Positions 1 through 64,000 of a stretch of DNA of 64,000 bases are shown one piece after another. The notes below the pieces were generated by a model. It was not told where the DNA came from, searched no databases, and worked only from the letters and a program-made list of their open reading frames with translations. How positions within the stretch are numbered: position 1 is the stretch's first letter; every line of letters starts with the position of its first letter. The position numbers and the translations under genes were made by a program. The DNA lies in assembly GCA_951406725.2 (NCBI GenBank), contig OX597826.1:20522001-20586000 (forward strand), given 5' to 3'. This stretch comes from Octopus vulgaris. Its lineage: Eukaryota.

Positions 1-29
1 AATAATAATAATAATAATAATAATAATAA

Positions 30-345
30 CTCAGATACCAGGAAACCCCAAAATAATAAGTGCTCATGGGAACTGCTCATATCCTACGCAAAATACTCTC
101 TATGTAATCCCAAGGTTTAAAACAAACTTTTATTTATTTATTTATTTTATTTTATTTTATTTTATTTTTTAAAAATTTTATTTTTATGTATTAGACATTC
201 ACTAGTACAACACCAAAAAAAACCCAAAAAAAAACCCCGAATATATGGCACAGAACTTCCAACCTGCTGTCTCTTGAGGTCTCTGGGTGAGACTTGGAGC
301 CAACTTGTACAGACATAAAGCAAAAGTCAAACGTAGAATAATAAT
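30..345 (+). mobile_element. 5'-truncated 3' end of an R4/Dong-type (RLE) non-LTR retrotransposon in an (AAT)n array
   Basis: Encodes ...VLMGTAHILRKILSM*, typical of the R4/Dong C-terminus. The 3' UTR 'tctctgggtgagacttgg...aagcaaaa' matches the copy ending near 38790. Flanked by (AAT)n on both sides. Confidence 0.7.
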
Positions 346-357
346 AATAATGATGAT

Positions 358-903
358 GCAGTACCAGGCAGTGGCTCTCATGGCTTCTGATCTTAACTGA
401 TTGGAAGTGTTATCATGTACATTGTTTTGTCTTGGTATAAAAGATGGGCTACAGCAAATATTCTGCTCAATACCACAGATTTGCTTGTCAGTTGTTTGAC
501 CTTAACCAGTTGAGCATGTCCCTTAGTGGCTGACGATATGTGCATCTCTGATCACGAGCAGAAGTAGTGGGGGAGCATCATAGCCATGTGTTGAGAGGGA
601 TTCTTTGGGGTTTGAATAATTCACCTCTGGAAACATGGGTGGTTCTTTCAACATCCTTAAACAACCCTTATTCAGGGACCTTTTGAGCGGGATGGGCTAC
701 TCAACCTGAAGAAAATCCTAACTGGGCCCCACCTGCAAGGTCATGTGCTGTTTATCTTGATATGAGATCACCATGTCGCGCACATATGGTTGTGATGCAT
801 GTGCCTGGTGTACCCTTATCAGACGGGTAGTCATGATGGGTATATTGGGCTTCGTATATTTTACCCCAGTGTCACTTTGATGGCATGCACTGCTCTCTCA
901 CTC
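358..903 (+). mobile_element. ~550 bp non-coding interspersed element flanked by (AAT)n (family E)
   Basis: A diverged second copy lies in inverted orientation at 14789-15256; both copies are embedded in TAA arrays. No ORF or clear tRNA A/B box. Strand assumed from the (AAT)n tail. Confidence 0.7.
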
Positions 904-963
<60 letters not shown>

Positions 964-964
<1 letters not shown>

Positions 965-1314
965 GCTTCAGATTTTGCCACAAGGGCAGCAATTTTGGGA
1001 GAGGGGATGAGTCGATTACAGTATTTATTTTCTCTGCCGCTACGTTCTGAGTTTAAATTCCGCCGAGGTCGACTTTGCCTTTCATCCTTTCGGGGTCTTG
1101 GTATAAGTACCAGTTACGCACTTGGGTCGATATAATCTACTTAATCCGTTTGTCTGTCCTTGTTTGTCCTCTCTGTGTTTAGCCCCTTGTAGGTAGTAAA
1201 AAAATAGGTATTTATTTTATCGGCCCCGAAAGGATGAAAGGTAAAGTCGACCTCAGCGGAATTTGAAATAAGCATTTCGTCAAGCGTGCTAACGACTCCG
1301 TCAACTCGCCGCCT
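964..1314. mobile_element. Nested family-A SINEs: a plus-strand copy (~1032-1207) inside a minus-strand copy
   Basis: Family-A core 'gtcgactttgcctttcatcctttcggggtc' on + and its complement 'ccccgaaaggatgaaaggtaaagtcgac' on -. 'gtatttatttt' is repeated at 1021 and 1208 (TSD-like). Confidence 0.75.
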
Positions 1315-1607
<293 letters not shown>

Positions 1608-1768
1608 TAATAATTGCTCATTATTAGTGGGATTGAAGAATTTCCAAAGATTATTTAGAAATCTAAGAAAACAGCAATTGCACTGTCCCAAGTAAAAGAG
1701 AGTTTGCGTTAACGGTTGACTGGTTAAAGTAGTAATGTTTAAGAAGATTGTTACTAAACTTACGAGAT

Positions 1769-1837
<69 letters not shown>

Positions 1838-2341
1838 AAAGAAGATGATGATGATGATGATGATGATGATGAGATCAGTGATATAAATTACATCTTAGGA
1901 TATCTTATCTCCAATGAAGCATCGGTTTTGTCCCATGAATGGACGGTGAATGTTGTGTCCAATAATTGCTAAAAATTAAAGTTCATATTTGAATAATTTG
2001 TATTTAATCATGGAAAGAGTCTGCAATACAATCCTTATCCTTCTTCCACACCACCTTCTACTTTCACCTTTATTGCTCTCCCCCAGTTACCCTCTACCCT
2101 CTACTTTCTAACTTCCAGAAGAAGTGAAGAATTCATGAATACTTGCATGTAATGTTTGTTTGGAACGAGAAAGAAATGGTGGAATTAGAGATGAGAAAAT
2201 AAAAGAAAGAAAGAAAGAAGGTAAGAAAGCGGGATTGTGAAGTAAAAAGAAAAGAATGCAAAGAGGAGAAAGAAAGAAAGAAATCGAGAAATAATAAAGA
2301 AGTGTAGACATGAAGATACAGTGAAAGAAAGTATAGACTGA

Positions 2342-2387
<46 letters not shown>

Positions 2388-2516
2388 CGTAGTAGTTGGA
2401 GAGTTGTAGAAAGGTTGGCAAAAACGTTGTTGTCTCATTTTTGGATCGCTTCGGGGAATATTCCGACTCAATTTCTCGATGCATAATTTCGCACATGAAT
2501 TGAATTGGTCATCTTG

Positions 2517-2522
2517 ATATAC

Positions 2523-2575
<53 letters not shown>

Positions 2576-3750
2576 CGTATATGTGCATGTGTGTTTGTTT
2601 ACATATACACACACATACATACATACATACATATATCAAATGTTTATTTTTCTCCACCCCACAAACTGTTCCACACAAACCCCTGTTTTAGGACAGGAAG
2701 GAGATTGTCTCACAACACAATATTTTATTGGAGCTAATTTGATATTTGGTTCAAATTACCGGACAAAATACTTTCTTGAGAAATGGCACAAAGCCATTTT
2801 CTGTAAAGAGATAGTTATTTGATTCCTTAGACATTGAGAATATTTTGGTCAACAGAGTTAAAGTCATACTGGAGCAATATACTCAGAGTTGAATGTTGTT
2901 TAAATTCTGTGTTCTTTCAGTGTATATTCGGTGGTTCTAATTCTTTCCTCGTTCATCTGTCTAACATCGCCAATAAATGGCTAAACGAATTAGGGAAGAT
3001 GTCTCAGATTGTAACATTTTGGTTAATCAAGGGGACTGGAGAGACAGTAATCGAGGTACTATTTAAAAGGTACTTGTATGTGTGAATGTTTATATGTGTA
3101 TGTGTGAAGATATGTGAGTGTGTGAATCCATCGGTCAGTGAGTGATGTTATCGCAGAATGAGAATAATTAATATCAGTTTAAGGAACTTTACTGAATTCT
3201 CTTATCAATAGTCCTGCGAGGAATATCAAGCCATTCCCTTTTATCACCGCAAGACATTTTCTTCTCCCTTATAGACTACTCATACTCCCTAATGGCTGTT
3301 ATAGACCATCATCCCTAGTTTCGTTAGATCCCACTTATCATCATCGTCACAATTCAGTGACTAATCACTGTAAGCCCTCTTCCTATTTACCAAAGATTGG
3401 AACTCATTCCCTGATAAATTTCCAGAAGAACTGATCCCTCTTTTCCTGTTTACAATTGTTCTGTGTATACAGTTCAGTTTAATTTGCACACACAATGTTG
3501 GATAAAAAAAAAAGTGTGTGTACATTATAGCGTAGACTGTAGACAACAGTTGGCATTTGAGCAAATATTTTTGGTAAAATGAAATTTTTGATAGATTAGA
3601 TACAAAATCATTCCGCTTCACACGATCCAAATAATTCTAAGTTTTATCGAAAATATCCCGAATAATGTTTCTTTCAACCGAAATGTTGTTTCTACATCAT
3701 ATATATAAATATATATATATATGTATATATATATATGTACGTGTGTGTGT

Positions 3751-3800
<50 letters not shown>

Positions 3801-4105
3801 GTATATATATACATATATACGTATATATATATGCACATACACACACACACATATATATATATATACATACACATACCTCGTATATACATATATATGTGTG
3901 TGTGTGTGTGTGTATGTGTGCGTATATGTGCATGTGTGTTTGTTTACATATACACACACATACATACATACATACACACATACATACATACATACATATA
4001 TCAAATGTTTATTTTTCTCCACCCCACAAACTGTTCCACACAAACCCCTGTTTTAGGACAGGAAGGAGATTGTCTCACAACACAATATTTTATTGGAGCT
4101 AATTT
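2517..4105 (+). repeat. Local direct duplication of ~220 bp (2517-2740 and 3882-4105)
   Basis: Identical unique sequence 'tcaaatgtttatttttctccaccccacaaactg...ggagctaattt' plus the same upstream (TG)n/(TACA)n pattern; offset 1365. Confidence 0.9.
3290..3460 (+). mobile_element. Possible highly decayed LINE RT C-terminal fragment (L2/CR1 group)
   Basis: Reads LFLFTKDWNSFPDK, resembling the WNxLP motif at LINE ORF2 ends; only one short motif supports this. Confidence 0.3.
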
Positions 4106-4171
4106 TATAACCTAAGATAACAGTAAACTGGCCGCAGGCATGATCGTTGACGACTAAAGTTATTTAACTAA

Positions 4172-4330
4172 AGGCATGGCTACGCGGTTAAGAAGTTCGC
4201 TTTGTAACTATGTTGTTTCGAGTTCAATGCCATTGCACGGCAGCTTGGCCATTTGATTTCTTCCCCAGCATCAGATCTCCTAAAGTTCTGTCAGTGGAAT
4301 ATGGCGAGGAAGACTGTTAGAGAAACTGTT
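4172..4330 (+). mobile_element. Decayed family-B SINE head
   Basis: 'ggcatggctacgcggttaagaagttcgctttgtaactatgttgtttcgagttcaatgccattgcacggcagcttgg' aligns to the family-B head. Confidence 0.55.
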
Positions 4331-4717
4331 CTGGTTCGCTTGTGGTAGACTGCATGTGTCGCCTGCTTTCATTCCCCTCCCCCACACACCAGGGACCTCT
4401 TTAGCAGTTCTGGGTTACCTTCAGTAAGACCCTCTCTGTTACAAGTGTTATGGCCAGGTCTCCTGAAAAGGAAGGGTTAGGTCTGTTGCCCGGCTTCATT
4501 AGCCCGAATGAGATGTCACAAAATATTTTGCCATATTCTTGGTGTCAGGTATTTAAGGGGCGTTAGTGAATGAGCGGCACCATCTCGACGTCCTGTGTTA
4601 TTTGTAAGGTAAGGGAAATGTTAAACATATGAAAAAAAGCTTAGAATTGGAATAAGAGATGGGAAATATGAGCGGAAACCGTAGCATGTATCATCATCAT
4701 CATCATCACCATCATCA

Positions 4718-4750
<33 letters not shown>

Positions 4751-4767
4751 TCATTATCTCCATCTGA

Positions 4768-4836
4768 AAGAATCTCCAGAAATAACAGCACCGCCTGTGA
4801 AAGTACTCCAGTGCCATTATTCTTCCTGTGATCCTC
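4768..4836 (-). ncRNA. Pre-miRNA-like RNA hairpin
   Basis: Minus strand GAGGATC-A-CAGG-AAG-AATAATGGCACTG-[15 nt loop]-CGGTGCTGTTATT-TCTG-GA-GATTCTT gives ~24 bp including several G-U pairs that work only on this strand. Confidence 0.3.
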
Positions 4837-5365
4837 ATTGCAAAAAACACAAACCTTTCTTAACAGACTGTCTTCTACTCATACTGAAAACAACTTTATA
4901 TAACAACAAACGTAAGGAATAGCGGGATCTCGCTTAAAGAATCCCAGGTCAGCTAAAAATACGAAGGGAACATTGAGTAATGTAGTTCTTGGCAGGGCGG
5001 TCACTCTTGGACCGGTTTTGAACCAAGAACAGGGCCGACTTAGGATTAAACAAGAACATCAGGCAGAAAAAGAAAAAGAAAAATAACAACACTAAGAGCG
5101 AAAGAATTGTAAAACATCGTAGAATACATCAGAGATGGAACTGGTGAAATTTTAAATGTAAAAGGAAACGAATCACAGAAAACATCCCCAAAAAGAAAAC
5201 GATATAAAGAGTTAAGAGTAATACGACAGTTGCATTTATATAAGATCAGTTATATCTTGTAGTTAGGTCAGGTTTACTTATAAATCCTCCAGCCGCAAGC
5301 CAGAAATATTGTGATGTTTCATTTCTATTAAAACAACTCAACTATACAAGGCTTCTACCATTCAC

Positions 5366-5518
5366 CTTCGTTCTACTTCTTTGTGTCTTCTTCCCGGAAT
5401 TATTGATATGTGAAACCCAACTGTACCCAATACAACTATTGTTTCATTTAAAGAAGTATTTCCTTTATTGTGTTTGGTTGTCTTGCAGTAATTACTATCT
5501 CCACTGGATCTGTTAAAC
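5366..5518 (-). other. Candidate internal exon (153 nt, frame-preserving)
   Basis: Acceptor ttttatttag|G and donor AAG|gtgaat. One open frame, FNRSSGDSNYCKTTKHNKGNTSLNETIVVLGTVGFHISIIPGRRHKEVER; no recognised homology. Confidence 0.35.
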
Positions 5519-6484
5519 CTAAATAAAATCAACTTGATGTGTTGAGAGATCAATTTCAGCGAAGTCAACAATGGACGTCAATTTTGTTTGACGAAATTCT
5601 AGTAAGTGGGGAAACAGTTATCTCCCCCTGTCACTAAATTATGTTAGCAGTTGGTGGTTCGCCAGTGGAGGCTTTTGAATCCTTATCACTATGTTGAGAG
5701 ATAGAGGCGTATAGACATAGACATGTGACAGATAGCTGAAAAACTGCCAAACTCCATAGATAGAGACTATCGATCAGTATCTTCCTCTATTGAATTGCAA
5801 TTTTTATTTCAGCGAAGCCCATTAAATAAGAATTTTGTCGAATGTATCAATGTTGGCGCTTAACCAACATAATACGGTAAGGCTGACATGTAGTTGACAA
5901 GGTTCCACACATTATCAGAGCGATCACTTCGTCCTGTATGAGGCAAAATTATTGCATGGTGGACATAGAAACAATAATTCACATTGCTAACGTGAAAACA
6001 ACTCGACTCGAGTCATTAACCATGCATACGAAATAATTATCGTGGAAATTGCAAATTAATTGTTGCATTAAGTTGTGAGAGAATAGTTCTGTAATCTGAA
6101 GAGTTTTTAACGAGAAACTAAGATTTACTGGCCAGAAATGTGAACGGGGTGGATTGGTGGGGTTAAACTGATATGAAAATGTGACATTTATGTATTTTCT
6201 CCTGGCATCTGAGACTTCAATAAGGAAATGGAACTCTAACTGGGGATTGAACACAAGACAAGGCGGTCTGGGGCTGTCAAAGACACCACAGCAACACCAT
6301 AACACGCATAACGAGACAAACTACATAATTTGCTGGACCATAATTAATGGTGTATTTACCGTTTACAATATTAAAACTATATTTTAGAACGGTGGAAACG
6401 ACTGAGATTCAGTGCTTAGTTGGACGAAATTTCTTCAATACTCCAAATATCTCGGTTCTGAATTCAAAGTCTGTCGGAATTCCA

Positions 6485-6587
<103 letters not shown>

Positions 6588-6894
6588 CATTCTCAAGAAA
6601 GGTTCTCAAGAAAGCAAATCTTCAACCCTGAAGAAAGAAAATTAGTAGAGTCGTTCAGAGAATGCCTTGTGATATTAGATCCATAACGGATCCACCCCTG
6701 CGACCTGAATTAAAATCCAATAAAATAAATGTACTCAACATTTCAAATATATTGAGTCCAATATTGAATTGTGACTCACATAATTATCATATGATTAAGT
6801 AAATCTGAGATATGCTTAGATACTCAGAAAAGTATTGACTCGAATTGGCCCAAGCCATGACTTACTTAATAGCACCACCTGGTAAAGACATTTA

Positions 6895-7085
6895 ATGATG
6901 TTTCAGTCATTCTTTAGGCACCATAGCCCATTCGATTAATGATTTATTGTTTGCATCATATTCAGGTGTAGGCAATTTACTTGGAATCTGTTGGAGATAT
7001 TCGTCCAGGAACTGTTGGAATGTTATGTGACATTTTTCTTCTTTTATGTGTCTTGGCATCATGTAAAAAAGAACAGGGCCAGTTG
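6895..7085 (-). mobile_element. LINE ORF2 C-terminal fragment (CR1/L2-like group)
   Basis: GPVLFYMMPRHIK...FQQFLDEYLQQIPSKLPTPEY...NKSLIEW resembles the GPxLFNxLP...FKxxLDxFLxxIPDxP end of CR1-group RTs. Confidence 0.6.
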
Positions 7086-7150
7086 AGGTGATACGCGTGT
7101 GTGTGTATCGGTGGGAGAGAGCGAAATTCAATGGGTCGAACGAATATGCA

Positions 7151-7441
7151 ATGACCGTTGACTCTCAAGAGTTCCTCCGCCCTTTGACGGGTTTTGTTTT
7201 TCATCCCGCAGGGTGTCCAATAAACACCCTCCTCACCAAGCAAGGTTGGTGGGGTAGCCGGTTTAGTCGCCGACGACTTGACCATGCAACAGGTTGTACT
7301 GGGTTACATGTTACCAGTAGCACTCGAAAGTAACCTGACATACTCGTTCGAGGTGTCGATGTTCACTGAGTCCTACAATTCGCATAACTTCACGCGGATA
7401 GCCGCGCTCTTCATCGACGGACGAGCCGAGTGATCCCGCCC
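7151..7441 (-). mobile_element. Partial duplicate of the 5.8S-headed RTE-type element (5' part only)
   Basis: Identical to 8688-8978 (offset 1537). Identity continues into the flanking (TACA)n, including its 'tactta' interruption. Confidence 0.85.
7345..7441 (-). pseudogene. 5.8S rRNA-derived fragment (copy 1)
   Basis: Minus strand GGATCACTCGGCTCGTCCGTCGATGAAGAGCGCGGCTATCCGCGTGAAGTTATGCGAATTGTAGGACTCAGTGAACATCGACACCTCGAACG matches the conserved metazoan 5.8S core. No ITS, 18S or 28S context. Confidence 0.85.
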
Positions 7442-7468
7442 AACATACATACATACATACATACATAC

Positions 7469-7557
<89 letters not shown>

Positions 7558-7638
7558 TATACATACATACATACATACATACATACATACATACATACAT
7601 ACATACATACATACATACACACACGCACACACACACAC

Positions 7639-7700
<62 letters not shown>

Positions 7701-7703
<3 letters not shown>

Positions 7704-7811
7704 CGCAGGCGTAGCTGTGTGATAAATAGCTTGCTTGCCAACCACATGGTTCCGGGCTCTGTTTCACTGCGTGGCACCTTGGGTAAGAGTATTCTACTAT
7801 AGAAGCCTGTC

Positions 7812-7899
<88 letters not shown>

Positions 7900-8125
7900 A
7901 CATATGTTTGTGTGCCTGTGTTTGGCCCTCAACATCGCTTGATAACCGGTGCAGGTGTGTTTATGTCTCCGTAACTTAGCGTTTCGGAAAGGGACCAATA
8001 GAATAAGTTCTGGGCTTACAAGGAATAAGTTCTGGGGTCGATTTGTTCGACTAAAGGCGGTGCTCCAGCATGGCCGCAGTCAATTAATTGAAACAAATAA
8101 AAGAATAAGAGAATAGAATAAAAGA
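7701..8125 (+). mobile_element. Family-B SINE (tRNA head, CORE-like 'gcgtggcaccttgggtaag', internal microsatellite)
   Basis: Head 'ggcgcaggcgtagctgtgtg...ggttccggg', tail 'ggcggtgctccagcatggccgcagtc...gaaacaaataaaaga'; many copies in the window. Confidence 0.8.
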
Positions 8126-8320
8126 ATATATATATATATATATATATATACGCGTAAATAAATATATACGGACATATAAATGTATATGTATATATATATA
8201 TATGTATGTGTATATATACATACATGCACACACACACACGCATATATATATACATACATACATACATACATACATACATACATACATACATACATACATA
8301 CATACATACATACATACATA

Positions 8321-8980
8321 CCTGGTGGCTGCCCCCTCGTTATCGAGTATGGCCATTGCACGAAGCTTAATCAATGTTGTTATCGTGCAATGCCTGTGCA
8401 AGAAGATTCTTTTTAAAGTGAGGAAAGGCTGAGCACTGAGTCAATCCCACTCACTAAGCAACAGCAGCCATAATCCGAAAAGAAGAACAAGTCAACATCA
8501 TCGGTAACCACTGAGCCACAGGTTTTATGTCGGAGTTATCCCAGTTACCTGAGTTACCTTCTCCTAGAAGGATGCCCTAACAAAGGCTAGGAGTCCTTCA
8601 CTCCCAATGGTTTAACCGCGCGATCGGGTATTCAGTCCGATTATTTCTATGTCCCCGCGCATGATACAGCCATAAGACATTTATTGGATGACCGTTGACT
8701 CTCAAGAGTTCCTCCGCCCTTTGACGGGTTTTGTTTTTCATCCCGCAGGGTGTCCAATAAACACCCTCCTCACCAAGCAAGGTTGGTGGGGTAGCCGGTT
8801 TAGTCGCCGACGACTTGACCATGCAACAGGTTGTACTGGGTTACATGTTACCAGTAGCACTCGAAAGTAACCTGACATACTCGTTCGAGGTGTCGATGTT
8901 CACTGAGTCCTACAATTCGCATAACTTCACGCGGATAGCCGCGCTCTTCATCGACGGACGAGCCGAGTGATCCCGCCCAA
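8321..8980 (-). mobile_element. Non-autonomous bipartite RTE-type element with a 5.8S rRNA-derived head
   Basis: Order on -: 5.8S fragment, structured segment, RTE-5'UTR-like motif 'ctaggagaaggtaactc...aaacc', short 3' end 'ctcgataacgagggggcagccaccagg', then (TATG)n. No ORF. Confidence 0.65.
8882..8978 (-). pseudogene. 5.8S rRNA-derived fragment (copy 2)
   Basis: Same sequence as 7345-7441. Has the conserved 5.8S motifs GGATCACTCGGCTCG, CGATGAAGA.CGC, GAATTG.AGGA and CATCGA; 3' part of 5.8S is missing. Confidence 0.85.
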
Positions 8981-9005
8981 CATACATACATACATACATA
9001 CATAC

Positions 9006-9077
<72 letters not shown>

Positions 9078-9139
9078 TATGTATACATACATACATACAT
9101 ACATACATACATACATACATACATACATACATACATACA

Positions 9140-9173
<34 letters not shown>

Positions 9174-10195
9174 CATCCACACATGCATACATACATGCAT
9201 ATATAAATATATATATTTCAGAAATAAAATATTGAGAAACCTCAGCATTGTTTATTTGGTATGATATCAGCCTCTATCGCAACACAGTTCGTTGTTTGAA
9301 GGGTATAAGCGCCGCTCTATACCCCAGTATATTCGTGATTAATCGATACTAATTCTGTCATTCAAACAGAAAACTTTTGATTGAAGCTCATTAGTTTTTT
9401 TTTTAGTCAAAACAATATAATGATATAAATACGATGATTAAAAATTGTAGTTATGATTGAAAAAAACAGACAATACAAACCAATTGCCGATATTGTTCGG
9501 CAATTTTGCTCTTTTTGTCTATTTACTTGATAGATTTTTCATCTTCAGCCATTCGTTGTCGTCTTATATGTTTGTTTTTTGATAAAAGGAATCTGTTATT
9601 TTCTTTTTTCAAATGCCATGATCGCTTTTCTTCCAGTTGGCCTCTCAATTTGCCTCCGTAGTAGAAACATTTCAACAATCTTCATCAAGCCATCTTTTTC
9701 GTCGCCTAAGGGTGGAGAGATTCTAGTACAGGCCTGCCTCACTAGCCATGCGTAGTCAATGTAAATTGGAAAAGTGCGCTGGATATCATTCACTCATGAC
9801 AGAATTAAAACATGACTGTAAATGACTATTCCTTGAGGCTGACGGAAAGTTTAATGAATTATAAGAGAGACAAAAATATACAAATAATAAGAAAAGAAAG
9901 GAAACTGCTGCTGAATTGTGGGAAAAGTCCATTGGAGCTGATCAAGGAGCGAGATAAAACAACAACACAAAAAGAACAAGCGAATATTTATATATATTCT
10001 ACTTGATTTGGGGTGTAGTTCAGGAAAATAGAAATAAAAATCTTACTGAGAAGGGGGGAGGTCGGCGTTGTTGGAAAGACATTGTTTTAGCAAAAAAGAA
10101 AGTTGTATATCTTTATGACAATGAGGTAGATATCAAGTCTATGTATTTCACTATGGTTACATACAGAAATTTAGGTGCACACACGCGCACGCACG

Positions 10196-10263
<68 letters not shown>

Positions 10264-10317
10264 AGCACGCGCACATACACACACGCACACGCGCACGCAT
10301 ACACACACACACACACA

Positions 10318-10652
10318 AACATGTAGATATCAGTTTCATATACTTCCCCGGTTACTTGGTTTATATATAAACATGCGGATATATAAACATGTAGACACAT
10401 AAGCGTCTAGATTTCACTGTGTAATGCTATGTATCTGTATTTCGCTGGTCACTAGTTTGTATTATAAACAGGTAAGTATATAAACATGTAGATATGTACA
10501 TGTGTCGATGTTTTACACATGTAGCTGTATAAACATGTAATATCAGCGTTATATATTTCACTGGTTTATATACGTGGATATATAAACATGTAGTTATGCA
10601 AACATGTAAAATCAGCTTCATGTATTTCACAGGTTTATAAATAAACATGTAT
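10318..10652. repeat. Degenerate minisatellite built on 'tataaacatgta...atcag'
   Basis: Recurring ~70 nt units starting 'aaacatgta' near 10318, 10531 and 10600. Confidence 0.55.
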
Positions 10653-11179
10653 ATTAAAGCAGGCGAATAGCTGTGAGGTTTAGAAATTGGTTTTGCAGCC
10701 ATGTGGCTCCGTGCGATTCGACTGTGTGGTATCCTGGGAATATATATTATTTGGTATCTTGGACATGTAGCCTAGAATTGCCAAATGTTGGTAGAGCGGA
10801 GTTTGCTAGATGGACTTTCGTGTGTGCGTATATGCAAGCATGTGTGTGCGTGGGTGCATACACACGCACACAGATAAAGCCATTTACACAGACAGAGACA
10901 GACAGACAGACAAGCATAGAAACATACACACACACTGAAAAATATGTTCCATATGAAGGACATTGTAACATATGAACACAAACTGAAAGAAACAGTAAAA
11001 TGATGCACATGCACAATGATGCAGACAAGCTCCCCATCAGTTATCGACTAAATATCATCATAATTTCGATACTTTTAGACGATTTGGCTCAACTTAGCCA
11101 CGACAACATAAGCTTCTGGTGTGTAAACGAGTAGATGCGATAGCATACGTACAAACACACACACATACACATACACATT

Positions 11180-11405
11180 CTTTATTCTCTTGTTTCAGTC
11201 ATTTGCTTGTGGCCATGCTGGAGCACTACTTTTAGTCGAACAAATCGATTCCAGGACTTATTCTTTGTAAGCTTAGTACTTACTCTATCGTTCTCTTTTT
11301 GCCAAATCGCTAAGTGACGGGAATGTAAACACACCAGCATCGGTTGTCAAACAATGGTGGTGGTGGTGGGGGGACAAACACAGACAGAAATAGTAAATAC
11401 ATATG

Positions 11406-11478
<73 letters not shown>

Positions 11479-11643
11479 CATATATACGACGGGCCTCTTT
11501 CAGTTTCCATCTACCAAATCCACTCACAAGGCTTTCGTCGGCCCGCGGCTATAGTAGAAGACATTTGCCCAAGGTACCACGCAGTGGGACTGAACCCGGA
11601 ACCATGTTGTTGTGAAGCAAGCTTTTTACCACACAGCCACTCC

Positions 11644-11645
<2 letters not shown>
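11180..11645 (-). mobile_element. Family-B SINE
   Basis: Reverse complement of the family-B head ('gcagtgggactgaacccggaaccatg'), internal (TA)n and tail. Confidence 0.85.
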
Positions 11646-11703
<58 letters not shown>

Positions 11704-11705
11704 AA

Positions 11706-11760
<55 letters not shown>

Positions 11761-11761
<1 letters not shown>

Positions 11762-12162
11762 TTAGGGAATAAATCCAAACTTACAGGGAAAAATCAGATT
11801 TAGGATTGAATCCAATTTATAGTAAAATATTATATTATACAAATTAGAGACAAAACCACTATTATGCAAATCAAATAAAGAAAGACTTAATCCAATACAT
11901 AAATTAATTTATATTATTTAGTAATTTAACAATTATTAATATCCACTACGATCGTTTCATGTCTTCTTTTCATCACATCTTTGAGTAGTAGACATTCTTC
12001 AGGTGGTTTCAAATATTCTTGGCGAGTGATGAAAAGAAGACATGAAACGATCGTAGTGGATATTAATAATTGTTAAATTACTAAATGATATAAATTAATT
12101 TATGTATTGGATTAAGTCTTTCTTTGTTTGATTTGCATAATAGCGGTTTTGTCTCTAATTTG

Positions 12163-12171
<9 letters not shown>
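11761..12171 (-). mobile_element. Penelope-like pseudo-LTR fragment with inverted partial copy, inserted in (TA)n
   Basis: Arms 11831-11976 and 12026-12171 are reverse complements with about 3 mismatches. Contains a hammerhead; related ends recur at 42818-43197. Confidence 0.7.
11943..12006 (-). ncRNA. Type I hammerhead ribozyme
   Basis: ccac-CUGAAGA-augucu-[25 nt loop]-agacau-GAAAC-gauc-GUA-gugg: complete core, stem I ccac/gugg, 6 bp stem II, short palindromic stem III (ACGAUCGU). Confidence 0.85.
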
Positions 12172-12202
<31 letters not shown>

Positions 12203-12204
<2 letters not shown>

Positions 12205-12408
12205 TCTTTACTCTTTTACTTGTTTCAGTCATTTGACTGCGGCCATGCTGGAGCACCGCCTTTAGTCGAGCAAATCGACCCCGGGACTTATTCTTTGTAA
12301 GCCCAGCACTTATTCTATCGGTCTCTTTTGCCGAACCGCCAGGTGACGGGGACGTAAACACACCAGCATAGGTTGTCAAGCAATGCTAGGGGGACAAACA
12401 CACACACA

Positions 12409-12458
<50 letters not shown>

Positions 12459-12657
12459 TATATATATATGTATATATATATATACATATATACGACAGGC
12501 TTATTTCAGTTTCTGTTTACAAAATCCACTCACAAGGCATTGGTCGGCCCGGGGCTATAGCAGAAGACACTTGCCCAAGATGCCACGCAGTGGGACTGAA
12601 CCCGGAACCATGTGGTTGGTTAGCAAGCTATTTACCACACAGCCACTCCTGCGCCTA
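12203..12657 (-). mobile_element. Family-B SINE, near full length
   Basis: Head ends 'acacagccactcctgcgcc' on +; internal (CA)n/(TA)n; tail 'tactcttttacttgtttcagtcatttgactgcggccatgctggagcaccgcc'. Confidence 0.85.
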
Positions 12658-12703
12658 TATTGTCTATCAAGACAGACGGGGGAAAGAATGTTTTTATATA
12701 TAA

Positions 12704-12783
12704 TGAACGTGAAACACAGGAAGGGACGAACACGGAACACAGACAAATCATTCGAAGCCTTCAATCTTCAGTCAGACACCGAA

Positions 12784-12790
<7 letters not shown>
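12704..12790. repeat. Short interspersed fragment (family F); second copy at 29670-29770
   Basis: Shared 'gaa..cac.gaagggacgaaca...cattc.aagccttca.tcttcagtcaga' adjoining (TA)n in both places. Confidence 0.55.
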
Positions 12791-12840
<50 letters not shown>

Positions 12841-12859
12841 TATATATTTATTTATTTAT

Positions 12860-13445
12860 TTATGGTGAGCTCAACTCTAGTAAGCGACTACCACATAAGC
12901 CGAGCAAAAGGTATAAAGACCATGTGAAGGAAAACCTGAAGAAATCAGATATGAACAAAAGTGATTGGGAAAAAGATGTTCTAGATGGGAACAAGTGGAG
13001 TGGTGCTGTTAGGACTGGTTTCAATGCCTAGAAGGAAAAGATGATTGAGCACTCTAGAGTTAAAAGGGCCTGTCGCAAAGGAACAATTGGGACTGGAATC
13101 AACAGTGAACATTGGATATGTATTATATGTGGCCATGTTCTGTTGTCAAAAGCAGGATATGTGAATCATATGAAGTCACATAAAAATCGTAATGCCCAGA
13201 TAGGTAATGATCTTGGACACCAACCACCTCTCACGGCTTGTGGACTTAAAAGACATATGCTGGTTCGCAAAAACACTCCTTCAGAATCAGGTTCCAAAGG
13301 GCAAAGATATAGAATAAACTTAAATAATATTAGTCACTAGTGTTTTAAACCCTGCCAGTCATGTAAGGGCTCATCAACGGTGTGATGGGGTGGTGCGTGT
13401 ATGTGTGTGTGTGTGTGTGTGTGTTGATGGGACGGCTATCATCTG
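12860..13445 (+). mobile_element. RTE-clade LINE 3' fragment (RT C-terminus plus C2H2 finger), with in-frame stop
   Basis: YGELNSSKRLPHKPSKRYKDHVKENLKK...DWEKDVLDGNKW is the typical RTE YGEL...RYKD...W motif; followed by CIICGHVLLSKAGYVNHMKSH. Confidence 0.8.
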
Positions 13446-13975
13446 TCAAGATGAAACAATCATCATATATACACATAGACATACATACACATACATCTAT
13501 TCACATACACCCAAATAAATACATCCATATATATTTGTGTATGCATGTATGCTTTGGTATTGTTTATCAGTTTGTAGAATCATCTAAATTTTTATCAATT
13601 GTGGTATTCTATATATTTAGTAAAGTAAAATATATTTCTTATTTTGAATTTTGCCTCCTCGGTTTCTTTAAACAAGTGGAATAAGCCACATCGACTGGTT
13701 TGAATTAATTTGTTAAGCAAGACGATAAGGCGTGTGAGGGGGATGTTTACTATATATCGTTTCCCTGTTTGTGTTGATACAGCTTTATTTTGGGAACCAT
13801 GCATTAGCGGTTCGACAATTATAGACTGATAAGATATGAACCAGGCTAAAACATGTACTGGAGACGAGATGATCGACTACAGGCCCTTGTAGTAGGTGCT
13901 CCAATCAGGTCGCAGTCCAATGTCAAACTAGTAAAAGAATAACATAGAAATTATTTTTCAGACCATATACATATT

Positions 13976-14190
13976 GAGGTGAGCTGGCGGAATCGTCAGC
14001 TCGCCGGGCTTGGCGGTATATTGTCCGTCCTTACTCTCTGAGCTCAAATTCCGCAGAGGTCGACTTTGCTTTTCATCCTTTCGGGGTCGATAAATTAAGT
14101 ATCATTTTAGTACTGGGGTCGATATAATCGACTACTCCCTCCCACCAAATTTCAGGCCTTGTGCCTATAGTAGAAAGGATTATTATTATT
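13976..14190 (+). mobile_element. Family-A SINE
   Basis: 'gagctggcggaatcgtcagc...ctcaaattcc...catcctttcggggtcgataaattaagta...aggccttgtgcctatagtagaaagg' followed by (ATT)n. Confidence 0.8.
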
Positions 14191-14349
14191 TCTTTTTATC
14201 TCAGGTTTTGTTAGAGCTCCTGGAGTCTCGCATGCGTAGCGGGCTTGTTGCCAGTGGCTTACGGTACCATGTTATCTGTTCTACTGTCTCCAAGGATTCA
14301 GCAATAATTGGCACTATCTTCACTTTTCCAAAGCCGGGCTATTTCGTAC

Positions 14350-14788
<439 letters not shown>

Positions 14789-15256
14789 GAGCGACAGAAC
14801 AACACACCATCAAAGTGACGCTGGGGTACAAATATGTGAAGCCCAATATACCCAACAGGATTACCCTCTGATAAGGGTACACCAGGCAAATGCATCACAA
14901 CCATATGTGCACGACATAGTGACCTTATATCAAGATAAACAGCGCATGACCTTGAATACGGCTTGTTTAATGATGATGAATGAAATACCCATTCTTCCAG
15001 GGGTGAATTATTCAATTCCCCTCAACATATGGTTATATTGCACCCCACCCACTACTCTTGCCCGTGATCATAGATGCACTAAGGGACATGTTCAACTAAT
15101 TAAGGTCAACCAATAGACAAGTAAATCTGTGGTACTGAGCAGAATATTTGCTGTAGGCTACCTTTTACACCAAGATAAAACAATGTACATGATAACACTT
15201 CCAATCGGTTATGATCAAACGCCATGAGAGCCACTGCCTGGTATTGCCTCAGGGCT
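14789..15256 (-). mobile_element. Family-E element, inverted copy with internal deletion
   Basis: Reverse complement of 358-903 (e.g. 'gccatgagagccactgcctggta', 'caatgtacatgataacacttccaatc'); flanked by (TTA)n. Confidence 0.75.
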
Positions 15257-15257
15257 T

Positions 15258-15324
<67 letters not shown>

Positions 15325-16066
15325 CTAATTTTAATGGCTAAAAATAGTTGAAAACCATCGATCCACTGAAAGTTTATACCAAGTATATGAAATAAATTTA
15401 TCGATTAAAAAAAGTAAATAGTTTTTATAATTTTCTATTCAAATTTATAATTATAAAATATTTAATTTTCTCTTTCTTTTAGTTCCTTTGTTTTTGCTTC
15501 TTTTGTTCTTTGCTGCATTAAACTAATTCATTGTTCTCTATAAAACTTATTTCAAGATTCAAAATGTTAATTTAATCTCCGATTAAACATATTGCAAAAA
15601 AAATAAACTCCAAAGAGATCCAGAACTCTAATATGGCTTCATTCCAATTCTTTCCTTAAATTTATTTTTACGTTAAAAAAATGGATTCCAAACCAAAATT
15701 CAAATAGAAAAAACTGGTTCCTTTCAATTTCTGGTAGGTTGTTTGGTAACGATTGATAAAACTCCAACGAAAGATGAGACATGTTTATAAGTTTTAATGA
15801 TTTTAAATGAAATATCATTTCATGATGAAAGTTTTGCAAAGCTCGACTTTTTTTTTCTAAGGTTTTTGCGCTGAGGTGGGAGAGCAGCGTTTAGGATTCC
15901 TTACAAGGTCTCTGAGACTAGTGGGAAGAAAAGAGGAAGTTTTCCATAGACTAGACGCCTGGCCCTTGATACTTACAACACTGTAGGCTCTGTGAAAGGT
16001 AGCCAAGAACCTGGCGGTGGTACTAAACCGATTGTCTCGAGTATTTTAAGGCTGATGGAGCCCATC

Positions 16067-16193
16067 CTTCTTCTTCTTCTTCTTCTTCTTCTTCTTCTTC
16101 TTCTTCTTCTTCTTCTTCTTCTTCTTCTTCTTCTTCTTCTTCTTCTTCTTCTTCTTCTTCTTCTTCTTCTTCTTCTTCTTCTTCTTCTTCTTC
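16067..16193. repeat. (CTT)n microsatellite
   Basis: Direct reading. Confidence 0.95.
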
Positions 16194-16631
16194 TCAGCCT
16201 CGGCTGGATGTAAGTTCGGCAGAGTGGGATTTGAACTCCGGCTGTTGAGATCCGATGCTCTAATGATTGCCAAATCGTAATATACTGAGATATTGCAAGA
16301 AATGTTCAATATGTTCCTTTAGTTGTTTGTTCCTTTTTTTAGCACCAGACCAACCCTGACAGAATAGATCCGTGATCAAAGGCATTCCAGCCGTAACCTT
16401 CCCATCTTATTTCTAGGGATAGTGAATCCAGGATCACATAATGAATCCCCCCCTTTTTTACGGAATAATTTGGGCGTAATTATGTCTGTTACTTCTAGTC
16501 GGTCGAGCGGCCTCTTAGAGTCTCGTATATTGAGTGAGATTTGGTTGTTATTTCTAGCAGGCCGATCGACCACATTCAGGGTCTCTTGGCTATTGCTTAG
16601 TCCGAGGTCAGCTGTGATCTACTGGACTTAC

Positions 16632-17222
16632 AATCTTTTCTACTCTAGGCACAACGCCCGAAATTTTTGAGGAGTGGGGGGCAGTCGATTAGACCGATTA
16701 GACCGACCTCAGTACGCAACTGGTACTTAATTTATCGACTCCGAAAGGATGAAAGGCAAAGTCGACCTCGGCGGAATTTGAACTCAGAACGTAAAGACAG
16801 ACGAAATACCGCTAAGCATATATATAACGTTTCGTATTTTTTTATTGCCCACAAGGGGCTGAACGTAGAGGGGACAGACAAAGGGATTAAGTGCGTAACT
16901 GGTGCTTTATTGATCGACCCCGAAAGGATGAAAGGCAAAGTCGACTTCGGCGGAATTTGAACTCAGAACGTAGCGGCAGACGAAATACCTATTTCTTTAC
17001 TACCCACAAGGCGCTAAACACAGAGGGGACAAACAAGGACAGACAAACGGATTAAGTTGATTACATCGACCCCAGTGCGTAACTGGTACTTAATTTATCG
17101 ACCCCGAAAGTATGAAAGGCAAAGTCGACCTCGGCGGAATTTGAACTCAGAACGTAAAGGCAGACGAAATACGGCTACGCATTTCGCCCGGCGTGCTAAC
17201 GTTTCTGCCAGCTCGCCGCCTT
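16632..17222 (-). mobile_element. Tandem array of three family-A SINE copies with different tails
   Basis: Core 'gaaaggatgaaaggcaaagtcgac.tcggcggaatttgaactcagaacgta' at ~16743, ~16922 and ~17106; only the last copy has a complete head. Confidence 0.85.
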
Positions 17223-18991
17223 ACTGGACTCATAATCAAAGACATTTCAGATTTGACCACCCTATAAGTAGAGAACCTACGATCACACCCACTGTGTTCT
17301 TTTCTAAGACGGTGGAATGTGATTTGAGGGAAGTTTGGCTGCTGTTTCAACTAACTTAAGTAATTAAGAGATTTGCCTATTGCACCACCGATTTTATCAA
17401 TGTCATGGTAATATAAGTAGAGAACCATTTTGTGACATCATTTTAGTGAGTTCAAAACGCACCGAGGATCAACTTTGAAATTCATAATTCCGGGGTAGTC
17501 AAAAATAATTTCCAGTTAAATACTTGCGGGGTGGGGGTACCTGTCTAATTGACTATAGATTTCCTTGTCCCCAACGTATATGGCCCTTGAGCCCGAATAT
17601 GAAATTATTGATGTAATAGGCAACACTTGGTTGTGTAATTAAGGTAACTGCGAAACAGAGAAAACCTTTGACCCAGTATTTTTCACCTGGAATAAGGTTT
17701 AATTGGCAATTTTGGTCAATATTTGTACAATAAATTTTACGAACGAGATAAATTCTAAGAGTAACAGCAATTCTCGCTAGTTGTGTCGTCTTCCTCCCAA
17801 ATATTCCAGTGCTTCTCATCGACTGCTGTTGTGTAATCGAGTGCAGAGAGCCAAAAGATTGTTATACGATATTTCATGGTGGTCACTTGTAACAGCAACC
17901 AGCTAATTCGAATTAAATGACATGGATAATACATTCGGATGGTTATACGACTGCTAGTTGTCTATATTTTATCTATTTTCTTTTACGACATTATTTTCTT
18001 GAAAACGGAATAAAAACTAGACAAAATTCGAGCAAAAAATACAAACATATAAACTTTCCTAGTCTCTTAAACATAATATATTTGTTCTTAGGAGTTAGGT
18101 CATGGCGTTTTGAGATTGTCGGATCAGGTAGTTGGTGTGAGATTTATGGCAAGTTGGCGAGACTTGACTCCGAAAAGCAGTCGTGACGCCGCATATTAAC
18201 TGAAGTAAGCAGTTAGCAATCAGTCGATCTAAGCAGCAGACAGAAGCACTTGTTCCCATTATGGCTGCTGTAACATATCAAAAAGTCAGACTGGAGAATA
18301 TAGATAAGACTGTTCTATACGCGCTGAAGGGTAATAAACAGTTTCTTTGGGTTACAAATCGAGAATATAACCGGTTTGTGAAATAAAATAAAAGATAATA
18401 TTGGCGGTGGGTCTGTTAAGAAGGACTTTCCGATGAGTTTTTAACAAGAACAACCAACATAAAGACGATAAACAAACAATATAATAAATAATTCGCCACT
18501 TTCTAAGTTTGCTTATTATTATTTTGAATACTTATCATATTTCATTTCAATTCTCACCAGGATTAATTCATTTGTTTCTTAACTTTTACGTATCTGAAAT
18601 AATTCATGAAAACGTTGTCGCAATAGATTTAGCTTATCACCAGGAAAATATACCACCTCACTCCTACTACTTCACACACACACACACTTACACACACTTA
18701 TACACACACACACACACAAAAGCATACACACAAATGATTTATTTTTCTGCTGAACATTGCGATGGGCGACCAAGATGCATGTAGACATAATTCCTCCAAC
18801 CCAACCCCAACCCACCCCACCAACCCATCTTTTACTGCACAGTTTAATACTCTTTGACAGAAGAAGACCGTTGAAAACGAGTACTTTCTACAATTGGGAA
18901 AATAAGTGTGTATGTGGGTGGGGGGGAGACATGAATAAATACATACGAACACATATCGGCGTGCACATAACACACACACACACACACACAC

Positions 18992-19038
<47 letters not shown>

Positions 19039-19042
19039 TATG

Positions 19043-19232
<190 letters not shown>

Positions 19233-19393
19233 CATATATGCATACGTGCACACACAGGTATAAGTATACTGGAACAAATTACATATATTTTTGCAAGATA
19301 GGAGACCATATTCTGTCTATCTGGTGTTTGTCTGGTGTTCTTCACTTCAGATTTAAGCAGCATTTTGCATACACACACATAATATATATATAT

Positions 19394-19458
<65 letters not shown>

Positions 19459-19537
19459 TGCATCTATATATGATTTGATTTTGATTTTGATTTTTCCAGT
19501 TTCAGCTAATGAGCTGTGGCCATGCTGGGGCACCGCC

Positions 19538-19568
<31 letters not shown>

Positions 19569-20530
19569 CATATATATATATATGCGTGCATGTATATATA
19601 TATACATATATATATATATGTAGGTGTGTGTATATATATATATATATGCACATATACACATACACATACACACACACACACAAAAACACACGCACACACG
19701 CATATATATGAACTTACATACGGGCATATATGTATACGAACGAGTATGTATACACAGATATATGCCTACACACATATGCACACACATACATGGACATAGA
19801 TATATACACATACACACATGCATGTGTGTGTGTGTGTGTGAGTGCGCGTGCATGTGTGTAGTCGAGTTGTATATCCGTGGTTATGGCCAGTCAGAAAGAT
19901 ACCAACAGTCACTTTTTGACCCGCTACAACCAAGGATGTACTACATAAAATATAACTGGTCAAAATTTCTTTTAGAGGGAGCGTTTTTTCCTGACTGGGC
20001 AACTGACCAATTTTACACACACACACTACATGCACATTTATACATGTCACAGCATACCCTCAGTCCTCTCTGCTGTACCGAAGTAATCTTCGTGTAACAA
20101 CGTTTTATTACGTCGAGTCCCGCTGTTAGTTTGACGCTGCGCTAATCATGATTGGCAGCAATCGACCAGGCCACCAAGAACAAATGTTCTCCACAAAACC
20201 AACGTGGTTTCTTTCTGTTTTTTCGTGATCTGAATGATTTCAAAATTCAATCAGCCAGTTGATAGCGCATTGTAATTTGCACTCGGTATGATCATTCATT
20301 ACTTATGCAGCTCACTTTACATTGGGATAAAAGACCATCGTCTGGTGTATCTTTGAAGTGAACAGATTCGAGGTGTACTACAACGTACGCCAGGCCAAAC
20401 CAAACATCCCGCCCACTTCAACATAATGGACTATTCCATAATCTATTTAGCAGCGTGCAGCATCTCTGCACACCATGCATTTGCTCATTCAAAGAAACGG
20501 AAGGAACAATATTCCTTATTTAAACTTTAC

Positions 20531-21150
20531 AACCAGTGTTGGTGTGTTTACGTCTCCGTAACCTGGCGGTTCGGCAAACGAGACCGATAGAATAAATACA
20601 ATTCTTAAAAGAAAAAAGTTCTGGGGTCGATTCATTTGATTATAAATTCATCAAGACGGCGCTCCAGCATGGCCGCAGTCAGATGATTAAAACAAGCAAA
20701 CAATAAAAATAAAGCTATATATATATATATATATTTTATTGCTTTATTCTTTTACTTCTTTCAATAATTTTGACTGCAGCCACGCTGGAGCACCGCTTTT
20801 AGTCGAACAAACCGATCCCAGGACATCTTTGTATGCCTAGTTCTATTCTATCGATATCTTTTGCCGAACCGCAAAGTACAGGGACGTAAACACACCAACA
20901 TCGATGTCAAGCGATGGTGGGGAGAGAAACACAGACACGCACACAGACACACACACAGACACACACACACACACACATGCACATACACACACGATAGGAT
21001 TCTTTTCAGTTTCCGTCTAGCAAATCCACTTAGAAGGCTTTGGTCAACCCGAAATTATAGTAGAAGACACTTCCCAAGGTGCCACGCAATGGGACTGAAT
21101 CCAGGACCATTTGGTTGGGAAGCAAGATTCTTACCACGCAGCCGCTCCTA
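20531..21150. mobile_element. Tail-to-tail pair of family-B SINEs (+ 20531-20712; - 20745-21150)
   Basis: The same tail motifs occur in opposite orientation, separated by a short (TA)n. Confidence 0.8.
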
Positions 21151-21152
21151 CA

Positions 21153-23943
<2,791 letters not shown>

Positions 23944-24293
23944 AACACACACACACACACACAAACATGCATGTATATAGATCTTCACTTTTCTTCTTTT
24001 CTCCTTATCTCTTTTCCACTAACCTTATACTTATAATTATTGCCTCTCTTCGCCCCCCCCCCCCCCCATGCCTGTACCTTTCTTTTCCTCATGACCAGAA
24101 ATGACTCTGTTGAAAGTAGCATTGATTTCCTAAGTCTTCCAATTTTTCTCAACCGTTCAATGGACCGATTGAGTAAACCTATCAATAACGAACAATGAAC
24201 CTTTAATGATTACTGGTAACGACTGTAAGTCAAATTTAGTACAATAAAGACAAAATATGTAATGGGAATTATTCGTGCTTTGTCATATATGTG

Positions 24294-24334
<41 letters not shown>

Positions 24335-25140
24335 GGTTATTGTGTTACAATGATTGCCAGGGAAAATATGACCTCCGAGTGTCAAGTAGGATAAATATTC
24401 AGAGTAAATAACATGATTAGTTTTATTAAAGATCGCTGCTGTATAATGACTTGAAATTTAGCACCGGACTAGCATTCATAGAATGATATGTGTATATGTA
24501 TATAGATATGCGTGTGTGTTTGTGTGTACGTGTGTGTGTGTGTTTGTTTGTACGTGTGTGTGTGTGTGTGTATACGTATACATACATAATTATATACAGC
24601 TATATATATATATATACATACAAGTAATGGAAAAGTAGTTACCTCGACAATGACTTCATACATACGCCCATATATACGCATACATATATCAACACACCAG
24701 CCTACGTACACACACCTCATACATACACATGAGTGAGTACGTGAGTGTAAGTGAACAGACATATAAAGGTGCACGTTCATAAAAATTGTATATATGACTA
24801 TACATGTATATATGTGTGTATATATGTATGCTGTATGTGTATATAGAAAGAGAAGAGAGCGAGAGAGAGAAGATAATGTATTAATACAAGTTTTTTAATT
24901 GTGTTGAAAAGATTGCGTTGGTCCAGCTTCATTCAGAATCCCGTTGAACTTTGCAATACATTTTCAGAAATATTGTTTTCACAATTAGAAGAAAATAATG
25001 AATTTTCCTGCCGACTTCCTGTATTTTCTTTTTCATAAAAGATACAAGCAACACACATTTTTGCAGTTTCAGAAAATAAACTTGGATTGTTGTTGTTGTT
25101 GTTGTTGTTTCATTTCTTGTGACAGTCCAAGTCTGAAATG

Positions 25141-25370
25141 TATTTCCTTACTACCCACAAGGGGCTAAACACAGAGGGGACAAACAAGGACAGACAAACG
25201 GATTAAATCGATTACATCGACCCAGTACGTAACTGGTACTTAATTTATCGACCCCGAAAGGATGAAAGGCAAAGTCGACCTCGGCGGAATTTGAACCCAG
25301 AACGTAACGGCAGACGAAATACGGCTATGCATTTCGCCCGGCGTGCTAACGTTTCTGCCAGTTCGCCGCC
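25141..25370 (-). mobile_element. Family-A SINE, full length and little diverged
   Basis: Nearly identical to 16990-17222. Confidence 0.85.
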
Positions 25371-25560
25371 TAATGAAATGACAGACTGACCACTACTCAG
25401 AGGTCTCGCTAACAACATTTTGGTCACCTATTTCACATGTATGTTGTATTCGCCAATTGTGATACATACATACACACATACATACATACACACACACCAG
25501 GCATACATACATACACACCATGCATACATACATGCATACATGCAGTCTATATATATATAT

Positions 25561-25838
25561 GGAGGCGCAATGGCCCATGGTTAGGGCAGCGGATTCGCGA
25601 ACCTGCTGTATTCTTTCACCACAACTTTCTCTCACTCTTTCATCCTGTTTCTGTCGTACCTCTATTTCAAAGGGCCAGCCTTGTTACACTCTGTGTCACG
25701 GTGAATCTCCCCGAGAACTCCGTTAATGATACACGTGTCTGTGGAGTACTCAGCCACTTGCACGTTAATTTAACGAGCAGGCTGTTCCGTTGGTCGGATC
25801 CACTGGAACCCTCGTCGTCGTAACCGACGGAGTGCCAC
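25561..25838 (+). mobile_element. Third tRNA-derived SINE family (family C), head partly deleted
   Basis: 'ggaggcgcaatggcccatggttagggcagcggattcgcg' is a tRNA-like A-box arm; GC-richer body inserted between microsatellites. Single copy here. Confidence 0.5.
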
Positions 25839-25860
25839 GATGTGTGTATGTGTGTATATG

Positions 25861-25911
<51 letters not shown>

Positions 25912-26536
25912 TATATGTTATATATTTGGCTTGGTGGCTGGGATGTTGCAGTCACGGTTGCTTAGGTCATGGATTGCATTCCCTGATGGGGCGGCGCGTT
26001 ATGTTCTTGAGCAGTCTTCCAATAGGAGGCGGCGAGAATACTGGCCTGCTCGAAAATTAAAACAAAGTAAAGTGCATTGTGACCAGCGATATATAACAAC
26101 ATGCAATTATCTGGTCCATACCGTAATACACACACAAATACACATATTAAAATGAAGGAAATATTATCCGGGTAGATACTGTGGTAGCTCTCAATTATAT
26201 TCCCGTTTACGGTTAACCGCATCGATTAGTAATTAACGTCTATGAATACTGGGAGTCGTCACTCACGCTGTAGATTCCTCTTCTGGGTAATTCCGTGTTC
26301 GCTTCACTGAATGGTAATTTTATCTGGAGTGTATATTTGCAATAATTATAACGAGAGATACGGAGACTGGTACATCCTGATTTTATTTCCTTTTATTTCA
26401 CAATATCATACAACATAATTTCTTTTTGATTACGAATACCTACACGTGTTTCCAATGCACCGAGTATGGGCAGTTGCATGTGCAACCGGGCGTAATTTTC
26501 TGTCCTGCTTCGTTCAAGGTCTTTATGTCTGTCTGT

Positions 26537-26642
<106 letters not shown>

Positions 26643-27039
26643 GCGCGGGCGCGCGGGCGCACGCACACAACGAAACAGACCAGATGAAAAGATGCTTACA
26701 TAAACAGAAACAGTCTCACTCGAAAAGCTATTTTGTTTGTTTCGAGTGTCGTCCGGTTCAAGGAGTGAACAATCTAAGGATAATTATTACAGTTGTGTTC
26801 ATGAGGTTGGGTTCCTGGAAGGTATCCATGGTTACAGGGTAGGGCTAATGGTAGTATCCATGGTTACGAACTTGAACTAATATATGATGTTTGCTCATGT
26901 TCAAATATGTGTGTATGCAGGTACATGTGAGTGTGTGTTTATCTGTGCCGATGTGTATCTGCGTGTGTACATGTCTGGTCGAATCTGTATACGTATATAT
27001 TGGAATGCATCCATGTTTATCTATTGACTATTGCATATG

Positions 27040-27146
<107 letters not shown>

Positions 27147-27719
27147 ATTATGCTACAAAATTTTTATTAACTAGAAATATTTTTAGTGGTGCTACTAATA
27201 ATGGTGGTGGTTGTGGTGGTGGTGGTGGTGGTGGTGGTGGTGGTGGCGTAGTAGTGGTGGTAGAACTAGTGGCGGCGGCGGAGGTAGCAATAGTGCACAC
27301 ATTCCATTGGTGGCTAAGTCACTCTTGGCCTCGTTTTTGGGCCTGTACTTTGTGTTGTTTCGCCCCAGATTGTCACTGGGGCATGGTCAACCTTGGTCTA
27401 CATTATCTAATGCATTCTATTCTGTTACAAAATTTGAATATACTATGAGAGGTATTTGGCTATTATTTCTAGTAAGTCAGGTTTTCGTATAATCTCTTTT
27501 TGTAGGTTCTTTTTTGTATAATTTTTACGTGGCTAGCCGTGTTTTTTTTTTACATCTTCCCTCTTAAGCTGAGTGTGTTTGTGTGTGCATGTGTGAATTT
27601 ATATGAGTGTGTGTGGGGTGGGGGTGGGGGTGGGGGGTTCTGCGTGTGTATGCATGTGTAAATGTATGTGTGTGTGTGCTTATGAATGTGTTATGTGTGT
27701 GTGTAAACAGATCCGTAAA

Positions 27720-27976
27720 CCAGCGATGTAGTCTGTACATGGTCATTTAATCTGCTAAAATAGCAGCCAAATCTCCCTCCAATTATAACCAACAGTCAGA
27801 GAAACGGAAACATTAGATAATGTCGTTCTGGGTTCCCTGCTTATAAGGAAAAGACGTGATGGTCATATTAGGAATGTGTTTGATCATCGGTTGTCTGCTA
27901 GATCAAGTCTGATCTGGGGTTAATCAAAAACAACAACAACAACAACAACAGCAACAACAGCAACAACAACAACAAC
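27720..27976 (+). mobile_element. Old interspersed repeat (family D) ending in (CAA)n
   Basis: 'aatagcagccaaatctccctc...gatggtca...ggaatg...tgatca...ctggggtt' recurs near 16320-16620(-), 45690-45860, 46960-47360(-), 51740-51920(-), 54860-55080 and 62230-62480. Confidence 0.6.
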
Positions 27977-29429
27977 TTTTGATTGTTTTCAGAACCAGTC
28001 CAACCAATTTATTGCCTTATTTATTTGTGCCAATTCCATTTAAATGCAGAAACAACCGATGCCAAACTTTATTCCAGCCGTTAATAAAATTCATCAAATT
28101 CTCTTAAAAGTTTTAGTTTCTCGTTAGAAAATGTGCTAAAAATGTCCCATTACAGCTGCTACATCTTGCTTTGTTATAATTCTTTGTAAAAACAAAGAAT
28201 TTAACAATGAAATTACTTCATTCATAGTTTTGAATCTATAAAAGAGAAATGTTTTCAATTTGGTATGAATTCGCCAGAAATGGGAAACCATTTCTAATTA
28301 ATGAAATATGAGAATATCAAGCGAACGATATCTCTTGAAAATATTATGCGATTTTAATAAGACCGATTCTATCTCCGAAACCAAAATGGCCATGTATGCA
28401 TATAATAACCTTAAATTCCATGTCAATAATTAAAAACAATAAAAACGAAATTAAAAATAAGAGGAAAAATAGAGAAAGTAACTGTTTATGGAGAAGGATA
28501 AGAAGAAAAAAATGATTGGGAAAAATTAGATTGCAATGTTGAAAATATAATTGTTATAATCGATCATTTTATTTTAATCTGCAGCAATTTAGCAGAATTA
28601 ATGTGATGGAGTTATGAGTCAGAGTTAATGAGTGATTAGCTAATTACTTTAGCACTCGGAAATATTCCGGGTTTGTTTTGTGCTTTTCTTACTTTTTTTT
28701 TTAGGGAATAATATTGAATTTTGGGGTCTGTTTTATTCTCGGTATGGTTTCCCTTCAGATAAGGGAATCTGAAATAATATGTAGATAAATACGAGAACTG
28801 GGTTAACAGAGCAAATAGAAAACATAGTAGAGAGAGGGGGGGAGACGGTGGAGAGATGAGGGGGAAGGAGGAGGGGAGAGAGGGAGAGAGAAGAGAGGAA
28901 GAGTGGACAGAGGGGAGGGTGAAAGGGTTAGGGCGGAGGTAAGACAAAAATATGAATTAAAATCGCAAACAAATAAAAAATACAATGGAATATGTCTTTC
29001 ATGGATATATAAAATCTGTTAAGTCGAACGCTTAAAATATGGGAAGTTGTGGCTATTATATTTTTCTCGTTAGCATTAATGACTTAAGCCAAATAATACT
29101 ACTTAAAACATTAATCCCAGTTGTATCACTTACACACACACACACTCACTCTCTCTCACCCTCACACCCTCTCTCTCTCTCTTTCCGTCTTTTACTAATC
29201 ATTCTGTGGAGCAACAGCAGCGCCCTTGACTATGTTCTAGGCCTCCTAAACTGGTGGAAGGAACGAAGTTATTCTAAGACCGAAGACAATCCAAATGCTT
29301 GCAACAGAGCAGACACCACTAATGAAACGATAGAACACCGAACTAAGTGACTGTATATACATATTAGTAATATGCATACACATATACATATATACATACA
29401 TACACACACACACACATATATATATATAC

Positions 29430-29539
<110 letters not shown>

Positions 29540-29541
29540 CA

Positions 29542-29633
<92 letters not shown>

Positions 29634-29974
29634 CATATACATAATAAACCTTTACATAAATAAATAACATGAAATACACGAAGGGACGAACAAAAAGACA
29701 AACGGGTCATTCAAAGCCTTCATTCTTCAGTCAGAAACTGATCCCTCATCGCAGATTTCGGCTGTTTAATTATATATATATGCAAATTTGTTACCAGTTC
29801 ATATATGGCTGAGGCATACTGGAACCCGAAGGAAAGTCATTCATTGGGTTGGAGAAAATTTCTCGCTGTTGACAGATGAAATCATACTGAGTCACTTCAC
29901 CGCTTAACCAGACTGTTGGATACATACATTTGAGAGTGGTTATCTCCTCTTCAACAACATTTTATAAATAAATA

Positions 29975-30088
<114 letters not shown>

Positions 30089-30447
30089 TTTAAATTGCGC
30101 CTTGGATATCTTTGAAGTCATTAATTCCGCACATGGGATGAAATATATACCAGTAATATAATGAGGTACATTTGAATTTATTACTCGTAGAATAAAATAA
30201 ACAAGCAAAAATATTCATTTATAAGTCTAATTGTGGGATAAGTCCATCTGGACGTTGATGTGAGTACAGACAGTTAACTGGTCCCTCAATGGGCCATTGC
30301 AAAGCGTTCTGTCACACATGAATTTACGATCGAGAAGGCATGTTCCATAGTCTTTGTCCTCTATACACACGTAAAAGTCAATAGACTGCAGATTAAAAGA
30401 AAGGAGCGCAAAAGAGAAGGAAGATAAAGCAACAATTTACATCTTAC

Positions 30448-30599
30448 TTGTTTCAATATTTCAGGGTTGATAATCTCTACAAGATAAAATTGGTAAATGT
30501 TATCGAGCTGGTATCTTGGGTGCATATGCATAGGAAGGGATTGTGACATGCGCTGAATGGTAATGCTACAATAACCAATTTGGCTCGCAGAATTCTCGT
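30448..30599 (-). other. Candidate exon (152 nt)
   Basis: Acceptor ttttttctgtcaatag| and donor CAA|gtaaga. One open frame, DENSASQIGYCSITIQRMSQSLPMHMHPRYQLDNIYQFYLVEIINPEILKQ. Confidence 0.4.
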
Positions 30600-31689
30600 C
30601 TATTGACAGAAAAAACCCACCACTTCGACCCCATCCTCCCTTTTCTTCTGGCAAGGAGGTATTAACTCCAAAATACAAAAATACAAGCTAAAGTATAAAC
30701 CCTTCTTTTTGCCTTCCTTATTTCTGTCTTTACTTTTTATATTTCAATTTGCACCGCAATGGCTTTGGAACAATTTTTCTCTATCAAAACGATATTTCAC
30801 TTCAAGTACACTACACTAATTGTTCAGAGCAATATCTCCACAGTAAACTGATGAATAAGTATATTATCGGTGAATTTAAGCAAAAAATTGTTTTAGAGTT
30901 TTGTATAATAATAATTGTAAATGGGAAAAAGAAATGGAATGGTGGATTTTAATATTTAAATGTTTTTGAGTGAGAAACATCAATATGAGGTCCTACTTCG
31001 TAAGCATGATCCCAACAGATGTTGGCTCCATGCGTAGTGAGGTGCCATCGCTGCCGGCCAAATTCACAATTTGTTATAGTCAGAAATGGCAACGAAAGTT
31101 TTCATATTTTTTGGTTTATTAAGAATAAGGTTCAATTTTTTTCTGTTGAATTCCACAATCGCAAAATCTTTCCTCCTTTACTCCCAAAAGCCTTACAATT
31201 CAGTAAGGTATTTAATAACATTGGTGAGACATATAAGAGACGAATGATGCATTTCAGGAGGTCTCTCGTGTTATATGGTGGCTCCTTTTAGACCAAACAG
31301 GAAGGTTTTCGATAGAAAGATTCGGTGGCACTGACGTTTACAAATTTGTCGGCTTTACGATTTTTTCTATTTGAGAAATAAATAATTAAAAAAGGAACTA
31401 ACTTTCAGCATTGAAGCGCATGGAGAAAACCTATTTTGCTACATAAATTACGACATGGATGATAATACAACAAACCAAACTAACCGCAAAAATGCAATTT
31501 TCAGCAGAATCATGTCTTGTCCATCCTGTGGCAAATTATCCCCCCCCCCCCAATGTTACTGTATAGAAGGAATATACCATCCCACGTTTGTAGCACAAAC
31601 CACTATTTAGGGCGAACAGAGTTAAAATTTTAAAATAGCTATAATTAGTATATCCAATCCTTTTGATCTAGAAATAAAATATATCTTAC

Positions 31690-31800
31690 CTGTGTATCTA
31701 AGAGCGTCTGGAAGTTGTAGCAAAATGGAACTGGCAATATTTCTTTAACTTAGAGTATAATTGATACAAGAGTCAAATTGATTCGAAAGATGCAACCAAG
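31690..31800 (-). other. Candidate non-coding exon (111 nt)
   Basis: Long pyrimidine tract ...ttgcatttctcag| and donor CAG|gtaaga; stops in all three frames. Confidence 0.45.
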
Positions 31801-32165
31801 CTGAGAAATGCAATAATGTAAAATATAAAAGAACAAGATCGGAAACTGTATGTATTGAAACATCCTTGCAAACGACCGGTCATTGGTGTAAGTAATAAGA
31901 TATAGAGCAGGCCAGTAACGTTTGTGTTATTCAATGTCAACTTGTTGTACAAAAGAGATCACACAAGTCTACCACCTTCAACATGTGACCAATGTTCACT
32001 AATGAAAAGTAAGACGCATCTTTGGAAGCTCGCAATTAGTTCATCTTTTGGTGCTCGGAGAAGCGGCAAAATGTGTGTATATAGTTTTATATATGTATAT
32101 ATATATATATATTTGTGTGTGTGTGTGTATGTGTATGTGTGTATCAGTATTTATGTATATATAGA

Positions 32166-32228
<63 letters not shown>

Positions 32229-32291
32229 AGGTATGTGTTTGTATATATGTATGCATAGATCTCTGTCTCTCTCTCTCTTTCTCTGTCTCTC

Positions 32292-32403
<112 letters not shown>

Positions 32404-32550
32404 TTTGCTTATATGTATTATATGATTTTGAGATATTTATGTTTCTAAAAGTATGTTCCAATTTTACTTCAACTTTTCCGATAAAATATAAAATATGGCT
32501 TCATTCAAGTAATAACCACTTCATTTCATTTTGATCTATCGTCTGCTTAC

Positions 32551-32850
32551 TCGATTTTCCTATCTTCTGTCACAACTCTGTGCAGTAAAGTCGATGTTAT
32601 ATAGCCGAGAGCATAGCAACACTTTTGCTGGCAATGGTGCTTGCCGCAGGCTGTGACTGGCTCAGACAATAAATAATGGCGAACGAACACGACACAAATT
32701 AGTGAACGAGAAGAATTGACTTTGCAATAAACGCCAGAAATATAGTTGACGACCTTGGCAAAGTGGTCATGTTATGAACTAGCGGAGAGAATGCCAATTC
32801 TCCTCTAACGACTCAATAACTGTCAACGTTCGTCTATGTATTAACCCATC
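32551..32850 (-). other. Candidate first (non-coding) exon; 5' boundary approximate
   Basis: Unique, GC-richer sequence ending in donor CGA|gtaagc, just downstream of paired CCAAT boxes. Confidence 0.3.
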
Positions 32851-32884
32851 TGTAACACCGTGCCGAACAAAGATTACGTCTAGC

Positions 32885-32945
32885 TTTTTCATTGGTTGAT
32901 AAGCTGACGTGAAATATTTATGTGTTATGCGGCCATTGGTTGGCG
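32885..32945 (-). promoter_or_regulatory. Promoter-like cluster: two CCAAT boxes and a CRE-like TGACGT
   Basis: attgg at 32891 and 32935 (AACCAATG on -), tgacgt at 32905, tgataa at 32897. Confidence 0.4.
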
Positions 32946-33769
32946 AATGAATTGTTGTTTTTATTGCTTAACATTTTCATAGCAGCCAAATGTTAGCATA
33001 CAGCCACAATATAGTTCATATTTACTAATCTATTGCTTTGCTACTTCGGCTCGTAATTCTTTGAAAGAACAATAATTCTATATTAAAGAAAATGCTAAAA
33101 TGGAATTTGAATTTTGAATAAACTACATTTAAACATTAATCAGAAACCGTCTAGAACTTTCCTTCCATTTTCCAGATCAATTATTCTGTTTATATGTCGT
33201 GAGGAAGAGACCCATCCTAGTTACCCTAATCTTAAAATAATGAGTAAAACCATACAGACGACCGGGCATATTTTATTTATTCTAAATAGTTTTTCCTTAA
33301 CTGAATTATGACAATGTTAAGTGATATATGTCACATTTACTTTAAAACCTTCGTAAATATAGAACCAATAATCTTTCACGGAAGCGATTTCCCTGATAGG
33401 AAAGGGGGAGAGGTTTGGGATTATAATTGCATCGGTTCCGACTAGACATTTTAAAAGTAAGAAAAACTATGTTGTCAAAAGAGTGAACATATTCTATGGT
33501 TTGGAACCAAATTCATGTCCAAAAACACTGAAGTGTGAAGTCTCGTAACAGACACAGCCATAACATACTGAAATACTTTCTTCTTTTCTTTATATTCTAT
33601 ATTTTATGACCGTTCTTTCTTATTGGAGTAAATCTATTTAACCACCGGCACAGCGTCTCAATGATGTTTCATATACATTCAATTAATTTTGGGATATGAT
33701 TGAATAATCTCACTCCTTAGCAAGTCTACAAAATAGTGGGGAAGGACTTGAAGCACCGAGAGAGAGAGA

Positions 33770-33827
<58 letters not shown>

Positions 33828-35044
33828 ACCCAGCATTTAATTGATGCTTTATATATCTAGAATCCAGAAGAATGAAGAAGAAGAAGAAAGGCTACCTCGG
33901 TGGGAATTGAACTCCTCAAATGGCACAGATCTGGAACAAATAACCGGGTTGTCTTAGAGACGGACCCTTTTGTTAATGTAATCTCGGGGTCTCTGCCTTC
34001 CATCACAGGTTTGCTTCATCAACGTTGACCTGGGGTTAAACAACAACAACAATATCATAATATTGATTTTGCTTGACAGGATTTAATAGAAACTATAGAC
34101 ATTGACGGTGGTGAGCTGGCAGAACTGTGAGCACGCCATGCAAAATGCTTAGCGGCATTTCCACCGTCTCAACGTTCTGATAATGATGTGTAGGGACACC
34201 GCATTTTGTTATGCAATCACAATATAATATAAAGTAGCATGTTGTGGTTAATTTATAGAAAAACAATGTTTAATATATCTCGTAGCTTATTCTGGTTGCA
34301 TAACGAAATACGATTTCCCGATACGTCATTAAAATCTACGGAGCAGCTTCCAGGAATGTGTTTTATATGTCAAATTGGCCAATCCAATAACGTTACACCG
34401 CTGTATTTAGTGGCTATTTAAAGTAATGTGTTCATGGATGATTAATGGGTTGGATGGGTATTGATTAAGGGACAAAACTCCTGAAATAATTGCATATACG
34501 TCCATTTCCTATTTTTCGTCTTCGATCTCATTGCTTACATCAGGCGTCTCGGATACGAAACGTCGTAACAAAAATCTGTGCTGGCTATAATTTCTACAGA
34601 AAATGTGTAGAGATAACCGTAACAAGTTCTGTGTTCAAAGTAGGACTTAGATTGATTATTGAAAGGCCTTAAAAATATGTCATTATTTTTCTTGTTTTCC
34701 TTTCTATCTTTGATTAGTTCATTTTGAGTCCAGTTAAGAATATTTTAGCCGTAACTTATCACTGGGACAGCTAGAGTGTTGATACCTATTATCTTGTTTT
34801 TCGTATTGGACTCTGTTTTCAGTATTAATCTAACTCATCTATAGTATTCCTTTCTTATCTTCTCTCCAGAAGCAAGGAAAACTGATACAAATAGTCACAA
34901 AACACAAACAAAACAAAAAATTCGTTTTAGTCTTTAAATACAAAAAAGAAGTCATAGTACCTAGCAACTACGAAGAAAAAGATGAAACAACAAAAGCTGT
35001 AAAACAACTGAAATCCAAACCAAAATTGGAACAAAAAGGTATTA

Positions 35045-35305
35045 TGATCGGTCTGTAATTCTGTGGGTTTGCCGTTTCAGTGGATTTGCGAAATAGGATA
35101 GCTTTCTCTTCCATGAGTCATTGTCTCTGGCTCTGCTAGTATTTCATTAAATTTCTCAGCCAGCATTTTATTTATTCTTGTTAGATATTTTAACCAGAAT
35201 TTGGGGATCTTGTCATGCCCGGGTGACTTCCAGTTGCTTAGGTTTTGCAGAGCCTGGGTGACCTCTTCAGTTGTTATAGGAGTCCAGAGTTGTTCAGATG
35301 CTGTT
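35045..35305 (-). mobile_element. R4/Dong RT N-terminal fragment
   Basis: ITTEEVTQALQNLSNWKSPGHDKIPKFWLKYL followed by NYRPI, i.e. the start of the RT domain. Confidence 0.7.
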
Positions 35306-35340
35306 TATTATTTTGATAGATCTTTTATAATAATTGTAAC

Positions 35341-35390
<50 letters not shown>

Positions 35391-35429
35391 GTAATAATAA
35401 TAATAAGTATCATCATCATCATCATCATC

Positions 35430-35501
<72 letters not shown>

Positions 35502-35502
<1 letters not shown>

Positions 35503-36452
35503 GACAGAAGGACCAGGAAGTTGCTAACTAGATATGGGATACTCCATATAAATGTAAAAAAATGCTAGTGGGGATGGAAGAGAAAGCACTGTACAAGCAC
35601 TTGATAATGAATGAAACTGAAAATAGGTGGATAATGAAAAGAATGCGTGGACAATTTCATAGGGATGTTGAAGATAAGACAGACAGAGAAAGAAGAGGGC
35701 TATGGATAAATAAAAGTGATTTAAAATCGGAAGCGGAGGCTCTAATCTGTGCTCCCAAGGAGCAAGCATTAAGAACCAATTACATCAAATACAGAATAGG
35801 CAACACATCAGAAAGTGATAAGTGCAGAATTTGTAGACAAAATGGTGAAACCGTATGGCATATTACCGGTCAATGTACACCACTAGCCCAGAAGGAATAT
35901 AAGAGATGTCATGACAATATAGCAAGGAATGTCCATTGGACACTTTGCAACAAGTATGGACTTGACAGAGCAAAAAAGTGGTACGAACATAAACCCGAAA
36001 GAATCTTCGAAAATGATAATGCAAAGATCCCATGGTATTTTGTGATTTAGTGCGACCATGAAATAGAGAATAGGAAACCAGAGATAGTGTTGAGAAAGAA
36101 AGCAAACGATGCTGGATCATAGATATAGCATGCCCAGCTGACAACACGGTATACGATAAGGAAGAAAAAAAAGTCAATAGATATGACAGGTTAGCTGTCA
36201 TATCCATTGACTTTTGAAAAAGGTGGTAGTAGTACCAATAATTGTCGGAGCCCTGGGAACAGTGAGTAAAAATTTTGAGAGTACATGGAACAAATAAGGG
36301 CTGCAATAAGAGTGGAGCACTTGTAGAAAACAGCACTGCTTGGAACCGCTCGAATGGAAAGTGCTCGAAAAATAAGAGGTGTTACCTTAGTTCACTGGTA
36401 GAGAACAGCTGACACCATAGTACATCTCCAGCGATAGAAGCTGTGCAAATTC
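35502..36452 (+). mobile_element. R4/Dong 3' fragment (CCHC knuckle and restriction-like endonuclease), decayed
   Basis: GQFHR...LKSEAEALICAPKEQALRTNY...CRICRQNGETVWHITGQC...HDNIAR.VHW...WYEHKPE, then KPEIV and IDIACP; flanked by (AAT)n. Confidence 0.85.
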
Positions 36453-36517
<65 letters not shown>

Positions 36518-36529
36518 TAATAATGATGA

Positions 36530-37220
<691 letters not shown>

Positions 37221-37229
37221 AATTATTAA

Positions 37230-38030
37230 TTCGTTTATTGGCCACAAAGGCTTACATAAAATTGCATTAAAACATACAACGACATAAAAGACAAAAACAG
37301 GACGATACAATGCGTTTTATAACGTGTAAACAATATATATATAACCATTAAAAATTAAACAATTTAAAACTGCCAATATGCCAATACACAACTGGACTGG
37401 CAAAATATTTTGAAACATCTAACAACTGGATGCTAAAGCTCGTTGAAATCCATCATTCTTTTATGAAGGAGAAGAAAAAAATTTCAAGTGTGTCTATACA
37501 TAATACCCAGGTTGAACAGCATGAGGGAAGTGCAGCAACGTGAACGACAAGCACCAACCTCTTTGCTAACACTTTGGCCCAAATTTTGTAATCTGTATTT
37601 AGCAGAGTTATCGGCCTAAGGTTATCAACAATGTCCCTCCTTTTCGGATCCTTTCTCTGTAGCGTCACCACACCTCGGCTCACAGATCCGGGTATTATCC
37701 CCATTCTGCTGCCAGTTGCGGTAGACATGTCCCAAATGCTCACCAAACAAGCCTGGCATATGTATATAAAACTCGAAGGGCAGACCATCCTATTCCGGAG
37801 ACCTCTCTCTCATACAACTAGCCAACGCGTCACATATATCTTCAGCTGTTATCGGCATTTCGCAGAACTCCACATCCCTAGCCAAAAGTCGCGGTATGTC
37901 ACCAAGACAGGAAGTGAAGTTTACCTCCGCCTCTGGGCCACCGCGCACCACGTATATAGTTCAGCAAAGTGCCGCTGAAATTCCGCATAAATCTACTTCA
38001 ATTCGTGTAGCATGCGCCTGTTCCGATCCC
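37230..38030 (-). mobile_element. L1/Tx1-like LINE fragment (RT start joined to a probable 3' end)
   Basis: GIIPGSVSRGVVTLQRKDPKRRDIVDNLRPITLLNTDYKIWAKVLAKRL contains the RPIxLLNxDYKI motif of L1/Tx1; segment ends 'gcctttgtggccaataaacga'. Confidence 0.75.
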
Positions 38031-38049
38031 TCATAATAATAATAGCAGA

Positions 38050-38790
38050 GTAATATCCTGAAATATGAAATCAACTCATCATGCCACAAAAGCGGAGAGC
38101 ACACAGAGACAATCGACTCCATAATCTCTGGATGCATCAGACTGACACCAACAGAATACTTGCGAGGATGTGACAGGGCAGCTCACTACATGCACAGGTC
38201 AATGTGTCGCACATGCAGTTTCCCTCACAAAAGCAATTGGTGAGAATACAAGCCATCACAAGTTGCCTAAAATGCAGAGTTGCCATCCTTGTAATTTCAG
38301 TGTTCGGACTGATTGGGAAATACAAGCAAATCAACCTGATTTCATTGTGAAAAATCATATTGGAAAGATTTGTCTTCTGATTGATGTTGCAGCTCCTGCC
38401 GACAACGATACATCTCTGGAAACGTTTGAAAAACTGAGCAAGGGCGTGGATATCGAAAATGGACGAATGTGGCATCTCGAAACAACATCATAACATATTG
38501 TTATTGGGGCATTTAGAATGATATCTAGAGGAGCAAACAAATATGTAGATCAAATCCCTGGCAGCGCTAAGATAAGCGAATTAAAAAAGATCATAACTTA
38601 TGGCTACCTCACATATTCTGCGTAAATTCCTTTCCCTGTAAACGCAACCTTACTCTGTGTGTTTTTTTCTTCTTCCACAGACACCAATGTTTTTCATTTG
38701 CATGGCATTTCACTTTGTTATCCCTTCTCGTCTCTGGTTGAGACTTGGGTGCAACTCGTATAAATTAAAGCAAAACCGAGACATATGATA
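38050..38790 (+). mobile_element. R4/Dong 3' fragment (RLE domain), same family as 30-345
   Basis: TDWEIQANQPDFIVKNH...CLLIDVAAPAD...EKLSK...RMWHLET..IVIGA (PD-x-D-EK endonuclease pattern); shared 3' UTR. Confidence 0.8.
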
Positions 38791-38810
38791 ACAACAACAA
38801 TAATAATAAT

Positions 38811-38968
38811 TGGTTTCAAATTTTGGCACAAAGCCAGCAATTTCGACGCCGAAAGAATGAAAGGCAAAGTCGACCTTGGCAGAATTTAGACTCAGAGCGT
38901 AAAGACGGGTGAAATGCTACTGACCATTTTTGCTCAGCCCATTAACGATTCTGTCAGCTCATCATCTA
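38811..38968 (-). mobile_element. Family-A SINE with internal deletion
   Basis: 'gaaagaatgaaaggcaaagtcgaccttggcagaatttagactcagagcgtaaagac'. Confidence 0.7.
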
Positions 38969-39908
38969 ATTAATAAGAACACAAGTTTAAACTTGGATTT
39001 TGCAAAATCGTTTCTGTTTCCCCGTCACTCTCATTCTCTATGCTGGCTTCGTTCATTGTATTTTCTCTGATTCCATGTAAAGATTCTAAAATTAAAAAAA
39101 AGAATAAAATAAAATTTAAGAATTCAAAAGTTTTCAGAAATACTTTTGTTTATTTGTACAATTTTCTTTTACAAAATTACCGGTTGTCACGTGGACCTGT
39201 GGCGAGTTGACGACCTCTTCCCCATCTTATGAAGTTTTAAGATGACATCTTCTCACCTTAAGTTTTAAGGTGTTCTCTCCCCCATCCTGTCGAGTTTCCA
39301 GATGACCATTCCTTTCCCTCGTTGATCCTTCAGACTTTAAGTTCGGGCTGACCTATCATGCCTTTATTCACTATTGTTTTCCTTTATGTTTCTGCAAAAA
39401 AACAAAACAAAAAAAAACACTGGCAAGATGAGGTGTCGAAATGGAAAAGTCTCAGACGGGGCAGAGGACAGGTAAATCTACACCTGTGTGCCGAATTTTT
39501 AAGGTGTGTATGTGTGTGTGCGTGGGAGAGGGCGCTCTCTACGGGGGCTTAGATTATGGTAGGTTCTCTTGATAGAACTAGTGATTCTGTCGTCTTTTTG
39601 GTGCGTCTGCTATTGCTGCTGCTGCTGCTAGTACTGTCGCTGTGGACTGTTCTTATTGCTCAGCTACTGCTGCTGCAGCTGCTGGTGTCGTTAGTACTTC
39701 TATTGCCGTTGTTGTTGTTGTTGATGTCGGTGTTGTTGTTCAGTTGCAAGACAAAGAAGGAGGAGGAGGAGGAGAGTCAACAATGTTATTTAAAGCTATT
39801 TTAGTGAACTAAATGGCTGTGTAATTGAAACCGATTTTACTTAGCGTTACTGCTGCTGCTGCTGTTGCTGTTGCTGGTGCTGCTGGTGCTGCTGCTATAC
39901 ATTATAAA

Positions 39909-39984
39909 TCAGTTACTGAGCACACAACCAATAAACAGTGACAGCAACAGCAACCAACACCATAAACCAGCCATTGATGTAAGT
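39909..39984 (+). promoter_or_regulatory. Candidate TSS (Inr TCAGTT) and 68 nt first exon with consensus donor
   Basis: TCAGTT at 39909-39914 and GAT|gtaagt at 39979, in a CAG/CTG-rich, repeat-poor island. Confidence 0.45.
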
Positions 39985-40071
39985 AATATAACTCAGTGAC
40001 AGCAGAAGAGATTGGCATCTAATACCCTCTTCCCACTGATACACCCCAATTTAACCGAACATTTTTATATA

Positions 40072-40106
<35 letters not shown>

Positions 40107-41967
40107 GAGAGAGAGAGAGAGGGAGAGAGAGAGAGAAGGAGAGAGCAAGAGAAAGCCAGCAGGTGGTGGCGGAGAGATGGAAAATCTTGAAAATATACTT
40201 TACGGCTTTTAATTTTGTCTTCAAGAAACGAGTACAATGCATACATTCCTCACAATTTTTCCTGTGTTTATTAATATTCTAACAGAAGAAAAACTACAAA
40301 AAAACGACACCCCCACATATATATAAGTATGTGTGTATATATGTATGTATGCATGTATGTATATATGTATTGGGTGTATATGTAATACACTTGGTGTGGT
40401 TTTTTTGTTTTTATGTTTGTTTTCATAAGAGATATTGTGTGTTTATTTATGATGTTGCTGATGTTCAGTGGATAAACACACTCAGTGCTGCTGTCAAGAC
40501 ATTTCTTTAGCAACAGAGACATCCGTTTGCTGGAGGCTACCATTATGGATAAAAATAATATACAAAACGTATTTGTTGCTGCACACAAATGAAGTCTTCA
40601 CTGTTAGACGCTGATTTAGGCTTGATTAACTTATAACTTCAAGAAAAGACCAAACTTTCAAATAGCTTTTCTTGCTCTAACTCCTAGAACTAACACAGTT
40701 TTTTTCTCCCATTTTTCTTTTCCTATATTCACAAAAAAAAGCCATCTTTGATACACTTTTCATTCGAGTTAGTGTGAAGGATTAGTCGTTCCATTAAGAT
40801 TTCGTACAGAGTTAACTTTCTTAAGAAGACGATAAATCGAAAAAAAAAAAAAGGAAACAATATTTTTGCTTTTTTTTTTATACATTATTGTAATCATTAA
40901 TATAATAACTAATAAAAAACTATATTATGATATATTTATAAATATTATCATAGCATTTTAAACGTGCTTCTGACTGGTTCGAATCACTTGGGAAACGAGT
41001 GTTGTAATGGGGATTAATAGAAATATATACTTAAAGCTAATCTAATTGATGTCGCAGTAATAATATTCCTGACACAATACTACTGACAGCAAACTCAAAG
41101 GAAAACATTTCTAACGCTGTTTTACATCGCTGCAGGCCAGAAAGTTTTGTCTTTCAATATTCGCTCTGTAATGAGATGATATTGAAATACAACAACAAAT
41201 ACAAAGTTGAAGAAGAAATAATGTTACCTTGTTTTTGTCTTTCTTCTGATATTATAATATTGTTTCTTTCTTTCATTTTTTATCGTCCCCCAAACTATAT
41301 TTTCTTTGGTCACAATTAGAATATATCCATTTCATTTATTTCACAGCTTCAGGGGAGATAAATTGTGAACTGGTCTAGAATAACAGCCATGTTTTGATAG
41401 CGACACTATGAATATCACTAAACATTATGTACTAACAATAATATCGATTTTTTTTAATAGGCACAAGGTCAGGCATTTGGTAGAGGTGGTGGGGGAGAGA
41501 AGTTAGTCAAATATATCGACCCCAAATACTGGAATAATATTAATTTTATCGACACTGGACGGATGAAAAACAAAATCGACTGCGGTGGGATTTGAACTTA
41601 TAACGTAAAGGGCCATCATTAAACACCGCAAAGTACTTGCTCAATGTTCTAACAATCCCACTAAACCGCAGCCTGTCTATCAGCCTTCCTATTACCCTTA
41701 TTTCGATATTGTGGGTACCACCAAACCCCGTAGGTTTTGATAATTTTATGCCTTGATGTTGATCTTGTTTTTTTTTTTTTTTACCGACTGAATTCTTCTA
41801 AAGAAAGATCTGGTTTCATTGGAAGGTCTATTGCTGGAATTTAGCTCATAAGAATTGTTACCAAAATTGCGTACTTTTAGAAAATTCCTGCATATCTTTT
41901 ACAGGTATTTGTGTGTTAGCTGGTCACGTTCTTTTACTAGAAAACATTGCTGAATTTGTCTGTGACT

Positions 41968-42092
<125 letters not shown>

Positions 42093-42148
42093 GTATGTAT
42101 ATGTACACATCTACACGTCTATATGTATTATATAACTTAGGTATATAA

Positions 42149-42660
<512 letters not shown>

Positions 42661-42726
42661 ACAAAATAGTAAATATATGGCACAACTAAGTACCGATAAG
42701 TTGTGCCATATATTTACTATTTTGTG
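42661..42726. repeat. Perfect 25 bp inverted repeat with 11 nt spacer
   Basis: aaaatagtaaatatatggcacaact / agttgtgccatatatttactatttt. Confidence 0.9.
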
Positions 42727-42817
42727 TATTTTTCCCTCACGGGCTTTACTGGAAGGCGATACCTAGTATTGCATTACTATATATATATATATATATAATA
42801 ATAGTAATAATAATAAT

Positions 42818-43189
42818 ATTAGGGAGTAAATCCAAACTTACAGGGAAATATTGAACTTTTAATACTTTTTGATAGTTATATAATTTACAAAAAAAAAAAT
42901 ATAAAAAATAAAATAATAAAATAATAAAATAATAAAATAATAATAATAATAATAAAAAATAAATACATAAATAAAAAAAATGAATATATATATATATTTA
43001 AAATTTATAAGTTTAATTTATTTAAATAATTTAAAAAATTTTAACTTTAATTTAATTATTTTAATTTGGAATTTTATATTTCATATTTTTTATATTTATA
43101 TTTTATATTTTTAAATTTATTTTTTTCTAGGTATTGGCTTATGATTTCCACTGTTTGATTTGCCTAATAGTGGTTTTATCTCTAATTTA

Positions 43190-43197
<8 letters not shown>
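42818..43197. mobile_element. Remnant of the same pseudo-LTR family as 11761-12171
   Basis: Left end 'attagggagtaaatccaaacttacagggaaa' matches 11761; right end 'gtttgatttgcctaatagtggttttatctctaattt' matches 12126-12160. The middle is extremely AT-rich sequence. Confidence 0.7.
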
Positions 43198-43285
<88 letters not shown>

Positions 43286-44269
43286 CATATGTACACGTCT
43301 CACGTGTATATGTATATGTAACTTGTGTACATACAGATATTACATATACGGATATTACATGCAACACTTCTGGAATGCTTTACATATTTTCACAGTTCCA
43401 TTTATGACTTGTGGTCTCTTAATTGATTGCTTCTTTTTGGATTTTTCAACATTGGTCCAAAGACAACTGCTTACATAACCAAGTACCGCAATAGTTACAG
43501 GTATGAATATAGCGCCATAGAAATGGAATAGGAATACAACAAACTGATAACCAATGATGAAGAGCAGAAACAATTCCTTCTTGAAATTGTTAAAAATTAC
43601 AGGCCGTCACTCTCAAACAAAAACAAGAAAACATTACACTTGCTTCACAAAAAACCAAAATGAACCAAAATAAGTGGTTATGATATGCCTACTGGGGAAA
43701 CTTCCACATATAAAAAAAAAGTTAATGTGCTGTATGCTGTACCTCACTACGAACTATAGCCTAGCATGTCATCGTTTTTTTTTTCAAACTCGGTACATAT
43801 CAAACCGGTTCCGGCGAAAATATCAACAAAACAATATTTTTGAGCACAAACTGATATACATTTATCTTTAAAGCCTGGTAGAAACCTCTAATTTTCTCTT
43901 TTTCAGTCCCAAATTTCGAATGCAATGCTTTCTTAGGAATATGAATAAAATATGGGTGGGGTGTCTCCCTGAAAGGTGAAAAAAAAATTTTTTTTACCCC
44001 TTTTTTTTTGCTTCACCCTAATGTATATATGCATGCATGTATGTATGTATGTATGTATGTATGTATGTATGTATGTATGTATGTACGTATGTATGTATGT
44101 GTAGTGAATATGAATGGTGTGTATACACACACATATACACACAAATAATTTAAACCAATTTAAGCCGCTTTCCATTCCCACTCTTGGCCACAACGGTTGA
44201 CCTTCAATAAATCCCGTACCAATGCCTACAATATACCATCTACAAAATCTACCCCTGCTATTCTTTCCG

Positions 44270-44750
44270 CTGGTTGTTTTGGTCATTCCTTTTGCTCATA
44301 GTGAATCCAGTTGATTTGTCACTGTAGCAATTATCATAGAATAACGTAATGCTTATTACGAAAGCGTAGGGTTCTAGAATGTCTCCTTGAAACACACCGG
44401 CAAGGATTTCCAAAAAAGTATGTGGGTGATTGTGTCCTATAGAGAACAGTGATGGCATTTTCAGTTTCTTCTGGAAATTTGAATTTGCACTACTTTTTCC
44501 CGAAGTATTTTTTGAAATCCACAAATTCTTGCATCGGTTGAGATTTTGGTCTCTTCTTCTTAAGAATATTCGTAAAAAATGTATTTGCATTGTATTGAAA
44601 CAGAAATACTTTCTTTTGTTCTGGGTGCTTCTGATGACTGGATCTGAATAAGGTCTGATTCTTTGCAGTAAATTCTGTGGAAACTTACTTGGCTTCGATT
44701 CATATGCGATATACTGTAGGCACACCTTAGGGATTGACATAACCGCGGTT
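44270..44750 (-). mobile_element. RTE-group RT fragment
   Basis: EILAGVFQGDILEPYAFVI resembles the GVLQGDxLAPxLF motif of RTE/RTEX RTs. Confidence 0.6.
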
Positions 44751-44837
44751 CTTGTAAATTAATAACAAACTGTTACTTATCTCAGCATTCTAGCGTGAAG
44801 AATCGTGTGGAATGGGAAATTGCTAGCGATATACAGG

Positions 44838-45112
44838 GAAGCTGATATGGATATAAACATATAAATTGATATCGCTATAAACATGAAAATAAATAGAAAT
44901 ATAGGGGAGCTGATGTCGATATAAACACAGTGAAATTGATATTGATGGAGTAATTGATAAATATATAAAGATAATGGAATTGATATAGATATAAACATAG
45001 GGAAGGGGATAAATATATAAACATGGGGATATTGATGGGGATACAAACATAATGAGGTTGATATTGATGTGATAAACATACAAAACATGGATAAATTGGT
45101 ATCAAGATAAAC
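44838..45112. repeat. Degenerate ~24 nt minisatellite ('gatatrgatataaacat')
   Basis: Recurring 'gatataaaca' and 'aattgata' units. Confidence 0.55.
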
Positions 45113-46362
45113 AATAGCTCAGAGGCTGGTGGATTAATGCTTCAGTTATATATCTGTGGGATTATGGATTATAGAAGAAAGTTAAACAGTATGGACTATC
45201 TACTTAGTTGCTGTTATACCTACGTCTACATTAGACATAAACAAAACGGGAAAGCGGATTATAAATAAAGTACAATGACTAATGATAAAAGCAAGAAGAG
45301 CCTTCCAGATTTATACACCAAGTCGAAGTTATTTATGGACAAACCACCAACGACTGGAATTGTTGCAGAATTCTGTAGAATATTGTAAGATTACATAAAT
45401 GTTCGTAATTCCAGTAACTTTTGTAATCGTCGACGAAGAGCAGCGATTGTCTTCTAAAGAACAGATTCTCTATTGACAGTTCTGTGGAATCGTAATTTTG
45501 ACCATTTTTGAGTGTAGCGAGCTAAAATTGTTAATTATTGATCTAAAACAGAGAAAACTATTTGATAATTCGGTTTTTAATGAGATGGTCAGATTTCGAA
45601 ACTTCCAATTATAAGAAGAAATAATTGAAACAGGCGAGCGACCCAACAGACTGGGCTAAGTACTCATTGCAAAGGAGCCAAGGACCAACGTCGGATTTGC
45701 TAAAAATAACAGCCCATTGCCTTTAAAACAACACCATATTGCCTTAAAAAAATAGCTACATTAGACCACGTACTGTGAGTGTGAAAAAAGACTGGATGGT
45801 CATGGCTGGAGCATCTTTGATCATAGGTCTACTCCGCCAACCAAGACACCACCGCTCCCAAATGCAGTTTGGAGTAAACACTGCAAGACAGTGAACAGGC
45901 AATTGTTTATAGAAGTGATTCATTCCTCTATAAAGTTGTGGTGGTACATATTTGCAGCTAGGCAGACTGAACCATTTGCGGGTTGACTGTGTTGGACGAA
46001 AATACAACACGGTGCCACCTTCACCTCATTCTCATTCTTAGAGTATATTAAACCAAACCCCAAAACAAAACAGTAAGTCACATGACAGAAACTTGTCGTT
46101 CGAGAAAACACAACAATAATTGATAAATGATATAAATTAGATTAATTACTTGATGTCGATACTAAGTTAGACCTGGTGGGGTGAGGGCCTGTTATACCTG
46201 AGGTCACGGATAGAGACGAAAGGACGCTAACAAATCAGTAGATTGATCGATCGATTAATTGGATAACTAGTTGATTAATAATAACAATGATAAAAAAAAG
46301 TAATCCAGAATCTGTGTGTGTTTCTTGTCCATGTGACCCCACCAAAACACAGCCTTGTGAAA

Positions 46363-46899
46363 TCTATATCTATAAAAGCAGGATGTGTGTGTGTGTGTGT
46401 GTGTATGTGTGTGTGTGTGTGTGAATGTACTTTATGCACGTCCATAAATTAGCACGCATATCGCTCCAATTTTAGGAGGACATTGGTCATGATCATGACT
46501 GTGCTTTTGTGAACTTATTTTTCCCGAGGTACCCCCGGATAGGGGTAAAAATAGCTCTCCAACCATAACTTTTACCATTTTCACGTCGGTGAAATCCGTA
46601 AGTTTGCTAACACGAGTTAATTCACCCTACTACAATGCCTCAAAAAAAAAAAAAAAAAAAAAAGATTTGGACTACCTAAGCAATTTCAGCGTAGGAAAAG
46701 AGAAAGGGCTGAAGAAACTGACTATCAGCAGACCCATTGGTAAAATATTATAACTTTTTTGGCCGAAACCTGGCAATAAGAGCTTGCGGATATTCCGCTA
46801 CAAAACATTCAATAATACCGAAGCAGTAACTTTCATAAATCAGGGTATAATTTTTGAAGACTCTTTCTAAACCCAGTCAACGACGGGTATTTCTGCTAG
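46363..46899 (+). mobile_element. Non-autonomous Helitron
   Basis: 5' TC ('tctatatctataaaagc'), subterminal hairpin acccagtc-aac-gacgggt, 3' CTAG, inserted between A (46362) and T (46900) without TSD. Confidence 0.8.
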
Positions 46900-48759
46900 T
46901 TGAAGATTTTTGAAATTTCAGGTTAATCTATAGTAAAATTGTAAAGAAGTACATTATCTAATGTGTTCCTTGTTATTTCGCCTGACGTTAATATAGCCTA
47001 TAAGGTCATAGACATTCCAGCTCTGACCATCTCATCTTTTATACAGTAATCATATATCTAAGACTACATGATTCAAAGTGTCGTTCTTTATTTAAGATAG
47101 TATGTTGTGGTTTAAGGTAGATCTAGCTCTTATTTCTAACAAGTTGAAAGATTATGTAGCGGTTCTCCCGTTAAGACATGCATTTTACGTAGTTTCATGA
47201 TGATGATGATGGTTTTTAACCCCAGGTCATCGCTCATCGAGCAAATCTGTGATCAAAGGCGTTCTAACTACGACTACATCATATATTTTTATATATAAAG
47301 AACTGCTTTTTTAAGATGGTTGTGTGTAATTCGAAGTTGATTTGGCTGCTATTTCTACAAAGTTGAACGACCACATGACGGCTCCGCTACGGATTCGGGC
47401 AGCGATGAGTTTTTACATTTGGGAACAATAAACTCCCCCATCTTGAAAGAAAACAGAACCCACATAAAAGAATAAAACAAAGAAACTAGCAAATATTTAA
47501 ACATTATCACAACTTTTGTTTGGTTGAGCTCGATCGATAAGGCTTTAAATAATATCACCAGTGTGTGAGTATATATATAATACATATATAATATATATGT
47601 ATATATATGTATATGTATATAAGTATGTATATGTATGTATATATACATGTATATATAAATATGTATATATGTATGTATAACAAATTGTGCAGAAAAAGTA
47701 ATAATAGCGTTGAATAAAGTGGGATTATGGCATAGCTAGTGACACCTATGAAGGGGCGGCAAAATGTCAGAAGGATATCATCAAAGGAAATATAGAATGC
47801 AGCAAGAGAGAGAGGAAAAAAAAAGAAACAAAATGGCCGCTATGAACCGAATTTCACAAACAAACAGTAAAATATCGATTAATTGTTGTACCTAAACGTA
47901 GCACAAAACAAAAATCTACTCCTGTATGTAATGCATTCAAATTGATACGCCATCAAACGCGAAATTTTCATAAAAAATGCAAATTCTACAGCTATTATTT
48001 CCGATTCTGAGTCATAGAAAATTCCGAGCTGGCCTTTGCTTCCTTAAATAGGAATAAATGACAACAAACAAAAAGAAAGAAAGGAAGAAGAAAGGTTTAA
48101 CAAATACTAACCTATAATTTTAACTCTCTCCACTGAAATGTCACCAAATAAAGCGATTGAAAGTCTAAAAATCTTGGAAAGTTTGCATTTAAAATAGAAA
48201 ATAAAAATAAAATTATGTCTTTCTTCAAACGGACTTGCATATTGCAACAAACGACTGTTTCTACTTAAATTCACTTTAATTAACAATTAAATCTCTTTTA
48301 ATCAAATGTTTCTTCAGTGTTGCAAATATTGTAATGTAAGAATTAATTGACATCACGAATAGAATGTTTTTTCAAACACTTATAAACGATCATTAACAGT
48401 AGATATTTCATTAGGATAGCGTTGCTGATCAATATGATCGATATTGAAGAATGCGCATCTGGTCGGTTTATTGTATCGATCACATCTGAAATTCTCACCT
48501 GGGTCATCTAACTTCTTGTTCTTTCCGCTACAGACAATGTATTCCATTGTGTAGGTCATATCTGAGTTCTCTACAGGCTCAGTTACTGTTCGATACTGAA
48601 GTATATTCTGATACTAAACAAGAGGTCCAGTCCGTGGTGGAGAATTTTCATGTAAGAGATATGAGAATATGAGAGGAGAGTAATAGGAGAGACTAACGGT
48701 AATTGTGAACTTTGTGTGTAGTGTGACATTTGAGGGGTTGGAGTGGAAAACTCTTTCAT

Positions 48760-49000
48760 GTTACTGAAGGAAATATAATTACTTTTGACCCCAGTTTTTG
48801 GGAACTATGATCACAGATCATGTGCAAGTTTAAAATGAATTGTCTAGGTTGTATAAGGGGACGCAAAAACTGATATCGTTTGTAAAGGAAGGAGCTTTTC
48901 TGGAGGAAAATAAATGAGGAAAAGTGTTGGGGGTAGAATGGAACCTTGGTGCATACCACAGTTATTGGTCTCCAAGTCAAGGAGAATTCAGTGTACACAT
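48760..49000 (-). mobile_element. CR1/L2-group RT fragment, highly decayed
   Basis: CGMHQGSILPPTLFLIY resembles GVPQGSxLGPxLFLIY. Confidence 0.55.
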
Positions 49001-49314
49001 ATTGCGATGCTGTGATATAACAAAAAAGTTCCGATCCAAAAGACTTGAGGCGAATTAAACCATTAAATGCTACATTTTATAATTTACCGTATCTGAGAAT
49101 TAATATTTATTTATTAAGTAATTAATCTTACCCTAAACCTACTGCGTTTTATTATTTCAGTAAAAGACTTCTTTGTTGAAGACAGATATATCAGATGAAT
49201 CACTGGATAACCATATGCTAGCAGTTTTCACTCGATTTTCTATTATGGCAAGCAAGTGGTTTCAAGTAATATTTATGTAATGTGGCTTATTTTGCCCTTC
49301 CAAAAAGCTAGTAT

Positions 49315-49360
<46 letters not shown>

Positions 49361-49420
49361 ACGTATGTACGTACGAAAGCCGAACGTAATATGCATGCAT
49401 ATATACATGTGGTTGGAATG

Positions 49421-49454
<34 letters not shown>

Positions 49455-49699
49455 CATTCAGACACGAAAGTTATATTTCGAACGCAGTACAGTCGTGAAA
49501 ACAACAGGAAGATTGAGTGTTTTACCCTTATATGACGGGAGAAATATTCAATGTTTCTGCTGTTTTCTCGGCTAAACTGCGTTCGAAATATTACTTTCTC
49601 GTTTGTATGTTACGATACACATTCGACGCTTCCAAAATGAGGAAAAAAGTTTGTTTACATTGCATCTCCTTCTTTCTGTGATTTTTTTCTCTCTGTGTA

Positions 49700-49737
49700 T
49701 CTTTCTGTTGAAGAGCGTAGGCTCGAAACGTTAAAGA
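49700..49737 (+). ncRNA. Minimal type I hammerhead-like motif with a variant core, in a probable Penelope pseudo-LTR (~49455-49837)
   Basis: ucuuu-CUGUUGA-a-gagc-guag-gcuc-GAAAC-GUU-aaaga: stems I and II pair, stem III is the palindrome AACGUU, and core A6 is replaced by U. Confidence 0.55.
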
Positions 49738-49835
49738 CTTGTTTTATTTATATTTCCTGAGCGCCATACTAATACAATTGTTTGTTTGTTTTCCACCTGC
49801 CTTCGTCTTTTGTCTATTTTCATAAAACTTCCCGT

Positions 49836-49883
<48 letters not shown>

Positions 49884-50366
49884 ATTATAGGACGTTATGC
49901 ACACACACAAACACACACACGCACACACACACATACACACACACATTTACAAACGTACACACTATTACGAGTTTAGAATGGTGTATAGTAAACATATGTA
50001 TGTATGTATGCATGTATCTATGTATTTACGGCAGTATGTATGCAGCGTCGCGTTTATATCCCTGAATGAGAGCTATATTAACGTTATCATCCCACTGGTA
50101 CTCCATATTTATCGCTTACACAACGCTGTTCTCTTCTTCTCTGATATCAGCCACACTCACTATGCCACCACATTTCCCTCACACTAACAGTTTTGCACCG
50201 TTCTCGTTTTATCAAATAATAACTCAACCCCACTAGGAGCACATTATAGATATTTTGGAAATTCAATCAGCCTATAATTGAACTAGATTTTAGGTTAACA
50301 ATTATGTAAAGTTTCATCAAGATGGTAACTGTCAAATCGACAGACAGAAATTACCATTTATGTATA

Positions 50367-50483
<117 letters not shown>

Positions 50484-50530
50484 TATATATATATGTATGT
50501 ATGTATATGTGTATGTATGTATATATATAT

Positions 50531-50830
50531 ATGATGGTTGTCCACTCATGACCGAGGAAGATCATCACTGACCATTGTCAATGCAAAATTCAGCAGTTAT
50601 TACTTGAGGTTGTTACTCAAGTAGTCGGCAGCTTCACCTCAATTCGCGTCCGCAGCTTCCATGCTTGCCGCGACGACCTCCTATTCAAACGGGCATCAGA
50701 CATTCGCCTTGCTGGTGATAGAATAACCTGAAGTTTTAGGTTCAACAAAGCTTGCACAGCACCTAACATCCTCTCCACTCTACAAGCATGTTACCAGTAG
50801 CTCTCACGGGACACCTCATAAGTGAACCTC
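50531..50830 (-). mobile_element. Decayed element related to the RTE-type element at 8321-8980, without the 5.8S head
   Basis: Shares 'catgttaccagtagc.ctc' and a loosely similar end ('ggttgtccactcatgaccgaggaagatcat' vs 'ggctgccccctcgttatcgagtatggccat'). Confidence 0.45.
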
Positions 50831-51181
50831 CTATACACACACATTTGGTTATTAGTTATAGCCTCTTCCTCTCACTCTCTCAATAAACTGTTTCGTTCTA
50901 TCATACAAGGGATCCCTTCACATATTTTTGTGATGCTGGTGGAAAGTCATCCACTGTTGGGTCATAATCTATTTCGCCATCTACTTGGTGCCACCTGCTC
51001 TCCCTGACACATCCTGGATGAGCCGAAGGGTCAAGAGGAGGAACAAGACTGACGCGAGGATAATGTCTTATCACGATTACACAAGCACCTGAAAAAACTA
51101 GCATGTTACTTTTATCGAGTCATACTCGCTTGTTGTTGATGGCCCTCCCATCCTCCCCTCCCTCCCTCCCTCCCTCCCTCC

Positions 51182-51263
<82 letters not shown>

Positions 51264-52859
51264 ATGTATGTATGTATGTATGTATGTATATATATATAGA
51301 TAGATAGACATATATATAGTCATCAAGCGTCAATAGATTATCAGTGTAAGGAGGGAGTGGGGTCACAGTTGTGAATCGAAACTACGACACACTGACATGT
51401 TGATTTGCACTGATCAGCTCTGAAATGAAGGATTCTTCTCTCTTGATAATCAAAATATCTAAGGAGGAAACATTTAATTATTTGGGTTCAGAAATATTAT
51501 ATTTAATATCTAAGGTGGGGTGGGGTGGGGAGAAGATCGTTGAGTTAAGGGGGCTGTTATTTCATGATGAAATGTGAAATTGCCTAGGCTCAGGGGTACC
51601 AAGCAGAAGAAGGCAATGTAGGTTGAAAGGTAAAGTAAAGAAACTTATCTAAGGTCAGGGTTTCTACATTTAAAGGGGAGTCCCAATTATCGAAATATCA
51701 CAGATCTGATATTCAAAATTGAAAGGAGAAAATTAAATGGCACAACATGGAGTAGTTTAACTCCAGGTCAAGCCCAATAGAGTAGACCTTATAATCAAAG
51801 CCATTCCTTACTGTGATAATTTCAGTTGTTTAGTGATAGCGAGGATTGCTATGATTTGATGAGCCCTTCTCTTTTATTAAGACACTAGGGTGTTAATGCA
51901 GGGAGATATGGTTGCAGATCAATCATCAACGTAAAGACTTCTTGTGGGGCCATGGTTTTGATGAAAGAAGGGAAAAGAGGATGATGTAATGTTCATACCA
52001 TTTCTAAGTACATTAGTATGACTTGATTTCATTTTTCTGTGATCTCAGCTGAAATCGATCCTTCTATCTCTGGCATTTCGTCCAGTTTTGTTGCGGTTCA
52101 AATTCAAATGCGGATAAATACTATTTACAGTTTTAAAATTGCGTCAAAGTAAATAAAAATAAACCGCTTGAAGTTTAAAATAATTTTACTTCAAAAATGA
52201 GAATTTTCATTCATTTATTCGAAACGAAAGAAAATATTTCAGAAAAAAAGTATGAAAAAATCTTCAAAAACAATTGCAACTCAAAAATCTACGGAAAAAT
52301 CCGGTGGATGAGAGAGAATGGTAACAACATATTGAATAGAGAGGCAGATTACTGAGGTAAAAAAAATAAAAGTCATTGTGAAATGGAGGGGAAAAAAAGC
52401 TGGGATAAGATCTGAAATAATTTCTAAATGTCGGAACAATTTAAAGAAAAGAGAAATAAAGATTCATCGGTGCTGAAAACAGTGAATTCTTTGTTGCTTT
52501 TATGCAATATCCGTTATTTAATTAACGATTTTGCTTCTCTGTTGAGACTTCAGTCGTTTCATATCTATTTTTAAGAAAATAATAATAATAATAATCTAAT
52601 CGAAGTATACTTCCGTTTAGCTTGTGTCAGCAGCTTTCTTCAATTCTTAAACGATTATTGTCCTGCAAGCCAGTCTTGCTCCGTTCGAGTGTTCACAGAA
52701 AATAAATGAAACAATAAATAAATGAGAATCAAGTCTCGAATAAAGATGTATTGCCGGATGTTGAGGCAGGTTGAAAGAACGAGTAAATGTTGAGGAAATA
52801 CGATTTCGAAATAGGCTTGGCTAAATAGTTTCCATATTGTCGTCTGATGACCACAAAAG

Positions 52860-52940
52860 ATGGCGAAATTGATAAGAGATGGGATACAACGAAGAAAAGA
52901 GGTCTATAAAGATGTTTGGAAGAAAAAAACATATCGGCAG
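52860..52940 (+). other. 3' part of a candidate exon ending at a strong donor
   Basis: ATG...MAKLIRDGIQRRKEVYKDVWKKKTYRQ then CAG|gtaaat; 5' boundary and frame unknown. Confidence 0.3.
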
Positions 52941-53493
52941 GTAAATTCGAGAACAATGATAAACAATAGAATGGCTTTAAAACCTTTTAACGACAAAGCA
53001 ACAAAAACAACAACAATAACCTATATCTATTCTGACGAAGAAGCGATTTATTTTGTTTGTTTTTGTTGTTTTAATTTGAAAACATCCGTTGTAAAAATGA
53101 AGATGGAGTATAATTCAATATTCTTTAGAAGATATTTCCCCAAATTTATTCAATATTTTTGTGTTTTTCTATTATTTTTTCTGTATAGATTCTTGACCTT
53201 TCATTCTTTCGTTATAATTTGTTTTCGTTTTTCTTTTTTTTATTATTCTTTACCAATTTACATTAATAATAGAAAAAATACTCTAAGAAAGCAGTTAAAA
53301 CATAATTCTGGAACTGTTCTGAAACAAAAAACAAAAAAATAATTAAGAAAAAAAAATATATATACCGTTAACTGAAATGCTTGTCGGTAGCGTATCTTAA
53401 TCGCATTCAATTTACCTGGTTCCAGCGTTATGTGAATGGTATTCAATAGATATTACTACAACACACACACACACACACTCACACACGCACACA

Positions 53494-53608
<115 letters not shown>

Positions 53609-55931
53609 TAAAGTCAACCTCGCTCTGACTGCCGTTGTCCTCGCACAAACATCTGTTTCTCATTGTTACCTCTCGTCCTCTTCCATAATTCTTCACTACT
53701 TCACTAAATTTCCCGCTCCTTCACTACTTCTAAATGTATTTTATTCACTAATCGTACATATTTCCTCTCTCTTTAACGAAGAACCCTCCATCCGAAACGT
53801 TAATATTTCTCTTCCTCACCGTAAAATTATTCCACTTCACTACAAAGTTTTCCAGTTCACTCTCTACCGATCGTCCTCGGATTCTATTTATTATTTTACA
53901 TATGAGTTAGTGAACATATTACCATTGTATTTACACAGTCACATATCGATATTATCAAACGTATCGGTTGTTTTTCATTTGGTCTTATATAAAAATCATT
54001 GGTACCAATCGACATGAAATGTAAGTCAAGAGATTTAAAGACAGCGAGCTGTTCGATTAAGTAACACTCTGTCAATTGTGGAGCTACTCTACTTCTAACT
54101 AAACCACAGAAAAAGACCCATCAAAAATATTTGGCTAAAACCTTAGGATTTTGGAACAATTTTATAGTTTTTACGATAACAGTTCTAATTCAAAAAAATC
54201 TGATCAAACCCCAGAATTTGTGGTGCCTCTTCCACTGATGGAGTTCATTCGCCTCAAAGCCAGGTCTAACCGAGTCCTCAGCAGTGTCGGAGTCACTCAC
54301 ACTCCAAGTTAAGTTCTCAGGAGTACTGGGATTCGTCTCATCCTAATTTACACATCCAAACAGGTGTCGGGGCCAATATTCTCTTGAAAAAACACCCTTA
54401 GGATTGAGTGAAAGCCTCTCTTATTAAGCTTAATTCACGGTGAAGTTCTACCTACATCGATATATTCATTTACAGTTTGGAGGACATAGACAACACAGTT
54501 TTACCAGCAGAATTCCAACTCCTGACTTCTAGGCTGGTTTTCTAGAATGTTATCAGGTCAGTCACTCAAAATCGCATGATGAGTACTAGAGGCCACAAAC
54601 ATACCGTAACTTCTTTAGGCAAAAACAAGGAAAATAGAATCAGGTTCGACCATTTTAAATAGATCTATAAACGTATTAAGAGATATTTAATAGTGCCTAG
54701 TGTAGACACTACTAAATAGTGTCCTATGAAGTAATTTGAATGTATTTTATGCATGATCGTTCGAAGTGACGGGGGAACGTAGTAGATTCTCCCATTATTG
54801 TGAAATTAATGCGGTTAATGTTCAGGTTGTGTGACTGTAGGAAAAATTCGGGCGAAAGAGTCAACGCAGGACTCTCTATGTGTTCACTTAACCGGCTACA
54901 AATAGCTGCTAAATCTCTCTCAAATCACACCTCATCACTTTAGAAATGAACGTATTGGATAATATGGTCCTAGGCTCTCTCCAAATATGAAAAATACGGA
55001 ATGGTCATGGCTGGAATGCCTCTGATTCTATGCTTGCAGCATCAGGATTGGCCAGCAGCTAAACAGCACAAACTACAATAATAAACACGCGTGGGGAAAA
55101 AATTCCAGAGGATTATAATTAATGAAGGAAAGCTTGGGAGAAATATTTCGGGCGTGGAGAAGTAAAATATAGTGAAAGGTGGAGAAGATAGGAGTGAAGC
55201 GAATGAACCGGGATGGAATGGGTCTTCAGTTTGTTAGGGCCAAAGCGAAAGAAAGCATTGCAGAATGACTATCTTTTAAAGGTTCTAAACAAAGTTAAAA
55301 TGAAATAAACTCGACGAGGCCGAGAGTTAATTTAGTCCTAACAAAAGCCACGAATGTATCGATGGGAGATTTGATGTTATTTCACTTTAAACATTCCTTT
55401 ATTTAATACCTTATTAATTCTAGTGAAGCTAAATTTTCTGACTGTTTCTATTTGATAATAGATTTAATCTTGTTATTAGCTTTAAAATTGTATCACTGTT
55501 AGAGCTACAAATATCTCAGTATTCTGCGCCAACTTTCTTTGAGGCCATTAATATTTCCAGCTTTTATCTTCATCATTTCGTAGTCAACATTCCTACAGAC
55601 TTACTAGATAGTCTATAAAAAGAGAGACGAATGAGGAGAGAGAAACAACAACAACAACAACAAATAAGAAAATAGCAAAATGTAATTAATGTATTTTCTT
55701 CCAACTTATCATTGAAGCATCTTCACATAAAGCAATTCGGTTTTTTTTCCTCTTTCTTTCTTTCTTTTTTTGTTGTTGATATAACTGTCCGCTAATCGTA
55801 GACAGATAGCCGGCTCGAAGCTCAGTAACCCAGCTTTGCAGGCCAACTCTGCTTATCAACAAGGTATTGTTGTCACTCTTACTATACATTTCACACAAGT
55901 ATGAAAAATGAGAAAATTAAGCAAAAGAAAG

Positions 55932-56029
<98 letters not shown>

Positions 56030-56361
56030 TGTGTGTGCGTTTGTGATGTGCTTGTTCGCAGGAAGAGAAACATTCACAAACTAATGAAATTATTCAACAG
56101 TTCAGGAAGTAGATCTAAATATATTACTTTATTTAAATATTAGTTTACGGGTTTATAAATATACTTCAATCATTTCTATCTCAGATCAAAAAATTTTCCC
56201 TAAACACACACACACACACACACACTCTCTCTCTCTCTCCCTCTCTCTCTCACACACACGCGCTAATGCATGCACACACACACACACCTTATGCCATAAA
56301 TATCCTCTACTCCTTTTTGCATATTTACATCTAAATCTTATCCAGCTGGAGTCATGTTAGA

Positions 56362-56415
56362 ACAGCTACTGAGTGGACGATGCCTATTGAGGCAGAAACA
56401 TGTATCAATGGCTGT
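56362..56415 (+). ncRNA. Degenerate hammerhead-like motif
   Basis: acagcuacuga-GUGGACGA-ugccu-auug-aggca-GAAAC-au-GUA-ucaauggcugu: stems I, II and palindromic III are present, but the 5' core deviates from CUGANGA. Confidence 0.5.
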
Positions 56416-57663
56416 CCTCTTGACCCCAGAAAAGGAATAAAACCCAGGTTATCTTCTCTCTTATGGCATTTAAATTTCGAAGTACTCTTGATTCTTGAGA
56501 TCTTTCCATTTTATTTGGAGTCGCTCGAACTTGGCACTAGATGTTTGTTTACCTTCTCTCGAAAGAAAGATAATTTTAGTAAGGCGAAATATTTCATTGT
56601 TGTCCAAATTCCTGTCAATGACAAATCTGAGTTGATTCTTTTAGCCCATTTTTGTCTAATCTGTCTGTCTGTCAGTCTCTCTGTCTCTCTTTCTTCCTCC
56701 CTCTCCCTCTTTCTCTCTCTCTCCTTCCCTCACTGTATACTACACCCCCACCTATATCTCTATTATTAAAATTAATATGTTCCCCTTTTTATTTTGCTCC
56801 GAGGATTAGCCACAGCCTTACTTTTTTTTTTTTGCCGCAACGTTCTTTTATTTAATAGCAAAAAGTATAGAGTTATTCAAAATAAAGTCGGAACACAATA
56901 TTGCCCTTTAGTAAATAGAGAAAAAGTCCTTTCAATAAAATTATATGTAACTTAATCAAAATAAATATATTCACTTGTTCGCGATTTTTTTTCAGTTGAC
57001 GCAACAAATAAACAATACAAAAACTATGTAACTATTAGTTTCATTAGATACTTAATTTATGATATCATTAATCTTTTTTTTTTATAAAGATGGCATGCAG
57101 AATTAGGGATTCATAAGAGAAAAGCGCTTGCCTTCTTAAGGGCCCCTAATTCTTCTCTCTAATAATTCACTGCTAACATTACACATATTTTCACTTTCAC
57201 CTTTAGGCTTCCTCCAACATTTTAGTCCATTAACTGAAAGCGCGAGTTTTTTGTGGTGTTTTTTTTTTGTATTTTCGTTAAGGCTTTTTGCTTTATGTTG
57301 TTAAAACCGGTTGTGGCTGAGTTCCCTCGTTTTCACTATTCGAACTCGACGCTTGTAGGGTTTTTAATTCCTTAACACTTTCATAGGTGAGGATCTTCTC
57401 GACATGGAATAAAAAACCGGATATTATCTGCATGAACATCGTCAAACCTCAATTCTTGTACCTTTTGGGACTGATTGAGATTGATTCAGGCTTTAGCCAA
57501 TGGACTTAAATACATCTAAGCACGATGCTATACCACAATGGGACATGTATGCTTAGCCTCTTTCCAGATGACATACATATATATATATACATAGATATAT
57601 ACAGCACCTTGTGTATGAGCTCATGCGTGTGTGTATCTCTCTCTCTCTCTCTCTCTCTCCCTC

Positions 57664-57756
<93 letters not shown>

Positions 57757-58185
57757 CTATATCGATAGGTGAATGAATTATCCTATGTTTACCGTCAACA
57801 TGGAAAATTCGATGAACCGATACCAGGGTAGCAAATTCACGTCAGAAACATGGTTGAAGCGACCTATCCAAAGGTAGAAACTCCGGGTTCATGTGCAGAA
57901 ATTTGTGTGTTATATATGAATAAATAAATAAATGGAGTTGAAAGAAGATGTTAACAAAATTCCTTTACTCTCGACATATGTTTCGAAGACAACATGGTTA
58001 TATTGTAAAGGAATAAACAGTGTAAGATGCAATCTTCTTATCAGGAAAGAAAGGGCTCATCAGGAAAGAAAGTGTATACTTTGGTTTGTGCTGAGTTTTT
58101 ATTTGAGAACACATTCTTCGTGGAAAATAGCGATTTTGATGTCTATATTTTGACGGCATATTGACTTTTAGTGGTCAGTCCTTTA

Positions 58186-58260
<75 letters not shown>

Positions 58261-59190
58261 CATATATATTTATATATGCATATATATACATGCATGCATA
58301 CACACACGTACACACGCACACACAAAGACAGACAGGCAGACATACAGACACAGACACACACACACACACACACACACAAGCATTCACACACAGACACAAA
58401 GTATTGTGAATACCATTTCTTATGATTCGAAAGATGAAACTGTAGTTAAATTTTACTCTTGAATTTATTCACTCTTATTTATTCATGTATGTACGTAAGT
58501 GTGTGTGTGTGTGTGTGTGTATGAATGCATGTATGTGTGTAAATTATATATTACGTGTAGGTGTATATATGTATGTATATAGATATGAAGTGGTGACTAT
58601 ATAGTAAACAAATTTTTGAAAATAATGAAATGCCGTTCTGTAAGTAAATAATTTAACATGAATAAACATGAAAGCGTGATAATATATGGAAATATGAGTT
58701 TGAGCCGGAATAAAACAGCATTACAAGATGGAATTTATAATTAAGTCTATTATAGCAATAATAAAGTATATTTGAATAAATTGAAACAAATCTACAGACT
58801 GTAATGTTGTCAAACTTTAGACAAATTGCTGTTCTGTATTTAAAAGTGAACTGTAATTGCTCCTCATTATTTGTCGCTCAAATACACAGAATTCCTGCTA
58901 TCAATTAGATCTGCTTTTGATTTTTCATTATTCAACCGAATATTTCAAATTTGTACTTGTTCTTTCATTAATATTATAATTAAAAAACAAACAAACAAAA
59001 TGAAAAAAAATCTGCAATGTTAATGGTGAATAACTTTATTTATTAGATTCATGTCAATGTTATTTTACTCGATATATTTATCAAGACAAGTTATTTTTAC
59101 TGAGATTTGAATTTCCAGTTAGTTTATAGATGTTAGCGTATTGATTAACATATTTACAATATCTGTTTGGTTTCTGTTGATTTTTCAACA

Positions 59191-59395
59191 GATAACGTGC
59201 TGCCATATTATTATGAGAAGTACAAGCAGAACCTAAACACGAGCCGAGAGAGAAGATCGGATATGACGTCATTGATGCCAGATGTTTACAGGCTTGGACA
59301 TTCTGAGGGAGGAACTTTGTTGTTTGGCAGCGGAAGTACTTCTAATGCTTCACGCACAGATAGCCTCTCTACTCAATGCTCTAAATCTGAATATC
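59191..59395 (+). CDS. Candidate coding exon of an unidentified gene
   Basis: Acceptor gatttttcaacag|. Open frame DNVLPYYYEKYKQNLNTSRERRSDMTSLMPDVYRLGHSEGGTLLFGSGSTSNASRTDSLSTQCSKSEY; GC higher than flanks. Weak donor gtattc, then a strong acceptor at 59460. Confidence 0.35.
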
Positions 59396-60735
59396 GTATT
59401 CATCTTCAAATATTGGACAACATACTTCTCTTTGAAATTTTATTTCTTTTTTCTTTTCAGAATAATATTTAAATTGAAAACACGACAGCCATAAATGCAG
59501 TTATGAATTTCTATCAAATGATTCTGGAAGCTATGTAAATGAAAGTTAATCTGAAATTTCGCATAAATAGGCAACACAAACACTATATAAAGAAGTACAG
59601 TTATAGTTTGAATCCTAATGTGTTATTAGGCTAAAAACAAGTAAACATTAACTTGATGTATTGCCCTTAAACTCACTGTTCCGTTTTGCAACGATTTATC
59701 TGCACAGAGATTCTCTTATCTCACAGATATTAATGAAACAAACAATTTTATCTGTAGTATAAAAACCAGCAATTTTTAATTTAGTTGCACACTGCTTCTA
59801 TACGACATATAGACCTGCTAGCATACATCCACTTACTGGAGCACACAAGAATGACTTTCTCTGAAGATTTGCCATCAGTTATACGATATGATAGTTTTAT
59901 CAGAAACTATCAAAGACATTAAAATAAAAAATATATAAATACACACACGCAAAAAAGCAAACTAATAATTATAAAGGGGGAAAAGAAAGTGAATGAGAGT
60001 GAGAGAGAGAGAGAGAGAGAAAGAGAAAGAGAGAGATGAGAGATGAGAGAGGCTGATGATACGTAAGTTGCGAATCACAAGCAAAACATGGTTATTGATA
60101 GTTTTTCTAGCAAATAAATGGTTTGGTTTCATGAAAAGTCCACACTTCATTTTATTTTTGTTTATTTTATAATATTTCATTGTTTTTTCTTTCTTTCTCC
60201 TTCTCCCCTTTTATATTCATGAAAGGTACGAAACAAATAAAATTAAAATCCATCTTTTACAAAAAACAAAAGGCTTTAAAACATCATAATGCATTCCAAG
60301 TAATTTTTATGTGATTATTCTGTGAGACAAAAACGTCTAATTGCTTTTTAAATAGGGGAACATTTATAAATAAAATAAAAAACAAATTTAATATAGAATA
60401 TGTTTTGCATTTGCATATACAAAGAAGGAATTTTTAAATACGGCACGCTTGGATCATTGTCTGTTTATTTGGCAATAAAGAGGAAAAAGCTCGGCTCCAA
60501 TCTCTGTGAATACAACGTAGTGGTATTTAAGATTTGAATCTATGTAAATGCAAATAAATGGACGTTTATGTAAAATGTGGCTCAACTTCACAATACACAT
60601 ACAATCAAACGTGCACACATTACAACTCACACACAAGTTTATACACACACACACACACACATATATATACATATAAATATATACATGCATACAAATATAT
60701 TTATATACATATATATATACATACATATATATACT

Positions 60736-60772
<37 letters not shown>

Positions 60773-60809
60773 ATACATACATATATATATATATATACAT
60801 ATATATACT

Positions 60810-60885
<76 letters not shown>

Positions 60886-61251
60886 CACACGCACCATCAA
60901 ACGTTAACATGTTCTAACATACACATCATCATGTATGTTTATGAGTTATATATATCTATAAACACACACACACACACACACACGCACGCACACACACACA
61001 CGCACGCACACACACACACGCACACACACACACGCACACAAAACCGAACGTTTTCTTTTTATGTTATATACGTCACTATACATGTTATCTGTGACGTGCT
61101 TATGCACCACTGTATATACATATATTACATTGTTATACATCACTATATACGTTATATGGGTATATTATTATGCACAGCTATAAACAGTATATATTTATAG
61201 TTATGCATTACTATATACACAAATGAATGTTATCTGATATCGATATACATG

Positions 61252-61334
<83 letters not shown>

Positions 61335-61483
61335 CATCTACTTATGAAAAAGAGTTAATTTCGCACCTCTATGGATCTGTGTTCAATTCCTCGGTGTAGA
61401 ATCTTGGCATATATCCTCAGCTGTATATTCTGAGTAGGATTTGGCTGATGGCTACTGTGCAGTAACCCGTCGTGTGAGTGTGT

Positions 61484-61514
<31 letters not shown>

Positions 61515-62572
61515 CATACATACATACATACATACATACATACATACATACATACATACATACAAACATATGTGTGTGCGTGCGCGTGTGCATGTATGTG
61601 TATGTATATACGTGTGTGAGTATGTGCTGATGTCCTGGTGTTTGTGTTTAGGTTTACACCGGTTTAGTTTATCCTTTTATGACCCTGTAGCAATTCGACA
61701 AATATTAACCGATAAAAATCAGCATCAGATTGTTATAAATGCTGGGTTCGGTAAGATCGATTATAATTCTGCGCGTTTTATACACCTCCATGCACGTTAT
61801 ACATCACAATACGTTGTAAATATTATTATTCATGTGGTATAAAGTTATACAACACTCCACATGTTATATACACTACCAAACAATCAATGCCTTCATTGCC
61901 ACTACGCTATCCTCATTACTATCATCATCATCATCATCGTCATCACTATTATTATTGACAACTCTGCATCGTAACAACGACTAGTTTCCACCGTCAATTT
62001 CACCACCACCACCATCACCACCAACACCAACACCACCACCACCAACACCATCAGCACATACAATACCAACATCACCAGCATAAACACCACCACATCCTCC
62101 ACAAACACTAGCGATAGCCACACAACTCCTCAGACCCCCACTACATCATCACTACTACACCCGCATCCACCGCAAACGCTACTGCAAACGCGAACACCAC
62201 CGCCATTGTTATTAACGAAGGGCCTTTGTCCGTCTAGAAACTGCTAGAAATAGAGGCGATTTCCCCTCAAATTGCACTCTAGTGGATTAAAAAAAGAATC
62301 ACATATTGAATAACATTGTCCTGTCTACACACAGCCTGAATGACACATCAACTAACATAAGCCTAGATACCTAATGTCTGAAGAACATAATATATTCCAA
62401 CGAAAAGACGGTATGGCCACGATTGGAATGTCCTTAACCCTAAGCCTGCTCATTCAGGTCAAATCAGTTACCCAAACACTAAAGTCATATAAAAACAGCT
62501 ACTCAACGAAGATGATCAGCAAATTATAAGAGATACATACATATATACATTTGCACACACATATTTCTACAT

Positions 62573-62617
<45 letters not shown>

Positions 62618-62776
62618 GCACAAACACACACATTTATACATATACATTTCATATAGTGCTACTTCCTTCGCGACCATTTTCGAAGTAATCATTCTAGAGC
62701 GAAACATGTGCCTCTGAACACCGTAGGTCTATCAGGCATTACATTAGTTATATAACCTGTTTTGTTCGTATGATCG

Positions 62777-62823
<47 letters not shown>

Positions 62824-63259
62824 CATATATGCACGTGTCTATGTGTGTTTATACGTATATTTATGTGTGTGTGTGTGTGTGTGTGTAGCCTGGAATGTTG
62901 TCCTACACTCTACCAAATTTGCCATCGCCTTTTCATAATCTGAATAAAGATAGAATAGCATGATAGAAATAACGGACATTAATCTCTCACATTGGCGTCA
63001 AAAAAGAAAGAAAGCAAGAAAAAATAACGTAGTAATGTATGTGTTTCTGTGTGCATATCTATCTGTCTGTTTCTATCTACTTTCTCTCACTCGCTTGCTC
63101 TTTTTCTCTCCCCCTCTCTCTTTGTATGTACGCACACATATACATACACACACACACACAACCACATACGTATCATTGCTAATGTAAGCACATCAACACA
63201 CACACATTCTTTGTTTTGTCCTGTACTGTTCATAATTTTTTTCTTAATGTAAATCCTTA

Positions 63260-63310
<51 letters not shown>

Positions 63311-63312
63311 TA

Positions 63313-63745
63313 AGATGGCGAGCTGGCAGAACCGTTAGCGCGCCGGACGAAATGCTTAGGGGTATTTCGCCCGTCACTATGTTCTGAGTTCAAATTCCCC
63401 AGGTTGATTTTGCCTTTCATCCTTTAGGGGTCGATAAATTAAGTACTAGTGAAACACTGGGGTCGATATAATCGACTGGGTCCCGCCCCCAAAGTTTCAG
63501 GCCTCGTGCCTTTTGTAGAAAGGATTATTATTATGGTTGCGAGCAAGCAGAATCTTTAGAAGTGTTCCGACCATCTTTACTTTCTGAGTTCGAATCCCGC
63601 TGAGGTTGACTTCTTTGCTTTTCATCCTTTCGTCCTTTCGGGGTCGATTAAATAAGTACCAGTTGAACACTGGGGATCTGTGTAATCGACTCCACCTTTC
63701 CTCGAAATTTCAGGTCTTGTGACTGTAGCAGAAAGAATTATTATC
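63313..63745 (+). mobile_element. Two tandem family-A SINE copies after (TTA)n
   Basis: 'ggcgagctggcagaaccgttagc...gagttcaaattcc...gcctttcatcctttaggggtcgataaattaagtac' followed by a second, more diverged copy from ~63535. Confidence 0.8.
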
Positions 63746-64000
63746 AAAAGAAAGACTGAGTTAATTCCGATTTCCTCTTTACCGTTTTCAAAAATGGTTT
63801 CACTTGGCGCACCTTCAGTAGACTCCGTTACAAATATTTGGATTAAGTTTCGGATCCGACAATAGCAACTTCCCTCCACATCCCTTGTCTCAGAGGTCCC
63901 TGAAAGAGTTACGGAGCTGCTGCGCTTCTCCGACTAAATGGTAAAAAGTGTCATGGCGGTAATGCTATCTTCTTCTGAAGAGTGTAGGATTAAGTGGTGG

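Follow-up and report, generated by a model that had tools for sequence, protein, structure and literature searches.

A 5.8S rRNA piece fused to a bipartite, putatively RTE-type element in Octopus vulgaris: a probable single insertion among dozens of separate 5.8S-element fusions

A window of 64,000 nucleotides on contig OX597826.1 of the Octopus vulgaris assembly GCA_951406725.2 (positions 20,522,001 to 20,586,000), the whole stretch of DNA analysed here, contains a piece of 5.8S rRNA that sits directly ahead of a retroposon body. The question raised by this arrangement is whether 5.8S rRNA has become the head of a SINE family, or whether a reverse transcriptase (RT) jumped once from the RNA of an element onto a cellular RNA; a preliminary description of the locus had offered both readings. 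The features on which the following argument depends are, in coordinates of the window:

8882..8979, minus strand: 5.8S rRNA retrocopy, nt 7-106 of the host 5.8S (Rfam, 74.1 bits)
8881..8881, minus strand: linker of one base (A), differing from 5.8S nt 107 and from the element start
8323-8880, minus strand: element body, 558 nt, adjoining the 5.8S piece via the one-base linker
8371..8880, minus strand: 5' part of the non-autonomous element, corresponding to the 5'UTR of a putative RTE-type LINE (matches in loci L289 and L288)
8521..8590, minus strand: conserved RTE 5'-UTR motif, matched by eye to the RTE5' segments in the supplement of PMC5786205
8323..8370, minus strand: 3' part of the element, corresponding to the terminal 48 nt of that LINE family (98% to L288, L289 and L281)
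8212..8321, minus strand: (TATG)n tail or target microsatellite on the 3' side (TRF), present in other copies too
8981..9213, minus strand: (TATG)n target microsatellite on the 5' side (TRF)
7151..7443, minus strand: 3'-truncated duplicate of the chimera, comprising the 5.8S piece and the first 193 nt of the body

The minus-strand match of about 97 nt to 5.8S rRNA, from which the preliminary description had started, proved to be real. A scan of the window with Rfam recovers it at 8855-8984, minus strand, with an E-value of 1.6e-16 and a score above the gathering cut-off of 42; the numbering of the host 5.8S is counted from the Rfam-aligned start in the rDNA unit L038. A second match, at 7318-7447 on the minus strand, belongs to the duplicate copy, and these two are the only gathering-level Rfam matches in the window, in agreement with the earlier observation that no other rDNA lies nearby. 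The comparison with the host's own 5.8S that had been recommended gives 94 identical positions out of 100 against the unit of the array, with 4 substitutions and a 2-nt gap. In the genome searched (2.8 Gb in 227 contigs), the host rDNA forms a tandem array on C20 with a unit spacing of about 18.3-23 kb. The piece is devoid of ITS1, ITS2 and any other spacer sequence, and has the same orientation as the element, with the cellular RNA 5', the retroposon 3' and no spacer DNA between them. The miRNA matches returned by Rfam scans of the same type were rejected as microsatellite noise far below the cut-off, and the result of a repeat finder run over the whole window was likewise swamped by microsatellites.

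The body has no long reading frame and belongs to a young, high-copy family. The search for it returned 1111 candidates genome-wide, the best 40 of which were scored and are 96-97% identical; divergence from the majority of these 40 copies has a median of 2.3% and amounts to 1.8% in the window copy. Copies begin in a microsatellite, many are 5'-truncated and share their 3' end, and a variant longer by about 90 nt is also present. As a family it has no head, and its target is (TATG)n; all of the 39 best matches outside the window start at query positions 101-104, past the 5.8S part. TRF confirmed the (TATG)n that had been seen at the 3' end of the element and placed it on both sides of the chimera.

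Both ends of this body recur in long elements that encode APE and RT, as the proposal of a bipartite RTE body and the suggested search for its partner had anticipated. In L289, body positions 1-509 are matched at 90% (509 nt) and 511-555 at 98%, the two parts lying about 4.9 kb apart; in L288, positions 185-512 are matched at 95% (328 nt) and 511-558 at 98%, about 3.6 kb apart; and L281 matches the 3' end at 98%. The 5' matches of L288 and L289 sit upstream of APE+RT frames, with Exo_endo_phos and RVT_1 domains recognizable in L288 and RVT_1 in L281, and the reading frames are interrupted in these three long copies. The partner was reached only via an endonuclease query, and was absent among the 30 top RVT_1 loci, 20 extended RT loci and 30 loci of the longer body variant; an Atlas look-up of its domains returned generic names only. 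The sequence comparisons thus show a bipartite non-autonomous body, composed of the 5'UTR and the 3' end of a putative RTE-type LINE. The assignment of the partner to RTE is a putative one, based on its layout of APE and RT in a single frame and on the RTE5' motif, the presence of which in the body had been noted before and agrees with our comparison by eye of positions 8521-8590 with segments of OegopSINE, AviRTE and RTE-3_BF (supplement of PMC5786205). In 8 supplementary files of PMC9115989 searched for the sequence of RTE-2_OV, the motif was not found.

Several other elements were encountered in these searches. A young LINE family with an intact APE+RT frame of 1123 aa (L271-L279, e.g. G000:C16:4913800-4921500) has its first ~197 nt in common with the body at 85-87% and nothing more, and ends in (ATT)n; this likeness suggests that 5' ends have been exchanged between RTE families. 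A relative of the body occurs twice in L223 (2120-2330 and 8390-8560, 6.3 kb apart), with 75-88% identity over its first ~150 nt and a (TATG)n target, and diverges thereafter. L235, L236 and many further RT matches represent a very abundant LINE family, in which the many intact frames of 949 aa are a sign of recent activity. A ribozyme at the 5' end of the element was considered and rejected for want of support, the Rfam scan of three copies giving no match at E<=0.01 and the fold a z-score of -0.15.

With the two parts identified, the question of a family could be addressed through the junction. A 91-nt junction query is spanned only by the two window copies among the best 40 of 129 candidates. 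From the best-scoring of more than 1100 candidates, 79 separate copies with complete 5' ends, belonging to the body family or to related LINEs, served as a sample. In one of these, the window copy, 5.8S lies no more than 150 nt upstream; U6 and 5S are absent from this interval throughout, and 78 copies are headless, a form that is therefore far commoner than the chimera. A genome-wide census of 82 5.8S 5' segments likewise contains no other copy on this body. No 5.8S was thus encountered on this RTE element outside the window, and the option of a 5.8S-headed SINE family can be set aside on these grounds. Because 5.8S rRNA, which is cut from a Pol I precursor, brings no promoter, and because the body family spreads without a head, the chimera is likely to be an evolutionary dead end. 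The two parts diverge at 4 of 98 and 10 of 557 positions, respectively (p 0.14), which is compatible with one date. In four public runs the body is deeply covered (4/4) and depth drops at the junction; none of the listed contigs bridges it, and at the level of these contigs the runs are uninformative either way.

The two copies in the window count as one, as had been surmised from their appearance as a local duplication. The duplicate is 100% identical over 293 nt, which represent only the 5' 293 nt of the chimera, and the microsatellite upstream of both copies is exactly identical over 61 nt. Since it is 3'-truncated, the second copy is not a retrotransposition product; in our reading it stems from a recent duplication at the DNA level, or was duplicated in the assembly. 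Between the copies, at window 7700-8080, a SINE D head on the plus strand and a SINE D 3' part on the minus strand are parted by microsatellites.

The arrangement seen in the window is repeated, on other elements, at dozens of loci. The census pattern, a 30-nt stretch of 5.8S with <=3 mismatches, matched 82 places (control 0); all of these and 5 loci from other searches were examined. The 87 loci comprise 14 rDNA units or long fragments, 18 shorter fragments that contain spacer, and 55 pieces bounded by the mature RNA, or 54 dispersed pieces once the window duplicate is subtracted. Their starts cluster at nt 6-10 of 5.8S (39/54), a zone in which the window piece also starts, and their ends are spread over nt 38 to 162. 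At 43 of the 54, a SINE or a short SINE-tail unit begins, in sense orientation, no more than 75 nt away, as against 1 of the 18 shorter rDNA fragments with spacer; of 1000 positions drawn at random, 15 had such a neighbour. In 33 of the 43 the partner is SINE A. The remaining 11 include the window locus and a SINE C case that escaped the probe; several more involve fragments of SINEs or repeats of no assigned class, and two seem to stand alone. Solo 5.8S copies known from this genome are L093 and L296. All junctions are different, save one pair in the same 5-nt microhomology class, and microhomology is seen at several of them (L033, L076, L090, L127). The label 'tRNA-like' for SINEs A-D refers to A/B-box-like motifs recognized by eye; ARAGORN reported a tRNA in none of nine loci.

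Target-site duplications enclose the whole composite unit at many of these loci. A duplication score of at least 10 was reached by 20 of the 54 loci, as compared to 4 of 150 shuffled pairs, and inspection by eye placed the 3' copy of the duplication directly behind the SINE tail in 15 of the 20. The other five are the window locus, where the microsatellite makes the score uninformative, the solo copy L093, the unclassified L088, and L081 and L096, two loci at which the SINE head occurs both before and after 5.8S and insertion may have been into a SINE already present. Duplications were also seen by eye at L097, L098, L293, L295 and L303. Two of these surround three-part units: a full 5S, 5.8S and SINE A in L097 (581-699), and a full U6, 5.8S and SINE A in L098 (1841-1947). 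The window event is thus one of dozens of separate 5.8S-element fusions in this genome, not a new element family, and the one-off template jump proposed earlier, though supported, has to be placed within a recurrent class of 5.8S-SINE chimeras.

The possibility that the RNA itself begins at nt 7-8 was weighed and is disfavoured, since two copies (L079 and L088) reach back to nt 2, two others (L123 and L073) contain the initial bases twice, and loss of 5' bases is common among U6 copies as well. In both L123 and L073 a head-to-tail repeat of the initial ~10-20 bases of 5.8S stands upstream of the copy, as if RT had re-primed at the 5' end of the RNA. In L057, two intron-length tRNA-model matches (619-730 and 2932-3043) flank a multimer of 5.8S and SINE A, and this insertion sits in a tRNA gene repeat.

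For the window locus itself we consider it probable that a single chimeric copy arose in one insertion, in which RT finished the element RNA and jumped to the 3' end of a cut 5.8S RNA. The (TATG)n on the 5' side masks any target-site duplication, which is unreadable here because both flanks are microsatellite, and the reading as one event would follow by analogy with the sister loci. According to this scheme, a nick in (TATG)n would have allowed RT to prime on the 3' end of the element, to copy its RNA to the 5' end and to run off; an end-to-end jump onto 5.8S RNA cut at nt 106 would have followed, with one untemplated base; copying would have stopped at about nt 7, leaving out some 6 nt at the 5' end of 5.8S; and second-strand synthesis would have completed the insertion, with a later partial DNA-level duplication giving rise to the copy at 7151-7443.

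A single insertion could also have been prepared by ligation of the two RNAs, followed by reverse transcription of the product as one molecule, a route that U6/L1 chimeras reportedly take in human cells. Its trace in the DNA would be the same, and the one-base linker of the window is such as a clean ligation would give. However, in most 5.8S chimeras the tRNA-like SINE is joined at an intact start, and tails are present. RNAs begun by Pol III have a triphosphate at their start and tailed RNAs end in a 3'-OH, a combination that would probably suit the known ligase poorly; the microhomology at several junctions and the failure to find a ribozyme family at the 5' end of the element also speak against ligation, which we regard as unlikely. 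In a different course of events, the element would have been resident in the (TATG)n hot spot first, and a separate 5.8S retrocopy would have inserted at its 5' edge later. This order gains some plausibility from the solo copies of this genome, one of which lies in a microsatellite, and from the resemblance of the bases past the linker to one microsatellite unit. Yet the same bases begin the element outside TATG tracts too (L072, L204, L289), and hence no target repeat is left between the parts; moreover, exact abutment in sense orientation is the rule at the 43 loci described above. Two insertions therefore appear quite improbable.

The remaining two alternatives we hold to be very improbable. 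A SINE family headed by 5.8S and propagated in one piece might be thought of in view of the many SINE copies headed by 5.8S, and a small subfamily could be missed among the best-scored candidates; against it stand the restriction of the junction to the window, the census, and the variation in breakpoint and linker of the junctions on other SINEs. The abundance of the headless form, which PMC4494074, in the part available, uses to separate families from summed chimeras, here points to a chimeric retrocopy. An assembly artefact that joined rDNA reads to a repeat might be reflected in the identical partial duplicate 1.5 kb away, which could be a mis-assembly, but compared with the array the 5.8S piece differs by a gap and by four substitutions of its own, and target-site duplications are found across the class.

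The bases between the two parts vary in kind with the point at which 5.8S ends. Linkers were scored after removal of the last two bases belonging to the SINE itself. Upstream of solo SINE A heads nothing but AA is seen, in 33 cases that include one overlooked chimera. Where 5.8S ends at nt 144 or later, 15 linkers are T-rich and 2 A-rich; where it ends earlier, 13 are A-rich and 3 T-rich, 10 further linkers being left out as overlaps, ties or too short. The association has a Fisher p of 8.6e-5 with a cut-off picked post hoc, and alternative cut-offs of 130-150 give p from 9e-5 to 1.3e-3. Runs of at least 4 T occur only behind late ends, and runs of at least 4 A mostly behind early ones. A hold-out of 14 loci obtained with a different pattern, for which the prediction was recorded beforehand, includes 5 with SINE A; of its 4 scorable linkers, 3 fit and 1 does not (L300, end 154, A-rich). 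The one-base linker of the window adds little to the rule.

That their type depends on the end point of 5.8S speaks for an origin of the linkers in the 5.8S RNA, and not in RT or the SINE, and suggests that they are copied RNA tails. Alternatively, mixed linkers may in part be leader bases of the SINE, and slippage at internal A's may account for the A-runs. We give even chances to a wider proposal, namely that the genome keeps a fossil record of germ-line 5.8S 3'-end metabolism, written by ready jumps of LINE RTs from SINE RNA to 5.8S that made chimeras of most dispersed 5.8S copies, with oligo(U) on near-full-length molecules and oligo(A) on internally cut decay intermediates. Should the linkers be RNA tails, the uridylated and the adenylated ends of 5.8S could be predicted from genome sequence alone. 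Related processes are described in the available parts of PMC7826747 (uridylation of structured RNAs by TUT4/7, and a DIS3L2/ERI1 step in 5.8S maturation) and PMC6315592 (adenylation by PAPD5 and uridylation of 18S-E); these parts state no tails on 5.8S itself, and the corresponding part of PMC3849073 adds nothing.

Template-switch chimeras are already known as a class from U6. The accessible portion of PMC4476161 describes chimeras of U6 with L1, L2, RTE and SINEs (U6-L1, U6-L2, U6-RTEX-2, U6-Mon-1 and U6-AnolisSINE2), mentions triples and finds switching largely restricted to U6/U6atac in human; '5.8S' and 'rRNA' have 0 occurrences in the paper. The octopus chimeras resemble these in having a small RNA 5', a retroposon 3' and one duplication around both, in the involvement of RTE-clade LINEs and SINEs, and in the triples; they are unlike them in their passenger, an rRNA of Pol I origin whose 3' ends vary and whose linkers are rich in A or T. 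The human tailless retropseudogenes of PMC5322556, as far as its available text goes, are similar in being small-RNA copies near-complete at the 5' end and truncated at the 3' end, but they are solitary, tail-less products of L1. The human queries included 5.8S, and copies of nucleolar RNAs were reported as nearly absent, whereas 5.8S in this animal is a frequent passenger with linkers. This frequency of a Pol I-derived rRNA bears on where and how LINE complexes meet RNA.

The body with its 5'UTR and 3' end is comparable to the bipartite RTE elements treated in the available part of PMC5786205 (Bov-A/Bov-tA, RTESINE, WALLSI3 and the RTE5' part of Ceph-SINE), where a template switch is proposed to add the small-RNA head in the birth of a SINE. 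The window chimera corresponds to this very step, and the class shows the proposed first step, a small-RNA head on a bipartite RTE element, caught in the act; unlike the SINEs of that study, its head is without a Pol III promoter and did not spread. '5.8S' has 0 occurrences in the text or supplement of the same paper. SINE28 (PMC4994717) and SINEU (PMC4494074) also have heads taken from RNAs that lack an internal Pol III promoter, and in the parts available these are high-copy families with a shared structure, in contrast to the single-locus junction described here. In the literature searched, with most subscription papers outside its scope, there was no 5.8S-headed SINE, 5.8S chimera or octopus case. 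To the known chimera class we would add, as apparently new traits, the 5.8S passenger, the tail-like linkers and the serial jumps.

Other small RNAs of this genome have entered similar unions. A U6 pattern gave 363 matches, and of the first 30, 19 adjoin the head of a SINE or a tail unit, and 5 belong to a gene cluster. Ten of these 30 (L160, L169, L171, L177, L179 and L182-L186) are joined to a unit of ~50 nt that is also the 3' end of longer SINEs, exists in at least 4 sequence variants and shows differing junctions; it may be a mini-element transcribed on its own. The same tail unit is present on three 5.8S copies (L085, L091 and L128). In L003 (1050-1164), a 5S rRNA copy lies directly ahead of a SINE D head, beside a copy of the body, and 5S chimeras may be common.
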